Positions 1 through 64,000 of a stretch of DNA of 64,000 nt are shown here, piece after piece. Position 1 is the stretch's first letter; the number at the start of each line of letters is the position of its first letter. Source of the DNA: a virus; IMG/VR virus record IMGVR_UViG_3300036861_000610, positions 32,001-96,000 of that record, one strand, 5' to 3'. The notes beneath the pieces are model-generated. The model saw nothing but the letters and a program-made list of their open reading frames with translations, ran no database searches and had not been told where the DNA came from. Made by a program: the position numbers and the translations under genes.

Positions 1-381
1 CAGATCCAGGGGGCCGGCAACCAGATCCACGATCTCGGCCCACGTCATGGGGTCGTGGATGGCGCCGTTGGCCTCCAGCTTTCGAGCGTTTTCCAGGTAC
101 TGCGTCACCACGTTCCAGTCGGTGGTAACTACGACGGGAACTTCGCGCCAGCCGAGCCGTTCGGCTCGCAGGAAGCGTCGGGCGCCGTCAGCAACGACCA
201 GTTCGGTTGTCAACAGGATCGGCAGCTGCATTCCGTTGTCTCGTAACGACTGCAGCAGTTCGTCGTCGTCGCTCGTAGGTTCGGCGTCACGCCGCACCCA
301 CGACAGGTTCGTGTCACGGATCTGCTTGACGGGCAGCCGGACATCGGTTGATTGGAAGTCCAAAACGGTGCTCCACTTCAT
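1..381 (-). CDS. ParB/Srx-like N-terminal domain protein (runs off window edge)
   Basis: Manual translation MKWSTVLDF...ELLQSLRDNGMQLPILLTTELVVADGARRFLRAERLGWREVPVVV matches the ParB-N pattern; not in ORF track. Confidence 0.75.
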   Translation of the reverse strand, partial: MKWSTVLDFQSTDVRLPVKQIRDTNLSWVRRDAEPTSDDDELLQSLRDNGMQLPILLTTELVVADGARRFLRAERLGWREVPVVVTTDWNVVTQYLENARKLEANGAIHDPMTWAEIVDLVAGPLDL

Positions 382-398
382 CGTTCTGATAGGACCCG

Positions 399-428
399 AA
401 GCTACAGGGGTAGGTAGGGGTATGTCAA
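399..428 (-). promoter_or_regulatory. sigma70-type promoter for parB-like gene
   Basis: TTGACA-18nt-TAGCTT on minus strand. Confidence 0.6.
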
Positions 429-556
429 GCAGAAAGTAGAGGGGGTCTGGGGAAACCTCTATTTACGATAAAAAATCGGCGAGATACCAGGGCCAAGGAA
501 GCGGGGGCGGAGACCTGGCCCCCCAGGCCTCCGCCCCCGGGGTGGAGAGTAAAGCT

Positions 557-958
557 TCAATCCCACCAGTCCAGCTGGCAGATTCGACGACCGTCGGGCT
601 CCACAGCCTCAACATCACCGGTGCCACGGAACTCCTGCAGCGCCTTCGCGCAGAAGTCCCTGATCTCCCGCCGGTTGGGGCCGTGGAAGTAGACGCGACG
701 GTCGTAGGACCCCGGAGGTCTGGTGTAGTACTTCCGATCCCACCCGTCCGGCTCCCAAGTGCACAGATGCAGCCGCCAGCTCCGGGACACCGGAGCCAGC
801 CGCCGGACCTCGTCCGGCAGAGTGCAGTGATAATCGGGACCGTTACGACGCCGCCAAAGGCCACCCTCGTGAGGGGGAATGTTGGGGCAGTTCATGTGTG
901 AAGGAACGTAGAACTCTGCTCTCACCCAGTGAGGGCAGTCTTTGTCTGTACGAGACAT
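557..958 (-). CDS. hypothetical Arg/Trp/Cys-rich 'MSRT' protein
   Basis: ATG after AAGGAG; MSRTDKDCPHWVR...; same N-terminus as 19570-19854. Confidence 0.7.
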   Translation of the reverse strand: MSRTDKDCPHWVRAEFYVPSHMNCPNIPPHEGGLWRRRNGPDYHCTLPDEVRRLAPVSRSWRLHLCTWEPDGWDRKYYTRPPGSYDRRVYFHGPNRREIRDFCAKALQEFRGTGDVEAVEPDGRRICQLDWWD

Positions 959-995
959 GCGCACGGCTCCTTGGCCGTGCCGGACCATCCGGCAC

Positions 996-1007
996 CTATA
1001 AGCGCAT
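996..1007 (-). promoter_or_regulatory. uORF (Met-Arg-Leu-TAG) with downstream alternative hairpins
   Basis: GGAGG SD, ATG CGC TTA TAG, then GTGCCGG/CCGGCAC overlapping GCACGGC/GCCGTGC. Confidence 0.55.
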
Positions 1008-1142
1008 GGCTGCCTCCTCTGGTTACAAGATTTTTGAGGGGGACGCAGGTCCGTCTCCCCTAGCCCCAGGGCGGACCCAGGCTGGGATCATGAACGGCCT
1101 TCACCTCAGGTGAAACGAGCAAAGGTGTTGACGTCCCCGCAG

Positions 1143-1215
1143 TACCCCCACCCGGATTCGAACCGGGAACCTACGCGTTAGGACCGCGCCGCTCTATCCC
1201 TTGAGCTATGGGGGC
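1143..1215 (-). tRNA. tRNA-Arg(CCT)
   Basis: Full cloverleaf, loop GTCCTAA. Confidence 0.9.
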
Positions 1216-1557
1216 ACGTGCAAAAACCCCGTGGCAGGTTCGTCGGCTTCACTGGTGGTTAACCTCTGCCTCCCCTACCACGGGGCCCTTGCGCCCAACC
1301 CCTCCCGCCTGCTGCTGCACTTGGGAAAGCTAACGGGCCCTGATGCCCTCCGGCGGAACCCATACCGGTCGGTAAGCGCTGACTGGGGAGAGGAGGCCCT
1401 GCGGGGACCAGACCCATTGCCAGAACTTTGGGACTTTTTTGGAGCGGGAGGCGCCGGCACCGCAGGCCGGGGGACCACGCGGAGGGCAGCACCCCCACTC
1501 CACAGACAAGATACAGCCAAAGACTGCCTCCTGTCTGCCCTTCTTCACTTGTCACTC

Positions 1558-1705
1558 TGGTGCGTGGGGAAGGGAGGGTTCGAACCTCCAGGCTCACGGC
1601 TGGCTTTCGCCCGCTTGCCAACGCCCTGTATTGCAGGTGCCGCCCGGTCGTCACCGGTCCTGCAAGAGGGGCGCCCCCAGTTCCATCTCCGGGACCTTCC
1701 TCTCG
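1558..1705 (-). ncRNA. tRNA-like RNA with T-arm and 3' CCA but expanded core
   Basis: GGAGG-TTCGAAC-CCTCC T-arm; imperfect acceptor CGAGAGGAAG/CTTCCCCACG; ends GCACCA. Confidence 0.5.
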
Positions 1706-1778
1706 TGGTGTGGCCCCGTCCCGTCCAGAACGAGGCCACCTTTGCGTGCGAATCAGCTGTGGAGCCAGATCGCCTGCG

Positions 1779-1860
1779 TGCCCCAGTGGGTGGAATCGGA
1801 CCACCACAGCGACAGAGGAGTTGATCCCTCTGCCCTACCGCCTTGAACCTGACGCGGGGC
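1779..1860 (-). ncRNA. degenerate tRNA-like element
   Basis: GCCCC/GGGGC ends; T-arm GGTGG-TCCGATT-CCACC; stem CAGAGG/CCTCTG with TCA-containing loop. Confidence 0.4.
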
Positions 1861-1935
1861 CTCATTGTCGCGGTCCGGCCGAGGGGGTTGCCCCCGGCCC
1901 TTCCGCTGCAATGCTCTTGCTTGGTGCTGAGAACA

Positions 1936-1964
1936 ACCATACACACCCCCACGTGGGGGCGCAA
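1936..1964 (-). promoter_or_regulatory. promoter with palindromic spacer CCCCCACGTGGGGG
   Basis: TTGCGC-17nt-TATGGT. Confidence 0.55.
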
Positions 1965-2017
1965 GTCTTCTTCTCAAGATTCTTTTCGGAATCGGACATT
2001 TGATCTAAGATCATGAA

Positions 2018-3454
2018 ATGGGGTTATCTCTCCAGGACCGCGTCGCCATGCTGCCGGCCGAGGACCGCAACGCATGGCTTGCTGAGCTGCCCGACTACCT
2101 CATCGAAGAGATGGAGCGCGGCGAATGGTGGTGGGTCTCACGCCCAGAACAGGTACCTCCGCCAGGCAACTGGTTCGTGTGCCTCGCACTCGCCGGCCGC
2201 GGCTGGGGGAAGTCTCGAAGCGGCAGTGAATGGATCGTCAACCAGGTCCTAAGGCATCCATTCGACAGCAGTGGAACCCCCACCGAGTGGCTCGTTATCG
2301 CTGAGACTCTGTCTGACGCCCGGACGATCTGCATGGAAGGTCCCGCCGGCATTCTGCGAGTACTGGAACGACGTAAAATCAAGCACCGTTACAAGATGAG
2401 TCCACGCCCTATGATCCTGTTCCCGGACGGGGCGAAGATCTACACCGAAGGGGCTGACGACCCTGACGTAGGGCGCGGATACAACTCGTCCGGCGCCTGG
2501 TTGGACGAATGCGTGAAATGGAAATACCCAAAGAAGTCTTGGTTCGAGGGCATTATGCCTTCGTTGCGGGCAGACCTTGTTGGGGATCATCCAAGGGCAT
2601 TCGTTACCACTACGCCTAAGCCAATCGATCTTCTTCAGGAGTGGCTCAAACGAGACGACGGAACCGTTCACTTAATGCGTGGTTCCACCTTTGAAAATGC
2701 GTCCAACCTGTCTCAGCTTGTTATCGACGAACTGCGTAAACGCTATGAAGGCACCGACATTGGCCGCCAAGAACTTCATGGTGAAATGATCGAAGGCTAC
2801 GAAGGTGCACTCTTCAAGCGCATTGACATCATTAACAACAGGCTGGCCGAGGCCCCAGAATTAGTCAACATCGTCGTTGGCGTTGACCCGTCACTCACTG
2901 GCGAGGACGATGAGATGGGTATTGTTGTTGTCGGTCGCGACCGCGACAACCACATGTATGTCCTTGAAGATGCTTCTCTCATGGGTGTTGGTCGTTCGGC
3001 CGCCCTGGAAGCGTGGCGTGTGGTGGCACGCTGGGGTGCCGACAAGCTTATTTGTGAGGTAAACCTCGGCAAGCGGTGGATGCAACAGGTCTTCAACGAC
3101 GCGTATTACGAACTTGTTGGTCAACAGATATTTGAGAAAAACACCAAGCCACCGCTACTCGGCATCGACACGAAGATCGGCAAAAAGACCCGCGGTGAAC
3201 CCGTGGCTATGCGCAACGAGCAGGGCAGATTGCACCACATCGGCATCTTCCCGGAGCTGGAGGACCAGATGGCTACCTTCACCAGCTGGGGAACTTCAGA
3301 TTCACCCGACCGTCTCGACGCCCTGGTCCACGCCTGCCGCTTTCTGATCGACGGAGAAAAGAAGCAAGCAAGAATCTCCTCCCCCCAGGATGTTCTTTCC
3401 ACCACACTGCAGTCGTTGCTGGCCGAGGCAGGAAGCTATCGCGCCGACTTCTAG
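2018..3454 (+). CDS. terL: terminase large subunit
   Basis: AGRGWGKS Walker A, WLDE Walker B, TTTP, VGVDPS nuclease motif, C-terminal DRLDA. Confidence 0.93.
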   Translation: MGLSLQDRVAMLPAEDRNAWLAELPDYLIEEMERGEWWWVSRPEQVPPPGNWFVCLALAGRGWGKSRSGSEWIVNQVLRHPFDSSGTPTEWLVIAETLSDARTICMEGPAGILRVLERRKIKHRYKMSPRPMILFPDGAKIYTEGADDPDVGRGYNSSGAWLDECVKWKYPKKSWFEGIMPSLRADLVGDHPRAFVTTTPKPIDLLQEWLKRDDGTVHLMRGSTFENASNLSQLVIDELRKRYEGTDIGRQELHGEMIEGYEGALFKRIDIINNRLAEAPELVNIVVGVDPSLTGEDDEMGIVVVGRDRDNHMYVLEDASLMGVGRSAALEAWRVVARWGADKLICEVNLGKRWMQQVFNDAYYELVGQQIFEKNTKPPLLGIDTKIGKKTRGEPVAMRNEQGRLHHIGIFPELEDQMATFTSWGTSDSPDRLDALVHACRFLIDGEKKQARISSPQDVLSTTLQSLLAEAGSYRADF

Positions 3455-3617
3455 TTGTTTGTTCAAAATCCGCAACGGGTATGCAAAGATCAGACAAAGC
3501 CCAGCCCAAGGAGCGCCCAGCATGTGTCAGTGCCACTGCGCACCACCACCGGGGCCCGACGGCACCCTCAACGCCTTCACTCTCATCCTGATCACCCTCA
3601 ACCGCATGGAGGAAACA

Positions 3618-3923
3618 ATGGCCACCGTTCTTGAGAACCTTGCCGCCGTCCAGGCCAAGGCCGACGCCCAGGGCACCGCCCTGCAGGCCCTTGCCGCCGC
3701 GTTTGCGGACCTGGCCGCAGACGTCCGTGCAGCCCTTGCCGCCGCCGCTGACCCCAGCGTCGACGAGCAGGCCGCGCTCGACACCTTCAACACCACCCTG
3801 GACGCAACCGCCGCCGCTGCCGCTGAGGCGCTGGCCGCTGTGGCCGCCCTGGACACCGAGGTCGGCGACGCTGACGGCTCCGACGCTCCCGCGGCGCCGG
3901 GCCCCGAGGGTCCCGTCGTCTAA
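3618..3923 (+). CDS. Ala/Asp-rich coiled-coil hypothetical protein
   Basis: GGAGG SD, strong GC3 codon bias. Confidence 0.7.
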   Translation: MATVLENLAAVQAKADAQGTALQALAAAFADLAADVRAALAAAADPSVDEQAALDTFNTTLDATAAAAAEALAAVAALDTEVGDADGSDAPAAPGPEGPVV

Positions 3924-3931
3924 AGCTCAAC

Positions 3932-3969
3932 GCGAAGACCCCCAAGCCTTCATGGCTTGGGGGTCTTCG
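3932..3969. terminator. hairpin terminator between convergent genes
   Basis: GCGAAGACCCCCAAGCC / GGCTTGGGGGTCTTCGC inverted repeat. Confidence 0.75.
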
Positions 3970-3971
3970 CT

Positions 3972-4547
3972 TTACGATGCGCTGACCCCACGCAGCAGGT
4001 GAGGAAGCAGCCGTACGTACATCACGTGCACCTGGGCGTCGGTAACGTCGACCAGCTGGTTGATCGTCAACCAGACCGTGTCACCTTCAGCCTCGATCCT
4101 GTTGGTGCCACGCCCTGGGCCGGCTGGCTCGATGCCGGTCAGGTCTACCGCGAACAGCGAATACACCGTGTCCGCGGCCTTGATGCCCCGACATGTCCCC
4201 AACGCCAGCATCCGAGTGGGGGCTACGAAACCTGACTCTTCGTACAGCTCCCGAAGAGCATCAACCTCAGGGTCCTCGCTCTCGGTAAGGCCGGTGATGG
4301 CGCACAGCGCGGGGGCGTCGATGTCCCAGCTGGGCACGATTTCTCGACGGACCAGGAACTGATAGCCGTACACCGACTGCCGAAATGGCAACACAGCCAC
4401 GATCTTGCCGTTGGAGTACGTTTCGTGAAGGTAGATGAACTCCTGTCGACCAAATCGCGGCGCCGACACACTGTGCAGGCTCCGCCATCGAGTTCGGTGC
4501 AGGACCTTCACTCGATTACGAGGCTTCCTCCGAAAGATAAATTTCAT
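3972..4547 (-). CDS. Nudix hydrolase
   Basis: Nudix box GLTESEDPEVDALRELYEESGF; start uncertain. Confidence 0.8.
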   Translation of the reverse strand: MKFIFRRKPRNRVKVLHRTRWRSLHSVSAPRFGRQEFIYLHETYSNGKIVAVLPFRQSVYGYQFLVRREIVPSWDIDAPALCAITGLTESEDPEVDALRELYEESGFVAPTRMLALGTCRGIKAADTVYSLFAVDLTGIEPAGPGRGTNRIEAEGDTVWLTINQLVDVTDAQVHVMYVRLLPHLLRGVSAS

Positions 4548-4663
4548 ATGGATCTATTCCCTTCTAGTAGTCAAACGGTCCCTTTGGCCAGTACACCAGG
4601 ACGAACGCGAGGGCGAACAGGTCGACGGTCAAGCACCCGGCCAGGATCAGCCAGCCGGCGGTT

Positions 4664-4870
4664 TCACCTATCACTGGACGTTTCTCCCTGGGGCTCGTCG
4701 GGCAGTGTGTCAACGTACTTAGCCTTGGTTCGCCAGCAGCTGCCACACTCGCTGCATCGAATCGCCGAATACGCCGATGGGGTGCGGTGGCCGCCGTTGA
4801 ACGCCGAGTAGTTGGCTCTTCGGACCTGGACGTACCACCGTGGACGATGTTCCGGAACGCGACAGACCAT
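4664..4870 (-). CDS. small Zn-ribbon hypothetical protein
   Basis: AAGGAG SD; CxxxxH and CSECG motifs. Confidence 0.6.
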   Translation of the reverse strand: MVCRVPEHRPRWYVQVRRANYSAFNGGHRTPSAYSAIRCSECGSCWRTKAKYVDTLPDEPQGETSSDR

Positions 4871-4897
4871 AACTGCTCCTTCAGGTCTTGTAGATGA

Positions 4898-5476
4898 TCA
4901 CCTCTTGTCCAGGTACTTCCCGATAACCTGGGCCAGACCGTCAAGCGCCGACTCATCGGACGTAGCCCACGGGCCAGTGCGAACGGCCGTGTGGTCACGC
5001 ACCAACGATGCGCTCACGATCCCGAACTGGCGCTTGTACCTAATGTGCCAGGTCGGTGCAGGAGACGTAGATTCTGAATACATCTTCTGGGCCACCAAAG
5101 CGGTTCCCATTTTCGAGGCCAGCTCAAAGGTGGCCTCATCGGTGTTGTGACACCACTCGCCGCGAACGCGGACAACGTGACTGTCGTCAACGAAGACGGC
5201 GCGAACCTTCTGGCGCTGGCCGGCAACATAGGTGTCCCACTCGTAGTTGACGCCCGGCACCCAGCCCCGATCGGCGCCAGGGTACGGAGGCTCCCGATCC
5301 GCGATCAGAAGCTCCGTGTCGAGCGAGTGCCGCCAAAGTGGGATGTTCTTGATCCCCAGGATCCGTACAGCCACATTGACGGTTCCCACGGCGACCTCTT
5401 CGATGCGGTACGGGCCGCCACTGTTTACATAGATGCGGTCGCCGACCCGGAGGTCCTTGGCCTTGACGTAGATCAT
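4898..5476 (-). CDS. hypothetical protein (N-terminal SH3-like 'AKDLRVGD' domain)
   Basis: SD, overlapping stop/start with neighbour. Confidence 0.7.
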   Translation of the reverse strand: MIYVKAKDLRVGDRIYVNSGGPYRIEEVAVGTVNVAVRILGIKNIPLWRHSLDTELLIADREPPYPGADRGWVPGVNYEWDTYVAGQRQKVRAVFVDDSHVVRVRGEWCHNTDEATFELASKMGTALVAQKMYSESTSPAPTWHIRYKRQFGIVSASLVRDHTAVRTGPWATSDESALDGLAQVIGKYLDKR

Positions 5477-5871
5477 GACGATTCTCCCTTGTTTGTTGGG
5501 GACAGGTGCCAGGAGTCGTGGGTGCAGTTGTGCTCATCGCATTCGGTGCCACTGTTGTCGATGCCAAGAAGCTTTGTGCCGACCCAGATCGTTTTGCAGT
5601 CGCAGCCGAGGCAGTGAATGACCTCGGTGCCCTGCGGCGCGGCTTCGAGAGCCTTCAAGAAGCTGCGCAGCACGGGAACGTCCTGCTCGTCGAAGGTCAC
5701 ACGCCCTACGACGTAGCGCATCCCCCGGCTCGGCGGCCGTGGCGGCTCGAAGCCGGCCAGCAGTCGGTCGATGTGCGCCGGGCGCCGCGGTGGCGCGTAG
5801 CCGGTCGCGTAGGCCAGCTCCGGGTCACTGTCGTCTTCGATGGGAAAAATCCACCTGGCTGCCGTTGTCAT
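5473..5871 (-). CDS. hypothetical Cys/His protein, paralog of 6393-6896
   Basis: Shared WxFPxxDDxDPELAYAxG, MRYV(V/I)G, FLKALxAAPxGTE, CxxCxC and CDEHxCxHxSW. Confidence 0.75.
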   Translation of the reverse strand: MTTAARWIFPIEDDSDPELAYATGYAPPRRPAHIDRLLAGFEPPRPPSRGMRYVVGRVTFDEQDVPVLRSFLKALEAAPQGTEVIHCLGCDCKTIWVGTKLLGIDNSGTECDEHNCTHDSWHLSPTNKGESS

Positions 5872-6083
5872 GACGTTTCTCCCTTGCCTGTAACCCGAGC
5901 TGGAGTCGGACAGTTGTGGTCCCATGTTGAATCGCCACACTGTGGGTCATGGCAGGTGTTCAACCGTTGCTCGTCGCGCAGCTCCTTCAAGTTCAGGAGC
6001 AAGGTCTCCAGATAACCGATGGGGTCAGTCACCTCGTCGGCCAGGTAGAGGTCCAGGTTCTGGATGATCGAGTCGAGGGTCAT
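5868..6083 (-). CDS. hypothetical protein
   Basis: ATGA coupling on both sides; CHDPQCGDSTWDHNC. Confidence 0.6.
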   Translation of the reverse strand: MTLDSIIQNLDLYLADEVTDPIGYLETLLLNLKELRDEQRLNTCHDPQCGDSTWDHNCPTPARVTGKGETS

Positions 6084-6379
6084 GGCTTTACTCCTGGGGG
6101 GATTCGGGGGTAAGCGTCTTCTTCGTCGATCGCGGCCAGTAACTGCCGCACTGCGTCCAGGTCCGATGGCAACAGGACCAGAGTGCGGACGCCCGAGTCG
6201 ATTTGGTAGGTCATGAGGTTGCGGGAGCGGTCCACGACTCGGTACGCCATGACTGGCTCCTGGTTAGCGGTGATCGTGTACACCTTGCCTTTGAAGCCTG
6301 CCGGCGGGGAGTCGAGGCAACCGGTGCAGCCGGCGGCGTACTGGCAGTCCCGGCGGCGGTGCTCGTTGTGCATACCCAT
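6080..6379 (-). CDS. hypothetical protein
   Basis: AAGGAG SD before MGMHNEH. Confidence 0.6.
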   Translation of the reverse strand: MGMHNEHRRRDCQYAAGCTGCLDSPPAGFKGKVYTITANQEPVMAYRVVDRSRNLMTYQIDSGVRTLVLLPSDLDAVRQLLAAIDEEDAYPRIPPGVKP

Positions 6380-6392
6380 GGTTTTCTCCTTC

Positions 6393-6896
6393 TTACGAAA
6401 TCGGCTTGTGGGTTGCAGGCGTCTCGGGGCTGTGAGGACAACGTGAGACACTGTCGTCGTAGGAGCGGATCCAGTCGATGACACCGGGCCTGTCTTCGAT
6501 AGCCCTGAGGCCTTCCCCGCAGAACCGGCACCGGGCATCACGCCTGGTGTTCCAGGACGTGTGCCGGCAGTCGTGCTCATCGCACTGGGCGCCAGTGTTT
6601 TCAGTGCCCCGCAGCTCGGCCCCGACCCACACCGCCCGGCAGCCACAGCGGACACAGGTGATGAACTCAGTGCCCTCCGGCGCCGCGTCGAGGGCCTTCA
6701 AGAAGGCCCGCAGTAACGGCAGGTGGCCTTCCATGATGACCAGGAAGCCGTCGTCGCCAATCACGTATCGCATCGGCCCTCTAGGGACTTCCTTGTGACG
6801 CTGATTGAAGTCCCGGGTCCGGTGCCCCATGGCATACGCCAGCTCGGGGTCGTCGTCGTCGTCTACCGGGAACACCCACTCAACTGGCTGGCCCAT
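6393..6896 (-). CDS. hypothetical Cys/His protein, paralog of 5473-5871
   Basis: See paralog; extra C-terminal CRFC...CPH. Confidence 0.75.
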   Translation of the reverse strand: MGQPVEWVFPVDDDDDPELAYAMGHRTRDFNQRHKEVPRGPMRYVIGDDGFLVIMEGHLPLLRAFLKALDAAPEGTEFITCVRCGCRAVWVGAELRGTENTGAQCDEHDCRHTSWNTRRDARCRFCGEGLRAIEDRPGVIDWIRSYDDSVSRCPHSPETPATHKPIS

Positions 6897-7102
6897 TACT
6901 CCTCGATCCAAATGCGATCAACGGTTGACGTCAGAAGCGTGGTCACGAACCCGTCATGACCCTTGGGGTCATCCTTGAAGCAGCCGACATTGTGCTGCTC
7001 CCGTTTCTGGCCGCGAAGGAATGTGGTTGCATCGCCATCCCACTCCGCGCCTGATCGTTGGATGAAGTGGCCGCAGGACAGCAGGGCTATCAACCTGGTC
7101 AT
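6896..7102 (-). CDS. hypothetical protein
   Basis: AGGAG SD, MTRLIALLSCGH, TAATG coupling. Confidence 0.55.
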   Translation of the reverse strand: MTRLIALLSCGHFIQRSGAEWDGDATTFLRGQKREQHNVGCFKDDPKGHDGFVTTLLTSTVDRIWIEE

Positions 7103-7161
7103 TGATGTACTCCTGGGAGAGAAGGTGGGGCGCGGCCGGGTGACCGCGCCCCAAGGGCGAA

Positions 7162-8223
7162 CTACTGGGCGGCGACTTCCAGCGCCAGCTTCATCGCCTT
7201 GCGCTTGAGCGGCTCCGGCTTCATCAGGTTCCGGTTGAGCCGCGTCTCCCAGGTCCGTGCCGTGCGGACGTGGTCGAGGTACTCGCCGGCCGCCTGCACC
7301 AGGCCGTACGCGGTGTGGATGACGGGCTCGTTGGTGGGCGACAGGAACAGCTGGCGGAGCTTGTCCTGCGCGGCGTGCACGTTGCCCAGCACCCGCTCGG
7401 TGGCCAGACCCTGCGGCGGCTCCGGGATGAATGCCGTCACAAACAACTCCCGCTGGCCGGCGGTGACGGGCACACCCAGCAGGCTGGTGGCCATCTCCTT
7501 CCAGGCCTGCATCTCGCGGCGGGCGCCGGTGACAGCCTCGCGGGCCTCCGGGACCCGGTCGCGCCACTTGGTGCTGTGCCGGAACGCGTAGGTGGCGCCG
7601 TGACGCTGGCCTTCCATCTCGGCCATGTTGAATGTGTTCTGGCAGACGATACGAACCGCGGTGGTACGCAGCGCGCAGGCGCCGGTGCCGTCGTGCCGGT
7701 TCGTGATGGCCAGGTACGGGTAGGTGGCGCTGCCGTCGCCGGGCAGCTCGATCGGCTCGTCCAGCTTGACCAAAACCCAGACGGCCTTGCCGTTGTTGAG
7801 CGAGCCCGCGGTCTCCCACTTGACGTTGGTCTGGCCGAGGACCGCCTCGATGATCTCGCCCATGGAGGCGTGGTCAATGAGGGTGTAGCCGTCGGACACG
7901 ACCGACAGGATGTTGCCGTTGTCGGAACGGACGATGTGCTTGTCGCTGGGGTTGGTCTCGATCTCGGGGACCTCGACGGTGCTGTAGCTCTTGACCTTGT
8001 ACAAGGGCTGCTGCAGCTCGTCCATGCCGTACAGCTCCAGCTCGGGAACCTCGATCTGCTTGGTGCCGAGCTGACGGAAGACGGGCTCCTCGACGGGCTC
8101 CCAGTCGAGGCCGGCGAGCTTACGGGCCTCATCCCAGCTGCCGGGGTAGTCCGGCAGGATGATGCCCTCGTTGTGCCAGGGGGCAATCCGGACCGAGAAC
8201 ATCGAATCGACGAGAGCTGACAT
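7162..8223 (-). CDS. DUF932/DUF945 (TIGR03299-like) phage/plasmid protein
   Basis: MFSVRIAPWH, AGLDW, ETAGSLNNGK, HDGTG, VRIVCQNT. Confidence 0.88.
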   Translation of the reverse strand: MSALVDSMFSVRIAPWHNEGIILPDYPGSWDEARKLAGLDWEPVEEPVFRQLGTKQIEVPELELYGMDELQQPLYKVKSYSTVEVPEIETNPSDKHIVRSDNGNILSVVSDGYTLIDHASMGEIIEAVLGQTNVKWETAGSLNNGKAVWVLVKLDEPIELPGDGSATYPYLAITNRHDGTGACALRTTAVRIVCQNTFNMAEMEGQRHGATYAFRHSTKWRDRVPEAREAVTGARREMQAWKEMATSLLGVPVTAGQRELFVTAFIPEPPQGLATERVLGNVHAAQDKLRQLFLSPTNEPVIHTAYGLVQAAGEYLDHVRTARTWETRLNRNLMKPEPLKRKAMKLALEVAAQ

Positions 8224-8277
8224 GGCTTCCTCCTGGGGGTAGGGGTGAAGTTCTTCGTTTTTTTTCTTACAGGAACG

Positions 8278-8307
8278 AAGTTACCGCACCCCTACCCCGG
8301 GGTGCAA
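8278..8307 (-). promoter_or_regulatory. promoter with CCCCTACCCCGGGG spacer
   Basis: TTGCAC-18nt-TAACTT. Confidence 0.55.
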
Positions 8308-8325
8308 CCCCTGGAGGAAGATTTT

Positions 8326-9012
8326 TTACAAGAAAAAGTGGCGACGCACTTTGAGCAGCCACTCCTCAACCGGCTCCGTGTCCGGCCGCTCCGGCAGCGC
8401 CGGCTCAACCTCCTTGAAGCGGGCCTCATAGCTCAACAGCTGCTCCTCGGCCACCGTTGGATCCTGGGCCACAGCCTCTCCGAACCTGTGATACCAGGCC
8501 GGATTCTCCAGCCTGATCTGCAGCTGCGCCGTCGAGTACAGCTGAAAACCCTGATGCAGCAACCGCAGCAGATGCCGGGCATGCTTCGCAGTCCGCTTCT
8601 TCAAGTCGGACGAGAAGTTCCCCTCCCGCTTGACCAATCGATCAAACTGCTGCCGGGCATAACCCAGGTACGCGGCCTGCACCCGCGGCGCTGACAGGAA
8701 CGACCCCCGGATCTCGATGAGGTCAAGCCCCAGTGGATGCCGGAACTCGTACAGATCCTCAGGCAGCCACAACAACTCGTTGACCGTGGGGTTGCCGCTA
8801 AGCACCAGCCGACAGAACTTGGCCGCCTCGTGGAAGGTGTAATCCGACGGCTTAGTGAAGACCACCGACTCCTGCGGCTCACGCAAACCGTGCAGCATTA
8901 CCGTAGGCATCGCGTACATACCCAGCCGGTCCGTATCGGATTGCGGCGTGGACAAGCCATACGCCTGCGAGCCGACAACGCCCAACAGGAGCACAGCGCC
9001 AGGGGGATTCAT
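8326..9012 (-). CDS. RlaP-like nucleotidyltransferase (DNA pol beta superfamily)
   Basis: GSQAYGL...SDTDRLG, NPTVNELLW, KHARHLLRLL. Confidence 0.87.
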   Translation of the reverse strand: MNPPGAVLLLGVVGSQAYGLSTPQSDTDRLGMYAMPTVMLHGLREPQESVVFTKPSDYTFHEAAKFCRLVLSGNPTVNELLWLPEDLYEFRHPLGLDLIEIRGSFLSAPRVQAAYLGYARQQFDRLVKREGNFSSDLKKRTAKHARHLLRLLHQGFQLYSTAQLQIRLENPAWYHRFGEAVAQDPTVAEEQLLSYEARFKEVEPALPERPDTEPVEEWLLKVRRHFFL

Positions 9013-9023
9013 AGGCCCTCCTC

Positions 9024-9542
9024 TCAGGGACTGGGTGCGCACCAACCGTTGCCACGATTTGGTTGCTCGGTCAAGAAATTCTCGCCAGCCTCAAATGCGG
9101 CCAGCACGTCCTCGACCGGTTCGTCTTCTACGAAGAAGTCGTCATCGTCCATGACTTCGCGAAGCGGCCGGCGCCGCCCGTTGACAGCATTCTCCAGCGC
9201 CTTTTTCAGGGCGGCAACCTGCTTTGGATCCGCGTTGATTTCGTCTGTAATCCGTTGACCTTCTCCTCGGCGTAGCTCCTCCAGCTCTTCCTCGCTGTAG
9301 GTCACAGCTTCCGCAGGATTGGCCACGGAAGCCAGCTCCTTCGCCCGCGCCAACAGCGCCTCATCATCCTCGATCAGCGCCAAGCGCTGCAAAATCTCCT
9401 GGCTGTCGGCGATGACGCGTTCGGCCACCTCCCGGAACTTCTCGGCCCGCAGTTCCTCGGCATACGCCGACAGCTTCTCGATACGCGCCTGCGCCGCCTC
9501 AGTGCCGACGAAGGTGGGTTCGACTACAGGTTCTTCAGCCAT
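9024..9542 (-). CDS. acidic helical hypothetical protein
   Basis: Long ORF with consistent codon bias. Confidence 0.6.
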   Translation of the reverse strand: MAEEPVVEPTFVGTEAAQARIEKLSAYAEELRAEKFREVAERVIADSQEILQRLALIEDDEALLARAKELASVANPAEAVTYSEEELEELRRGEGQRITDEINADPKQVAALKKALENAVNGRRRPLREVMDDDDFFVEDEPVEDVLAAFEAGENFLTEQPNRGNGWCAPSP

Positions 9543-10600
9543 GAGCTGATGATGCCGTACGACGCCCCAGCCGTTGGGTGCAATGCCAGATCGTGACCCG
9601 AGGTCGCCACCGTATACACCTTGAAGCTCTTAGCGTGAGCGTAGAACGGAGCCTCGTTTGCCGTCACAGCAGCACCGTCGGCACAGTTGAACACAGCCGG
9701 CTGGTAGCAGAAGATCGCGTCCTCCTGGCCGTTCACTACAAGCACCGGCACAGTGATCTGGTTCGAGATGTTGTCCCCGACCGCCACGTTACGGTCAGCC
9801 AGGAAGCTCAGCAGGCCCGTCAACGACACCAGGTCCTTGTTCTTCTCGTCGAGTGCGATCAGGGCAGGATCCGAGCTAGGGGAGTGGAAACCAGAAGCCC
9901 GCGCCCCAACCCGAGTGGTCAACCACCCGTTGTCCAGTGGCGGGTTCAGGTCCTTGAACTTGTCGTCCTGGTTTGCTGGGTAGTTGCCGGCAGTGACGGC
10001 CGGGTTCGAGGGCCGGTGCAGGTAGCCGGTGAGGATTACCGTGCTGACGTCGGCATACTTCTTCGCCTCGGCCAGGACCACGCCTGAGCCGTAAGAGTGT
10101 CCAACAGAGTTGACCTTCTGGTAGCCCAACGCCCGCACGCCAGACACCAGCTGGTGCAGCACAGCTGCGTCGGAGGCCATGGTGATCTCGGCGCTGGCCA
10201 ACGTGTCGTCAATCGGGTTGGTGCTGGTGCCGTTGCCGACCCGGTCGTAGGCTACCGTGGCACGGCCGTCGGCCAGTGCCCGACCTACGTAGGAGTACAG
10301 GGCCCCGCCGTCAGGCCAGTCCCAGTACGAACGGGTGTAGGTCGAGCCGGCGGTCAGAACATCCACCTCACGGGTCCACCGGAACGGGACGCAGAGGGTG
10401 ACACCCACCTCCCAGGACCGCGGTGCACCATCCGCGGGTGCTACAGGCGCGCCCAGCTTGATGCAGGCGCCCTTGCGTGAGGGATGGGTGTAGAAGGCGA
10501 AGTCGCGGCCCATCGGATGATGGGCCTGGGCAGCAGTAGGTACCAGAACGGCGGCGGCCACGGCCGCCAGCGCTGCCAGTACTGCGAACGTTTTTCTCAC
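9524..10600 (-). CDS. secreted alpha/beta hydrolase
   Basis: Signal peptide ending AQA; GHSYG nucleophile; D and GH triad motifs. Confidence 0.85.
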   Translation of the reverse strand: MRKTFAVLAALAAVAAAVLVPTAAQAHHPMGRDFAFYTHPSRKGACIKLGAPVAPADGAPRSWEVGVTLCVPFRWTREVDVLTAGSTYTRSYWDWPDGGALYSYVGRALADGRATVAYDRVGNGTSTNPIDDTLASAEITMASDAAVLHQLVSGVRALGYQKVNSVGHSYGSGVVLAEAKKYADVSTVILTGYLHRPSNPAVTAGNYPANQDDKFKDLNPPLDNGWLTTRVGARASGFHSPSSDPALIALDEKNKDLVSLTGLLSFLADRNVAVGDNISNQITVPVLVVNGQEDAIFCYQPAVFNCADGAAVTANEAPFYAHAKSFKVYTVATSGHDLALHPTAGASYGIISSWLKNL

Positions 10601-10663
10601 TCCAGGAACCTTCTCTCCAAGAAAAAACGGCCCGGCCAAGTGGCCAGGCCGCGGGGCGGTGCG

Positions 10664-10733
10664 TAGCGAGCCCCGGATTTGAACCGGGCAAGCCGCCCGT
10701 ATGAAAGGCAGCTGGTACCCAAGACCGCTCGCC
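10664..10733 (-). tRNA. tRNA-Met/Ile2(CAT), non-canonical fold
   Basis: 7-bp acceptor, short D arm, 7-bp anticodon stem, 3-nt variable loop. Confidence 0.7.
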
Positions 10734-10739
10734 AAAGGC

Positions 10740-10761
10740 GAGAATCCACAGTGGACAGCAT
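10740..10761 (-). promoter_or_regulatory. 3' arm of long-range stalk complementary to 25024-25046
   Basis: Plus strand GAGAATCCACAGTGGACAGCAT. Confidence 0.7.
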
Positions 10762-10907
10762 TAATGCTCTGGCCGGTAGCGCTCATTGCGACGAGCGCGT
10801 TCCTCTTCCTCGGCGATCTTGTCGTTGCGAGCCTTTTCGTCGTCAAGAACTCGCTGGCGTTCCCGGGCCGCCTCCGCGGCGGCCTCATCGCGTTCCCTAT
10901 CACTCAC
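10761..10907 (-). CDS. small charged helical peptide
   Basis: MSDRERDEAAAEAARERQRVLDDEK... 48 aa. Confidence 0.4.
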   Translation of the reverse strand: MSDRERDEAAAEAARERQRVLDDEKARNDKIAEEEERARRNERYRPEH

Positions 10908-10908
10908 G

Positions 10909-10984
10909 AGCCGCAGGGGGGAGTCGAACCCCAAGTTTTACAGGTTTTGCAGACCTGCCGCTGCGCCGGCAACGACCCCACGGC
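10909..10984 (-). tRNA. tRNA-Cys(GCA), 8/4 Sec-like fold
   Basis: 8-bp acceptor, U73, 6-bp D stem with 4-nt loop, 6-bp anticodon stem, 4-bp T stem. Confidence 0.75.
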
Positions 10985-11004
10985 CTAATCTGACCCAACT
11001 GGGT

Positions 11005-11175
11005 TCAGATCGCTGACTGGAAGCCAGCAACAATGCCTGACGAATCATCATCGTTTTTAGCTACTCGCTTCATGATCGAAGCAAGCACCGGATTGATGTC
11101 CCCCAGAAACTCGATCAGGTTCAGGTCGGTCAAATCTGGTAGGGCGTCTGCGTCAACGCCACCATCGGTGCTCAC
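11005..11175 (-). CDS. fxsA: FxSxx-COOH (FxsA-like) RiPP precursor peptide
   Basis: LPDLTDLNL...PVLASIMKRV...VAGFQSAI-stop; FxSxx C-terminus. Confidence 0.75.
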   Translation of the reverse strand: MSTDGGVDADALPDLTDLNLIEFLGDINPVLASIMKRVAKNDDDSSGIVAGFQSAI

Positions 11176-11228
11176 CGTCGCTGCCTTTCCTTTATTCAAT
11201 GTGTACCCATTCGCTTAATAATGGAGTG

Positions 11229-11300
11229 TACCCCTGGGGAGAATCGAACTCCCGCCCCGGCCTCCGGAGGACCATGCTCTATCCACTGAGCTACAGGGGT
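11229..11300 (-). tRNA. tRNA-Arg(CCG)
   Basis: Cloverleaf, loop CTCCGGA. Confidence 0.88.
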
Positions 11301-11340
11301 GAACCTGCGAAGACAAGTCCCCTAGGACTAAGCTCGCAGT

Positions 11341-11937
11341 ATGCCAAATCATCGTTCCTACACCGATGAACAACTTGAGATGGCCATTGCCTCCGCGGTC
11401 TGTTGGTCAGACGTTATGGAGTATCTGGGAAAATCCCGATCGGCAAACCCAAGGTTCGTAAAAGAGGTCGCGGCTCGACTGAAGCTCGACACGGCCCATT
11501 TCCGGAATCCGGCCCAAGTCTTCAGAACCTCGGCCTTTCCGCCTTCGTCGGAGGTGGCCAAGGGTCATGCCGGTTTAGGTGTGGCGATTGCCTGGTTCAT
11601 GAGCCGGGGGTACATGGTTCTTTTACCGATAGAGCAATCACCCTACGACCTGGTAATCGATACTGTCGATGGGTTCAAAAAGATTCAGGTGAAATCGAGC
11701 CAGAGGTCGGTTGAACCCCGACAGCGACGTGCAGTTAGATTGACCCGAAGGCTGTATGACTCTTCGGTGCCCGCAAACGCAAATGGAACTTATCGAATGG
11801 TTCAATACAAGGCCCATGAGGTTGACTACTTCTTCATCATCGTGGGCGATGGCCGCACCTATCTCATACCCTTTGAAGCTGTTCGCGACAAGTCTTCGAT
11901 CGTGCCCGAAGACAAGTATCAAGACTTTATGGTTTAG
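11341..11937 (+). CDS. PD-(D/E)XK homing-type endonuclease
   Basis: PYDLVID...KIQVKS...VDYF; opposite strand to the array. Confidence 0.85.
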   Translation: MPNHRSYTDEQLEMAIASAVCWSDVMEYLGKSRSANPRFVKEVAARLKLDTAHFRNPAQVFRTSAFPPSSEVAKGHAGLGVAIAWFMSRGYMVLLPIEQSPYDLVIDTVDGFKKIQVKSSQRSVEPRQRRAVRLTRRLYDSSVPANANGTYRMVQYKAHEVDYFFIIVGDGRTYLIPFEAVRDKSSIVPEDKYQDFMV

Positions 11938-12463
11938 GCCTTAGACCTATGTCAAGGTCCAAGACTATCGACTTCACCTGCTCGCACAACCGGCGACGGG
12001 ACATCCGACCTGGGTCCAGCACAATCCCTGTCCGCTGAGCCCGCACCGATTTCCGGAGCAAGTCCCGCAGGCGCAGGTTGTACTGCGTAAGCCACTGAAC
12101 GTCGTCCGGTCGGTAGTGCCCGATCCTGGCCTCCAGACGCTTCTTCACGTTGGCAACCGACACATCGATCAAGACGAAGTGCACCGGCACATCCTCTGGA
12201 AACGCTCCAGATTCGATCGCCTCATGCGGCTTGGTAATCCCGCAGACGACCGTTGACTTCCCCTCCCGGGCGCGGACTGCAGCCTCATGCAGCAGCAGCT
12301 CCACTCGGAAGATTCGCCAGGGGCCTGTGCCGGCCGCCGGGATGCCGTCCTCGTCAATGTCGTGGAACTCGACGTCGGCAAGGTCCGGATCCTTGCGCAG
12401 TGCCTCAAACACCGTGGTCTTGCCGGCAGTGCTCACGCCCGTAATGAAGATGATGCTGGCCAT
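11927..12463 (-). CDS. P-loop nucleotide/polynucleotide kinase-like protein
   Basis: IIFITGVSTAGKTT Walker A; DIDE; KKRLEAR lid. Confidence 0.8.
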   Translation of the reverse strand: MASIIFITGVSTAGKTTVFEALRKDPDLADVEFHDIDEDGIPAAGTGPWRIFRVELLLHEAAVRAREGKSTVVCGITKPHEAIESGAFPEDVPVHFVLIDVSVANVKKRLEARIGHYRPDDVQWLTQYNLRLRDLLRKSVRAQRTGIVLDPGRMSRRRLCEQVKSIVLDLDIGLRPKP

Positions 12464-12464
12464 G

Positions 12465-12537
12465 CGTCCTCGACTGGATTCGAACCAGCAACCTGCGGCT
12501 TCGGAAACCGCCACTCTCTCCGTTGAGCTACGAGGAC
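12465..12537 (-). tRNA. tRNA-Arg(CCG)
   Basis: Cloverleaf, loop TTCCGAA. Confidence 0.88.
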
Positions 12538-12538
12538 T

Positions 12539-12614
12539 TGGGGTGACTGGCCGGAGTCAAACCGGCGTATCCGGGTTCACAGCCCAGCGCTCTAATTCGT
12601 TGAGCTACAGCCAC
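12539..12614 (-). tRNA. tRNA-His(GTG)
   Basis: Loop CTGTGAA, C73, encoded CCA. Confidence 0.85.
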
Positions 12615-12616
12615 AG

Positions 12617-12700
12617 TGGGAGCGGAGGGACTCGAACCCCCTAAGCAATTACGCAACCGGGTTACAGCCGGCCCCACCTCACCATCGGTGGCGCGCTCCC
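12617..12700 (-). tRNA. tRNA-Tyr(GTA)
   Basis: Loop CTGTAAC, long variable arm. Confidence 0.88.
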
Positions 12701-12708
12701 ATAGGCAG

Positions 12709-13209
12709 CTAATGCTGCCGCAACTCCTTGCGCCAATCAGTCTGGCGCAACACTTCCCAGCCGTCCGCATCGAGCAGAGGCTCATCCCAGCACAAGTCCA
12801 GACACTGGGTGAAGGCGCTGTCCAACTCCTCCTGCGAATCGAAGGCGCTGTCGTCCTCCTCCGAGAACTGAACTCCGAACCCGCGGCCAAGCCACAGGTT
12901 GGGCAGCTCCTCGTCCCGGGCGCCGGCCTCGTAGGCCTCGTGCCATTCGTCCATCGTGGTCCGAGGGTCGTTGGCGGGCAGCAGCTCAGCCTCAAACCAG
13001 TCCGGCCCCAACGCCACAGACGCCCAGCCGTGCCGGTAACGGAAGTAGAACACCCGGCCGTCGGTCAATACGCCCCAGTGCTGCACTGGGCACCAGCCCC
13101 CGCCGTGGGAGGTGGCTACCCGCGGGTCGTTGAGACTGTTCTCCTGGCCAGGTTCGCGGCGCAGAAGCTCCTCCCAGGTGGAGGGAAACCACTTCGGGAT
13201 CTCCGCCAT
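12709..13209 (-). CDS. acidic Trp-rich hypothetical protein
   Basis: GGAGAGGG SD; CPVQHWG...FYFRYRHGW. Confidence 0.75.
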   Translation of the reverse strand: MAEIPKWFPSTWEELLRREPGQENSLNDPRVATSHGGGWCPVQHWGVLTDGRVFYFRYRHGWASVALGPDWFEAELLPANDPRTTMDEWHEAYEAGARDEELPNLWLGRGFGVQFSEEDDSAFDSQEELDSAFTQCLDLCWDEPLLDADGWEVLRQTDWRKELRQH

Positions 13210-13232
13210 GCTGTTGCCCTCCTCCAGGAAGA

Positions 13233-13406
13233 TCAGACCGTGCCTTTACCACCACAGTTGCCGCAAGCCTTGTGGGCTCGACCACTGCCGCCACAGCCGC
13301 CGCAGGTTGTGCGACTACTTCCACTCCCAACCTGGCCCTGACCTCTGCAGGCGGGACAGGTGTCCATCTTGCCGCCAGAACCGCCGCATGCACTACACGT
13401 AGCCAT
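13233..13406 (-). CDS. DnaJ-type zinc-finger microprotein 1
   Basis: Four CxxCxGxG repeats in 57 aa. Confidence 0.8.
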   Translation of the reverse strand: MATCSACGGSGGKMDTCPACRGQGQVGSGSSRTTCGGCGGSGRAHKACGNCGGKGTV

Positions 13407-13431
13407 GTTGGCCTTTCCTGAGGGGGAAAAG

Positions 13432-13529
13432 TTGACTGACGACAGGAATCGAACCTGCATAGATGTCATCTCGCACGAGGCATCGTTACCGGGCTCAGGG
13501 ATCCTGCGTGCGCAGTCAAACCCCTTCCT
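13432..13529 (-). ncRNA. degenerate tRNA-like element
   Basis: TTGACTG/CAGTCAA ends; T-arm GCAGG-TTCGATT-CCTGT; no canonical D or anticodon arm. Confidence 0.45.
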
Positions 13530-13567
13530 CCGGCTCCAGGCCATCTGGGACCATCAGCCAACAATCG

Positions 13568-13642
13568 GGTGACCGAGGGGCCACGATCCCCCCGCCTCCG
13601 GATCCACAGTCCGGCGCTCTACCAAGATGAGCTACGGCCACC
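13568..13642 (-). tRNA. tRNA-His(GTG)
   Basis: G-1:C73, loop CTGTGGA, atypical T loop. Confidence 0.82.
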
Positions 13643-13742
13643 AGGACGGGAAGCGCTTCCCGTACGGCCTGTCACAGCTTCTCGTCCCCCGCCCCCGGCC
13701 GCCCGGAGAGAGGCTTACCCCGGGATTTCACCGGGAGCCGAG

Positions 13743-13815
13743 TAGGTACGGAAGGACTCGAACCTTCGGTCACCGTGGTGTGAACACGGGGCTTTTGCCG
13801 CTAAGCTACGCACCC
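13743..13815 (-). tRNA. tRNA-Val(CAC)
   Basis: Loop TTCACAC. Confidence 0.88.
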
Positions 13816-13826
13816 ATTGAATTACG

Positions 13827-13895
13827 TACCCCATGTGGGAATCGAACCCACTCAGCCGATTTATAAGGACGGCGCCCTCAACCAAAGAATGGGGC
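13827..13895 (-). tRNA. tRNA-Ile(TAT), non-canonical fold
   Basis: Loop CTTATAA, short D arm, mismatched anticodon stem. Confidence 0.6.
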
Positions 13896-13905
13896 ATAGG
13901 GAAAG

Positions 13906-13978
13906 CTGAGACGTCCAGATTCGAACTGGAATTTTCCGGTTAACGGCCGGATGTCGTGCCGAGTTGGACCACGCCTCA
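13906..13978 (-). tRNA. tRNA-Asn(GTT)
   Basis: Loop CCGTTAA. Confidence 0.82.
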
Positions 13979-13997
13979 AAGACATTGATACATGTCG

Positions 13998-14070
13998 CTC
14001 CCTGACTTGGATTCGAACCAAGGACAAGCCGATTAACAATCGGCGACTCTGCCAACTGAGCTACCAGGGA
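13998..14070 (-). tRNA. tRNA-Asn(GTT)
   Basis: Loop TTGTTAA. Confidence 0.9.
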
Positions 14071-14154
14071 ATGATGGCGGCCATTTGCGCCAAACAAATG
14101 GCCGCCGTGCGTTTTCGCCTACCAGAGCGACCTTCCCGAAGGAGGGTCAACGCG

Positions 14155-14227
14155 TAGTCCCAACGGGATTCGAACCCGCGCCGCCGGCTTGAAAGGCCAG
14201 TATCCTGGACCGCTAGATGATGGGACC
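14155..14227 (-). tRNA. tRNA-Glu(TTC)
   Basis: Loop CTTTCAA. Confidence 0.9.
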
Positions 14228-14348
14228 TAAAGTGGCGCGCCTAGTCTTCGCAGAGTTGGACCCAGTGGCTCGGGCTTTACCTGTGACCCTGGCGCGCCAA
14301 CGCCCCCAGACCTCAGGACTTTTCCCTATCCCCCTTTGAAGACTTGCG

Positions 14349-14423
14349 TACCCGCAGAGGGAGTTGAACCCCCGAACCTTCTCCGTGTCATAGAGATGCT
14401 CTACCAAGCTGAGCTATACGGGC
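14349..14423 (-). tRNA. tRNA-Val(GAC)
   Basis: Loop ATGACAC. Confidence 0.88.
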
Positions 14424-14517
14424 ATGGTGAAGTCGCAAAACCTGACCCTTTTGCGCGGTGCGCTGCCGTCCAGCAAAGGTGACAACCTTGCGGCCATCTG
14501 TGGTTGCTGGAACCCCG

Positions 14518-14593
14518 TGGCGGGAGCCGGATTTGAACCGACGATCTCAGGATTATGAGCCCTGTGGGGACGACCTAACTCCCCTACCCCGCT
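14518..14593 (-). tRNA. tRNA-fMet(CAT)
   Basis: 1:72 mismatch, GGG-CTCATAA. Confidence 0.85.
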
Positions 14594-14595
14594 AG

Positions 14596-14669
<74 letters not shown>

Positions 14670-14689
14670 TCGCGTTTGTTGCTGCTGCC

Positions 14690-14719
14690 ACCCTACCCCG
14701 GGAGGGGGTGTGGTGGCAA
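14690..14719 (-). promoter_or_regulatory. internal promoter before fMet tRNAs
   Basis: TTGCCA-18nt-TAGGGT overlapping ACCCTACCCCGGGA. Confidence 0.5.
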
Positions 14720-14722
14720 CCG

Positions 14723-14798
14723 TACTCCGGGAGGGATTCGAACCCCCGATTTTTGCTGATTAAAAGTCAGGCCCAATTGACCGCTCTGGCACCGGAGT
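14723..14798 (-). tRNA. tRNA-Lys(TTT)
   Basis: Loop CTTTTAA. Confidence 0.85.
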
Positions 14799-14813
14799 GT
14801 GTAGTAGGTGAAG

Positions 14814-14888
14814 TAGGTCGGGTGGGATTCGAACCCACGTAACTCTGCTTAAGAGGCAGGCCTATAACCAGGCTTTAGGTACCGACCT
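14814..14888 (-). tRNA. tRNA-Lys(CTT)
   Basis: Loop CTCTTAA. Confidence 0.85.
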
Positions 14889-14926
14889 ATATGGACCTGC
14901 GCCGTAGTGCGACCCGTCGCAAGTCC

Positions 14927-14999
14927 TGGCGCCCCACCCGGGATTCGAACCCGGAACGCCAAGCTTAGAAGGCCCGGCTGTGTATCCGACACGAGAGGC
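14927..14999 (-). tRNA. tRNA-Arg(TCT), non-canonical fold
   Basis: No 8-9 linker, GTGT/ACAC D stem, 7-bp anticodon stem, GCCA end. Confidence 0.75.
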
Positions 15000-15006
15000 T
15001 TTAAGC

Positions 15007-15116
15007 CCTTCAAGAACCCCTACCCCCGGCTCTCTGCTCGGACTTTCACCGAAGAGTACATCCCCTCTGACCTTGCGGCCGTGGGACTGTTCCGGGAGTG
15101 CGAGGGTCCTTGAAGG
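15007..15116 (-). ncRNA. unassigned structured RNA
   Basis: Closing stem CCTTCAAGGACCCT/GGGGTTCTTGAAGG; internal GGCC-GCAA-GGTC and CGGTGAAAGTCCG. Confidence 0.5.
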
Positions 15117-15119
15117 TTG

Positions 15120-15193
15120 TGCCCCGTACGGAATTCGAACCCGCGCTCACAGGGCTTTAGAGGCCCCGGCTCTGACCGCTGAGCTAACGAGAC
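15120..15193 (-). tRNA. tRNA with CTA anticodon (amber suppressor candidate)
   Basis: GGGGC-CTCTAAA-GCCCT in a full cloverleaf. Confidence 0.85.
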
Positions 15194-15375
15194 TCACTGG
15201 GTCCATGAACGGTGATTGTAGACGAATCTCCATCTCTTTGGCTGGAGTAGGCAGTAACGGTGACCTTGGCGCTATCGGGTATACCTGCCCGCTCCGCTTG
15301 CTCAATGAGCCAACGCAGGTCCCCCAAGGCAATGGGGTTCGAGACGGTGAAGGTATTGGTTCGATTTCTGGGCAC
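15184..15375 (-). CDS. small hypothetical protein
   Basis: ORF fills the inter-tRNA gap (VPRNRTNTFTVSNPIALGDLRWLIEQ...). Confidence 0.4.
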   Translation of the reverse strand: MPRNRTNTFTVSNPIALGDLRWLIEQAERAGIPDSAKVTVTAYSSQRDGDSSTITVHGPSESR

Positions 15376-15376
15376 G

Positions 15377-15451
15377 TACTTCGGGTGGGATTCGAACCCA
15401 CGATTTTCCTGATTAAGAGTCAGGTCCAATTGGCCGCTCTGGCACCGAAGC
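15377..15451 (-). tRNA. tRNA-Lys(CTT)
   Basis: Loop CTCTTAA; body resembles 14723-14798. Confidence 0.88.
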
Positions 15452-15467
15452 ATTTCTCTCACTTGCG

Positions 15468-15556
15468 CGGAGACGGGGAGAGTCGAACTCCCACGGGATT
15501 TTCAGGCCCCACACTGTTTTCAAGACAGCTGCCGGCGCCCATCGGCTGGCGTCTCC
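15468..15556 (-). tRNA. tRNA-Ser(TGA)
   Basis: Loop CTTGAAA, long variable arm, G73. Confidence 0.88.
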
Positions 15557-15688
15557 ATAGTCTTGCTGCAGCGGCAATTTTCGTCGCCGCACGGTTCCAG
15601 GTTCGCCCCGCCCCATGGATTGTCTCCCGGGTCGAGGAGGTCCTTGTCGAGTGACTCCAAAATTGCGTCCACGTCGATTGGTTTCACG

Positions 15689-15775
15689 CGGAAGGCGCGA
15701 GATTCGAACTCGCGGCGGCTTTTACCCCGCACCCGCTTTCCAGACGGGCTCCCATAACCAACTGGGGCGCCTTCC
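15689..15775 (-). tRNA. tRNA-Ser(GGA)
   Basis: Loop CTGGAAA, long variable arm. Confidence 0.88.
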
Positions 15776-15852
15776 AGGCTTGGCTTCTCATTTTTACCGA
15801 GCTGAGAAACCTCCGTGCAGCACACTCCTTTGGGGAGCCACGGGAAACCCGC

Positions 15853-16011
15853 TCATCGGAAATGCCAGCCGAACCCCTCGGGGCACTCGAACACTTCCTT
15901 GTTCTTCGGGTACTGCTTCACCTTGTCCTGCACCTGGGCGAGGATTCGGTAGCCAACCAGCCGGCAGGTGTGACACCAGTACCGGTCCCTGTCACGTTTC
16001 TGCCTGGTCAC
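15853..16011 (-). CDS. small Zn-binding protein (CHTC...CPEGFGWH)
   Basis: 52-aa ORF by manual translation. Confidence 0.5.
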   Translation of the reverse strand: MTRQKRDRDRYWCHTCRLVGYRILAQVQDKVKQYPKNKEVFECPEGFGWHFR

Positions 16012-16012
16012 G

Positions 16013-16098
16013 CGGAAGACCGGGGACTCGAACCCCGAACGGTTTTTAGGCCGTTACACGCTTTCGAAGCGTGCTCCTCATCCAGCCGGATGCCTTCC
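16013..16098 (-). tRNA. tRNA-Ser(CGA)
   Basis: Loop TTCGAAA, long variable arm. Confidence 0.88.
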
Positions 16099-16190
16099 AA
16101 CGTGGTCCCCCCGCCCCCAAAGCAGAGGGACCACCTTCCCTGGATGCCCGCTCGGACAAACGGTTCCACAGGGGGCTTGAGGGGGAGTAT

Positions 16191-16352
16191 CTACCCCGTT
16201 TTTCCTGAGCCGCGGCAGGTGCCACAAGTCTTACGACCGCCACCACCGCAGGTACCACAGCGAAGAGCATCCGTTCGGCCCGAACGGCCGGTACCACTAC
16301 AGGTGCCGCACGTAACCGTCCCAACACCGCCACAGGTGCCACAGTTTGCCAC
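16191..16352 (-). CDS. DnaJ-type zinc-finger microprotein 2
   Basis: GAGGAG SD; MANCGTCGGVGTVTCGTCSGTG...CGTCGGGG..CGTCRGSG, 53 aa; not in ORF track. Confidence 0.8.
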   Translation of the reverse strand: MANCGTCGGVGTVTCGTCSGTGRSGRTDALRCGTCGGGGRKTCGTCRGSGKTG

Positions 16353-16381
16353 TGATCATTCTCCTCTTTGAGTCCGATACG

Positions 16382-16456
16382 TCTGGGTAACAGGATTTGA
16401 ACCTGCGGGCCTCCGCGTCCCGAACGCGGCGCTCTACCAAACTGAGCTATACCCAG
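16382..16456 (-). tRNA. tRNA-Pro(CGG)
   Basis: Loop TTCGGGA. Confidence 0.9.
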
Positions 16457-16512
16457 AATTCCCCCGCCAGGAGGCCCCGGAAGCGGAGGATCTGCTACCA
16501 GTTGCAGCAGAG

Positions 16513-16587
16513 TCGGGATGACAGGATTTGAACCTGCGAACCTCCTGACCCCCAGTCAGGCGCGCTACCAAACTGCGCTACACCCCG
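16513..16587 (-). tRNA. tRNA-Pro(GGG)
   Basis: Loop CTGGGGG. Confidence 0.9.
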
Positions 16588-16737
16588 ATAAGCCTCAAGA
16601 ATAAGGCTCCTTGCCGCGGATCTCGTAATACAGGGCCCGGAGTACTGCCCGCACCGGATCCAGGCCGACGTGCCGGCGGTAGTGCCGGAACGAGTCCTGC
16701 AGTGCCCACCAACGGCTAACGTTACGACCCCTCATGG

Positions 16738-16974
16738 CTAGAACTCCACGTAGAAGGTATCTCCTCGTTTGACACCGTACGGCGCCCAGACTACGTCGTG
16801 GAAGTCCCGCGCCCTGACGACGTTGCCGACGAGCTTGTTGTCGAACAGGAGCAGGTTGCCGCAGATCTGACAGTCCGTGCTCGCGCCGGCCAGCTGGTCG
16901 GCGCTGTAGGTGCTGTTGTACTGGTGGCCGCAGTCGGTAACGATGACCGTGCCGCCGTTGCCGTTGACCTTCAT
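16738..16974 (-). CDS. small Zn-ribbon protein
   Basis: GGAGGAG SD; CGH...CQIC. Confidence 0.65.
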   Translation of the reverse strand: MKVNGNGGTVIVTDCGHQYNSTYSADQLAGASTDCQICGNLLLFDNKLVGNVVRARDFHDVVWAPYGVKRGDTFYVEF

Positions 16975-16993
16975 CGCGCTCCTCCAGGAAACG

Positions 16994-17066
16994 ACCCTAC
17001 GACTGGATTCGAACCAGCAAACCTCTTCGTTCATAGCGAAGTGCTCTTCCGTTGAGCTACGTAGGG
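16994..17066 (-). tRNA. tRNA with ATG anticodon (His-like)
   Basis: CTTCG-CTATGAA-CGAAG; U73, no G-1. Confidence 0.78.
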
Positions 17067-17069
17067 AAG

Positions 17070-17143
17070 CGCCCACAGAGGGATTCGAACCCCCGACCTT
17101 TGGTTCCGTAGACCAACGCTGCTATCCGCTGAGCTATGTGGGC
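17070..17143 (-). tRNA. tRNA-Arg(ACG)
   Basis: Loop CTACGGA. Confidence 0.9.
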
Positions 17144-17243
17144 ATATCTGTGAACCTGGACCCCGTGGTCCAGGTTCACCTTTCCGATGAGGAATTCGGT
17201 GGCAGCCGCTTTATCGATGGAGTTGGCCTCGTCGGCCTGGCGG

Positions 17244-17318
17244 TAGGAACGGGAAGAATCGAACTTCCGACCTCCGAGTTATCAGCTCGGCGCTAACTAA
17301 CCACTGAGCTACGCTCCC
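17244..17318 (-). tRNA. tRNA-Ile(GAT)
   Basis: Loop CTGATAA. Confidence 0.9.
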
Positions 17319-17454
17319 ATTGGTGGTGGGCGCAGAGGCGACCTACGCCGAATAGTCGCTGCAGCCCAGCCAGAATCATCTGCTCGCGCGAACTGCAGCG
17401 AGGGTCTGGCAGCCTATGACACTGCAGCTATCCCCTTTTACGCCAGGGACACCG

Positions 17455-17543
17455 CGGAAGATCAGGGATTCGAACCCTGGGGGCACCTTACGGCACCCAC
17501 CGGCTTAGCAGGCCGGCCCATTCGACCACTCTGGCAACCTTCC
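17455..17543 (-). tRNA. tRNA-Ser(GCT)
   Basis: Loop CTGCTAA, long variable arm. Confidence 0.92.
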
Positions 17544-17675
17544 AGGGCTGAGGCATGAACAAGCACCTGACGCAGTCGGTACCCTCCGGAAGGTGATGAC
17601 TGTCGCTGCCTTTTATCAGAGACCTCAGCTTGTCCGGCACAAGGAGGGGGCTACCTCAATGTGGGCTCCGAACCG

Positions 17676-17750
17676 CGGTCCGTACGGGATTTGAACCCGC
17701 GATCTCCGCCTTGACAGGGCGGCGCTTTGACCAGGCTAAGCTAACGGACC
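17676..17750 (-). tRNA. tRNA-Asp(GTC)
   Basis: Loop CTGTCAA, G73. Confidence 0.92.
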
Positions 17751-17803
17751 AGTGTGTAGGCCTTGCACCTACTCGGAGATCATAAGGACTACCTCTACGG
17801 GCG

Positions 17804-17876
17804 CGCTAACGACGGGACTCGAACCCGCGACATCCGACCTGACAAGCCGGTGCACTAGCCGCTGTGCTACGTCAGC
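17804..17876 (-). tRNA. tRNA-Asp(GTC)
   Basis: Loop TTGTCAG, G73. Confidence 0.88.
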
Positions 17877-17933
17877 AAATGGGGGTAGCAGTAGGCGCCA
17901 TTGCCCCCGCCTTCAAGGTGGAGCGGTGAAGCG

Positions 17934-18015
17934 TGCCCAGGGTGGGGTTCGAACCCACATCCCCGAAGGGACCTTCTTTTAAGGAAGGCATGTCGACCAA
18001 TTGCATCACCTGGGC
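17934..18015 (-). tRNA. tRNA-Leu(TAA)
   Basis: Loop CTTAAAA, variable arm with UUCG loop. Confidence 0.88.
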
Positions 18016-18407
18016 AGGCGAGTTGTTGACCAAACCCCTGCGCATGACTTGCCGCAGAACGGTCCAGCTTTACCGAGTACCCCTTGATTCCGACGAACCT
18101 CGCGCTGAGGTTTTGAAGATTTATTGCCACAAACGGGGCAGACAAAATTGAACATTGGTGCAGACGAGGTGCTTCGTTTCCTGTTCTCCTCTGGAGAGAG
18201 GACCTGAAGGTTGGAGACGTCATCATTGAGGCAATCTTTATCGATATGATCGGCCTCTTCGTCGGAGCTTAACTCGCGACCTAGGTGTTCTTCTAAAAGG
18301 TATCGAGCATATGACTGAGTGCGCCGAGTCCCATCGTCTGCGATCTTGATGACCAGACGACGAACCTGATTCCCAGTCTTGTAAAAATAGGGTCCGTAAA
18401 CTTTCAC
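18006..18407 (-). CDS. HNH homing endonuclease
   Basis: ADHIDKDCLNDDVSNL...N; C-terminal CPVC/CGKSC. Confidence 0.85.
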   Translation of the reverse strand: MKVYGPYFYKTGNQVRRLVIKIADDGTRRTQSYARYLLEEHLGRELSSDEEADHIDKDCLNDDVSNLQVLSPEENRKRSTSSAPMFNFVCPVCGNKSSKPQREVRRNQGVLGKAGPFCGKSCAGVWSTTRLPR

Positions 18408-18433
18408 GGGTCGCAGTTTACTACAAGTGCGTT

Positions 18434-18511
18434 TGGTACCTACGGGGAGACTCGAACTCCCAACCTCCGGGACCTGAACCCGGCGCCTCTGCCAAATTGG
18501 GCTACGCAGGC
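18434..18511 (-). tRNA. tRNA-Leu(CAG), short variable loop
   Basis: Loop TTCAGGT, ACCA end. Confidence 0.88.
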
Positions 18512-18630
18512 AAGGCACCCCAGTTTTTTCAGTCCACGATCATTGCCTCGCGAGCCTGATCGCTTTCCTTTGCGTCAATGTCGTGCGTCCCCCTGGGGTT
18601 AGGGCTTGACGCTGTCCGTGGAACCGGGCG

Positions 18631-18822
18631 TGGACCTGGCGGGATTCGAACCCGCGACCAATGTAGGCGGTGAGGTAACGCGCTTCCCTGCCGAGGGTTG
18701 AAGTTCCTTGTCCTGTGGTCTTCTACACCACGGGCTCGGTCCCGGTGCATCCGATAAACCCTTTTCCGTCGTGACCCGGCTCCGTTTTTCCGGCGCTCTG
18801 ACCCTTCCTGAGCTACAGGCCC
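18631..18822 (-). ncRNA. 192-nt tRNA-Ala-like RNA with anticodon arm replaced by a long hairpin
   Basis: GGGCCTG/CAGGTCC-A (G3:U70), intact D and T arms, insert with GTTACCTC. Confidence 0.75.
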
Positions 18823-18835
18823 ATTGCTCCTTGCG

Positions 18836-18911
18836 TGGATCCGACGGGATTCGAACCCGTACCTCTGCAAACCGTTAGCTGCTTATGCTCTCGCCATTAA
18901 GCTACGGACCC
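18836..18911 (-). ncRNA. tRNA-Ala-like RNA with aberrant anticodon arm
   Basis: GGGTCCG/CGGATCC-A (G3:U70), normal D and T arms. Confidence 0.65.
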
Positions 18912-18922
18912 ATTATTGACGA

Positions 18923-19087
18923 CTACCTTGAACCGCACCCACAGGAAATCTGCCCTGAGCCACCGCAGGTTCCGCAGGTTCTCTGCAGACCGCCGCTGGC
19001 GCGTATGAAGCCTTTACCATCACATGCGGCGCACTTGGTGTACCCATTGCCGCGACAGTTTGGGCACACCGGCTTCTTGTCTGCCAC
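18923..19087 (-). CDS. DnaJ-type zinc-finger microprotein 3
   Basis: AAGGA SD; CPNCRGNG, CAACDGKG, CGTCGGSG, CGCG. Confidence 0.75.
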   Translation of the reverse strand: MADKKPVCPNCRGNGYTKCAACDGKGFIRASGGLQRTCGTCGGSGQISCGCGSR

Positions 19088-19150
19088 GTGTTGGTTCCTT
19101 CTGGTGAGTTGCTTTGACCGCGGGAAGCGTAATGCCCGGGGCCATCTTTT

Positions 19151-19242
19151 TGGGGTGCGTGGGAGGACTTGGTTGACCCCCATCTTCCGCCACATGTTCG
19201 CGACGTCGGAAATGCGGTGCTCTACCTTGAGCTACACGCACC
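19151..19242 (-). ncRNA. tRNA-His-like RNA with expanded anticodon region
   Basis: G-1:C73 plus CCA, normal D arm, non-canonical anticodon and T loops. Confidence 0.6.
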
Positions 19243-19243
19243 G

Positions 19244-19316
19244 TGGAGCTTGCCGGACTCGAACCGGCCACCTCCGCCTTGCAAAAGCGGCGTTCTACCA
19301 GATGAACTAAAGCCCC
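19244..19316 (-). tRNA. tRNA-Ala(TGC)
   Basis: G3:U70, loop TTTGCAA. Confidence 0.92.
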
Positions 19317-19487
19317 GCAGAAGCCAGAGCTGATGAGTAACCCTGGCTTCCTAGTCGTTTGCCGTTCTGCCCGCTCAACCGAACTACTAGGCACTCTCGA
19401 CGACTGGCGAGATTCTGGATCAGGGAAGCGCACCTTTAGACCAGTTCGTTCCTCGGGAGCTACCCGAGGCCGAGCTTCTCTGACACG

Positions 19488-19560
19488 AGCCAACGACGTG
19501 GATCGAACACGCTACCTCCCCCGTACGAAGGGGGCGCCCTACCTTCAGGGCCTCGCTGGC
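19488..19560 (-). tRNA. tRNA-Thr(CGT)
   Basis: Loop TTCGTAC. Confidence 0.82.
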
Positions 19561-19569
19561 ACTCTCTTG

Positions 19570-19854
19570 CTACCAGGACACTGAGACCGGCGCGTACCAG
19601 TCCATATCCTCACGGTCGGCGGCCTGCGTTTTGAGCAGGCCCTGGCGGACCGTCCGCCAGGCGGCACGCTCCTGGCCGCGCAGGTGCTTACGGAACAGCT
19701 GACCTACGCACAGGTTGCAGCCGCAGGTGTTGTACAACGGCCACGGCTCTAAGCCCTGGCCGCCGTGCCAGTCGGGGCGCCATAGCATCCGATGCCGGTT
19801 GTACGGGTCTGCCGTCTGCACCTGGAAGGGGCGATGAACGTCGGTTCGGGACAT
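19570..19854 (-). CDS. hypothetical 'MSRT' protein
   Basis: MSRTDVHRPFQVQ...CGCNLC...Arg-rich helix. Confidence 0.7.
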   Translation of the reverse strand: MSRTDVHRPFQVQTADPYNRHRMLWRPDWHGGQGLEPWPLYNTCGCNLCVGQLFRKHLRGQERAAWRTVRQGLLKTQAADREDMDWYAPVSVSW

Positions 19855-19896
19855 GTGACGACCTGTCCTTCGGCCGCCTGGAGACTTTCCCCAGGG

Positions 19897-19917
19897 CTAA
19901 CACCGGTTGACGTGCAT
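19897..19917 (-). promoter_or_regulatory. uORF (MHVNRC-TAG) with downstream alternative hairpins
   Basis: AAGGAG SD; CCTGG/CCAGG hairpin overlapping GGCGGCC/GGTCGTC hairpin. Confidence 0.55.
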
Positions 19918-19951
19918 CGTGATCACTCCTTTTTAGGTCGATACTGAGCAC

Positions 19952-20158
19952 ATGAGCGAAACTGTCCAGATCATTTCCGCGGTGACCACCGGCGTGGTGG
20001 CCATCATCGCCGCCTACGGCGCCATCCAGGCCAAGAAGGTCCATACGATTGTGAATTCTCGAACCGACGCCATGGTGGCTCGGATCGACCAGTTGGTCAA
20101 GGAGCTGCATGTCCGGGGCGATGGCTCCGTTCCAGAAACCCCAGAGAAGAAGGATTGA
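19952..20158 (+). CDS. small membrane protein
   Basis: N-terminal TM helix plus coiled segment. Confidence 0.6.
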   Translation: MSETVQIISAVTTGVVAIIAAYGAIQAKKVHTIVNSRTDAMVARIDQLVKELHVRGDGSVPETPEKKD

Positions 20159-20230
20159 GCCGGCGGTAGGGCTCGAACCCACTGCCTCGGAGGTACAAGC
20201 TCCGCGCTCTACCCGTTGAGCTACGCCGGC
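20158..20230 (-). tRNA. tRNA-Thr(TGT)
   Basis: Loop CTTGTAC. Confidence 0.9.
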
Positions 20231-20234
20231 ACTG

Positions 20235-20309
20235 TGCTCACCACGGGATTCGAACCCGTACTGTCGGCCCCCTCAAGACCGTGCCTCCTGCCAGTTGGGC
20301 TAGGTGAGC
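20235..20309 (-). tRNA. tRNA-Leu(GAG), short variable loop
   Basis: CGGTC-TTGAGGG-GGCCG. Confidence 0.82.
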
Positions 20310-20315
20310 ATGCGT

Positions 20316-20519
20316 TTATGGTTTCTTTTCGACGAGAAGGTCGGCAACTCGCTGCACCTGTGTCGCCAGATGCAATAGTGCCCAGACCTGAGCATCCTGA
20401 ATTGCTGCCGCGACACAATTTGGATCTTCATGGTGCCAAGATCGTTTGAGTGAACGTCGTGCTTCTCTTTCGAAGTCTTGAACCGTCTCTACGCGTGCTG
20501 CTTCTTCTTTATGATTCAC
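20316..20519 (-). CDS. hypothetical protein
   Basis: 67-aa helical ORF filling the gap. Confidence 0.5.
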   Translation of the reverse strand: MNHKEEAARVETVQDFEREARRSLKRSWHHEDPNCVAAAIQDAQVWALLHLATQVQRVADLLVEKKP

Positions 20520-20520
20520 G

Positions 20521-20599
20521 TGAAGCTGCCGGGATTCGAACCCGGGTCCTCGACTATTCCGCTGTACGGTTTTGCAGCCAAGTCGTACCCACCAGCCCC
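20521..20599 (-). ncRNA. minimal tmRNA-like RNA (tRNA-like domain only)
   Basis: GGGGCTG, stemless D loop, CGAC...GTCG-AGGAC, T-arm, CAGCTTC-A. Confidence 0.7.
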
Positions 20600-20708
20600 A
20601 TTTTGCTTGGCCTTGTCGCTCAGAGCTTCACAGGCCCTTTGCGCCCACATCCGGCGGTGTTACTTAGTACCGCGCCCACCAGATAGCCAAGCTGGTGGGT
20701 TCCTAGCG

Positions 20709-20780
20709 CACCCGGCCAAGGATTCGAACCTCAACTAACAGAGTCAGAGTCTGTTGTCCTGCCATTTAGACCAGCCGGGT
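20709..20780 (-). tRNA. tRNA-Gln(CTG)
   Basis: Loop CTCTGAC. Confidence 0.9.
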
Positions 20781-20824
20781 AGGGGGAGGATCCGCAAATT
20801 CGCGGTCGGCGGATCCTCCCGGAA

Positions 20825-21274
20825 TCAGCGCTGAAGGGTGGCCCACGTGGGAGCGTAGGGCTTCACCTTCAGGGTCATACCGGCCTCGTTGGGCAGCCGG
20901 TCACCCTTGAGCTGATTGCACGGGTCGCAACACGCGACGGTGTTGACCCAGGTGTTCTTCCCGTCCCGAGAGACGGGGCGGATGTGGTCCACCGTGGTTC
21001 CCTTGGTGCTGCCGCAGTAGCCGCAGCACCGGTTGTCCCGACGGAGGACGCCAGCCCGAGACCAGGTCGGACCGGCCGTGTATCGCCACTTGGTGACGAT
21101 GAAGCGAAGCAATCTGACAGCGGTTGGCCGAGGCCATGCACCGAACTGTATGTCAGGCTCCGCTTCGTGGATCTCTGCTATACCGCGGCAGAGCATCCGG
21201 ATTGCGTGTCTGAGGCTAACCCGGTGCAGTGGACCGAGGTCAGCGTTCAGAACCATAACTGCTGCCCCTTGCAT
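20825..21274 (-). CDS. HNH endonuclease (HNH_5/McrA-like)
   Basis: VLNAD...RD..CGYCG...TVDHIRPVSRDG..W.N.V.CC..CN..K. Confidence 0.9.
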   Translation of the reverse strand: MQGAAVMVLNADLGPLHRVSLRHAIRMLCRGIAEIHEAEPDIQFGAWPRPTAVRLLRFIVTKWRYTAGPTWSRAGVLRRDNRCCGYCGSTKGTTVDHIRPVSRDGKNTWVNTVACCDPCNQLKGDRLPNEAGMTLKVKPYAPTWATLQR

Positions 21275-21320
21275 CGAGTCACCTCCTTTGCGTGCAGAGG
21301 GGTTATCAATCTAGGTCACG

Positions 21321-21393
21321 AGCTGACGACGAGATTCGAACTCGCGACCCTCACCTTGGCAAGGTGATGCGCTACCAACTGCGCCACGTCAGC
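21321..21393 (-). tRNA. tRNA-Gly(GCC)
   Basis: Loop TTGCCAA, U73. Confidence 0.92.
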
Positions 21394-21474
21394 ATGTGGA
21401 AGGAGAGGAACCGTAAACCGGTCTTCCTGCCGGCATCCCGGCGCGGACCTTGTACCAGGTCTCCGTCTCCAACG

Positions 21475-21547
21475 AGCCTGCACCGGGATTCGAACCCGGA
21501 ACCTCCCCCTTACCATGGGGGCGCTCCACCTGGTGAGCTTTGCAGGC
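21475..21547 (-). tRNA. tRNA-Thr(GGT)
   Basis: Loop ATGGTAA. Confidence 0.88.
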
Positions 21548-21584
21548 GAAAACCCAGGCCACGAGGAGCTGGGTCAGTATTGCG

Positions 21585-21657
21585 TGCCCCCGCCCGGATT
21601 CGAACCGGGAACATCCGACTTTTGAGATCGGCGCCTCTGCCATTGGGCTACGGGGGC
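21585..21657 (-). tRNA. tRNA-Leu(CAA), short variable loop
   Basis: Loop CTCAAAA. Confidence 0.88.
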
Positions 21658-21660
21658 GTG

Positions 21661-21945
21661 CTACCAGTAGGCCTTTTCGGGGTCGAAGTCCGCCCATAGG
21701 ATCTCAGTCTTGACGTGGGCGTAGTTGCGCAGCTGCACCAGCTCCTTGTGGGCGACGATGCAGTCGTCGCAGATCCAGACCACCAGATCGGGGGCACTCA
21801 TCGTCGGGTCCCAGATCCGGCTGCCGTAGTTGCCGTGGGCCGCGAAGAGCAGCCCGCGGTTGGGGGCTTTGGAGTCATCCTCGTAGTCTTCGGCGAAGTT
21901 TCCGAATGCCGACTCCAGGGTCTTGAGGCATTTGAAGCAGTTCAC
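21661..21945 (-). CDS. hypothetical Zn-binding protein
   Basis: CFKC...GNYGSRIWD...ICDDC. Confidence 0.7.
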   Translation of the reverse strand: MNCFKCLKTLESAFGNFAEDYEDDSKAPNRGLLFAAHGNYGSRIWDPTMSAPDLVVWICDDCIVAHKELVQLRNYAHVKTEILWADFDPEKAYW

Positions 21946-21946
21946 G

Positions 21947-22017
21947 CTCGGGCACCTAGGTTCGAACTAGGACTCCTGCATCCAAAGTACAGTGGGCTCC
22001 CATTACCCCATGCCCGA
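21947..22017 (-). tRNA. tRNA-Gln(TTG)
   Basis: Loop CTTTGGA. Confidence 0.87.
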
Positions 22018-22021
22018 AAGG

Positions 22022-22092
22022 AACCGAGTACGGGAATCGAACCCGTTCGATCAGTTTGGAAGACTGAGATGCAGCCATCACATTCACTCGGC
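22022..22092 (-). tRNA. tRNA-Gly(TCC)
   Basis: Loop CTTCCAA. Confidence 0.85.
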
Positions 22093-22247
22093 TTGGCCTG
22101 GGCGGCGAGGAACAAGTTCCCGACGCCTTGCATGTCCCCACCCTATGGGCGCGGCCCAGGCTACGAAACTGACGTTGGGCTCCCTAGGTCAGTCAACCAG
22201 GATGAGCAGCCTGGTCCCGGGGAAGAACCGGGGGGCGGCATTGCCCG

Positions 22248-22321
22248 TAGAGCGTACGGGGTTCGAACCCGTATTCTCCGCCGTGAGAGGGCGGCGAGAT
22301 GACCAATTACTCCAACGCTCC
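22248..22321 (-). tRNA. tRNA-Glu(CTC)
   Basis: Loop CTCTCAC. Confidence 0.9.
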
Positions 22322-22465
22322 ATTGTTGCCCCCGCCGCAGGGTTTTTGTGTCGGCCTTGAGCCTTTGATCGCGGCCGATCTCCCTGCGCGGGGGCGTTCA
22401 CTGGTCAGGAATGTCTAGGGACGTCACTCTAGGCATTAAGGCGCCTGCCAGCTGTTCGTGAGTAC

Positions 22466-23488
22466 CTAGATCAGGTACAGGTACCGGGTGCCGGCGATCA
22501 GCTTCCGGTTGATCGACGTCGACTGGACGTAGATGTCGAAGTCGGGGTTGTGGTTCGGGCTCACCCGCACGTTCATGTCGGGCAGACCCACCATCTGACG
22601 CGCGTCCCGGCCGCTGTACACCTTGTGGTCCTTCTTGCCGACCACCATGATGTCCTTCGTCGCCTGGATTTCTTCACGCTTCATCAGCTGGTAGAACCCG
22701 CGGCCGGCCTGGTAGTTGTGGCCGCACGCCTTGGTGAACTCGTCGATGCGCGAGTCAGTTGGCACTGGCACCAGGACATAGGTGCCTTTTGCCATCGGCG
22801 TGAGGCCGGCCTGGGCGATGGTCTGGACGTTTACTGCGTCGGCGCCGGTGGAGAACAGGTTCCGGGTGGACCGGACGCCGGCTCGACGGGCCTGCATGTA
22901 GTTCTCGGTGGCGTCTCGGACGCGGTCTCCAGCTTCCCCGACGCCAGCTGCCGAGTTGGGGTTCCAGATCTCGATGTTGCCGGCGGAGAAGCCGAACTGT
23001 TTGGCCTCACGCATGCCCATGGCGTTGGGCACCAGTGCCGCAACGGTCCAATGGTCTTTGAGGCCGGCGAGACGCGCCTTGAGGGTGGCCGGTCGGTTAA
23101 CGCTGCGGTTTTCTTCGCCGTCGGTCAGGACGAAGACCAGGAACGAGTGGTCGCCGTAGCGTTCTGGGGTCTCCCCCAGGTGGTCCAGGGCCTGCAGTGT
23201 GGCGTCGATGAACGCGGTGTTGCCAAACGGTGTGTAGAAGCTGCTGATGCTCGGCAGCCGCAGCACATCCTTGTCCCAGACGACGCATTCGATGCGGTTG
23301 GGGTCGGCGAATGTCCACACCGAGATCCGGGTCTCCTGGTCCAATTCCTTGGACCGTCGGGCCAGGTGTTCAATCTGGCCGTCGGCGACTTTGATCAGGT
23401 CCTTTTTGTGCGGCGTCATCGAGGTCGATGCGTCTAGCACGAAGGCGATGTGGTTGATGATGTTGGCAATTGGTGCTGTCGCTGGCAT
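22466..23488 (-). CDS. vWA-domain protein
   Basis: MIDAS DASTS, T, TDGEEN. Confidence 0.88.
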   Translation of the reverse strand: MPATAPIANIINHIAFVLDASTSMTPHKKDLIKVADGQIEHLARRSKELDQETRISVWTFADPNRIECVVWDKDVLRLPSISSFYTPFGNTAFIDATLQALDHLGETPERYGDHSFLVFVLTDGEENRSVNRPATLKARLAGLKDHWTVAALVPNAMGMREAKQFGFSAGNIEIWNPNSAAGVGEAGDRVRDATENYMQARRAGVRSTRNLFSTGADAVNVQTIAQAGLTPMAKGTYVLVPVPTDSRIDEFTKACGHNYQAGRGFYQLMKREEIQATKDIMVVGKKDHKVYSGRDARQMVGLPDMNVRVSPNHNPDFDIYVQSTSINRKLIAGTRYLYLI

Positions 23489-23674
23489 CTATCACTCCAG
23501 GAGCTGTTGTGGATGTTGGTCCACATCCTGCTCTTGGGGTACGACAAGTTTTGTGCGCCGTGCGGCAAGGGAATGGCCGCAGTCCTTGTTAACCGCCAGC
23601 GTGGCTCGCCGCCTGGTCCTGCGGGACTTCGGCGCGGCTTCAATCGCGAGCTTCTGCTGCTTTACGGCACAACG

Positions 23675-23747
23675 TGTCCCCGGGCGGATTCGAACCGCCG
23701 TACTCCGACTTTTCAGGCCGGCGCTAAACCATCTCAGCTACAGGAAC
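23675..23747 (-). tRNA. tRNA-Phe(GAA)
   Basis: Loop CTGAAAA. Confidence 0.9.
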
Positions 23748-23787
23748 GTGTGCTGGATGGGTCTAGCCACCCAGACTTTTGAGGGAT

Positions 23788-23964
23788 TCAATTTGAAACG
23801 GTGCCTCGGCCGCCGCATCGGTTGCAAGGAACCGTTCCGGGTCCACCGCATCCTGTGCATTTGGTGATGTTGTCTTTTCCGCTTCCGGTGACGCCTCTTC
23901 CGCTACACGCAGAACATGTGATGGAGCCGGAGCCGGAACAGGTGGGACAAGACCGAGTAGGCAT
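23788..23964 (-). CDS. DnaJ-type zinc-finger microprotein 4
   Basis: CPTCSGSG, CSACSGRG, CTGCGGPG, CNRCGGRG; 58 aa. Confidence 0.8.
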   Translation of the reverse strand: MPTRSCPTCSGSGSITCSACSGRGVTGSGKDNITKCTGCGGPGTVPCNRCGGRGTVSN

Positions 23965-23993
23965 GATCTTCTTTCGTTTCGGGGCGGTGAATA

Positions 23994-24066
23994 AGCCTCC
24001 CCGAGGAATCAAACCTCGAATCTCCAGCCATATAAAGACTGGCGCTCTGTCGATGAGCTAGGAGGC
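23994..24066 (-). tRNA. atypical tRNA, probable TAT anticodon
   Basis: CCAGTC-TTTATAT-GGCTGG 6-bp stem; one-nt acceptor/D linker. Confidence 0.55.
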
Positions 24067-24171
24067 ATGGGCCACAGTAGATGGGTCAGATCCAGGCCGT
24101 CGCCCGCTACTACCCGCGCAACGCTGCGGTTCCATTGCGAACCATGTACATTGGCTTTCCCTTTTGGTGCG

Positions 24172-24244
24172 TGGAGCTACGGGGATTCGAACCCCGGACC
24201 TTCCGCATGCGAAACGGATGCTCTACCAGCTGAGCTATAACCCC
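24172..24244 (-). tRNA. tRNA-Ala(CGC)
   Basis: G3:U70, loop TTCGCAT. Confidence 0.92.
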
Positions 24245-24466
24245 ATGGAACCGGCGGGGGCAGGGTTACCCGCCCTGAGGCTTCCCCACGCCGGGCTTTT
24301 GTGATCCGTCTTTCTGGCCCCTCAGGACGGATCAACCGAGAGCATCTCCAGCCGCACGAAGGGCTGCTGCCAGTGAGGAAAGACTGTGCTGGGATCCCGG
24401 GAGACCACGGAGAGGCAACCGGATGAGCAGCCCTTTGCGGCCCAGGGAAGGACCGGGATCCCAGAG

Positions 24467-24539
24467 TGGAGATGAACGGATTCGAACCGATGACCTTCCG
24501 CCTGCCAGACGGATGCTCTACCAGCTGAGCTACATCCCC
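24467..24539 (-). tRNA. tRNA-Ala(GGC)
   Basis: G3:U70, loop CTGGCAG. Confidence 0.92.
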
Positions 24540-24731
24540 AAAGGTGCCCGAGGTGGGGTGGGCTAATCCCGGTCCTACTCCCAGCTGCTGGACCTGACCC
24601 ATTGGGCAATGGGTCAACCTCTGCCGGACCCGTCTGTTGCTCCGGCCTTTCAGAAAGGGGCTTTCACCCTTACCGCAGGAGGCTTTTCTTGAAGCTTGCT
24701 TCGCTCGCGCTCAGCGTGCCTGCTATGCCTG

Positions 24732-24804
24732 TCGGGCACCCCGGGGTCGAACCGGGTGTCTTCAGTTCCCAAAACTGACGGGTTAACCGTCTCCCTCGTG
24801 CCCG
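24732..24804 (-). tRNA. tRNA-Pro(TGG)
   Basis: Loop TTTGGGA. Confidence 0.85.
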
Positions 24805-25023
24805 AGAGTTAGAGACTGCCCTGGCCGGCAACCGATGGCCCGTCGCTCCAACGACTATGCGGAGGAATTAGCGGTCCTCACCACGACGCGCGTTGGCCAC
24901 AACGGATCGACCGGCCAGGGCATGTATCTATGAATGTGCTCCTGGCCCGACGATGCCGCCGGGGGCCGTCACCCGAAGGTGCCGACATTCATTGGCCTTG
25001 CCAGGCCAGGAACATCTACACAC

Positions 25024-25054
25024 ATGCTGTCCACTGTGAAGTTCTCAAGAAACA
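25024..25054 (-). promoter_or_regulatory. rrn-like boxA plus 5' arm of processing stalk
   Basis: TGTTTCTTGAGAACTTCACAGTGGACAGCAT; complement at 10740-10761. Confidence 0.7.
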
Positions 25055-25081
25055 CTTCCCCGGTTTCCCGGTTATTTCGCG

Positions 25082-25153
25082 CGCCGCCGCAAGGATTCGA
25101 ACCCTGACTAACCGGGTTGGAGCCGGTTATGCTTGCCGTTACATCACAGCGAC
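25082..25153 (-). tRNA. tRNA-Trp(CCA)
   Basis: Loop CTCCAAC. Confidence 0.9.
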
Positions 25154-25539
25154 TCAATGTTCTTTTGTGTCTTCCATGCACGCATGTACTCAGCCTTTTT
25201 AGCTCGACATGGAGCACACTTGCAGTTTCTTTTGCCGGAGATCCCACCTCCATGTTCAACGGATCGCATCATGGTGGTTTTTGCTCGATGATGCTCTCCG
25301 CACAGCAGCTGACACTTGGTCAACTCGGGAAGCAGAACTTTGTCTCCTCGGTTCCACATCTTAGCTATTGAGAATTTTTTAGTTGTGGGATTAATGTGAT
25401 CAAACTCTAGGTCTTCTGTCGCATCACACTCGGCACACTTGTTACCCAGGATTTGCTTTAGTCGGCCGATAACCTGCTCATACCGAATTTGATCATATTT
25501 AGTTCTATTCCACTCCTTGGCCCACCACTCGCGGTCCAA
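25144..25539 (-). CDS. HNH endonuclease
   Basis: CAECD..DLEFDHINP...KCQLLCGEHH; HG...CKCAPC; start uncertain. Confidence 0.85.
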   Translation of the reverse strand: MDREWWAKEWNRTKYDQIRYEQVIGRLKQILGNKCAECDATEDLEFDHINPTTKKFSIAKMWNRGDKVLLPELTKCQLLCGEHHRAKTTMMRSVEHGGGISGKRNCKCAPCRAKKAEYMRAWKTQKNIESL

Positions 25540-25559
25540 GGAACAATTCCCCCCCTCTA

Positions 25560-25599
25560 CGAAAGAAGCCGCCCTGTCCGGGTTCCGGGGGGCGGCTTC
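25560..25599 (-). terminator. intrinsic terminator/attenuator after leader peptide
   Basis: GAAGCCGCCC...GGGCGGCTTC followed by TTTC. Confidence 0.7.
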
Positions 25600-25618
25600 A
25601 AGATCCTTTGACCTTGAG

Positions 25619-25738
25619 CTACCCGTTGCCCGGGTTGCGCTGCTCATCGGCGTAACCGCCAAGCCGAACGAATCGGGGCATGGTGACAGCACCGGACAGC
25701 GACACTGTGTGCCACTGCTTCGAGGTGCTGCGCGTCAT
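25619..25738 (-). CDS. putative leader peptide (39 aa)
   Basis: AGGAG SD; MTRSTSKQWH...NPGNG-TAG between promoter and terminator. Confidence 0.55.
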   Translation of the reverse strand: MTRSTSKQWHTVSLSGAVTMPRFVRLGGYADEQRNPGNG

Positions 25739-25837
25739 GTCCGTCTCCTGGTTGGTTGGTCTGGCGTTGAGCTTAGGGGCTTCTCCTTCAGCTCGGCAAC
25801 CCCCGGTGGTTCTGGGCGTTTCTCGCTGACATGGAGA

Positions 25838-25867
25838 ACCGTACCCGGACCCCGGGGTACGGCGCAA
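25838..25867 (-). promoter_or_regulatory. promoter of tRNA operon
   Basis: TTGCGC-18nt-TACGGT; near-palindromic spacer. Confidence 0.6.
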
Positions 25868-25965
25868 GAGGTTTCCCCAAGATCTTTTACTGGCGGCCTC
25901 CGGAGCCAACTGACCAGGAGTTTCGTCAGGTAGCGCCGGCCGCCAACCAGGACAACGGGACAGGA

Positions 25966-26202
25966 TCACAGCTTCTTCGCTGGCTCGTTGGAGGTCGCCC
26001 AGACCGCGGCCCCAGTTCCCAGAGCGGTGAGGACCCCGAGCACGATCTCCCACACAGTGACCTTGCCGTCGGCTAGTGCGGCAACGATGGCCACCCCCAG
26101 GGAGCCGGTCACCGCAACCACAGCCTTGGCGATCGTCTGCTCCCGGGCCGGAGGTACCTGAAGGAAAAGGGTCCCCTCGACCGGGGGCTGGGAGCCTGTC
26201 AT
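25966..26202 (-). CDS. holin-like two-TM protein
   Basis: KAVVAV...ALADGKVTVWEIV...LGTGAAVWATSN. Confidence 0.65.
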   Translation of the reverse strand: MTGSQPPVEGTLFLQVPPAREQTIAKAVVAVTGSLGVAIVAALADGKVTVWEIVLGVLTALGTGAAVWATSNEPAKKL

Positions 26203-26266
26203 TCATTCATTGTGCCCCCGATGATGTCCATAGAGAAGAGCCCCGGTTTCCCGGAGCCCTTGCCTA

Positions 26267-26440
26267 TCAGACCTGACCAGAGCCGCCGCAGCGGGTGCAG
26301 GTCGGTGTGCCTTGACCATTGCAGGTGCCGCATTTCCTCTTTCCACCATCGAGCCAGCCGCTTCCCCCACAGCCTCGACAGGAGAGAAAACCCAGTCCGC
26401 CGCAGGTGCCACAGGTGCCCTTCTCGTCCTTTTTTGCCAC
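26267..26440 (-). CDS. DnaJ-type zinc-finger microprotein 5
   Basis: CGTCGGLG, CRGCGGSG, CGTCNGQG, CTRCGGSG; 57 aa; not in ORF track. Confidence 0.8.
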   Translation of the reverse strand: MAKKDEKGTCGTCGGLGFLSCRGCGGSGWLDGGKRKCGTCNGQGTPTCTRCGGSGQV

Positions 26441-26601
26441 TAGCTGAGCCTCCCGCTTCCCCCACAGCTACTGCACGACGTCAGGGTGGAACCGTTGCAG
26501 CCAGAGCACGGCTTACCTCCGACGCGCCCGGCGCCCTTGCATTTGTCGCAGGTCGTCCGGCCGCTGCCAACACACACCGGACACGGTTTCTTGTTTGCCA
26601 T
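26440..26601 (-). CDS. DnaJ-type zinc-finger microprotein 6
   Basis: CPVCVGSG, CDKCKGAG, CSGCNGS, CSSCGGSG; 53 aa; TAG/GTG coupling; not in ORF track. Confidence 0.8.
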   Translation of the reverse strand: MANKKPCPVCVGSGRTTCDKCKGAGRVGGKPCSGCNGSTLTSCSSCGGSGRLS

Positions 26602-26705
26602 CCCTCGCTTCCCTCCAGGTCAATTGTTTTCTACTCAGGCAAGGGGCCCCGGGAGCACGCCCCCAGGGCCCCTTGCCTCGTCCGCCGCAACCGGAGACCT
26701 TCGAC

Positions 26706-28316
26706 CTAGCTCGCGGTCTCCCACGGCCAGGACGCCTTCTGCCCCGCCTCGATCAACGGAACCATGCTGAACGTGTGGTCTGTTAGGCCACCCAGCTGGT
26801 GCCGAGTTGACGTGGTGTCCAACATGGCCGGCGCGTAGCCTGCCAGGTTGAAGCTGTAGACCGACGTCTCAGCCGGAACCTGAGCCCCGACATCTCCCTG
26901 CCAGTACCCACGACCCGGCCCGAAGGTCTGCTCGTCGGTCATGATGAAGACGCGGTTGTGGCCCTGGAATGTCGCCTTCAAGGCCGCCGCGGTGTGAGTG
27001 CCACCGCCGCGCACCTTGCGCTTGAACGCCTCGATGTCGCGCAGGATGCTGCCACCCTTGCTGATCTCGAACTTCCAGGGGGTGTTGTCGAAGCCGTAGA
27101 CGTCGACCTTCTCACCCTTGTGCGCCAGTGCCAGTCCAAACAAGGCGGCCTGGTCCACCACCTCGACCTGCGACTTGCCCGACATCCGACCCTTCATCGA
27201 CCCTGACGTGTCGATCAGGATCAGAGTCCGACCTGGTAGCGGCGGGATGTTCGCCGTCGAATACTGCAACGCCAGCTCCAGCGCCGACACCCACTGGGCA
27301 CCGGTTGCGGTGGCGTACGCCGACAGGAACCGGAACGGCAGCTGCCTTGACCGGGCAACCTCGTCAGGGTCGGCCAGACGCTCGTTCACCTGCTTGACAG
27401 CCGCGGCGGAGATCCCCGCCTCCTGGAAGTTGCGCAGGTTGCGCAGCAAAGCCATGTAGCCCATAACTGGGATCAAGGACTCCCACACTTCAGCTGTCAT
27501 CGCACCCCAGGACGAGGCCTGCTCCCAGGTGATGCCGGCATCCCGCAGGATTTCCTCGGAGTCGTCGCCGAGCATCAGGTCACGCTTCGCCTTGTCTGGC
27601 AGGGCCAGGATGGTGGCGCGCTTGTCCAGCACCGCCAGCTGCTGCGAGATCGGCGTCTTCGGGTCCCGACGTACGTCCAGGATGTACTTGAACAGCGCTG
27701 ACTGGGTCAAGCTGGCCGGCTCCGGGTGGGTCAGCTCGATGACATCGGCCATCCGAACCGCCTTGTCCCCGCCGTTCCACTTGATGTACGCGAACTGGTT
27801 GTACTTCGCAGTCGCACCGTCGCCGATTCCACGACGAATACCGGCCGGCAGCTGGCGCCCGTAGGTCGCCAGCCAGTAAGCCAACGCCTCAGCTGGCTCA
27901 TCGGGACGGCCGACCCAGAAGAAACTGCGGAGCAGCTGCCGCGAGTCACCAACCCGAGAACCGGGCTGGTCAGCCTTGAGCATTATCTTGGCAGCTTCGA
28001 CGGCCGCGACGACGGCCGCGGTGCGGATGTTGGCCTTGTCGCGGAGCCAGACGATGAACTCCTTGATCCATGCAGGGTCCTCGGCGGCGACGGTGCGGAC
28101 TAGAGCGGCGAAGCGCTGGTTCCGGTCGCTGGCCTTCTCGTAGAAGGTGTCCTCGCCGTAGAAGTTGGAGACAGCCAGGAGGAAGAGTTCCGACTTGGTC
28201 TCGCGGGTGTAGGCCGGCGCGCCCTCGAACGTCTTGGTGTCCTTGGCCGCAGCACGCAGTGGCGAGCCCGCATTCGGGGTGGCCGTCCTGGTGCCTCGCT
28301 TGTTGGTGGTGGCCAT
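26706..28316 (-). CDS. rsr: Ro60/TROVE-domain RNA-binding protein
   Basis: ELFLL, MALLRNLRN, SRQLPFRFLSAY, vWA DTSGSM, GGGT, TDEQ. Confidence 0.93.
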   Translation of the reverse strand: MATTNKRGTRTATPNAGSPLRAAAKDTKTFEGAPAYTRETKSELFLLAVSNFYGEDTFYEKASDRNQRFAALVRTVAAEDPAWIKEFIVWLRDKANIRTAAVVAAVEAAKIMLKADQPGSRVGDSRQLLRSFFWVGRPDEPAEALAYWLATYGRQLPAGIRRGIGDGATAKYNQFAYIKWNGGDKAVRMADVIELTHPEPASLTQSALFKYILDVRRDPKTPISQQLAVLDKRATILALPDKAKRDLMLGDDSEEILRDAGITWEQASSWGAMTAEVWESLIPVMGYMALLRNLRNFQEAGISAAAVKQVNERLADPDEVARSRQLPFRFLSAYATATGAQWVSALELALQYSTANIPPLPGRTLILIDTSGSMKGRMSGKSQVEVVDQAALFGLALAHKGEKVDVYGFDNTPWKFEISKGGSILRDIEAFKRKVRGGGTHTAAALKATFQGHNRVFIMTDEQTFGPGRGYWQGDVGAQVPAETSVYSFNLAGYAPAMLDTTSTRHQLGGLTDHTFSMVPLIEAGQKASWPWETAS

Positions 28317-28391
28317 GTCTTTACTCCTCTCCAGGCGAACAGAAACAGGGGCGGACCTCGTCAGAGAATCCGCCCCTGTCAGGAAGCTGAT

Positions 28392-28520
28392 GCTGTCAGG
28401 CGACGAGGTGACCTAAGTTCCAGGGTTATGAGCCCTGGGCCGCGCCATGCGGCTCCGCCATGGGTGGCGGAGGGAGGAATTGAACCTTCGAAGTAACTCA
28501 GGTCGAACAGATCTGACAGC
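28392..28520 (-). ncRNA. Y RNA with permuted tRNA-fMet-like module
   Basis: GCTGTCAG/CTGACAGC ends, GAGTTACTTC, T-arm, closed acceptor, CAGGG-CTCATAA-CCCTG. Confidence 0.75.
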
Positions 28521-28531
28521 GGAACTTATGG

Positions 28532-28608
28532 TGGCACAGGCAACGGGACGGTCCAAGGTATTTTTTCAGTTAGCAGTGAAGTAACCCTGAACCTTCGGAT
28601 CTGTGCCA
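28532..28608 (-). ncRNA. short Y RNA (no tRNA module)
   Basis: CAGATCCGAAG...GGGTTACTTC...GTTGCCTG. Confidence 0.8.
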
Positions 28609-28649
28609 TGCCTTGGGGCGGGCCCGAAATCCCGCAGTGAAAGGATGAA

Positions 28650-28728
28650 GCCGCCAGGCAACAAGGTGACCCAGGTGTCTTTTTAATCCCAAATGATTGA
28701 AGTAACCCAGGTCTTCGGATCTGGCGAC
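28650..28728 (-). ncRNA. short Y RNA (no tRNA module)
   Basis: CCAGATCCGAAG...GGGTTACTTC...TTGTTGCCTGG. Confidence 0.8.
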
Positions 28729-28759
28729 TCATTGTCCCCAAGCGACGGAGAGCTATGAA

Positions 28760-28894
28760 CTACCAGGCAACAATTCAGCGTGAGGTGTTTAATGTGCTGC
28801 CGTTACACCACGTCGTCACTGGTGACGACGCCAGGACTCGAACCTGGACCCCTTCTTAATCAGAGAAGTAACCCCGTACCTTCGGATCTGGTAG
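28760..28894 (-). ncRNA. YrlA-like Y RNA
   Basis: Ro stem plus T-arm CCAGG-TTCGAGT-CCTGG, closed acceptor, D arm. Confidence 0.85.
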
Positions 28895-28901
28895 AAGTTT
28901 G

Positions 28902-29046
28902 ATGCCGCCAGGCAACAAGTCGACGTGAGGTGTTTTACGCGCTCTATCCACTGAGCTATACGGACACGGTGCCCGCACCTGGGATCGAACCAGGGACCTC
29001 GTCCTTGACATGGAAGTAACCCCGGTGTCTTCGGATCTGGCGACAT
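28902..29046 (-). ncRNA. YrlA-like Y RNA
   Basis: Ro stem plus T-arm CCTGG-TTCGATC-CCAGG, closed acceptor, GCTC-AGTGGATA-GAGC D arm. Confidence 0.87.
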
Positions 29047-29129
29047 ACGTTTTTAGTTGTCAAAGGTGGTACTGGGTGCGATGCCTCCGGGCTATGGCAG
29101 CAGTCGCAAGCTCTTGTATGACCTCCAGA

Positions 29130-29158
29130 ACAGTACCCGGGGGTCCGGGTGTCGTCAA
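29130..29158 (-). promoter_or_regulatory. promoter of Y RNA-Ro60 operon
   Basis: TTGACG-17nt-TACTGT. Confidence 0.6.
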
Positions 29159-29318
29159 GGCCCTTTTTGAGGGAACCCTCCTCGCCCTGACTGGAGGGCG
29201 GTGAGGGACCTGACGTGGGCGGTGATTCATGTACCTCACCCCAACTCTTGGCAGGCCGGCACATCTCCGGACACCACGCCCGCCCACGCCAGTCCGTTCC
29301 CCCAGGAACGATGAGGCT

Positions 29319-29347
29319 AACGTACCCCCACCCAGGGGTATCGTCAA
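29319..29347 (-). promoter_or_regulatory. promoter with CCCCCACCCAGGGG spacer
   Basis: TTGACG-17nt-TACGTT. Confidence 0.55.
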
Positions 29348-29355
29348 GCTTGACC

Positions 29356-29638
29356 GTGGCGAGATGTGGCGGCGTTGGGCATGGCACGGTGTGGCAGGTG
29401 AGGTCCGGAAGGTTCCGGCTAGGTGTGGCTTGGCGGGGCAGGCAGGGCAAGGCAACGCTGGGGTGTCGTGGAGCGGCTGGGAACGGCATGGCGTGGCAGG
29501 CGGGGTGACGCTGGTAAGGCATGGCAAGGTCCGGCAGGTGTGGCTCGGCTCGGTGGTGCATGATCTGGCCAGGCTCGGCAGGCTGGGTCCGGCATGGCGC
29601 GGTGCGTCGTGACCTTGGAAGGTGCGGTACGGCAGGCG
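29356..29638. repeat. degenerate pentamer (GGYNN) tandem array
   Basis: ggcat ggcac ggtgt ggca ggtga ggtcc ...; strong G skew. Confidence 0.75.
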
Positions 29639-29644
29639 AACGAT

Positions 29645-29692
29645 AAAAAGCCCCTGGTTTCAGTGAAATTTGGCTGAATCCAGGGGCTTTTT
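29645..29692. terminator. bidirectional intrinsic terminator
   Basis: AAAAAGCCCCTGG...CCAGGGGCTTTTT. Confidence 0.85.
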
Positions 29693-29808
29693 GTGTTCCC
29701 GGAACGCCACCCCCACATAGGGGTTCAAGAATGCGTATTCACATCCCCACGTAGGGGCACGCATTTTCGCCGCGAGCAGTTCTATCCTTATTCCCACCCC
29801 TTGCCATT

Positions 29809-30120
29809 ATGATTCTGGGCATGATAGTGGGTACCTTTTTACTGGTAGCGCTCGCTGTAGCCCGCGCCACGCTGCTGGTGACAAGCGACCGAATCATGCT
29901 GTCTTTCCGCCGCTGGGTTGTCAACAAGTCCGGTGACGAGTCCATCTGGAGCTATCTCGTCCACTGCAAACGATGCGCTAGCTTTTGGCTTGCAGTGCCA
30001 GGGGCCATATTTTGGGTGGCTCTGACCCTTCCTCTGCACCTATGGTGGCTGGTTGCCCCTGGTGCCTTCGCGCTGTCGTATATTGCCATCCTCCTTGGAC
30101 GTCTTGAGGAGGATTCATGA
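29809..30120 (+). CDS. DUF1360-like membrane protein
   Basis: R.T.LV..D.I...R; YLVHCKRCASFW; TM helices. Confidence 0.75.
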   Translation: MILGMIVGTFLLVALAVARATLLVTSDRIMLSFRRWVVNKSGDESIWSYLVHCKRCASFWLAVPGAIFWVALTLPLHLWWLVAPGAFALSYIAILLGRLEEDS

Positions 30121-30145
30121 CACGCAACGCGACTATGATCCAGTT

Positions 30146-30685
30146 ATGGTCTGTCGATCCTGTGAATCACCGACGGTTTATGCAACCAGCCTCTGCAAGT
30201 CTTGCTATCTCCGAAAGCTTGTTTACGGACGCCTTGAGCGCGAAACTGGAGGATCCCTCTGGGAGCGACTTTGGCGGCATGTGGAAGTTGAGCCATCTAC
30301 CGAGTGCTGGGTCTGGTATGGCTCTCGGACCGGCAGCGGTTATGCATCCACATATTTTGAGGGTAAGAATCAAAAAATTCATCGGCTCACCTTTGAACGC
30401 ATTGGTCAAAGGTTCCTGGCAGCTGATGACATCGTTGATCACCTGTGCAGAAACCGTGCATGCGTTAATCCACAACACCTTGAAGCCGTCACTGCTCTGG
30501 AAAATTTTCGCCGAGGAGTCGGTGCCGGCCTCAAGTGCGCCCACGACTCGGTCAATTTTTTCCAGCAGTCCATTAAGGGGACGTCGTACAAGCGCTGGGT
30601 TTGCCGGACGTGCTCTCGTGAGCGTTGCGCAAAGTCGAGAGCTAAGCGAAAGGCGCAATTAAGTGGCATTTCTGGGTCGCAGTAA
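30146..30685 (+). CDS. HNH endonuclease
   Basis: CWVWYG...GY...HR...DHLCRNRACVNPQHLEAVT..EN. Confidence 0.88.
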   Translation: MVCRSCESPTVYATSLCKSCYLRKLVYGRLERETGGSLWERLWRHVEVEPSTECWVWYGSRTGSGYASTYFEGKNQKIHRLTFERIGQRFLAADDIVDHLCRNRACVNPQHLEAVTALENFRRGVGAGLKCAHDSVNFFQQSIKGTSYKRWVCRTCSRERCAKSRAKRKAQLSGISGSQ

Positions 30686-32633
30686 AAGTAGCGACGTAGC
30701 GGTTCCGGAACCGGAACCGCCACGCAAGACACTGCTTGCCTCCGCCCTGCGCTTCCGGTTCGACGACGCTAGTTACAACAGCTGGAGATTCCGCGACGAG
30801 GCATGGCAGCGTGAACTTTGGCGACTTTATCGAATCACTCCGGAGCTACGTGCCGCTGCCAGCTGGGTTGGACAATGCTGTTCGCGGGTGCGGATCTATG
30901 TAGCCAACGTCGATGAACTTGGCCGCGTGCAAGGCGAAACGAAAAACAAAAAGGTACAGGCGCTGTCCGACACGCTCCTTGGCGGCCCCACCCAAAAAGC
31001 CGAACACCTGCGGATGATCGGCATTGACCTCACCGTCTCCGGTGAGTGCTACATCATTGGCCGACCAGACGACATCAGCGGCCGGGACAAGTGGTACGTC
31101 GTCACGCCAACTGAGTTCAGGCGCGTCCGCGGGTCCAACGGTGAATGGGACTGGGCCTGGGGTATCAAAGGCGCCCCGATGAAACTTGACCTCGCGAACA
31201 ACGTCATCACCCGGGTCTGGACACCTGACCCGGAACGTGTCTGGTGTGCCGACTCACCAGCCAGGTCCTGTTCGCTGATCCTGCGAGAACTGGAACAACT
31301 CACCAAGCTCGTCGCCGCCGAAATCGACTCTCGTCTTGTCGGCAACGGTCTGCTCATCATCCCCAACGACCTCGACCTGCCGCAAGAAGAAGGCACCACC
31401 AACAACGCCGACTCCCTGATGATCCGTATGGCCACGGCCGGCGCCCAAGGACTCAAGGGCGAAGGGTCTGCCCTCGGCGTACTGCCACAGATCATTGAGG
31501 CACCCGACCCCGACCGGTTCCGGCACCTGACTCTGTCAACGGAGCTGTCGAAAAACGCTCACGAACTACGCGCCGAATGCATCGAGCGTCTTGGTGTTGG
31601 CATGGACATGCCGCCCGAGGTGCTGAGCGGAATGGGCGACACAAACCACTGGTCAGGGTTCCTCATCGACGGCTATGGCATCAAGGTTCACATCGAACCA
31701 CTGATGAACCGGATCTGTGCCGCCCTCACCGAGGCCTATCTTGACCCGGCTCTGCGGTTCATGGGCCTGGACCCACTGAGGTACACCTACGCCTTTGACG
31801 TGTCGCCGCTGGCGCTGCGGCCGCAGCGGCTGCAGGACGCGCTGAACTTGTACGAGAAGGGCATCATCAGCGCCCAGGCCGTGCGTGAGGCTGGGTTCTT
31901 CAAGGACTCTGATCGACCCGAAACCGAAGAGTCGGCGGCCCGGCTCGTCACCGAAGTGTTGTTGCGCGACCCGCAACTGTTCCAAAACCAGGCCGTGCGT
32001 GAAGCGGTTGGCGTTCCCGAATCTGTCATCCCGCAGTTGTCCATGGTTGCCCCGACGGCGCAGAGCATCGGCCTTGGCGCCAACGGAGGCAGCAGCAGTG
32101 GAGGTAGCGGGCCGCCGCCGCCGATGCCGCCGCCCACGGGCATTCAGTCCGAGCTGCCCAACCCGATCCCGGACACCATGGGTAACGTCGGTGCTCCACC
32201 GACCCAGCCCGGAGGCCCGACTGGCCGACCGCCGGACAATAGCCCGCCGCCCACCGGTCTTACCGCTTCAGCGATGACAACCCAGCAGATGGGCGTCGTC
32301 GTCCTGGCCGAAGCCACCGTGCGGCGCGCCCTGGAACTGGCTGGCAAGCAGCTGCTCGACAACAAGAACCGCAACCGCTGGCCCGACGTCCCGGCGCACG
32401 AGCTGCACACCCGGATCACGGTCGAAGACCAGGCCCGAGCCAACCGGCTACTGCTGCGGGCTTGGGGTCAGTTGGCCAGCCTGGTTGCCGTGGTTGATGA
32501 CCAGTTTGACGTCGATCCGCTGGAGAAGAGCCTCCATAAGTACTGCAGCAATTTGCTGGTGCGAGGCGTCGCGCATCAGCCGCCGATGTTGCTCAATGCA
32601 CTGCTCGCTGACGGGGTGATCCATGCCAGCTAG
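30663..32633 (+). CDS. portal protein
   Basis: ELR....W....CSR, GE.YI, DSP.R, PEVLSGMGDTNHW; heads the head-gene module. Confidence 0.82.
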   Translation: MAFLGRSKSSDVAVPEPEPPRKTLLASALRFRFDDASYNSWRFRDEAWQRELWRLYRITPELRAAASWVGQCCSRVRIYVANVDELGRVQGETKNKKVQALSDTLLGGPTQKAEHLRMIGIDLTVSGECYIIGRPDDISGRDKWYVVTPTEFRRVRGSNGEWDWAWGIKGAPMKLDLANNVITRVWTPDPERVWCADSPARSCSLILRELEQLTKLVAAEIDSRLVGNGLLIIPNDLDLPQEEGTTNNADSLMIRMATAGAQGLKGEGSALGVLPQIIEAPDPDRFRHLTLSTELSKNAHELRAECIERLGVGMDMPPEVLSGMGDTNHWSGFLIDGYGIKVHIEPLMNRICAALTEAYLDPALRFMGLDPLRYTYAFDVSPLALRPQRLQDALNLYEKGIISAQAVREAGFFKDSDRPETEESAARLVTEVLLRDPQLFQNQAVREAVGVPESVIPQLSMVAPTAQSIGLGANGGSSSGGSGPPPPMPPPTGIQSELPNPIPDTMGNVGAPPTQPGGPTGRPPDNSPPPTGLTASAMTTQQMGVVVLAEATVRRALELAGKQLLDNKNRNRWPDVPAHELHTRITVEDQARANRLLLRAWGQLASLVAVVDDQFDVDPLEKSLHKYCSNLLVRGVAHQPPMLLNALLADGVIHAS

Positions 32634-33351
32634 TCGCGGCGCGGAGGACGGGGTCTTCCGGGCTGCCCGGGAAGGCTTGGTCAAGTGGCTCGGCCGGACC
32701 CGTGAGGCGGTCATGGCGCCGTGGCGCCAGTTCAAGGCGACACCGAACCCGGCGGCTATTGCCTCGACTGTTCCTTTGTGGAGGGAGCAGGTCGACCGGA
32801 TTCTTCCGGCGCTGACTCCGGCGCAGCGGGAAGGGTGGGCGGCAGCGCATCTGGTTGGTGACTTTGAGCCGAATGATCCGTTCATTCAGGCAAATCTTGC
32901 TCTTACTCGTAATCTTCTTGTTCGTATTCCAGACGAGGTCCATGCGTTGGTGGTGGGCGCAATCCTCGAAGGGTCTAAGCGAGCTGAGTCAACGGAGCAG
33001 ATTGCTCAGCGCGTGGAGGACATCCTCACGTTCACTGGTTCGGAGAACTGGGAGAACCGTGCAAAGGTCATCGCGCAGACAGAAACGAACCGGCACTTCA
33101 ACGGCTCCGCGCTCGCCCACGGGCTCTTGCGCGAGCAGATGGGGGATGCCTCGTTGACAAAGAAGTGGGACACGATGATGGACGGCAAGGAGCGACTCGC
33201 GCATCATGAAGCGAACGACAACGTCCAACCACTGAAGCAACCATTTATAGTCGGCGGTGAAGAGTTGCTGTTTCCAGGTGACCCCGCCGGACGGCCATCG
33301 AACATCATAAATTGCCGGTGCGGTATCCAGATCTTGAAGAGCGGTAGGTAG
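32623..33351 (+). CDS. phage minor head protein (MuF/SPP1 gp7-like)
   Basis: IAQTE, KKW, R..H, FIVGGE.L.FPGDP.G....INCRC. Confidence 0.88.
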   Translation: MPASRGAEDGVFRAAREGLVKWLGRTREAVMAPWRQFKATPNPAAIASTVPLWREQVDRILPALTPAQREGWAAAHLVGDFEPNDPFIQANLALTRNLLVRIPDEVHALVVGAILEGSKRAESTEQIAQRVEDILTFTGSENWENRAKVIAQTETNRHFNGSALAHGLLREQMGDASLTKKWDTMMDGKERLAHHEANDNVQPLKQPFIVGGEELLFPGDPAGRPSNIINCRCGIQILKSGR

Positions 33352-33359
33352 GTGGCCTT

Positions 33360-34553
33360 ATGGTTGTTCGGTTCAAGGGACTCATCGCCCCAACCGAAGT
33401 ACCCACGGGCGATGGCCGGATGTTTGCCCCTGGAAAACTAACTAGTCGTCCCATGCCTATCCCCTTGATGGTCCGCTTCGGTTCTGGTGGTCATGACAAC
33501 GCCACTGTGTGTGGGAAGATCACCCGGATCTTCGACGGCCCCGGCGGCTACTGGGCACAGGGTGAATTTCTCGACCCAGCAATGGTTCCCGAGGTTCCTA
33601 AGGCCATCTACATGCTCAACGAAAAGGTAATGGGCCCTTCCGTTGACCTGGACCGCGACTTCACGGTGAAGGCCATCAAGCACCCCACGCGGCCCGACAA
33701 GAAGGCTGGCCTCTTCGAGGAGTACAACGTTATTGGCGCCACCCTCGTGCCGATGCCGGCCTTCTACCAGGTGCATATGTCGGTCGATACTGACGAGGAC
33801 CGGGCGCTGGTCGCCTCAGTTATGCCCAATTTGGACATGTCCGATTGGCACCCTTTCGCAGTGAACGGCGACAGCTGGAAGCAGTGGCCACTGGCTCCGC
33901 GCGACTACAAGTTCGACGCTGACGATGCAGTGAAGCGCATCGCTTTCTGGTCCGGGATCGGTTCGAAGGAACCCAGCCTCGACCGCTACGCCTCGGCGTT
34001 CCTGTGGCGCAACGGCGACCAGGTCGGGGACTCTTTGGCGCAGGACTCCTTCCGGCTGCCGCTGTGCGACATCATCAACGGCCAGCCGCACCTGATCTAC
34101 CACGCGGCGTACGCCGCTGCAGCCCTGCTGTCCGGAGCCCACGGCGGCCTGCCGAACATTCCCGAAGATGACAAGAAGGCCATGGTGCCGGTCATCAACG
34201 AAATCTACGCGGCGTGCGCCGAAGCCTACGGCGACCCGAACCTGACCTCTCCGTTCATGGAAGGTCAGAACAGCCCCCAGTACTCGGTCACTGTTGTCGA
34301 TGGTGACGATTGTGGTTGTGACCTGCAGTCCCATGTCGAATCCAGTAAGACGTACAACCCGGCCACTGGACTGCTGACGATTATCGACCACACTGGCGCC
34401 GAGACGGTGGTACCGATCAGCAACTTCACCACCATCACCTTTGCGCCCGTCCCCCCAGACGTAGTGAAAAGCATCGCAGAAGAAAAAGAATCCTATGGGC
34501 CTGACGGGTGCCACTTCGACGAAAACGGCATGTGTGCCGTGTGCGGTTACTAG
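33360..34553 (+). CDS. capsid maturation protease-like protein
   Basis: PTGDGRMF, GHD.A..CG.I, SVDLD, GATLVPMPAF. Confidence 0.7.
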   Translation: MVVRFKGLIAPTEVPTGDGRMFAPGKLTSRPMPIPLMVRFGSGGHDNATVCGKITRIFDGPGGYWAQGEFLDPAMVPEVPKAIYMLNEKVMGPSVDLDRDFTVKAIKHPTRPDKKAGLFEEYNVIGATLVPMPAFYQVHMSVDTDEDRALVASVMPNLDMSDWHPFAVNGDSWKQWPLAPRDYKFDADDAVKRIAFWSGIGSKEPSLDRYASAFLWRNGDQVGDSLAQDSFRLPLCDIINGQPHLIYHAAYAAAALLSGAHGGLPNIPEDDKKAMVPVINEIYAACAEAYGDPNLTSPFMEGQNSPQYSVTVVDGDDCGCDLQSHVESSKTYNPATGLLTIIDHTGAETVVPISNFTTITFAPVPPDVVKSIAEEKESYGPDGCHFDENGMCAVCGY

Positions 34554-34573
34554 TCATGAAGAAGGTGGCCGAG

Positions 34574-35821
34574 ATGGCTAACAAGAAGGAACCCTACGGC
34601 GACGTGACCTATGGCGACCCCGGCTACAGGGACGGCGTCAAGAGGTATCCCCTGGACTCGGAGGCTCATTGCCGAGCTGCTTGGGCGTATATAAACATGC
34701 CCAAGAACGCTGCCAAGTATGACGCCAAGCAGCTTAAGATGATCAAGGATAGGATCCAAAAGGCTGCCGAAAAGTACGGAATCAACATTGCGGATGCGCA
34801 CACGGGCGATATGGCAGTGGAGGCATCTGACGCAGGGGCCTTGCTGGCGAGTGTCGCGCCCCTGGCGCCCCCGGCAGCCTGGTTCGCGGACCCAGGACTC
34901 AAGGGACCGACGCCCCTAACCATCGACGACGACGGCCACGTCTTTGGGCATCTTGCCCAGTGGAAGGTGTGCCACGTCGGCATCGGCAACAAGTGCGTGA
35001 TGGCGCCCCGCACGCGCACCAACTACAACCTGTTCCGCGTGGGTTCCGTCCGGACCAGCGACGGTAAGGCGGTACCCATCGGCAAGATCACGCTCGGCAC
35101 GGGGCACGCCAGTGATCGGTGGGGCATCATGCCCAGCCGTGAGCACTACGACAACACCGGCTGGGCCGCGGCGGTTGTCAACGTTGGCGAAGATCGCCAC
35201 GGAATCTGGGTCAGCGGATCACTCACCACCACCATGACCCCAGAACGCATCGCTGAACTTCGTGCCGCGTCGCTGTCCGGCGACTGGCGCGAGGTCAACG
35301 GCAACCTGGAGCTGATTGCGGCTTTGGCCGTCAACAGCCCCGGCTTCCCTATCTACCGGGAGCAAGGTGGCCGGTCATTCAGCCTGATGGCGGTTGGCGT
35401 CATCGGCCAGGAGGAGGAGTACATGGGCGAGGAAGAGGCGGAGTTCTCCGTCGAAGAGATGGAAGACGCCACCGGGTTCGCTGCCAAAGACGCCGACGTC
35501 GAGGACGAAGAGGTTGACGACGAGGACGGCGAATACGGCGATGACGAGGACGACGAGGAAGACGACGACGAGGACAACGACGAGGACGGCGAACTGTCCG
35601 CTCGAATCGAACGCTGGAATCAGATCGAAGAGGAGCTGGAAGAGCACCAGTATGAGCGGCGAGCTGCCCAGCTAGCCCAGATTGATGACGAGCGCATGGC
35701 ATTGGCTGAGAAGTCGGAGCGGCTTGCTGAGCCGGCCGGCGCCCTCTCGCCAACTGCTGAAGACGACGCCGTCTTCATCCAGTACAACGCTCGTTTCCAG
35801 GCCCTAGCTCAGGAAGAGTAA
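34574..35821 (+). CDS. head protein (DUF6582-like N-terminus, protease-associated domain, acidic tail)
   Basis: YGDVTYGDPGY..KRYPLD..H.RAAW.YI; PP..WF..P...GPTPLT..VFGHLA.W..CH; LSGDWR. Confidence 0.7.
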   Translation: MANKKEPYGDVTYGDPGYRDGVKRYPLDSEAHCRAAWAYINMPKNAAKYDAKQLKMIKDRIQKAAEKYGINIADAHTGDMAVEASDAGALLASVAPLAPPAAWFADPGLKGPTPLTIDDDGHVFGHLAQWKVCHVGIGNKCVMAPRTRTNYNLFRVGSVRTSDGKAVPIGKITLGTGHASDRWGIMPSREHYDNTGWAAAVVNVGEDRHGIWVSGSLTTTMTPERIAELRAASLSGDWREVNGNLELIAALAVNSPGFPIYREQGGRSFSLMAVGVIGQEEEYMGEEEAEFSVEEMEDATGFAAKDADVEDEEVDDEDGEYGDDEDDEEDDDEDNDEDGELSARIERWNQIEEELEEHQYERRAAQLAQIDDERMALAEKSERLAEPAGALSPTAEDDAVFIQYNARFQALAQEE

Positions 35822-35830
35822 GGACGATCG

Positions 35831-38800
35831 GTGGCCATTGATCTCGGCCGGTGGAAGCCGGAACTGCACCCTCGTGACTCGAAGGGTCGGTTCCGTGACA
35901 AGTGGGGACTGTCGCCTAAGGCGATGGCTGACGTGGACAGGCTGCTTGCTGCCTTCACTCACACCCCTCCCCTTCGCAGCAATGCTCATGCTGCGAGCTT
36001 CCTGCGTCAGCAGGCACCTAAGAGATCAGAGCGCCAGAAGGCTGTCCTCAAGAAGTTCCTGACCCGCGAGGGCAACGAAAACATCCAGTCGACGTTGCGG
36101 GCGGGCGACAAGGACACGCCCGACATCAAGGACCTCCGCGGCATGATGGTGCCACTGGAGCACGACTTGATCCTGAGTCGGGTAGTTGGTCCGGACGCGT
36201 TCGGTCTTCGTGCTGAAGACATGGATGGCGTGGAAGAGTGGTCCGGCCAGCGGATGATGGACCCGGGCTTCTCGCCAATGAACATTGGTGACGCCTACCA
36301 AATCGCTGGCCCCCACATTGAAATGCGGGTTCTGGTGCCTCGCGGTACCCCCGCCATCATTGTTGGTGCTGACGGCAACAGCGATGCTGACTCCCGGACC
36401 GTCATCTTGCCTGACGGCCTTGCTGTCCAAAACATCAAGATCCAAAGCGATGGCCGTGGCGGCTGGTACGCCATGTCGGTCGTTGGGTCACAGCAAGGCG
36501 TTGGCAAGTCGCCCCAGGCCCTCGCTGGCCGACCGCTGAAGGCCACCGAAAAGGCCCCAGCAATCGATGCAACACCCGACGAACTGGAACGTCGCGGCAT
36601 CTCCCCAGAGGAAGCCGGGATTCCAGCCCCCCAGGAGCAGCCGGGACGGTTTGGTCCAACAACCCCGTCGCCGGGAGCAGGACAGCGGGTCCTACCTCAA
36701 GCTGCACCAGGGCCAGAGCCGGCAGGGCCGAGCATTCCGAACCCGGCGGCCGGCGGTGTCCGCAAGGCCACCCCCATCCCGGCCGACGAAGTGCCTCTCG
36801 GTGCCGGCAAGGTCGTTGGTCCCGACACTGAAATCACGCCGCGGAAGAAGATCACGCCGCGACCCTCCAACCAGGTTGTCGATGAGGATGTCGCCCAGGC
36901 TGCTGACGCCAAGAAGGTAGCGGCGGCGGCCGACAGGGAGGCCAAGGCTCGGGAGGCTCGGCGCGTTGCCGCCGAGAAGGTGGTTGCCGACCGCGAAGCG
37001 CGGATGGAGCGGGAGCGGGCGGAGATCGCAGCCGAACGCGCCCAGGTTTCCGAGCAGAAGACGCAGATTATCGACCAGCAGCAGAAGCTGCTGGAGACCC
37101 TGATTGCCCAGCAGGGCGGCGGCGAAGGCGGCGGTACTCGGGCGGCAGACCTCACTCCGGCCCAAAAGAAGGCCGTCAAAGGTCGGGTGCGCCCAGAAGG
37201 CACCACTGACGAGGACCGTCGGCAGCAGGAGCTGGTCCGCCAGATCGATGCTGAGGAGGCAGCTGCAGCGGCACAGCCGGCGAAGAAGGGCATCAAGAAG
37301 GCTGCCAAAGCAGCGCCGGAGGCGGCCTCTGAGGCAGCGCCTGAGCCAGCTAAGACCGCCAAGAAGGTCGCCAAGAAGGCTGCGCCGCGAGTCAACCACG
37401 TCGGTACCCAGATCCGTAAAGATAAGTTCAAGAACCTGCAGGCCGGCGACGTGGTCGAAGTGCCGCCGCGCAACGGCCGGCCGGCCCGGCAGGCCACCGT
37501 CGACTTCGTTGACCGCGACGGCAACATTCACTTCACCGACAACTCCACAATCACTGGCGACGTCGGCACCATCCGGGTCGTGTCGCAAGGCACGTTGAAG
37601 CCGACGCCCGCAGTCCGGGCCAGGATGCAGCGTGCCTCCGACCGGGCCGCCGCCGGCCTCACCCCCAACGAGACTCTCCTGGCCGTCGCCGCCGGCAAGA
37701 TCACGCCCGAGCAGGCCGCTAAGAACCTCGAAAACAAGCTCATGGACGCGCGCAAGCTGCAGCTGCAGTTGGGCGACTTCGCGCCACCAGAGCTGGCCAA
37801 GGCCATCGAGGGCATCGAAAAGGTCGTCCGGGAGCTGCGTGCCCAGGAGGCTCCGTCGCCTGAGGCCGCCAAGAAGACGACCGCAGCGATGAAGCGTGCC
37901 GCCAAGAAGATCGCCGCGGACCGCGAGGCTGGCGGCGAAGAGGTGCCGCTGGAGGCTGTCCGCGAGACTCCGGCGACGAAGAGGGCTGCCGCGAAGGCTG
38001 CCCGGTCCATCAAGAAGGCCGCATCAACACCTGGTCCTGAGCTGTTGGACGAGACTCGGCCCGACGCCGAAAACATCAACGAGGTTCGTCAGGCGAAGAG
38101 CCTGGCCGACATCAACGCCATCGCGGCCACGCACAAGATCCAGATTCCGAAGAGTGTCGGCCGCCGTGAGGACCGCCGCGCCTTCCTGGAGAAGGCCCTG
38201 GCGATGCGGGACGGGGAGTCGAAGGCCGACTACGACGCCCGGATCGAGGGGCTTGGAGCCCCGGCCAAGAAGGCCGTCAACCCCTTGGTCAATGCCAGGC
38301 AGCGGCTGAAGGCTGGCGAAGATCCTGCGGCTGTTGCTCGCAGTCTGCGTAGTCGCGCCAATGCTCTGGACCGGTCTCTGCGCGTCGAGGGTGCACCAGG
38401 CGCTGACTCGGATTGGCGTAAGCGGACCGAGCAGCGTGTCACTGCGATGCGCAAGATGATCGCCGAACTGGAAGGTACGCCTGAGGCCCCGGCGGCGAAG
38501 AAGGCCGCCACGAAGGTTGCGAAGGCTGCACCGGCCAAGAAGGTTGCCGCTAAAGTCGCGAAGGCCGCACCGGAGAAGAAGGCAGTCCCGGCTAAGAGGG
38601 CGCTGCCCGACCGCGAAGCGCAGGATGCGGATGCGAAGCTTCAGGATTACGCGGAGGAGCTGAACAAGACTCTTACCCCCGCACAGAAGAGCCAGTTGGA
38701 CAAGGCCAATCTGAGCAACACGACCACACGGCAGTACTACGAAAGCCGCCGTTCTGGCGACTCTCACGCCAAGGCGCTGCGTGGGGCCAAGGCGGAGCAG

Positions 38801-41800
38801 GCGCGTCTGCGCGAGCAGTTCGAGAAGGAAAACGCACCGATTGTTCCTGGCTCGGCAAAGAAGGCGGCCAAGAAGGTTGCACCCGAGAAGGCAGCTCCGG
38901 CCAAGGTGGCCGCCAAAGCCATCAAGAAGGCCACTCCGGCCAGAGTCGCCGAGAAGCCGGTTATTACCCGGGCCACTCCGGTGTCCAAGATGGACGACGA
39001 TGCTGTCGTGGCTGAGGCTGCGAAGATCGAGGGTGCGCCCGAGACTCCGCGGCAGCGCGCTATCGCCCGTCGCGCCGCTCTGATCAACACTCGCCGCGAA
39101 CGGGTGCAGGCGCGCGAACAGGTCCAGGCCGCTCGGACGGCTGAGGCTGAGGCGCGTAAGGCAACGGCGGCGGCGAAGAAAGAAGCTGCTGCCGCGAGGC
39201 TGGATGCCGCCAACGCCCGAAAGGAAGCTGCTGCCGCGAAGAAGGCAGCAGCTGCGGCCAAGAAGGCCGCGCCGGAGAAGAAGGTCGCGAAGGCCCCAGC
39301 TAAGAAGGTCGTGAAGGCGGCACCGGAGAAGAAGGCCGTTCCGGCCAAGGCTCCGGCGAAGAAGGTGGCAGCGAAAGCTGCACCCGAAAAGGCTGCACCG
39401 GCCAAGAAGGTGGCCAAGGCCGCTCCGGCCAAGGCTGCTAAGGCGGCAACCGAGAAGCCAGTCATCACCCGCAAGGCCACCACCAAGGCGGCTGCCCCCG
39501 AGGCGCCCCCGGCCAAGGCGGCACCCACCGCCGCCCCCGGCACCGCGGCCAGACGTATCACGGCACTGCGTGCAGTGCCCGGCACCCGCGTCATGGTGGC
39601 AAAGCGCTCAGATGGCAGCTACGGATCGGCACCGCGTAAGACTGGCGCCATCCCCATCGAGGTCACAGCTCTGGATCGGGTCGGCGGCGGCCGGGGTGGT
39701 CGGTCTCGTCTCCGGATTACGGGCACCGACCCGGACGGGAACCAGGTTCAGCTCGACGTTTCGCCGTCGCAGACTTTCCCGCTGGAGGCGGCGCCCGCGA
39801 AGAAGGCCGCCAAGGCCATCAAGAAGGCTGTGCCGGCGAAGGCTGCACCTGAGCGGCCAGTCAAGGTTCTTCGCAAAAGTGCGGCCAAGAAAGCGCCAGC
39901 ATCGGCCTTTGACCGGGCTGACGTTATGTCGCGGTTGCAGAATTTTGAAAACCCGCCCAGCCGCAAAGACGCCACATCTTTACTGGAGCCCGCCTCCCGC
40001 GCAGACCTCCTTGCTATGGCGAAGGAAATAAGCATTCCGGGTGCCTCCCGGAAGACATCACCGGAGCTGCGTCGGGAGGTTGTCGAGGCCACAGCTGGTC
40101 GGCGCCTTGATTCTATTGCCATCCGCGGGTTCCGCGGCGAACGTCCGGGCGAGGCTGGAGTTCCGGAGGAACGTGCTGTTCGCCGGGCCAAGCCAGAAGC
40201 CCCGGTGGCCAAGAAGGTTACCCCGGCTGCCAAGAAGGTGGCCAAGGCTGCGCCGGTCAAGAAGGTGGCCGCTAAGGCCACACCGGAGAAGACCGCCCCC
40301 GCCAAGAAGGTGACGAAGGCTGCGCCGGAGAAGCCAGTCATCACCCGCAAGGCGACGACCAAGGCTGCACCGACCAAGGCTGCTACGCCAGCCAAGAAGG
40401 TGGCGGCGAAGAAGGTCGCCCCGGCCCCGAAGCAGAGTCTTGCCGAGTACACGGAGCAGACCCGCGCCGGCATGGGCCCGCTGCACGAGAAGCAGGTTCA
40501 TGGGCTGCGGTCCGGGCTCAGCGAAAGCTCGGTGGAGGAGTACTACAAGCGTCGGCAGGCTGGGGAAACCCACACTGCCGCCCTGCGCCACGCCCATGTT
40601 GCCCAGGGCAAGGTCAACGCCGAACGCGCCAAAGAACGTGCAAAGATCAACAAGGAGTCGGTGGCTAAGCTCACCGGCGAGCAGCGCGCGGCCCTGGTCG
40701 AATTTCGTGACAGCCATGTCGACGGGCTGAACAGCCGTCAGGCCAGCCAGGTCCGCAAGCTGGCCACCGGAAACGACGAGGTTTACTGGGCCCGTCGTCG
40801 GGCTGGAGCCGAACACCTTGAGGCCATGAAGGGTCTGGGGGAGGCGCCGGCCGCCAAGAAGGTCGCCAAGGCTGCGAAGAAGGCTATACCTGAGGTGCCG
40901 GCTGCGGCGAAGAAGGCCCCGGCGAAGGCCATCAAGAAGGCAGCCCCAGAAAAGCCATTTGACTTTACTCGTGCAACAACCGACGAAATCGAAGCAGCTG
41001 TAGAGGACGGCCGCCTTAAGACAATAGGTGATTCCAACCGGATTAACTTCAAGGCATCTGCAATCGATCGAGCAAGCAGGGACCTTGGTCGCGATGATGC
41101 CGCAGAAGTAAAGCGACTGCGGGATCTCGCGCGCCGTGTTAGCGAAGTTGCCCAGCCCAGTACCGAAGAACAGGAAGAAAACGCCCGACGCTTCAAGAAG
41201 AGCCAGCAGCGAAACGCCCTCATTGCCAAACGTCTAAGCGACCGCGGCATCACAAGTCCATCTTTGGACGAGATGCGGGCCGAGGCTCTGCTTATAGACG
41301 CGGAGGAGAAGGCCGCCTCAGCCAAGGCCGTCAGGGCCCCGGCGAAGGCCATCAAGAAGGCTGCCCCCGAGAGGCCGGTCATCACTCGGGCTGCGGCCAA
41401 AAAGGCCGCCGCAACTGAAGCACCGACCAAGGTTGCACTGAAGCGTAAGGGCCCCGGTACCAGGCCGGCTCCGACCGATGAGCAGATCCGCGAAGCGATG
41501 ACGCCGCGGATGAAGCAGCAGTTCGAGGGCCTGGACGACGCTGGCACAGCCAAGTACCTGGAGTCTCGCCGGAGCGGCGAGAACCACACCGCCTCCCTGC
41601 GGGAAGCCAAGAAGGTCGCTGCACCTGCCGCAAAGAAGGTGCCCGCTAAGGCCATCAAGAAGGCAGCTCCGGAGAAGCCAGTCATCACTCGGGCTACTCC
41701 AGTGTCCAAGATGGACGATGACGCAGTTATAGCCGAGGCTGCGAAGATCGAAGGCGCTCCTGCGACGCCTCGCGAACGGGCGATTTCCCGCAAGGCTGGG

Positions 41801-44800
41801 CTTATCAATGCCCGCCGGGAGCGGGCGGCGGCCAAGGCCGCCAAGGCAGCCGCTCCAGCTAAGGCCGCAAAGGCTCCGGCGAAGAAGGCCGTCACGGCGC
41901 TCGCCGAGCCCAAGAAGCCAATGGCTGGCTACCGCGACACCGGTGAAATTGTTCCGGAGGCAAACCGCGAAGGGCTGCACGTTTCGCCGCAGAAGTGGGG
42001 CGGCTACGGCGTCTACGACGGCAAGCAAAGTCGCGTCGAGGCCGACTACAAGACCGAGGCCACGGCACGGCGCCGAGTTCGGGAGCTGCAGGCTGGCGAC
42101 ACCGTCAAGGCCATCATCCCCAAGGAGCGCACCGCCCGACAGAAGGCCGCAGACAAGAAGGAAGCCGACCGCCAAAACGCTTTGGCACGGGCGGCTGGGC
42201 GCGGACCTGAGGTTGAGGCTCCCGCTGCGAAGAAGGCTCCAGCCAAGGCCATCAAGAAGTCCGCGCCAGAAAAGGTGACGCCGGCCAAGGCGACCAAAGT
42301 CGCCAAGGCCGCACCAGCCAAGGAGGCTGTCGCCAAAACTGTTCCCGAAAAGGCGACAGTTGCCAAGGCAGCGCCAGGGAAGCCGGTCATTAAGCGGGCC
42401 AGCAAGAAGGCCACGGCCACCCGCGGAATCACCGAGGCGGAGAAGAAGGCCCCGCCGGCAAAGGTTGGCGCCGCACGCCCCGAAGCGGCTGCCGCCACCG
42501 TCCGGCCCGTGGACTCGTGGAGCCCCGGCGACGGCATGGACACGTCGTTGTACCTGTCGCTGCAGCAATCGCTCGGTAAGGCGAAGCTGGGGAACCTCAA
42601 CACCCTGGATCGGGAGACTCGCGTCTCTGCTCGACACCAGAACGTTCCGGCTGCCTACCAGGCCCTGCGGGCAGACCTGGCCGGCAGCCCCGACCTGCAG
42701 AGCCGCCTGGACCGTTGGTACCGCGGCACATTCAAGCCGGCAGGCAAGGGTGACGATCTCACCAGGCCCCGGATGCGGCCTGCCGTCAAGGCGGCAGAAG
42801 CAACCAAGGCGACCCGGACGCCGCGCAAGGTGGTGCCGTCGACCCCGGCTGCCGACGCGAAGATCCGTGCCACGCTTGCCAAGCTGAAGCCGCAGGGCAA
42901 GGAAGACGTCCTGGCCAGCATGACTCCCGAGCAGCGTAAGGCTGTGGAGGAAGCAGTTGATCGCGCTGATGCTCGGCTGGCCGCCCGTAAGGCGACCAAG
43001 GCCGCCAAGGCTGTAGCGCCGGAGGTTTCGACACCGACCGCGGCGAAGAAAACCGCTACGGCCAAGAAGGTTGCCAAGGCCGCGCCGGAGAAGCCGACCG
43101 TTAAGAGGGCGGCCAAGAAGGTCGCGGCGCAGGCCGAAGCCCCTGCCGCCGCGCCTGCCAAGAAGGCCGCGCGCCCGCTCATCAAGCGGCAGGGCAAGGC
43201 TGTCACCGCGGCGGAGGCTCGCAAGGAGTCGGCGCTGGAAGCGGTGCGCGGCCACGACATGGGCCGGCGCACCGACAATGAGACCCTCGGCCAGTACCGC
43301 GTCATCGAGCGGAACCTGCAGAGCGGTGACTACACCCCAGTCCAGGCGAAGGGTGCCGCTCGGCGTGAGGCGCAATTGTGGCGCCGGCAGGCGCGCGCCA
43401 TTGAGGCTGATAAGGGTCTCAGTGCAGATGAGAAGCTGACAGGCCGTTCCCGGGCATTGTCGGCTGGCGAAAACTACGACAAGCTGGCTGATGCCATCGC
43501 CGAGTCGCAGACCCGGGATCGGATTGAGGCTAAGCGGTTTGGTGAGGCGCCGGCTGCTGCACCCAGCAAGCGGGTCGCGAAGGCCGCGCCAACGAAGGCA
43601 GCTGCTAAGGCCGCGCCGGAGAAGCCGGTCATCAAGCGGGCCGCCAAGAAGACTGCACCGGAAGCCCCGCTCACTGACCGGGAGGCCAGGGCAGCACAGC
43701 GGGCCGGAAGAACACCTGCGCCAGAGACCGCGAAGCAGAAGGCCGCAAAGGCTGAGATTGCCCGTAAGGCCAAGGCCACCCAGGCCCGTATCGAAGCTGA
43801 ACGTAAGGCTGACGACAAGGCCCACGCCGCGTTCTTCCGGCCGATCCTCAAGGATGCTGGGGTCAAGGATTCGGAGCTGTCTGACCTGGACCGCACTGGC
43901 CTGCGGGTGGTTGGCGACAAGCTGCGCGACGGGAAGATCAGCAAGGCCACTGCAGCGCGACGGCTGCGGACTGACCGTGAGGATTCGCCGCTTAACAAGA
44001 TTGCTGACGCGATCGAGGCCAAGCCGCGTAAGGCTGCGGTCAAGAAGGCTGCACCCGAAGCCCCGACCAAGGCAGCGAAGGCCCCCGCTAAGGCGGTCAA
44101 GAAAACCGTTCCGGCCACGGCAACAGCCGAGAAGAAGCCGACCATTACTCGACGAGTGAAGAAGGTCGCACCCGCCGAAGCCCCGGCCGCCAAGAAGGCT
44201 GAGACACCAGCCAAGAAGGTGGCCGCTCCGACTAAGGCAGCGACTAAGACCGTTCCCGCCAAGAAGGCCGCACCGATCAAGAAGACGGCCACCAAGGCGG
44301 CGCCGGCCAAGGCTACAGCCAAACTGACCCGTAAGCCCACGGATGTCGACCAAAAGACCATCGACTCCCTGAACAACGACCAGATCAGCCAGATTAACGA
44401 CCTGAGCCCCGACAGTCAGGACGCGTACTGGGCCCGCCGCAACCGCGGCATCGGCCACGACAGCGCTTGGCGGTCGGTGCCCAAGGGTGACATTGAGGCT
44501 CTGCGCCGACCCAGCCAGCCGGGACGAGAAGGTGAGGCACGGCCGGTCGGCAACGCCGAGTCGGTTGAGGCCCTGCGTCGACCAACCATCACCCGCAGTG
44601 GTACCGGCAGTCGCCGCCTCACCGAGGACGAGAAGGACGACGTTCTTCGGCAGGCGGCAGACGCCAAGACCGCCAACCCGAACTGGCCTGTCACTCGGGA
44701 AGATCGAGACTTGGCCCGGGAGGCCGCCGAAATCCAAGAGGCTCGTGCCTCCACCGGTCGGGCAGTAAAGGCCACCAAGAAGGTGGCCCCGAAGGAGGTT

Positions 44801-47800
44801 GTCAAGAAGGTCGCCCCGAACGTCATTAAAACGCGGGAGCGTCGGGCCAAGCAGTACGACGAGGCCGTTGGTGACGTTCCCGGCGAGAGGGGCGGCTTAC
44901 TGCGCAGCACCAAGAAGGCCCTCGCAGAAGGTGAGCCGGCCGCCACGGCTAAGGACCGACTCAGCAAGCGGGCCGAAAGCCTCCGGACTCAGGCTGAACT
45001 GCTGCGCGAAAAGGGCGACAGTGACTTCGTCGGAGACGAGATCACCAAGCTGGAGCGCGACGCTGACACCTACCAGCGGGCTGCGGATCTGGCCGGCAAG
45101 AAGGTTCCCACGATCAAGAAGGCCGTCAAGCCTGGCGAAAAGGTCGCTGTCAAGGATCTGACGGACGGCGACGTTGCCATCCTCGACGGGAAGAGGGGCA
45201 CGTTCCGGCAGCCGAGGCCGCGCACCACGTTCATTGAGTTCCCTGACGGCAGTCAGGAGAAGGTGCAGAAGTCCCGCCTCGCACAAATGGTGCGGGACAA
45301 GAAGCTGCAGCTTCTTGGCGGGGATCACCGGGCCAACGCCCCAGAAGGTGGAGCACCTGAAGCTCCAGCCGCGAAGAAGGCCCGGCCGAGCATCAAGCGG
45401 GCGCCAGCTACCGCAGCAGCAGACGCGCCCGGCAACGCCCGGGACCGTAAGCGCCTAGACGCTACTGGCAACCGCGATGCGGTGAAGGCGCGCGCCGACG
45501 AACTGGTCCAGGACGGCAAGACATCGCCGGCCGCATGGCGTCAGGCATTGGATGAGGCAGAGGCGCCGGAGGAGCGTTCTACCCGCCGTCGCCTGACTGG
45601 CCCTGTCGGCGGCGAAGGCAATGTCGACACGAGCCTGGAGTCTCGGCGTGCCCGACGGGCCGTGAGCCGTGGCGTTACTACACCTGGCGGCGAGTCGCAG
45701 GTTGTGCCGCTCAAGCGGGCAGCGAAGAAGGCTACACCTGAGGCAGCCGCACCGGAGAAGCCAGTTATCGAGCGGGCCGCCAAGAAGGTGGCGGCGCCTG
45801 AAGTTGCAGAGCTGGCGAAGGCAACGAAGGCCGCGGCGGCCAAGAAGAGCGTCAAGAAGGCGACCCCTGAGGCGCCGACCAAGGCCGTCAAGAAGGCTGT
45901 GCCGGCGAAGAAGGCGGCACCTGAAGCTCCCGCCGCAGCCAAGAAGGCGCCAGCTAAGGCCATCAAGAAGGCCGCTCCAGAGAAGCCGGTCATCAAACGG
46001 GCAGCGAAGAAGGTCGCCGCCGCTCCGGCCCCGGTCAAAGCAGTCCCGGCCAAGAGGGCACCGATCAAGAAGGCGGCACCGGAGACACCGGCCGCAGCAG
46101 CCGAACGTCGCCTCACGCCACGGCTCAGTGAACTGCAGCAGCGTCAGGTCGAGGGCATGTCCCCGGCCGGTGCCCGTAAGTATTGGGAACGTCGGGCCGA
46201 AGGCAACGACCACGCTGACGCCGTTGCTGGCATCCCGCACCGTCGCCCCATTGGCACACGTAGCGGACCGCTTGCAGGACCGGCCCGGTCCCACGACGCG
46301 CACACCCAGCGCGCTATGGAAGGCCTCGACAAGTTCCAGTCCTCCCTGTCGGAGCCGCAGGCTGCACAGCTAGACGAGACGCTGGGCCTACACAAGACCG
46401 CAGCGGCACGCCGCAAGGCGAAGTTGGACTACTGGGCCAATCGAGGAGCCGGCGATAGCCACACTGCCGCTTTGAAGAAGGTCACGCCAGAAGGGGCTGA
46501 TACACCGAAGGCCGTCCGGCCAACCATTACCCGGGCCGCCGCCAAGAAGGCAGAGGCCGGACCGCCGTCGCGTAAGGCTGTGTCCGAGCTGCGGGCCAGT
46601 GAGCGCAATGCCAAGTACGGACCCGACGGTCCGAGCCACATCGACCTCAGCCGGGTCGGCGAGGGCATCGACCTGGGCGACGACCAGTCGATTCTGGATG
46701 AGGCGCAGGCGAAGCTGAACCGCGGCGAGACTCCGCGCATGGTTGCCAAGGGTCTGGACGACCACGCCAACGGCATCCTCACCCACGGCATCTACGTGCA
46801 CGGCGCGTACCAGGCCCGCGAGAAGACAGGCATTCCCGAGATTGATGCGGGTAAGCCAGCGCGCGCAGCCGAAAACGAAGCCGAGCTGAAGAAGTACCGG
46901 GACCGCAGCGACCGGCTCAAGGAGTTGGCCGAGAAGCTGCGCGGCACCCGGCGCCCGGTCGCCCGTAAGGCAACCACGGCAGCCCCAGCCAAGGCGGCCA
47001 AGGCGGCTCCGATCAAGGCTGCACCCACGAAGAGGGTGGCAGGGCAGCGGCGCGTTTCGCCATGGGATCCGATTCCCGTCTTCCGTGACGGCGGCGAGTC
47101 GGGTCTTCGGGACCGGTTGTCCGAACTGGACACCGAACAGCTCAAGGACATGATCGCTGCCGGCGGCATGGACAGTTCTGGGCTGGCGGCTAAGTGGCGC
47201 AGCCGGGACCGGCTCACAAACTTGATCGTTGACCGGGTTCAAGGTCGGGCGACGAAGGGTCGGGCGTTCCGCCCCGAGCCGGCCACCAAGGTTGCCAAGG
47301 CCCCGGCCCGCAGTATCAAGAAGGCCACTCCTGCCGTCGCGGAAACGCCTGCAGTGAAGAAGGCCGTGAAGGCGGTCAAGAAGACGGCAGCAGAGGTCGC
47401 ACCTGAGGCGCCGGCCAAGAAGACGGCCGCCGCGAAGAAGGCCGCCAGGAAGACCATTCCCGAGAAGTTGCCTACCGGTGCAGCGGACCTGGTTCGTCTC
47501 GGCAAGGAGCACGGCATCCTTGGTGCCGACGAGCTGAGCCCCGAGGCGCTGCGCGACGCTCTGACGGCTAAGCGCAAGGACCCGAACCTGGTCCCGATCG
47601 CCTCGGAGCTGATCCCGCAGGAGATCCGTGACGCGTCGCCAGAAAAGCTCCGTGCCATCGCCAAGGTGGGCGGCTTCGAGCTGGAAGGCGACACAGCTGA
47701 CGAACTGCGCCTGGACCTGATCCGCAAGGCCATCACCAGCGCGGCGCGGGAGCGGCTGGAGGGCCGGTCTGCGAGGAAGAAGGCCGCGCCGGCCAAGGCC

Positions 47801-50800
47801 ATCAAGAAGGCCACTCCGACCAAGGCGCCAGCCAAGGCGGCCACTAAGGCAGTACCGGCGGCCAAGAAGGTGGCAGCCAAGGCTGTCGAGAAGCCGGTCA
47901 TCAAGCGGGCAGCGAAGAAGGTCACTCCACCGGAGGAGCGGTCACGGATCCGTACCGCCGCGCCGGAGACCAAGAACGCCATGGATGTCAACGTTGGTGA
48001 CGTCATCCGCCTGCCGCAAGACCAGAGGCTCCGCGAGCCAGGCGAGGTTGTCCGGGTTCAGCGCATGGGTCGCATCGTCCGGATCACCCGCGACGACGGC
48101 AAGGTTGCCCAGCTGCTGCCGCGGTCCAAGGTGGAACTGGCCGAGCTGCCCAACAACCAGGACAGGGTTGCCCGTCGCGCCGGGCTGCCAACGTCGGAGG
48201 AGCGGGCGGTCCGTCGGGCTACTCCCGAGGGACCGGCCACACCTGCGAAGAAGACGGCTACGGCTCCAGCGAAGAAGGCTGCCGCAGCACCTACAAAGAA
48301 GGCCGCGCCGGCCAAGGCCACTCCGGTGGCAGCAAAGAAGGCCACCGCCCCCGCCAAGGCTGCACCGACCAAGGCTGCACCAGCCAAGAAGGTGGCTGCC
48401 AAGAAGGCCGTTGAGCCGGCCGAGAAGTTCCTGCCGCCACTGGCCGACGGTACGCAACGCAAGAGCCTGACCAACGTCAAGGTCGGCGACACCATCCGCG
48501 TGGGCAACAACCCAGGCGACCTGGGCGTTCCGCAACGCGTGACCAAGGTCGAGCGCGACGGCAACGACGTCAAGATCACCCGGGCCGACGGCTCGGTCAT
48601 GCGGGGCAGCCCCAACACCGCCGTGTGGATGGGTGACACCCTGCGTCCAGGCGAGCGGTCGGGATCCAAGGCCACCAGGCCAACAATCACCCGGGCGGCC
48701 AAGAAAGCGGCGCCTGAGGCTGGGGCCCCTGAAGCGACACCGGCGAAGAAGGCCATCCGCAAGGCAACGCCAGCTAAGACCACGGCCGCCCGCAAGGAGT
48801 TGGACGAGAACCAGGTCGGTTCGACTCCGGCGCGGAACATGGTCAAGGACGCCAACCGAGACCTGAGTCGAGGCGACAGTCGCCAGGAGGTCGCTGACCG
48901 TCTGCGTGGCAACGCGGAAGAGCTGCGCAGCGGTGACCCGTTGACCAGTTCCGACATGCCGGACCGGATTGACCGCAGCGACGCAGACATGCGAGAAATC
49001 GCACTGATTGACGCTCGTCGCCTGGACTCCTTGGCTGATGATGTCGAGCGTGGACCTGCCGCGCCGGCCAAGAAGACAATCCGCAAGGCGCCGGCTAAGA
49101 AGGCAACCGCAACGCCCACAGGCACCAAGTCCAGTCCTGAACTGGACACCATGCAGCGCGACCGCGAGCGGCTCAACAACCGGATCCGGCGCTACGAGAA
49201 CAAGCGCAACACCGAGGGCGAGCCTGGCTCGGTGGAGAAGCGCCTGATCGGTGAGCGCGACGCCCTCGACACCAAGATCCTGGCCGAGAAGGAACGTCTC
49301 AACCCTGACGGTCTGGAGCGGGTCGAAGGGCGTGAACTGTACGACCTGGCCCGGACCAATGACGTCTCCACCTTCCTGACCCCGGACATGGTCCGGGACG
49401 AGCTGCGGAAGAAGGGCATCAAGGCTCCGGCTAAGAAGGCCGGAGTGCGGAAGGTTTCGGCCGCGAAGAAGGCCGCACCTGAGGCACCCGAGGCTCCGGC
49501 TGCGAAGAAGGCGCGGCCGACTATCACCCGGGCGGCCGACCGGAAGGCATTCCCTGAAGCGCCAGGCAACCTGAAGGACAAGCGCCGCCTCGACAACGTC
49601 AAGGACGACGACAAGGCCGCCGTCCGCACCCGGGCGACCGAGCTGCGCGACAACGACAAGAAGACGCCGGCCGCCGCCTGGAAGCAGGCCCTGGATGAGC
49701 ACGAGGCCGAGAAGGCTCGCCGTGACATGGAGGTGCTGCAGCGCGGCGGCTACCGCGACGACGGACAGGTGCCGGCGAAGAAGACAGCAGCCACGAAGAG
49801 GGCTCCGGCGAAGGTTATTCAGTTGGCCCCGAAGTCCACGCCGACTGACGAGAACGACAAAATCGGCCAGGTCATCGATGACCTCAACGCCAAGAAGATC
49901 ACCAAGAAAACGGCCGTCAAGCGTCTGCGGGACGAAGGCACCATCGAAGCCAACGACTTGGCAGATGGCCTCGAAGGTAAGGAGATCGGGGCCGGCCGGG
50001 CCGCTAAGGCGGCGGCGAAGGCTGCAAAGAAGGCAACACCGAAGGCTGCCACCGCGGTTCCCTACTCACGAGTCCAGACAGGCGACAAGGCCAGCTGGAC
50101 CGACGCTGACGGCAACAAGGTCTCCGGCACTGTGCAGCGGATGCCACGCGGCGTCTGGGTGGACTGGGAAAGCGGCCGACGGGAGCGCATCAGCTCCCGG
50201 CCGGGCCACAACGGGGTCACTTTTGAGCGCGGCAATGCGCCAGAGAAGCCGGTCATTAAGCGGGCCACCAAGGCAGCAGCCCCGACCAAGGCCGCACCAG
50301 AGAGGCCGGTCATCAAGCGTGCGACCAAGAAAGCGGCACCTGAGGCACCGACGCCGGCAGCCGAGGCTGAGCGCAAACTCAGCCCTCGTCTACTTCCAGG
50401 GCAGCGCCGTCAACTGGAGGCCATGACCCCGGCCGACCGGGAGAAGTACTGGGCACGTCGCGCCGACGGTGCGAACCACGCGGACGCGATTGGCGGCGAC
50501 GCCAGGGCGCAGCGGGCCCTTGACGGCAAAGAGCGTTTCGAGGCTCGCCTTAACGACCGGCAAAAGGGCCAGGTAAACGACTTGCCCTCGGAGGAGCAGA
50601 CCGACTACTGGAACCACCGCGAGTCTGGCGACAGTCACACCGCGGCCTTCCGTAAGGTGTCGATGGCCAGGCGGGCCGGCGCGGCCGAGAAGTCCACGCC
50701 GGCTGCCGCCAAGAAAGCTGAGCCGGCGGCCGTCGCCAAGAAGACCCCTGCGAAGCCGACCATCACCCGGGCAGCGAAGAAAACGGCCGCCCCCGAAGCC

Positions 50801-53800
50801 CCGGTCAAGGCGACGAAGGCAGCCGAGGCGCCAGCGGCACCGGCACGGAGCCGGACCAAGTTCACCCCGTCGCAGGTGGAGCTGCTGCGTCGAATCGAAA
50901 AAGGCCACATCGACGCGGATGCTGACCTGAGTACTCAGGAGAAGCGTGACCTGAACCGGCTGAGCCGTCACGGCCTGGTCCGTACCGACATGGTCCAAAA
51001 GGGCCAGAAGAAGGTGGCCCGCAACACCATCAGTGCCGACGGCCGCGACGAGTTGAAGAAGATCGACGCCCCTGCCCCGGCGAAGAAAACAGCCGCCAAG
51101 ACGGCAGCTAAGGCGACTCCCGAGGCTCCCGCCAAGAAGGCTGCCGCTCCGGCCAAGAAGGCTGCGACCCCGGCGAAGAAGGCCACCACTCCAACCACGC
51201 CAGTCAAGACGGCAACTAGCAAGGTCACTGAACCTACAGACGCCGCCACCACGGCCCGGGACCGGCTGGCCGGCCGCCAGAAGGAAGCCCGCATCCGTAA
51301 GGCGACCGGCGCTGTGGACCTGGCGGCCAACATGCTCAACGCCGCGGAGGCATTCCGCAACGGCGACAACCCGGACGGCTTCAAGCGCACTGTTCGCCAG
51401 GATCTTCAGGGCAAGACTCCTGGTGACTTGAAGAATCCGCGCGACACCCACGCAGCTGGCTGGGAAGCCTTGAAGAAGGCAATGGGTCCAGAAAGCGAGT
51501 GGGACACCCCCGAGAAGCTCGACGTACGCCTCCGTTCTGCGCTTCAGGACATGGGCATTCGAGTCGACAACAACTACGGTGACCGGCTGACCTTTGACCC
51601 GGACACAATGAACGCGTTCGACGGGGCCAACATCGGCCCAGGGGACGAAGTCACCGTCGTCAGACCTGGCCTGTCCTACCGGGACAAGGACGGAACGCTG
51701 CACGTCCTGCGTCCGCCGACGGTCACTCGGCGGAGGGGGGGAGATACAGACACCGGCCCTTTAGCTCCTGACGGCGGGCCGCCGCCCCGCAAGGCCGTTC
51801 CGGCTACGTCGCGCCCAAGGATTCACAACGGATCCGCGAGGTATGACCAGGATGGGAACCTCGTCGGGAGCACATCCAAAGGGGCCCAGTTCCGTCTCGA
51901 CCAGATCATTGACGTCAATGACCCAGATTTCCCTGACGACGGGATCCCTGTCCGGGGTTTCAGGGCACATGGGTATGACGTCAAAGAGGGGCGCCTGACT
52001 CGGCACGACGGCGTCCTCTACCTCACCGAGGAAGGGGACGGGCCGAAAGACAAGGAGCACCGCGAGCGCACCTTGAAGCAGGTTCAGGAGTGGCAGGACA
52101 GTCTGCCAGAGAACGAGAAAAAGTACGTCAAGTCCATCTCCTCCTTCAGCGGCAATAGCCCGGGGGACAGTTACTGGCAGCAGCGCCGTGGGCTACAGGA
52201 CATGGTGGCTTCCGCGAGCGCCGGCAACGGTGAAATCTCCATCTGGAGACACGGTGGGGACTACGGGCACGGCTCCAACCCGGCGACCCTCGACCATGAA
52301 CTTGGCCACCTGATTGACGACAGGTACCAGTACTCCGGCGATGGACGATGGGAACATGCGGGGCAGTCCGACAACATCGGACTCAAGGGTCGCGCCCCCG
52401 GCTTCAGCGGATTCAATCGCCTCAGCGATGAGGAAGCGGACACCGGCGGGAGGGACACCTACCGGTACGGCATCAGCAGGTATGGCACCAGTGACACCGG
52501 CGAGGACTTTGCGGAGGCGTATTCCGCCTACAAGCGTGGCTGGGTTGGCACCATCGACGACCCTGACAACCCGGGCCGTCGGCGGAAGGTCCACTTCCGC
52601 GAGCTGTACCCAGCTCGTGCCGCGATTTTCGATGGACTTTTCCCCGAGAGGGGAGTGGCGCAGCGGCGTGAGATCGCTGAATACATGGCCAGAGACCCGG
52701 ACCTTCGGGAGCTGACCGACTTCCACGAAGACTTCCTGGCTCAGGGCCTGTTGCACAAGAAGACCCTTCCTGAGCTGCGTGCCATCGCGAAGAAGGTCGG
52801 AAGGTCGAAGTACGGCGCCACTCGTGAAGGCTTGATGCGCCACATCCTGGAGGGCACGAGAGGCCCGCAGTACCGGCCGCGGTCAGGTATGTACGACACC
52901 TTGAAGCGGCTTGGCACCCGTGACGCGGCCCAGGAGCGGATGAAGGCCTACTCCCCGAGCCTGCTCCGGGAGCTGCTGCACGAGCTGGACGTGGAGAGCC
53001 CCGGCCGGCGCCGCAGCCGCGAAGAGAAGACCACCGCCATCCTGGACAAGCTGTACCCACAGGCTCCAGCCCCAGCGAAGAAGGCCGTCGCCAAGGAGGC
53101 GGCAGCCCCGGCGGCTAAGGCCGTGAAGAAGGCTGCCCCTGCAAAGCTGACGCCGGCTCGCCTGCGTCGCGCACAGCATGCCGCAGCAGAGGAGCTTGCC
53201 AAAACTGCAGCCGACCTTGAAGAGAACATCGACAAGGGCGCGTCGGACCGGGCGCTTCTGCAGTTGGTGCGGACGCGACTTGCCCGACTGAAGATCAAGG
53301 ATGTTGGCGACGAGTACGTCTGGCAGCGCCCAGGCGGCGACGTTCGCCTGGAGTCAGACCTAACCCCCACCGAGGATGCCGACATCCTCTCGGCCCGACG
53401 TCTTGCGGGATTGGGCCGTGCGGTGCAGCAGAACATCAACGACCGGTCGGCCATGCGGACAGCCATCCGGAAGAACCTGGCCGAACACGAGCTGACACCC
53501 ATTGGCGCGGCCGGCGACAAGGTTAAGTACGACCCAGCCATCCATCAGCCGATGCGATCACTGCCCAAGGGAACTGCGGTTCAGGTTGTGCACCCGGGAT
53601 ACCAGTGGCGCACACCTGAAGGTACGTCCGAAACTATCCTGCGACCACTGGTGATGGAGGCCCCGTCGCCACGGAAGGTCACGGGTGCCGCGAAGCCAAC
53701 GATCAAACGGGCCGCCAAGAAAGCTGCACCGTCGGCAAAGGCCGCCCCCGAGAAGCCAACGATCAAGCGGGCGGCCAAGAAAGCGGCTCCAACTGAAAGG

Positions 53801-55882
53801 CCACGGCTGCGCCAGGCTGAAACGGAACCCACTGTCCTCACCGGCCAGCAGGGTCGGATCACCAGCGACATGGGTCCACGCATCAACACCGGCCCCGAAG
53901 GCATCCCCGCGAGGGACTACACCCTGCGATCCGGGTACCACGTCGACAACGGCACGTTCTACCGCATCGACAAAATCCCGTACCTTATCGAGCACGACGA
54001 CACTCCCGAAGGAAAGGCCTACGCTGACGGAGTCCAGAAAGCCCTGCAAGCTCACCGCGTATCCCTGCCGCTGGAACGACGTCGACTGCAACGCTCCTAC
54101 GCCTGGGTCCGCGGCCGGAACCCAAAGGACGTGGAGGCAGCTCACCGCCGTGGCCTCAATCCGGACAAATGGTTGAGTGACGCAACCTCCGACAGTATGG
54201 GCGGGATCACGGTCTACAACCGAGACGAGTTCGGCTTCGAAGGCGTCGACCAGACCTTGGACCATGAGTTCGCGCACAGCTTCGATCACGCCGACACCCA
54301 GGCTGGCCTCGTGGGGGCAAGTTCGCCGGAGTGGCTTGACGCAGCGGCCTCCGACAACGTGCACCGCGCGACCCTGTCCGATGTCACCTTCGACCAGGGG
54401 CCGGGCGCCAACAGCACCATCCGACTGGAAAAGGCCAAGCCCCACCCTGAAATCGAAGGCCACTTCCCAGACGGTGCAACCGACTACGCTCTTGTCGACT
54501 CCGCCGAAGACTTCGCCGAAGCTTTCCGCCTCTACCGCGCCGGTCCAATCGGCAAGGGGCGACGCACCAAGGGTGGACCTATTGAGCCACTGTGGTTCCG
54601 GGATGTTTTCCCGGCCCGTGCCGCCATCTTCGACGAAAAGCTTCCCGACTTTGCCGAGCGACAGTTGCGTCAGATCGAGCAGGCCCGCGGCGGGGACCTG
54701 TCGACGGCGCAACGGCGGGCACTGATCCGGAAGCTGATCAAGGAGCGTGACAACAGCGAGCGCAGCATCGCCTTCCGGGAGCTGGCCAAGAGCGCGCCAC
54801 CAGAACGGGCTCGACGCCGCCCGGCGCCCGAGCCGGCGCCAGTTCAACCCACGAGGCGTAGATCTCTTCGCTCTCCATCTTCATCTCAATCGCCATCATC
54901 GGCTCGACCGGCCGGCAGGACTGCTAGCGAGCGTCAAGAGATTGAAGACCTGATCCGTGGAGAATCCACCGATCGCGTCCCTCGTGCACGGGTCCGCGAC
55001 GGTCGACTCACTGGCCGAGTCGGAATTCTCGACCGGCTAAACGAGACTCTTCGTGCCGATACTGGGCCCGAAGGCATCCTGGTCCATGACCTGGAGCTGC
55101 AAAATATCAATGGCTATAAGGTTCGCAATGGACGTGCGTGGCGGTTCAATGGCGTTACCTATCTACTTGAGGATGGAGCCGACCCGGTAAAATCCGCGGA
55201 GCTAATGGACGCCATTTATGCCGAACACAATGCCCTGCCGGCCGAGATGCGTGGATTCCAGCGCGCCTACGCGCTGCTTCAGCACCCAGACGCGACGGAC
55301 GCATACGAGGACGCTAAGGCGCGAATGGAGGCGCGCAGACTCGGTAACCCTCGTCCTAAGCCGAGCACCTGGCAAACATTGGCAGCGGCACGTGGCGGCG
55401 ACATCTACATTTTCCGGTTGGGTGAACCGGCCACTCAACTGACACCAATTGATCGAGTTACAAAAACGGTGCGCCACGAGGGGGGTCACAACCTCGACAA
55501 TCAGGGTCACGACAGCGGGCTTGGGCCGATTTCGTCGTCTTCAAGTTGGTCGGCCGCAACTCGACCAACCGCGCAGCCAGTGTTCGACTTCGACCAAAAC
55601 GATCGAGGCTCGATTTCGCCAATAAGATTTGCGCCAAATGATGACGCGCCATTCCCGGGCGGCGTAACCAACTACGGCACTGCAAGCCCCTCAGAGGACT
55701 TCGCCGAGGCGGTCGCCCTGTATACCGCAGGCATCATCGGCCGTGGCCGACTCACCGAAAACGGTCCCATAGTGGACATCTATTTCCGAGACCTGTTCCC
55801 GGAGCGAGCCGCCGAGCTGGACCGATACATGCCGAACTTCGGCGCTGACCAGATGGCCTCCATCCGGAGACTGCGAAGCTAG
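35831..55882 (+). CDS. giant 6683-aa polyvalent head-associated protein
   Basis: 20-kb open frame; HPRD..GRF, ART-like fold, AKK repeats, two GrpE-like domains, three HExxH...EDFAE zincins. Confidence 0.9.
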   Translation: MAIDLGRWKPELHPRDSKGRFRDKWGLSPKAMADVDRLLAAFTHTPPLRSNAHAASFLRQQAPKRSERQKAVLKKFLTREGNENIQSTLRAGDKDTPDIKDLRGMMVPLEHDLILSRVVGPDAFGLRAEDMDGVEEWSGQRMMDPGFSPMNIGDAYQIAGPHIEMRVLVPRGTPAIIVGADGNSDADSRTVILPDGLAVQNIKIQSDGRGGWYAMSVVGSQQGVGKSPQALAGRPLKATEKAPAIDATPDELERRGISPEEAGIPAPQEQPGRFGPTTPSPGAGQRVLPQAAPGPEPAGPSIPNPAAGGVRKATPIPADEVPLGAGKVVGPDTEITPRKKITPRPSNQVVDEDVAQAADAKKVAAAADREAKAREARRVAAEKVVADREARMERERAEIAAERAQVSEQKTQIIDQQQKLLETLIAQQGGGEGGGTRAADLTPAQKKAVKGRVRPEGTTDEDRRQQELVRQIDAEEAAAAAQPAKKGIKKAAKAAPEAASEAAPEPAKTAKKVAKKAAPRVNHVGTQIRKDKFKNLQAGDVVEVPPRNGRPARQATVDFVDRDGNIHFTDNSTITGDVGTIRVVSQGTLKPTPAVRARMQRASDRAAAGLTPNETLLAVAAGKITPEQAAKNLENKLMDARKLQLQLGDFAPPELAKAIEGIEKVVRELRAQEAPSPEAAKKTTAAMKRAAKKIAADREAGGEEVPLEAVRETPATKRAAAKAARSIKKAASTPGPELLDETRPDAENINEVRQAKSLADINAIAATHKIQIPKSVGRREDRRAFLEKALAMRDGESKADYDARIEGLGAPAKKAVNPLVNARQRLKAGEDPAAVARSLRSRANALDRSLRVEGAPGADSDWRKRTEQRVTAMRKMIAELEGTPEAPAAKKAATKVAKAAPAKKVAAKVAKAAPEKKAVPAKRALPDREAQDADAKLQDYAEELNKTLTPAQKSQLDKANLSNTTTRQYYESRRSGDSHAKALRGAKAEQARLREQFEKENAPIVPGSAKKAAKKVAPEKAAPAKVAAKAIKKATPARVAEKPVITRATPVSKMDDDAVVAEAAKIEGAPETPRQRAIARRAALINTRRERVQAREQVQAARTAEAEARKATAAAKKEAAAARLDAANARKEAAAAKKAAAAAKKAAPEKKVAKAPAKKVVKAAPEKKAVPAKAPAKKVAAKAAPEKAAPAKKVAKAAPAKAAKAATEKPVITRKATTKAAAPEAPPAKAAPTAAPGTAARRITALRAVPGTRVMVAKRSDGSYGSAPRKTGAIPIEVTALDRVGGGRGGRSRLRITGTDPDGNQVQLDVSPSQTFPLEAAPAKKAAKAIKKAVPAKAAPERPVKVLRKSAAKKAPASAFDRADVMSRLQNFENPPSRKDATSLLEPASRADLLAMAKEISIPGASRKTSPELRREVVEATAGRRLDSIAIRGFRGERPGEAGVPEERAVRRAKPEAPVAKKVTPAAKKVAKAAPVKKVAAKATPEKTAPAKKVTKAAPEKPVITRKATTKAAPTKAATPAKKVAAKKVAPAPKQSLAEYTEQTRAGMGPLHEKQVHGLRSGLSESSVEEYYKRRQAGETHTAALRHAHVAQGKVNAERAKERAKINKESVAKLTGEQRAALVEFRDSHVDGLNSRQASQVRKLATGNDEVYWARRRAGAEHLEAMKGLGEAPAAKKVAKAAKKAIPEVPAAAKKAPAKAIKKAAPEKPFDFTRATTDEIEAAVEDGRLKTIGDSNRINFKASAIDRASRDLGRDDAAEVKRLRDLARRVSEVAQPSTEEQEENARRFKKSQQRNALIAKRLSDRGITSPSLDEMRAEALLIDAEEKAASAKAVRAPAKAIKKAAPERPVITRAAAKKAAATEAPTKVALKRKGPGTRPAPTDEQIREAMTPRMKQQFEGLDDAGTAKYLESRRSGENHTASLREAKKVAAPAAKKVPAKAIKKAAPEKPVITRATPVSKMDDDAVIAEAAKIEGAPATPRERAISRKAGLINARRERAAAKAAKAAAPAKAAKAPAKKAVTALAEPKKPMAGYRDTGEIVPEANREGLHVSPQKWGGYGVYDGKQSRVEADYKTEATARRRVRELQAGDTVKAIIPKERTARQKAADKKEADRQNALARAAGRGPEVEAPAAKKAPAKAIKKSAPEKVTPAKATKVAKAAPAKEAVAKTVPEKATVAKAAPGKPVIKRASKKATATRGITEAEKKAPPAKVGAARPEAAAATVRPVDSWSPGDGMDTSLYLSLQQSLGKAKLGNLNTLDRETRVSARHQNVPAAYQALRADLAGSPDLQSRLDRWYRGTFKPAGKGDDLTRPRMRPAVKAAEATKATRTPRKVVPSTPAADAKIRATLAKLKPQGKEDVLASMTPEQRKAVEEAVDRADARLAARKATKAAKAVAPEVSTPTAAKKTATAKKVAKAAPEKPTVKRAAKKVAAQAEAPAAAPAKKAARPLIKRQGKAVTAAEARKESALEAVRGHDMGRRTDNETLGQYRVIERNLQSGDYTPVQAKGAARREAQLWRRQARAIEADKGLSADEKLTGRSRALSAGENYDKLADAIAESQTRDRIEAKRFGEAPAAAPSKRVAKAAPTKAAAKAAPEKPVIKRAAKKTAPEAPLTDREARAAQRAGRTPAPETAKQKAAKAEIARKAKATQARIEAERKADDKAHAAFFRPILKDAGVKDSELSDLDRTGLRVVGDKLRDGKISKATAARRLRTDREDSPLNKIADAIEAKPRKAAVKKAAPEAPTKAAKAPAKAVKKTVPATATAEKKPTITRRVKKVAPAEAPAAKKAETPAKKVAAPTKAATKTVPAKKAAPIKKTATKAAPAKATAKLTRKPTDVDQKTIDSLNNDQISQINDLSPDSQDAYWARRNRGIGHDSAWRSVPKGDIEALRRPSQPGREGEARPVGNAESVEALRRPTITRSGTGSRRLTEDEKDDVLRQAADAKTANPNWPVTREDRDLAREAAEIQEARASTGRAVKATKKVAPKEVVKKVAPNVIKTRERRAKQYDEAVGDVPGERGGLLRSTKKALAEGEPAATAKDRLSKRAESLRTQAELLREKGDSDFVGDEITKLERDADTYQRAADLAGKKVPTIKKAVKPGEKVAVKDLTDGDVAILDGKRGTFRQPRPRTTFIEFPDGSQEKVQKSRLAQMVRDKKLQLLGGDHRANAPEGGAPEAPAAKKARPSIKRAPATAAADAPGNARDRKRLDATGNRDAVKARADELVQDGKTSPAAWRQALDEAEAPEERSTRRRLTGPVGGEGNVDTSLESRRARRAVSRGVTTPGGESQVVPLKRAAKKATPEAAAPEKPVIERAAKKVAAPEVAELAKATKAAAAKKSVKKATPEAPTKAVKKAVPAKKAAPEAPAAAKKAPAKAIKKAAPEKPVIKRAAKKVAAAPAPVKAVPAKRAPIKKAAPETPAAAAERRLTPRLSELQQRQVEGMSPAGARKYWERRAEGNDHADAVAGIPHRRPIGTRSGPLAGPARSHDAHTQRAMEGLDKFQSSLSEPQAAQLDETLGLHKTAAARRKAKLDYWANRGAGDSHTAALKKVTPEGADTPKAVRPTITRAAAKKAEAGPPSRKAVSELRASERNAKYGPDGPSHIDLSRVGEGIDLGDDQSILDEAQAKLNRGETPRMVAKGLDDHANGILTHGIYVHGAYQAREKTGIPEIDAGKPARAAENEAELKKYRDRSDRLKELAEKLRGTRRPVARKATTAAPAKAAKAAPIKAAPTKRVAGQRRVSPWDPIPVFRDGGESGLRDRLSELDTEQLKDMIAAGGMDSSGLAAKWRSRDRLTNLIVDRVQGRATKGRAFRPEPATKVAKAPARSIKKATPAVAETPAVKKAVKAVKKTAAEVAPEAPAKKTAAAKKAARKTIPEKLPTGAADLVRLGKEHGILGADELSPEALRDALTAKRKDPNLVPIASELIPQEIRDASPEKLRAIAKVGGFELEGDTADELRLDLIRKAITSAARERLEGRSARKKAAPAKAIKKATPTKAPAKAATKAVPAAKKVAAKAVEKPVIKRAAKKVTPPEERSRIRTAAPETKNAMDVNVGDVIRLPQDQRLREPGEVVRVQRMGRIVRITRDDGKVAQLLPRSKVELAELPNNQDRVARRAGLPTSEERAVRRATPEGPATPAKKTATAPAKKAAAAPTKKAAPAKATPVAAKKATAPAKAAPTKAAPAKKVAAKKAVEPAEKFLPPLADGTQRKSLTNVKVGDTIRVGNNPGDLGVPQRVTKVERDGNDVKITRADGSVMRGSPNTAVWMGDTLRPGERSGSKATRPTITRAAKKAAPEAGAPEATPAKKAIRKATPAKTTAARKELDENQVGSTPARNMVKDANRDLSRGDSRQEVADRLRGNAEELRSGDPLTSSDMPDRIDRSDADMREIALIDARRLDSLADDVERGPAAPAKKTIRKAPAKKATATPTGTKSSPELDTMQRDRERLNNRIRRYENKRNTEGEPGSVEKRLIGERDALDTKILAEKERLNPDGLERVEGRELYDLARTNDVSTFLTPDMVRDELRKKGIKAPAKKAGVRKVSAAKKAAPEAPEAPAAKKARPTITRAADRKAFPEAPGNLKDKRRLDNVKDDDKAAVRTRATELRDNDKKTPAAAWKQALDEHEAEKARRDMEVLQRGGYRDDGQVPAKKTAATKRAPAKVIQLAPKSTPTDENDKIGQVIDDLNAKKITKKTAVKRLRDEGTIEANDLADGLEGKEIGAGRAAKAAAKAAKKATPKAATAVPYSRVQTGDKASWTDADGNKVSGTVQRMPRGVWVDWESGRRERISSRPGHNGVTFERGNAPEKPVIKRATKAAAPTKAAPERPVIKRATKKAAPEAPTPAAEAERKLSPRLLPGQRRQLEAMTPADREKYWARRADGANHADAIGGDARAQRALDGKERFEARLNDRQKGQVNDLPSEEQTDYWNHRESGDSHTAAFRKVSMARRAGAAEKSTPAAAKKAEPAAVAKKTPAKPTITRAAKKTAAPEAPVKATKAAEAPAAPARSRTKFTPSQVELLRRIEKGHIDADADLSTQEKRDLNRLSRHGLVRTDMVQKGQKKVARNTISADGRDELKKIDAPAPAKKTAAKTAAKATPEAPAKKAAAPAKKAATPAKKATTPTTPVKTATSKVTEPTDAATTARDRLAGRQKEARIRKATGAVDLAANMLNAAEAFRNGDNPDGFKRTVRQDLQGKTPGDLKNPRDTHAAGWEALKKAMGPESEWDTPEKLDVRLRSALQDMGIRVDNNYGDRLTFDPDTMNAFDGANIGPGDEVTVVRPGLSYRDKDGTLHVLRPPTVTRRRGGDTDTGPLAPDGGPPPRKAVPATSRPRIHNGSARYDQDGNLVGSTSKGAQFRLDQIIDVNDPDFPDDGIPVRGFRAHGYDVKEGRLTRHDGVLYLTEEGDGPKDKEHRERTLKQVQEWQDSLPENEKKYVKSISSFSGNSPGDSYWQQRRGLQDMVASASAGNGEISIWRHGGDYGHGSNPATLDHELGHLIDDRYQYSGDGRWEHAGQSDNIGLKGRAPGFSGFNRLSDEEADTGGRDTYRYGISRYGTSDTGEDFAEAYSAYKRGWVGTIDDPDNPGRRRKVHFRELYPARAAIFDGLFPERGVAQRREIAEYMARDPDLRELTDFHEDFLAQGLLHKKTLPELRAIAKKVGRSKYGATREGLMRHILEGTRGPQYRPRSGMYDTLKRLGTRDAAQERMKAYSPSLLRELLHELDVESPGRRRSREEKTTAILDKLYPQAPAPAKKAVAKEAAAPAAKAVKKAAPAKLTPARLRRAQHAAAEELAKTAADLEENIDKGASDRALLQLVRTRLARLKIKDVGDEYVWQRPGGDVRLESDLTPTEDADILSARRLAGLGRAVQQNINDRSAMRTAIRKNLAEHELTPIGAAGDKVKYDPAIHQPMRSLPKGTAVQVVHPGYQWRTPEGTSETILRPLVMEAPSPRKVTGAAKPTIKRAAKKAAPSAKAAPEKPTIKRAAKKAAPTERPRLRQAETEPTVLTGQQGRITSDMGPRINTGPEGIPARDYTLRSGYHVDNGTFYRIDKIPYLIEHDDTPEGKAYADGVQKALQAHRVSLPLERRRLQRSYAWVRGRNPKDVEAAHRRGLNPDKWLSDATSDSMGGITVYNRDEFGFEGVDQTLDHEFAHSFDHADTQAGLVGASSPEWLDAAASDNVHRATLSDVTFDQGPGANSTIRLEKAKPHPEIEGHFPDGATDYALVDSAEDFAEAFRLYRAGPIGKGRRTKGGPIEPLWFRDVFPARAAIFDEKLPDFAERQLRQIEQARGGDLSTAQRRALIRKLIKERDNSERSIAFRELAKSAPPERARRRPAPEPAPVQPTRRRSLRSPSSSQSPSSARPAGRTASERQEIEDLIRGESTDRVPRARVRDGRLTGRVGILDRLNETLRADTGPEGILVHDLELQNINGYKVRNGRAWRFNGVTYLLEDGADPVKSAELMDAIYAEHNALPAEMRGFQRAYALLQHPDATDAYEDAKARMEARRLGNPRPKPSTWQTLAAARGGDIYIFRLGEPATQLTPIDRVTKTVRHEGGHNLDNQGHDSGLGPISSSSSWSAATRPTAQPVFDFDQNDRGSISPIRFAPNDDAPFPGGVTNYGTASPSEDFAEAVALYTAGIIGRGRLTENGPIVDIYFRDLFPERAAELDRYMPNFGADQMASIRRLRS

Positions 55883-56046
55883 GCAGCGTCCTTGCGCCGC
55901 ATAATGGTGCGTTCGACGCCGCCCCCTTTGAGGACAGTCACGACCTCGGCGGTGACAGCTTCGTCCTTGTTGGTGGTGGGGGTGCCATCAGCCTTATGCC
56001 AGGTGATGGTCTCGCTCTCAACGCCCTCGGGCAGTTCGTCGGCCAT
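55879..56046 (-). CDS. small convergent protein (candidate inhibitor/immunity protein)
   Basis: MADELPEGVESETITWHKADG...ERTIMRRKDAA, 55 aa; stop overlaps giant gene stop. Confidence 0.55.
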   Translation of the reverse strand: MADELPEGVESETITWHKADGTPTTNKDEAVTAEVVTVLKGGGVERTIMRRKDAA

Positions 56047-56133
56047 GCGGCAAGTATCGCACTACGCCACGCTTGCCCTCTACGTCAAGGTGATCTACAA
56101 AGTAACTATCAGTTCCAGGAGAGGGAGCGAAGG

Positions 56134-56289
56134 ATGGCTTGCGGATGTGGGAAAAGCAGCGGAGAGCCCGCTGAGACCTATGTGGTTCGTAAGGCTAACG
56201 GCCAGACCGAGGAGGTCACCTCGAAGGTCGCGGCCGATATTTTGGTGACCAAGTACGGCGGCACATACAGCGTGCAGCGAAAGAAGTAA
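56134..56289 (+). CDS. small 'MACGCG' virion-module protein
   Basis: SD; MACGCGK...YVV...G....GGTY. Confidence 0.7.
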   Translation: MACGCGKSSGEPAETYVVRKANGQTEEVTSKVAADILVTKYGGTYSVQRKK

Positions 56290-56431
56290 CACGGCAATAC
56301 TGGACAAGAAGTCAATCTCCGACTTATCATCCAGCTAGATCTACAAAATCTCATTCTTCAGGGCAGCGCTGTGAGCCTCCTGGGGACTAAGGACTGTGCG
56401 TCCTTCTTCCTTCCCAAGAGAGGTTCCAGCT

Positions 56432-58138
56432 GTGGAATTCGAGATTCCCGAGGTCAGTGACCTGCCTCGGTTCACCCTCCAGGCGCTGCGCGATCTTGGC
56501 CTTGAGGCCGCTGCCGCATATGACGCCCTCCGCGAGGTCCTGACCCCGGAGACCGCTTCCGACGAAGACCTCGACGACCTGGAAGACCTGAAGAGCTTCA
56601 TGGTCCTGGTCGACGACGAGATGACTCAGCGCCGCGAGCGCCAGTCTCGCTTCAACGCCCTCCCCACCGCCCTCAAGGCTGAGGACGACATGGAGGACGA
56701 AGAGGCTGAGGCCGAGGAAGCCGCCGCTGAGGCCGGCGCCTCTCCTGACGCCAAGGTCAAGCCGCAGTCGCGTGGAGCCAAGGGCACCGACACGACCTAT
56801 GCGGTCGACACCCGGACCCCGTCGCTGGCGGACATCGCCAACAACTCCAACAGCAACGTGATCGAAGGCATCGTGGAAAACGGCGAGGACAACAAGCCGC
56901 AGTTCAAGATCCTCGCCGCGGCCGACACCGGATTCTCCACCGGCCAGGTCCTCGACGGCTGGCTCGACGTGGCCAAGGCTTTCGTCGCCCGCAGCCGCAC
57001 TCACGGTGGCGGCACCGCCCAGCAGTCCACCGTTGCCACGATCCGGCGCGAGTTCGGCAACGACTTCGCCGTGTCTGACGGCGACGACGACGTGACCATC
57101 GCGCAGAAGATGGACTTCGTCCGCGACGAGTCCCGCCTGCCTGGTGGAAGCCTGCTGGCCGGCACCGGCTGGTGTGCTCCGTCCGAGACGATCTACACCA
57201 CCTGCAACGAGATCACCACCGACGGACTCCTGTCCGTGCCTGAGATTGGCGCCCGTCGCGGTGGCATCCGGCACAACCAGGGCATCCAGTTCGACACCAT
57301 CTTCGGCAGCGGCACGGGCTTCAACATCTTGACTGAGGCCCAGGTCATTGCAGACACAACGAAGACCTGTGTCGCAATCCCGTGCCCCAGCTTCGTGGAT
57401 GACCGGCTCAAGGTTGCGGCCCTCTGCCTCACCGGTGACATCCTGCAGAACCGGGGCTACCCCGAGTTCGTCTCGACCTTCGTGCAAGGGGCCATTGCTG
57501 CGCAAGCCCACAATGTCAACCGTCAGATCATCGCCGACATTGTCACCGACTCGACCGCGGTTGACATGACGGCCTGCCAGCCGTGGGTTTCGGACGGTTC
57601 GGTTGTCTCGCAGCTGATGAGTGCCATCGACACCGCAATTCTCGACATCCAGTACCGCCTGCGTCTGCAGCGCAACCAGACCGTCGAAATCATCCTGCCG
57701 TACTGGGTGAAGGGCCAGCTCCGCGCTGACTGGATCCGCCGCAACGGCCCGATGGACCCGGACCTGACCGACGCCATGGTCGACGGCCTGCTTCGGACCC
57801 GCAACGCGCGGGCCCAGTGGGTCTACGACTGGCAGGACTCGTTCACCTCGACTGGTGTTTCTGGTGGTCCGTTCCCCGGTTCGGACACCCCGATCTGTGC
57901 TCTGCCGACCCAGGTCCGTTTCCTGGCCTACCCTGCGGGCACGTGGGTTGTCGCTCGGCAGGACGTTATCCGCTTGGACACCATCTACGACTCAGTCAAC
58001 TTGGCCACTAACAAGGTGACTCAGTTGTTCTTGGAGGACGGTTTCCGGGCGATGCGCTTCTGCCCGATCAGCCGCGTCTACACCATCAACATCTGCTCGA
58101 ACGGCTCGACCGGCATCCAGCGCGCAGTTACCTGCTAA
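56432..58138 (+). CDS. major capsid (hexamer) protein
   Basis: Acidic scaffold-like N-terminus; SLLAGTGWCAPSE; RGGI; terminator follows. Confidence 0.87.
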   Translation: MEFEIPEVSDLPRFTLQALRDLGLEAAAAYDALREVLTPETASDEDLDDLEDLKSFMVLVDDEMTQRRERQSRFNALPTALKAEDDMEDEEAEAEEAAAEAGASPDAKVKPQSRGAKGTDTTYAVDTRTPSLADIANNSNSNVIEGIVENGEDNKPQFKILAAADTGFSTGQVLDGWLDVAKAFVARSRTHGGGTAQQSTVATIRREFGNDFAVSDGDDDVTIAQKMDFVRDESRLPGGSLLAGTGWCAPSETIYTTCNEITTDGLLSVPEIGARRGGIRHNQGIQFDTIFGSGTGFNILTEAQVIADTTKTCVAIPCPSFVDDRLKVAALCLTGDILQNRGYPEFVSTFVQGAIAAQAHNVNRQIIADIVTDSTAVDMTACQPWVSDGSVVSQLMSAIDTAILDIQYRLRLQRNQTVEIILPYWVKGQLRADWIRRNGPMDPDLTDAMVDGLLRTRNARAQWVYDWQDSFTSTGVSGGPFPGSDTPICALPTQVRFLAYPAGTWVVARQDVIRLDTIYDSVNLATNKVTQLFLEDGFRAMRFCPISRVYTINICSNGSTGIQRAVTC

Positions 58139-58148
58139 GAGGCTCAGT

Positions 58149-58179
58149 AAGGGGCTGGGTCTTTCGACCCAGCCCCTTT
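58149..58179 (+). terminator. intrinsic terminator
   Basis: AAGGGGCTGGGTC-TTTC-GACCCAGCCCCTTT. Confidence 0.8.
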
Positions 58180-58201
58180 GACCTCGAAAGGGGGTGAAGG
58201 C

Positions 58202-59041
58202 ATGGCAAGTCTGACCGGTCCGCTTTATGTCCCGCCGCCGAATCCAATCGTTCCGCGGTACGGGCTGTTCAACGTCGCCAACGGACCCGTTGACCTTCCC
58301 ATTAACGCCCGCATCGGTGGCCTGCAGTACCAGATTTCGACGTGCAACCTTCCCCTTGAATACGAGGTGGAATGCCAGGACGCGCACAACACCAAGGTCA
58401 TTACCTCTGGCGTTACGACCGTCACCGGCGCGCCGTTCATCGTCTATTCGGCCATTCAATGCGGCACCGTCGGCCTGGTCGACTTCGGCCAGGAGCAGGT
58501 TAAGCGCTACCTGTACGACCAGCTCATTGCTGGCGAGCAGGCCACTGTCGAAAGCATCTTCTCGCAGGGCCTCGTCGGCCAGTTCCCGTCGCTGCAGACC
58601 GGCGCCGTTTCCCTGGGTGCTGCCCAGGGGCCAGTGCAGGCCGTCAGCATGCTGGAGGACTGGATTTACGCCCGGTTCGGGTCCAGGGCCGTTATCCATG
58701 CCCCGATGGAGGCCGCGGCCTACTTCAAGGCCGCACACCTGATTGAGCCTGACGGCAACGTCAATGCAGGTGGCGTCTGGCGCACGGACGTCGGTACAGC
58801 AGTCAGTTTTGGCAACTACGCAGGCGTGGGGCCAACTGGACAGGCCGGTACATGGATCTATGTCACGGGACCGCTCACCATTTGGCGCACCCCAGACACT
58901 GAACTGTTTGTGCCACCCATGGGTCAGGTCATTAACCGAACCACCAACGTCTTGACCATCGTCATGGAGCGGGAGTACGTGCTCGCCTTCGACTGCTATT
59001 CGGCGGCCGTAAACGTAACCCTCAATACGGTGGACCGATAA
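58202..59041 (+). CDS. capsid pentamer/minor capsid protein
   Basis: PRYGLF, PFIVY...C, GEQ..VE, W.YVTGP..IWR; follows MCP. Confidence 0.72.
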   Translation: MASLTGPLYVPPPNPIVPRYGLFNVANGPVDLPINARIGGLQYQISTCNLPLEYEVECQDAHNTKVITSGVTTVTGAPFIVYSAIQCGTVGLVDFGQEQVKRYLYDQLIAGEQATVESIFSQGLVGQFPSLQTGAVSLGAAQGPVQAVSMLEDWIYARFGSRAVIHAPMEAAAYFKAAHLIEPDGNVNAGGVWRTDVGTAVSFGNYAGVGPTGQAGTWIYVTGPLTIWRTPDTELFVPPMGQVINRTTNVLTIVMEREYVLAFDCYSAAVNVTLNTVDR

Positions 59042-59395
59042 ATGCCGCTGATGCGCGAGTGGGTTGAGATCCACGTGGATGAGGATTTGCTCATCCACGT
59101 GGTTCGCGAGCTGCTTTCGCTGGCAGTGAACCCGAACCAGGTTGAGGTCACGTACGGCACCGCCGGCCGCATCATCCTGGCCGAGATTCACCTTGCTGAT
59201 GCTTGGTACCAGATGCGTCTGGCCAAGGAAGAAGCCGAAGGCGATGGCACCGAAGTGCACGCCAGCGGCTTCGAAGTTGTTGATAGCGCGAAGATTGAAA
59301 ATTCAAACTCTGCTGAGTCAACAACCGTCCCAACGCCCGCCAAGCGAGCGTCTGCACCAAAACCCTCCGCTTCTCCTAACGGCGAGGATTCGTAA
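59042..59395 (+). CDS. hypothetical protein
   Basis: Translationally coupled ORF. Confidence 0.65.
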   Translation: MPLMREWVEIHVDEDLLIHVVRELLSLAVNPNQVEVTYGTAGRIILAEIHLADAWYQMRLAKEEAEGDGTEVHASGFEVVDSAKIENSNSAESTTVPTPAKRASAPKPSASPNGEDS

Positions 59396-60090
59396 TGGCA
59401 ACAGTTTGTTTCACCCCATTCAAGATCCCGCGGATCCGGGTGACGCGGCTGAACTCGTGCGGCCAGGTCGTTACGGGTAGCTGCTCGCAGGTCGTGTCCG
59501 ACGGCATCATTTCCATCGAAATGACGAAGAACTACGAGGACCGTGAAGAGTTCTTCGTCAAGAACGGTGACGGTACGTTCTGTGTCCGTGAGACCAACCC
59601 GCCGATCCTGAAGTGGATCGACTTGGTCATCACCCTGTGCAATATTGACCCAGACATCGTCAACATCGTCGCGGCTGAACCGTTGTACACGTCTAACGAC
59701 ACTGCGGCCACAAAGATCGGTTACTCGACCGACGAGAACTCGGCCCAGAACGTGAACTTCAGCCTGGAGGGTTGGACTCGTCTGGCCAACACGGCGACGC
59801 TGTGCACGGGTGGCCAAGAGTATGGATACTTCCTCTGGCCGTGGGTCGTGGAGGGCACGATCGGCGACATGACGTTGGAGAACGGCGTCGCCAACTTCAC
59901 CATCAACGCGCGTACTCATGGCAACTCGCTGTGGGGCGTTGGTCCATACAACGTCGACTACAGCGATAACCCAATCGGGTCTACGACGCCGGTACCGATG
60001 AACACACCCATCACATCCACGCAGCACAGCCGCATGTTTATTACGCGGCTGCCACCGCCAGCGGCTAGCTGTGGCTGCGCAGCAGTGTAA
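59395..60090 (+). CDS. major tail protein
   Basis: RIRVTRLNSCG, KNGDG.FCV, YGYFLWPW, WGVGPYNV. Confidence 0.78.
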   Translation: MATVCFTPFKIPRIRVTRLNSCGQVVTGSCSQVVSDGIISIEMTKNYEDREEFFVKNGDGTFCVRETNPPILKWIDLVITLCNIDPDIVNIVAAEPLYTSNDTAATKIGYSTDENSAQNVNFSLEGWTRLANTATLCTGGQEYGYFLWPWVVEGTIGDMTLENGVANFTINARTHGNSLWGVGPYNVDYSDNPIGSTTPVPMNTPITSTQHSRMFITRLPPPAASCGCAAV

Positions 60091-60112
60091 CGGAAACATC
60101 AATGAACTTTTA

Positions 60113-60171
60113 TTGCTTGCGCAAGCAACTTTTTGAGCAGGACAAGCTCATTTAGTTGCTTGCGCAAGCAA
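60113..60171. repeat. two perfect 16-bp palindromes TTGCTTGCGCAAGCAA
   Basis: 60113-60128 and 60156-60171 in an AT-rich intergenic gap. Confidence 0.9.
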
Positions 60172-60203
60172 CAAGTTTTTCAAGGAAGAGGGGGTGAGTC
60201 GAT

Positions 60204-61403
60204 ATGGCCAGGCTTCTCTACGCAGATCCGGGATCGCAGTTGGTCTACCGACCCATTGGCTCATCCCTAAGGTCGGCAATCGGCAGCCAGGCCATCGTGT
60301 ACGCCGACGATGCCGCCACGGTTCTGGCTGATATCGCTGAGTACGATCCACTGAACCCTTCGACGCCGGGTCCGGTCATTCTTGACTCGACGCTGACCGT
60401 GGACAGTAACTCACTGCTGCCTTGGTTTTGGGGCCCGCTTGCCGGCACGGATACGTTGTGGGTGGTAGCGGACGGGGGGCCGATCGCACAGATCAATGCC
60501 TATTACGATCCGCGCATTGATGCCGCAGCAACAAACGCCGCTTTAGCTGCTGAAACTTCAGCTCGCGTAGCCGGCGACGCAGCAAGATTGCAGATCGCCA
60601 ATAACCTCTCCGACGTTGCATCGACGTCCTCGTCGCGAACCAATCTGGGGCTTGGTGGGGCCGCGGTCCTTAATGTCGGCACTAGCGCCGGAACGGTCGC
60701 GGCCGGCGACGACTCGCGCATCACTGGCGCCATCCAGTCTTCCATCGCTGATGCAAAAGGCGACCTGATCGTCGGTACGGCCAATGACGCTGTAGCCCGA
60801 TTTGCCGTAGGGACACCGGGCTATGTTCCATGGGCTGATCCGGCCGCTACTCCAGGAATCGTGTGGTTGCCCAGCGATCCGGACGCCCTCGCGGCAGGCA
60901 CGACCACCATGGATCGGCGCTATGCCTCCGGCACTGTCAGCGTTACGAGCCAACAGATGCGGTTGTCCTTCTTCACTGCACCACGAGCCGAGACGATTTC
61001 TACTCTTGCTGTGGCTACGGGCAGCACTGCTGCTGCGGCAACACCGACGCTGTGTCGCATGGGTATCTACTCCGTTGCTGGTAACGGGGATCTAACCCTC
61101 GTCGCTAGCACAGCCAACGACACGACCTTGTTTGCGTCTGCAAGCACCCGCTATTCGAAGGCGTTGTCGGCCAGCTACAACGCGATCCTCGGCCAGCGGT
61201 ACGCCCTGGCGGTACTGGTCGTTACTGGCGTCGCCACTCCAACCCTCATTGGCTTCAGCCTGAGTTCCGCGATGAACGTCGCTTTGACAACTAGCCCACG
61301 CCTAACGGCAGTCGTGGCTGGTCAGGCCGATCTTCCGAATTCAGTCCTGTCGGCTTCTCTTGGCACCTCTAACGCTGCTCCGTTCGGGGAGGTGCTGCCG
61401 TAA
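60204..61403 (+). CDS. virion fibre/decoration-like protein
   Basis: NNLSDV..SRTNLGLG.AA..NVGT.AGTVAAGDDSRI; AKGDLIVGT. Confidence 0.65.
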   Translation: MARLLYADPGSQLVYRPIGSSLRSAIGSQAIVYADDAATVLADIAEYDPLNPSTPGPVILDSTLTVDSNSLLPWFWGPLAGTDTLWVVADGGPIAQINAYYDPRIDAAATNAALAAETSARVAGDAARLQIANNLSDVASTSSSRTNLGLGGAAVLNVGTSAGTVAAGDDSRITGAIQSSIADAKGDLIVGTANDAVARFAVGTPGYVPWADPAATPGIVWLPSDPDALAAGTTTMDRRYASGTVSVTSQQMRLSFFTAPRAETISTLAVATGSTAAAATPTLCRMGIYSVAGNGDLTLVASTANDTTLFASASTRYSKALSASYNAILGQRYALAVLVVTGVATPTLIGFSLSSAMNVALTTSPRLTAVVAGQADLPNSVLSASLGTSNAAPFGEVLP

Positions 61404-61404
61404 A

Positions 61405-62247
61405 ATGCCTATTCCAGCTGGGAGCATTCCCGCCAATCTGCCTGGGATGACATGTACGTGGCCCGACGTCGGACTCCAGTTGTGCTGCGAGGACTGGGAC
61501 ACGTACAGCGAGTCGCTGCAGACGCAAGCCACGGATTACGCGAGGATGATTCTGTGGGCTGCCACCGGCCGCCAGTTCGGGCTATGCGAACTGACCGTCC
61601 GGCCTTGCGGCAAGTTCTGCGAGAACTGTGATGGTGGGGGCTGGTACTACGACGGCATGGGCGCCTGGATCCCATATATCAGTAACGGCCAATGGTTCAA
61701 TTGTTATTGCGGCAATAACGGACCCGGAGGCTGCTGCACCTGCTCCCCTGACTGCCAGGTATACCTCCCAGGCCCTGTGTATTCCATCACTTCTGTGCGG
61801 ATTGGTGGCGAGAGTCTGATCGTCACCGGTGGCAGCGAAATTTTCGTGCTGGATCAGCAGTGGCTGGTCCGTGTCGACACCTCAAAATGTTGGCCCCAGT
61901 GTGCCGACCAGAACAAGCCGCCGGGTGACGCCGACGCCTTCGAGGTGACCTACCTGCGCGGACTGCCAGTCCCTGACGCCCTTGCTCAGGCCTATGCATC
62001 GCTCGCCTGCGAGTACGCCAAGGCCTGCCTCGGGTTGGTGTGCCGGCTGCCGTCACGAGTCTCTTCGATCAGTCGCCAGGGCGTAACCATATCGATGGTC
62101 GATGTCGCCGAACTGCTCCGGAACGGGCTAACAGGACTCTGGGAAGTTGACCAGGTCATTTTGGCTCTCAATCCGTACGGCCTCAAAGGCCGTACGCGTT
62201 TCTACTCCCCGGAGCTAATGGAACCTCGCCAGATTACTTTCCCGTGA
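61405..62247 (+). CDS. head-to-tail adaptor
   Basis: LWAATGRQFG.C..TVRPC; CRLPSRVSSISRQGV; TGLWEVD..NP. Confidence 0.78.
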   Translation: MPIPAGSIPANLPGMTCTWPDVGLQLCCEDWDTYSESLQTQATDYARMILWAATGRQFGLCELTVRPCGKFCENCDGGGWYYDGMGAWIPYISNGQWFNCYCGNNGPGGCCTCSPDCQVYLPGPVYSITSVRIGGESLIVTGGSEIFVLDQQWLVRVDTSKCWPQCADQNKPPGDADAFEVTYLRGLPVPDALAQAYASLACEYAKACLGLVCRLPSRVSSISRQGVTISMVDVAELLRNGLTGLWEVDQVILALNPYGLKGRTRFYSPELMEPRQITFP

Positions 62248-62257
62248 GGAAGCGGAC

Positions 62258-62815
62258 GTGACTGAACCCGCCCCAGATCTTGCTGAGGTTCTCATGGACA
62301 AACTCCTCGAATGTCTGTGCACCTACTCGCAGGCGGCCGAGGGGGCGCCAGCCCATTGTTGTTTCCGGGTGGGTACCGAGATTGCTCACGACGCCGGCAT
62401 CCTGGAAGATCAGTGCTGCGAAGGTATCGCCTATGTCGCCCTTGGTGACACCTACCCTTCCTCAGACTCGTTCCCGGAGCAGGATATTGTTCGGCAGGCA
62501 GCCGCCCACTGTGCGCCACCGACTTGGGCCCAGGCGTTTAAGGTGGGAATTATCCGATGTGCCCCCACCGGGAACCAGTTCCTGCCGCCCAGCTGCACTG
62601 ACTGGAATGCGGCAGCCCGACAGAACATCATCGACGCCAAGACGCTGCGCCAGGTGGCCTGCTGCATGCGCGACTTCGTGGTGAACAACGACAATCTGTT
62701 CTTCGGTATGTCGTTAGTGATCGAGCGCCAGACGCAGGGCAACCCGCAGGGCGGGTGCGTCGAGCGGTCCATGACCCTGACCGCCCAGTTCCCCAATTAC
62801 GACTGTGCCTGCTGA
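62258..62815 (+). CDS. tail completion/terminator-like protein
   Basis: VGIIRC.P; GNPQGGC; position. Confidence 0.6.
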   Translation: MTEPAPDLAEVLMDKLLECLCTYSQAAEGAPAHCCFRVGTEIAHDAGILEDQCCEGIAYVALGDTYPSSDSFPEQDIVRQAAAHCAPPTWAQAFKVGIIRCAPTGNQFLPPSCTDWNAAARQNIIDAKTLRQVACCMRDFVVNNDNLFFGMSLVIERQTQGNPQGGCVERSMTLTAQFPNYDCAC

Positions 62816-63294
62816 TGGGTGAGTACCAGGTCTACCAGGTGCGGCTGCGGGCGCAGACCATGTTCATTGCTCGTCGGCAGGCCGAAAAGGCACTGAGGGC
62901 GATGCAGGATGAGGCGAAGGCGAATGCAAGCAGGGGCCCGTACAGTAATGGGCGCCTGGCTGAAAGCATCTACCGCTCGGGGCCGCGTGTGGTGGGGTGG
63001 AGTGCCTCGGGATCAGTTGGCAGCCGACTGTCCTACGCCAAAATTGTAGAGAAGGGCGCCAAGATACACCCCATCTTCCCGAAGGGTGTCACCGTCTATC
63101 GTTTCGGGAAAGTGTCCCGGCCGGCATTGAAGTTCCAGTGGCGTGGACGGACTGCGTACTTCAACCAGATCCCTGGCGTTCCCGGGACTATTGGTCGGTC
63201 GCATCCGGGGCAGCCCGGAAAGCACTACCTTGCCAGGGCCCTTCTAAGCGTGGCGGCACGGTACAACCTGCGGGTTATCGTTCGCGACATCTAG
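62815..63294 (+). CDS. HK97 gp10-like neck protein
   Basis: GRLAESI, YA..VE.G..H.I, HPG...YLARAL. Confidence 0.7.
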   Translation: MGEYQVYQVRLRAQTMFIARRQAEKALRAMQDEAKANASRGPYSNGRLAESIYRSGPRVVGWSASGSVGSRLSYAKIVEKGAKIHPIFPKGVTVYRFGKVSRPALKFQWRGRTAYFNQIPGVPGTIGRSHPGQPGKHYLARALLSVAARYNLRVIVRDI

Positions 63295-63304
63295 TATCGG
63301 GCGC

Positions 63305-63658
63305 ATGACCACTCCTGATCCTGGACGAGAGACGCAGCCCGTTAATGTGCACGGACGTACGGTCATCGTCAGAAAGCTCCTCGACACGCAGATAATGCTC
63401 CTGGCCAGAGAGGCCAAGATTCTGCAGCGCGACGACATCAGCAACACCCGCAAGCTCGATGGAATCGACCGGATGTTCTCCATTCTGGAGTCGGTCGTCA
63501 TCTCCGAGGACGACCAGATGTACATGCAGGACCTCATGGTGAAAGGCGAGCTAGATCTCCGTGAGTTGATCACCTTTGTGACTGCATTCAACACCGACGA
63601 CGACGGCGTTGAGAAGCCAGCTCGGGTGCGTCGTGGCCGGACGCCGGCCAAGCGGTAA
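63305..63658 (+). CDS. probable tail assembly chaperone
   Basis: Size and position in tail module. Confidence 0.55.
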   Translation: MTTPDPGRETQPVNVHGRTVIVRKLLDTQIMLLAREAKILQRDDISNTRKLDGIDRMFSILESVVISEDDQMYMQDLMVKGELDLRELITFVTAFNTDDDGVEKPARVRRGRTPAKR

Positions 63659-64000
63659 CCGTCCCAGCTCCGGCGGATTGCCCACGGAACTGTCGACGGC
63701 ACAAACGAGGCCTGCACCCACGCCCAAGCTGAATGTCGACCCAGTGTGGTCGCTGAAGCCATGGCCGGCGACGGTGCTTCTTGGGGCCGTAGAATTCACG
63801 ATCCCCGCCATGGCGGCGGCGGACTGGCTCGCGTATCTGATGCAGCCAGCTCCCGACATCGACGGCATGATCTTGGACCTTTTCGACGGTGGTGAAGAAC
63901 TTCTCTACACCGAAAAAGTGACGGTCGAAGACCTATACGAAACATGCCTTGAGCTGGTTGCCATGGTGTGTGCTCGGCCGTGGTGGGTAGCCCTTCGGCA
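63633..64000 (+). CDS. tail-module protein (partial, runs off window)
   Basis: Open frame ...FTIPAMAAADWL...RPWWVALR. Confidence 0.6.
   Translation, partial: MAGRRPSGNRPSSGGLPTELSTAQTRPAPTPKLNVDPVWSLKPWPATVLLGAVEFTIPAMAAADWLAYLMQPAPDIDGMILDLFDGGEELLYTEKVTVEDLYETCLELVAMVCARPWWVALR

What the first reader, a model, noticed from the sequence alone, without database searches (positions are those of the whole stretch)
28392..28520. Y RNA displaying an intact initiator-tRNA anticodon arm
Seen: after the T-arm, closed acceptor and D-like hairpin comes CCAGGG-CTCATAA-CCCTGG, the fMet CAU loop with three G-C pairs. The Ro stem joins at the variable-loop position instead of replacing the anticodon arm as in YrlA. 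Established: several VapC toxins cut tRNA-fMet at this arm. Inference: a non-chargeable, Ro-tethered decoy or sensor for fMet-specific nucleases, or a P-site mimic.
Basis: partly seen in the sequence, partly recalled or inferred. Interest (0 to 1): 0.75.

Follow-up and report, generated by a model that had tools for sequence, protein, structure and literature searches.

The report
Phage Y RNA carrying tRNA-Met anticodon arm
Next to a phage Ro60 gene lies a small RNA that is a complete but circularly rearranged methionine tRNA, anticodon arm included; the same design recurs in at least three other phage lineages, which gives a first sequence-specific clue to what these tRNA-mimicking Y RNAs bind.

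Summary
On the minus strand, 28520-28392 folds (dG -58.7, z -5.6) into a two-part closing stem, T arm, closed 7-bp acceptor, mini D hairpin and the arm CCAGGG-CUCAUAA-CCCUGG. It is the fifth of five Y-RNA modules upstream of a TROVE/Ro60 gene. Removing the closing stem and opening the acceptor loop gives a sequence ARAGORN calls tRNA-Met(CAU).

The arm is not a one-off. The same module type occurs in about 16 phage lineages, and seven carry a hairpin at this position. All five of its pairs covary. The loop is exactly CUCAUAA in four lineages (Ro60 only 36-42% identical); others read GAA or Val-like.

- The three G-C pairs occur only in this window, so the shared identity is Met/CAU, not specifically initiator.
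- The closest relative (Ro60 74%) and all cultured phages checked lack the arm, so it is dispensable.
- "Non-chargeable" is unsafe. M. smegmatis YrlA is opened by RNase P and gains CCA, and these modules share a 7-bp stem, U(-1) and N73-C74-Y75.

Best reading: a new YrlA-like variant, a full permuted tRNA-Met mimic whose CAU loop is probably read by a tRNA-Met-specific factor. The function is untested.

The parts
28392..28520 (-). Whole Y-E module (129 nt). It is a type-E Y RNA, that is, a circularly permuted tRNA-Met mimic closed by a Ro-type stem.
   Evidence: MFE fold z = -5.55. CM R1 scores it at 144 bits. The un-permuted construct is called tRNA-Met(cat).
28513..28520 (-). Lower closing stem, 5' strand (GCUGUCAG). 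It pairs with 28392-28399.
   Evidence: helix 1 has 7 of 8 pairs changed on both sides and is 100% paired.
28495..28504 (-). Upper stem, 5' strand (GACCUGAGUU). It pairs with 28410-28419.
   Evidence: helix 2 has 8 of 10 pairs changed on both sides.
28490..28496 (-). UUACUUC. This is the conserved YUACUUC motif (the YUAY of YrlA). It links the stem to the T arm and stands where the 3' part of a variable loop would be.
   Evidence: The motif is present in 76 of 80 Ro60 loci. YUAY is described in PMC4201824.
28473..28489 (-). T arm GAAGG-UUCAAUU-CCUCC.
   Evidence: helix 3. It is identical in L003, Phabba, L005 and L010.
28453..28472 (-). Acceptor stem, 7 bp, closed by the loop A-CC-CAU. The inferred RNase P site lies between 28460 (U-1) and 28459 (G+1).
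   Evidence: helix 4, 7 of 7 pairs covary. Loop consensus comes from the alignment. The RNase P and CCA precedent is in PMC4201824.
28440..28452 (-). Mini D hairpin CCGC-AUGGC-GCGG. The GG is retained, but there is no U8/A9 linker.
   Evidence: helix 5. The AUGGC loop is shared by all four CAU-bearing members, and by Phabba, L188 and the odd tRNA-Met in L316.
28420..28438 (-). Anticodon arm CCAGGG-CUCAUAA-CCCUGG. CAU lies at 28428-28430.
   Evidence: (helix 6: 5 of 5 pairs changed on both sides, 100% paired).
28346..28378 (-). GC-rich hairpin followed by a U-rich tract, between Y-E and the Ro60 start codon. It may be a terminator, attenuator or processing element.
   Evidence: Read. It is conserved in L003, L141 and L143. 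The simple terminator scan did not call it.
26706..28316 (-). Ro60/TROVE gene, 536 aa.
   Evidence: Pfam TROVE 1.9e-22, plus VWA domains. It is 74% identical to the Ro60 of L003.
28530..29043 (-). Four further Y-RNA modules: Y-D 28530-28607, Y-C 28648-28727, Y-B 28760-28892 and Y-A 28908-29043. They share CAGAUCCGAAG...GGGUUACUUC at the 5' side and UUGUUGCCUGG at the 3' side.
   Evidence: Rfam YrlA gives weak hits to Y-A (26 bits) and Y-B (21 bits). The array is syntenic in L003.

Best explanation
Y-E is the Ro60-proximal member of a five-unit phage Y-RNA array. It belongs to a distinct YrlA-like subfamily, here called type E.

Type E is defined by these features:
- The YUACUUC motif runs straight into the T arm, with no V arm.
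- The acceptor stem is 7 bp and closed by a loop.
- The D arm is reduced to a 4-5 bp hairpin with the loop AUGGC.

In this window, and in at least three other phage lineages, a fourth hairpin follows the D hairpin. It has a 5-6 bp stem and the invariant loop CUCAUAA. With it, the effector domain becomes a complete, circularly permuted tRNA-Met. The Ro-type stem then emerges where a class-II tRNA carries its long variable arm.

Shown:
- the sequence, the fold and the covariation of every helix;
- the recurrence of the CAU loop;
- the position next to a TROVE gene;
- absence of the arm in the sister phage.

Inferred mechanism: the arm gives the Ro60-Y RNP tRNA-Met anticodon identity, so that a factor reading the CAU loop is bound. 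That factor could be an anticodon-directed nuclease, MetRS or an anticodon-loop modification enzyme. The most likely role is a decoy or sensor that protects or monitors the tRNA-Met pool during infection. This fits a genome island holding about 51 tRNA genes and an RlaP-type RNA-repair nucleotidyltransferase.

The shared identity is Met/CAU, not specifically initiator. The acceptor loop is probably opened by RNase P in vivo.
For: Structure:
- The fold has z = -5.55.
- ARAGORN calls the un-permuted forms tRNA-Met for the window, L159, L201 and G007. It calls Phe for L143 and Val for L188 and L193. It calls nothing for the arm-less L003 and L141.

Family:
- CM R1 recovers type-E modules in 14 or more loci at E < 1e-9. 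It also recovers G007/L270 at 77 bits.

Covariation (alignment A7):
- 96.6% of cells are paired, against 64.7% when shuffled. 34 of 39 pairs change on both sides.
- In the arm helix, 5 of 5 pairs change on both sides and 100% of cells are paired. Slid-partner controls give about 35-52% paired.
- RNAalifold predicts the same arm independently.

Loop conservation:
- The loop is CUCAUAA over four different stems: CAGGG/CCCUG, UUGGC/GCCAA, CCCGA/UCGGG and UGGGA/UCCCA.
- Their Ro60 proteins are only 36-42% identical.
- On the Ro60 tree, the window on one side and L159/L201 on the other fall in different clades.

Context:
- In G007 the module again lies about 100 nt upstream of Ro60.
- The window holds a TROVE gene, 51 tRNA genes and RlaP, PF10127.

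Literature:
- YrlA effector domains are tRNA mimics with an unknown effector, expected to be a tRNA-binding protein (bioRxiv 10.1101/312249).
- VapC toxins cut tRNA-fMet in the anticodon stem-loop (PMC4705866).
Against: - There are no expression, Ro60-binding or processing data for any member.
- The arm is dispensable. It is absent from the sister phage L003, from L141/142/144, L168, Phabba, Mandalore, GiJojo and pSt2308, and from L005 and L010.
- In L188, sister to L201, the loop has drifted to AUAACCU. The CAU loop is therefore not always maintained.
- Loop invariance is partly due to how members were found. L159 and L201 first surfaced in a scan for CAU hairpins. G007 came from a CTCATAA pattern.
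- In the loop-blind CM search, 3 of 6 arm-bearing lineages have CAU.
- The pair counts come from an alignment fitted to the model.
- The D hairpin lacks U8, A9, A14 and R15, so a true L-shape is unproven.
- The Ro-binding motif of Y-E (AGAUCUGUUCG) departs from that of its four neighbours (AGAUCCGAAG).
Confidence: 0.5

Rival explanations
1. The arm is an evolutionary leftover with no loop-specific function. Type-E modules descend from a tRNA dimer whose second member was a mini-D-arm tRNA-Met. On this view the arm is simply what has not yet been deleted, or it is refreshed by gene conversion from resident tRNA-Met genes.
For: - YrlA RNAs have been proposed to originate from dimeric tRNA transcripts (bioRxiv 10.1101/312249).
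- L316 holds a non-permuted tRNA-Met-like gene with the same UCAC-AUGGC-GUGA mini D hairpin and a CUCAUAA arm.
- The arm has been lost in many lineages, including the sister phage.
- The loop has drifted in L188.
- The window arm matches the phage's second CAU tRNA at 16 of 17 positions. The L159 arm matches its resident tRNA-Met at 14 of 17.
Against: - The seven loop bases are identical in four lineages whose Ro60 proteins are only 36-42% identical, while every stem pair except 30:40 has turned over. An unconstrained loop should have diverged.
- The L201 arm does not resemble the only tRNA-Met of its phage.
- No mini-D tRNA-Met gene exists in the window's genome.
Confidence: 0.2
2. Y-E is an initiator-specific (fMet), non-chargeable, Ro-tethered decoy or sensor for tRNA-fMet-cleaving VapC toxins, or a mimic of the 30S P-site ligand.
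For: - The window arm has the three G-C pairs.
- Its acceptor positions 2-5 (GCGG) match initiator tRNAs.
- VapC cleavage of tRNA-fMet is established (PMC4705866).
Against: - The three G-C pairs are not shared by L159, L201 or G007.
- G1-C72 is paired, unlike bacterial initiators.
- The sister phage lacks the arm.
- A permanently closed acceptor is doubtful (PMC4201824).
- The host is unknown. Terminase identity to any cultured phage is at most 41%. No cognate nuclease can therefore be named.
Confidence: 0.1
3. Y-E matures into a two-piece tRNA that can be aminoacylated. RNase P would cut at U61|G62. The 5' piece would be trimmed and completed to ACCA. MetRS could then charge the nicked, Ro60-bound tRNA-Met mimic.
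For: - M. smegmatis YrlA is cut by RNase P in vivo and in vitro, and its 5' half gains CA to make CCA. This was attributed to its 7-bp acceptor (PMC4201824).
- Type-E modules keep a roughly 7-bp acceptor, U(-1), C74 and Y75. Most also keep A73 and G+1. G007 even encodes GCCA.
- The CAU anticodon is the dominant MetRS identity element (my own knowledge).
Against: - There are no data on processing or charging.
- The D arm is severely reduced.
- The discriminator varies (A, U, G).
- Arm-less members keep the same acceptor features, so those features do not depend on the anticodon arm.
Confidence: 0.08
4. Y-E is a permuted tRNA-Met gene. The closing stem would be excised and the ends ligated to yield an ordinary 73-nt tRNA, as happens with permuted tRNA genes of some algae.
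For: - The un-permuted sequence is a credible tRNA-Met for ARAGORN.
- Permuted tRNA genes are raised as a comparison in bioRxiv 10.1101/312249.
Against: - The closing stem carries motifs shared with four neighbouring non-tRNA Y modules, and with modules in 76 of 80 Ro60 loci.
- No bulge-helix-bulge motif is evident, and no bacterial machinery for this route is known (my own knowledge).
- The phage already has two CAU tRNAs.
Confidence: 0.03

Closest known systems
YrlA (Rfam RF02553), the tRNA-like bacterial and phage Y RNAs (Chen et al. 2014, PMC4201824; YrlA crystal structure, bioRxiv 10.1101/312249)
   Same: - It is encoded next to Ro60.
- The element order is closing stem, YUAY motif, T arm, closed acceptor-like stem, D arm, closing stem.
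- The T loop and the D-loop GG are retained.
- The 7-bp acceptor matches M. smegmatis YrlA, which is an RNase P substrate.
   Different: - YrlA 'lacks the anticodon loop', and its Ro-binding stem stands in for the anticodon stem. Here a separate CAU arm follows the D hairpin, and the stem takes the variable-arm position.
- There is no V arm.
- The D arm is reduced to a 13-15 nt hairpin with no U8/A9.
- The Rfam model gives no hit to Y-E even at E <= 10.
D. radiodurans Yrn1
   Same: It has been modelled with a possible 'anticodon arm' with a 5-bp stem (PMC4201824).
   Different: - Its loop is 6 nt and has no anticodon-loop sequence.
- The orientation of its T and D elements differs.
- It was judged to have evolved independently of YrlA (PMC4201824).
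Type-B modules of the same arrays (window Y-A and Y-B, and most actinophage Ro60 loci). Their hairpin 5' of the T arm is the 'V arm' of Chen et al.
   Same: The closing-stem motifs are the same. The hairpin likewise has a 5-bp stem and a 7-nt loop with anticodon-loop consensus C32 U33 ... A37 A38. One such module, in L148, even reads CUCAUAA.
   Different: The hairpin sits on the other side of the tRNA core, before the variable loop and T arm. The D arm is canonical. The commonest loop is CUGUUAA, not CAU.
Class-II tRNAs and permuted tRNA genes
   Same: It forms a five-way junction with a long helix at the variable position. The 3' half is encoded before the 5' half.
   Different: The 'variable arm' here is open-ended and carries Ro-type motifs. 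The acceptor is closed in the primary transcript. No splicing-type junction is present.
Atypical tRNA-Met-like gene in L316 (IMGVR_UViG_3300043419_002111)
   Same: It has the same mini D hairpin (4 bp, loop AUGGC) followed by a CUCAUAA arm.
   Different: It has normal tRNA order, with its own T arm and ACCA end. It lies in a tRNA array on a contig (26% complete) where no TROVE gene was found. ARAGORN does not call it.

Membership tests
Y RNA / YrlA-like (functional class) | Encoded adjacent to, and on the same strand as, a Ro60/TROVE gene | tested here: met
   Y-E ends 76 nt upstream of the TROVE ORF at 26706-28316 (-). The arrangement is the same in L003, L159, L201 and G007.
Y RNA / YrlA-like (functional class) | Bound by Ro60 | not testable with these tools
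   This is inferred only from position and from closing-stem motifs shared with the neighbouring modules.
Y RNA / YrlA-like (functional class) | 5' Ro-recognition motif GNCGAAN0-1G / GGUCCGA-like (PMC4201824) | tested here: inconclusive
   Y-A to Y-D carry AGAUCCGAAG. Y-E and its L003 orthologue carry AGAUCUGUUCG instead. Y-E has UUCGAAGG next to its T arm.
YrlA (Rfam RF02553) | Score at or above the family gathering threshold (69 bits) | tested here: not met
   There is no hit to Y-E at E <= 10. Y-A scores 26 bits and Y-B 21 bits.
YrlA (Rfam RF02553) | T arm, closed acceptor-like stem and D arm, in that order, inside a closing stem, with the YUAY motif | tested here: met
   The D arm is strongly reduced.
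YrlA (Rfam RF02553) | Ro-binding stem continuous with the anticodon-stem position, and no anticodon loop | tested here: not met
   A separate CAU hairpin lies between the D hairpin and the 3' strand of the closing stem. This is the feature that sets the variant apart.
tRNA-Met (functional tRNA) | Cloverleaf with a CAU anticodon loop | tested here: met
   It is met only after in-silico un-permutation, when ARAGORN calls tRNA-Met(cat). The native sequence is not called.
tRNA-Met (functional tRNA) | Free 5' end and 3' CCA end; aminoacylation | not testable with these tools
   The acceptor is closed in the gene. An opening by RNase P is inferred from the M. smegmatis precedent (PMC4201824) and from the conserved U(-1) and C74.
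Bacterial initiator tRNA | Three consecutive G-C pairs, 29-31:39-41 | tested here: met
   They are present in the window but in none of the other three CAU-bearing relatives.
Bacterial initiator tRNA | Mismatch at 1:72 | tested here: not met
   G62-C55 gives a G1-C72 Watson-Crick pair.

The most novel reading that the evidence does not exclude
[quoted passage not shown] More broadly, phage Y-RNA arrays may act as an anticodon-display panel. Type-E arms read CAU, GAA and Val-like anticodons. V arms read GUU, GCU, GAU and UGU. Such a panel could couple Ro60 to specific tRNA-reading enzymes or nucleases.
Probability: 0.08. Interest if true: 0.9.

Novelty: new variant of a known kind. Interest (0 to 1): 0.66.

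Why it matters
YrlA-type Y RNAs are known tRNA mimics, but their effector is unknown. Published descriptions stress that they lack an anticodon loop.

This subfamily carries a bona fide CAU anticodon arm. The arm covaries, and it recurs in phages whose Ro60 proteins are only 36-42% identical.

That matters in three ways:
1. It narrows the search for the effector to factors that read the tRNA-Met anticodon loop. Candidates are anticodon nucleases, MetRS, and t6A or C34-modifying enzymes.
2. It supplies natural plus-arm and minus-arm pairs for experiments, namely the window against L003.
3. It gives concrete intermediates for the proposed origin of Y RNAs from tRNA dimers.

It also bears on how tRNA-rich phages cope with host attack on tRNAs.

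Tried and rejected
- **Rfam.** Gathering and E <= 10 scans give no family for Y-E.
- **blastn against cultured phages.**
  - With the window array: only a 54-nt match to Mycobacterium phage Phabba, which is arm-less.
  - With the L201 module: no match.
  - With the L159 module: only Mandalore, which is arm-less.
- **Exact T-arm pattern scans.**
  - IMG/VR: few relatives, namely L005, plus Phabba and L003, which were already known.
  - Metagenomes: L010, plus the contig of L005 again (L008).
  - GTDB genomes: two hits, in Bacteroides and Rickettsia genomes. I did not inspect them and assumed they are ordinary tRNAs.
  - All relatives found are arm-less. The other hits were an ordinary tRNA or coding sequence.
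- **Exact 19-nt arm in IMG/VR.** One hit, L013, in a phage with no TROVE gene found. It is a poorly structured spacer between tRNA genes (z = -1.6) and not a Y RNA.
- **Pattern 'T loop, 22-45 nt, then GGGCUCAUAACCC'.** All were tight tRNA-X/tRNA-Met tandems, or odd tRNAs in normal element order. None was permuted.
- **Pattern 'T loop, CAUGGCG, CUCAUAA'.** It added only the L316 odd tRNA. The other ten hits were chance.
- **MAFFT on the modules or arms.** It mis-registers the arm helix, so I used a covariance-model alignment instead.
- **Simple promoter and terminator scan of 28200-29800.** It found nothing.
- **Supplement of Chen et al. 2014 and the Sim et al. 2020 review.** Neither is held.
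- **Chance origin of the arm.** Rejected on the basis.

Full report
**Setting**

The window is bases 32001-96000 of a 147.9-kb IMG/VR virus record rated 100% complete.
- Its minus strand carries about 51 tRNA genes between 1142 and 25153.
- A 536-aa ORF at 26706-28316 (-) is a Ro60 homologue: Pfam TROVE 1.9e-22, plus vWA domains.
- An RlaP-type RNA-repair nucleotidyltransferase (PF10127) lies at 8326-9045 (-).
- The terminase is at most 41% identical to that of any cultured phage, so the host is unknown. The Ro60 groups with Streptomyces and Gordonia phage proteins at 36-42% identity.

Five tandem modules lie upstream of Ro60 on the same strand, between 29043 and 28392. They share CAGAUCCGAAG...GGGUUACUUC on the 5' side and UUGUUGCCUGG on the 3' side. 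In my reading this closely resembles the conserved Ro-binding region of vertebrate Y RNAs. Chen et al. relate the bacterial GNCGAA motif to the GGUCCGA contacted by Xenopus Ro60 (PMC4201824). The finding is the fifth module, the one nearest Ro60, here called Y-E.

**Checking the observation**

Read on the minus strand, 28520-28392 contains these elements in order:
1. an 8-bp lower stem;
2. an internal loop;
3. a 10-bp upper stem;
4. UUACUUC;
5. a T arm, GAAGG-UUCAAUU-CCUCC;
6. a 7-bp acceptor closed by the loop ACCCAU;
7. a small hairpin, CCGC-AUGGC-GCGG;
8. the arm CCAGGG-CUCAUAA-CCCUGG, followed by the return strands of the two stems.

- RNAfold gives this five-way junction as both MFE and centroid: -58.7 kcal/mol, z = -5.55, and 0 of 200 shuffles fold as well.
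- The 13-mer GGGCUCAUAACCC is expected 0.06 times in the window. Apart from Y-E it occurs only in the phage's two CAU tRNA genes.
- I deleted the closing stem, opened the acceptor loop and added CCA. ARAGORN then called the 73-nt product tRNA-Met(cat) at default settings.

**Is the arm conserved?**

The first results said no.
- The closest relative, L003 (Ro60 74% identical), has the same five-module array. In its Y-E orthologue the D hairpin runs straight into the stem, a difference of about 20 nt.
- The only cultured-phage match was Mycobacterium phage Phabba. It shares the T arm, acceptor and D hairpin at 92% identity and also lacks the arm.

I then collected 80 Ro60 loci from IMG/VR using a Ro60 alignment.
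- A scan for CAU hairpins outside ARAGORN tRNAs found modules of the same design in L159 and in L201 (L200 is identical).
- The design is T arm, 7-bp closed acceptor, hairpin with loop AUGGC, then a CUCAUAA arm.
- A pattern scan of all IMG/VR, filtered with a covariance model, added a fourth lineage: G007/L270, a 116.6-kb record of lower G+C. Its module sits about 100 nt upstream of its Ro60.

The four stems are CAGGG/CCCUG, UUGGC/GCCAA, CCCGA/UCGGG and UGGGA/UCCCA. The seven loop bases and the AUGGC D loop are identical in all four. Their Ro60 proteins are 36-42% identical.

**The family**

A covariance model, R1, was built from the window and L201 with the hand-drawn structure. It recovers this 'type E' module in the following loci:

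| Hairpin at this position | Lineages |
|---|---|
| CAU loop (CUCAUAA) | window; L159; L200/L201; G007 |
| Loop UUGAAAC (GAA; 6 of 7 bases match that phage's own tRNA-Phe loop) | L143/L145/L194 |
| Loop AUAACCU | L188 |
| Loop UUCACCU | L193 |
| No arm | L003; L141/142/144; L168; Phabba; Mandalore; GiJojo; pSt2308 |
| No CAU arm | L005; L010 (weak R1 hits, 26-27 bits; L010 carries only a GUAA-tetraloop hairpin there) |

Covariation on the model-guided alignment of the seven arm-bearing lineages:
- 96.6% of cells pair, against 64.7% after shuffling.
- 34 of 39 pairs change on both sides.
- In the arm helix all five pairs change on both sides, with no unpaired cell.
- Sliding the partners by 1-3 columns drops pairing to 34-52%.
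- RNAalifold, predicting on its own, returns the same arm.

After un-permutation, ARAGORN calls Met four times, Phe once and Val twice. It calls nothing for the arm-less L003 and L141.

**Caveats**

- The alignment is fitted to the model.
- The number of lineages is small.
- The CAU members were partly found by searching for CAU. In the loop-blind CM search of Ro60 loci, three of six arm-bearing lineages have CUCAUAA.

**Phylogenetic pattern**

On a Ro60 tree the window pairs with L003 (support 100/99). Both sit in a clade (98/100) with L141, L146 and the GAA group. L159, L201 and L188 form another group (82/78).

CAU arms therefore occur in at least two separate clades, plus G007, which was not placed on the tree. 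The D-loop sequence is shared across them. I read this as an old feature that has been lost repeatedly (L003, L141 and others) and has occasionally drifted (L188). Repeated acquisition from tRNA-Met genes cannot be excluded:
- The window arm matches the phage's second CAU tRNA at 16 of 17 positions.
- The L159 arm matches its resident tRNA-Met at 14 of 17.
- The L201 arm does not resemble its phage's only tRNA-Met.

One contig, L316, carries a normally ordered tRNA-Met-like gene with the same mini D hairpin (UCAC-AUGGC-GUGA) and a CUCAUAA arm. This is the kind of 'second tRNA' that the dimeric-tRNA origin model for YrlA needs (bioRxiv 10.1101/312249).

1. *Initiator identity.* The three G-C pairs are unique to the window. 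G1-C72 is paired, unlike bacterial initiators. The shared identity is the loop common to initiator tRNA-Met, elongator tRNA-Met and tRNA-Ile2.
2. *Chargeability.* Chen et al. showed the following for M. smegmatis YrlA (PMC4201824):
   - It was the only YrlA they studied with a 7-bp acceptor.
   - It is found in vivo mainly as two halves produced by RNase P, with CA added to give CCA.
   - M1 RNA cuts it in vitro.

   In the 13 aligned type-E sequences the acceptor is about 7 bp (interrupted by a bulge in L003). The base before +1 is always U. Position 74 is always C and position 75 a pyrimidine. Position 73 is mostly A. G007 encodes GCCA outright. A permanently closed acceptor should not be assumed.
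3. *Dispensability.* The sister phage and all nine cultured actinophages I examined lack the arm.
4. *Function.* A decoy, sensor or P-site role remains inference. The background fact that VapC toxins cut tRNA-fMet in the anticodon stem-loop is correct (PMC4705866).

**Most likely mechanism**

*Shown:* a structured, covarying RNA module next to Ro60 that is a full permuted tRNA-Met, with an invariant CAU loop in four diverged lineages.

*Inferred:*
- It binds Ro60 through the closing stem, like its neighbours.
- The tRNA body is presented to tRNA-binding proteins, as proposed for YrlA.
- The arm adds anticodon identity, so that a CAU-reading factor is engaged.

The genome island holds a tRNA supply and an RlaP repair protein, and tRNA-directed nucleases are known. 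I therefore favour a decoy or sensor for attack on tRNA-Met. Recruitment of MetRS or an anticodon-loop modification enzyme comes next. I put about 0.5 on the combined statement. The structural part is well above that, and any one functional version is well below it.

The rivals are a functionless relic (0.2), the strict fMet/VapC/P-site version (0.1), a chargeable nicked tRNA (0.08) and a permuted tRNA gene matured to a normal tRNA (0.03).

**Relation to known families**

The module works like YrlA and shares its layout, but it fails two membership tests:
- The Rfam model does not score it.
- YrlA's defining substitution of the anticodon arm by the Ro stem is not met.

The papers I could read state that YrlA lacks the anticodon loop. 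They mention an 'anticodon arm' only as a loose model for D. radiodurans Yrn1, with a 6-nt loop (PMC4201824; 10.1101/312249). Searches of the held library found no report of an anticodon-bearing Y RNA. I class it as a new variant of a known kind.

Noticed in passing
Window Y-B 28760-28892 (-) and Y-A 28908-29043 (-); about 60 modules in L003 and L141-L219: The hairpin 5' of the T arm in most actinophage Y RNAs is the 'less-conserved V arm' of Chen et al. 2014. It is a 5-bp stem with a 7-nt loop, usually followed by a 4-5 nt AGGUC-like linker. That is the position and shape of an anticodon arm. Among 62 distinct parsed hairpins (three or four are real tRNAs, and a few are mis-registered by 1 nt), the loop consensus is C32 (48/62), U33 (53/62), A37 (42/62), A38 (52/62). 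The commonest loops are CUGUUAA (15 times), CUGCUAA (6) and CUUGUAA (3). The stem covaries: CUUCU/AGAAG in the window against CUUCA/UGAAG in L003.
   Followed up: partly
L148:2470-2610 (+): A type-B Y RNA whose V-arm hairpin reads UUCUC-CUCAUAA-GAGGG. A CAU loop therefore also occurs at the other position, before the variable loop and T arm.
   Followed up: partly
L316:4905-4975 (-): A normally ordered tRNA-Met-like gene with a reduced D arm (UCAC-AUGGC-GUGA), a CUCAUAA arm, a T arm and an ACCA end. It sits in a 24-tRNA phage array on a contig (26% complete) where no TROVE gene was found. ARAGORN does not call it. It may be the ancestral type of the 3' half of type-E Y RNAs.
   Followed up: partly
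L013:4296-4396 (-): A spacer between tRNA-Asn and tRNA-Met in a phage with no TROVE gene found. It contains the identical 19-nt arm CCAGGG-CUCAUAA-CCCUGG but no recognisable tRNA or Y-RNA frame (fold z = -1.6). It may be a decayed tRNA-fMet.
   Followed up: partly
Window 28346-28378 (-): A GC-rich hairpin with a 13-nt loop and a U-rich tail, between Y-E and the Ro60 start codon. A counterpart occurs in L003, L141 and L143. It could be a terminator, an attenuator or a processing signal separating the Y-RNA array from the Ro60 mRNA.
   Followed up: no
L001 (Phabba) 2967-3081 (-), and Phabba Ro60 at 131010-131906: In Mycobacterium phage Phabba the type-E module is unannotated. It lies inside the tRNA array directly after a tRNA-Met gene, about 40 kb from the TROVE gene. 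Streptomyces phages GiJojo, pSt2308 and Mandalore also carry unannotated type-E modules.
   Followed up: partly
Window 15119-15193 (-) and 18835-18911 (-): ARAGORN calls a CUA-anticodon tRNA (labelled Pyl, so a possible amber suppressor) and a tRNA with a 4-base anticodon CUAA. L143 also has a CUA tRNA.
   Followed up: no
L066, L068/L085, L079, L100, L101: Several IMG/VR phages carry CAU tRNA-like genes with an intact GGGCUCAUAACCC arm but aberrant T arms. ARAGORN misses them.
   Followed up: no
Window 35831-55882 (+): A single open reading frame of 6683 aa.
   Followed up: no
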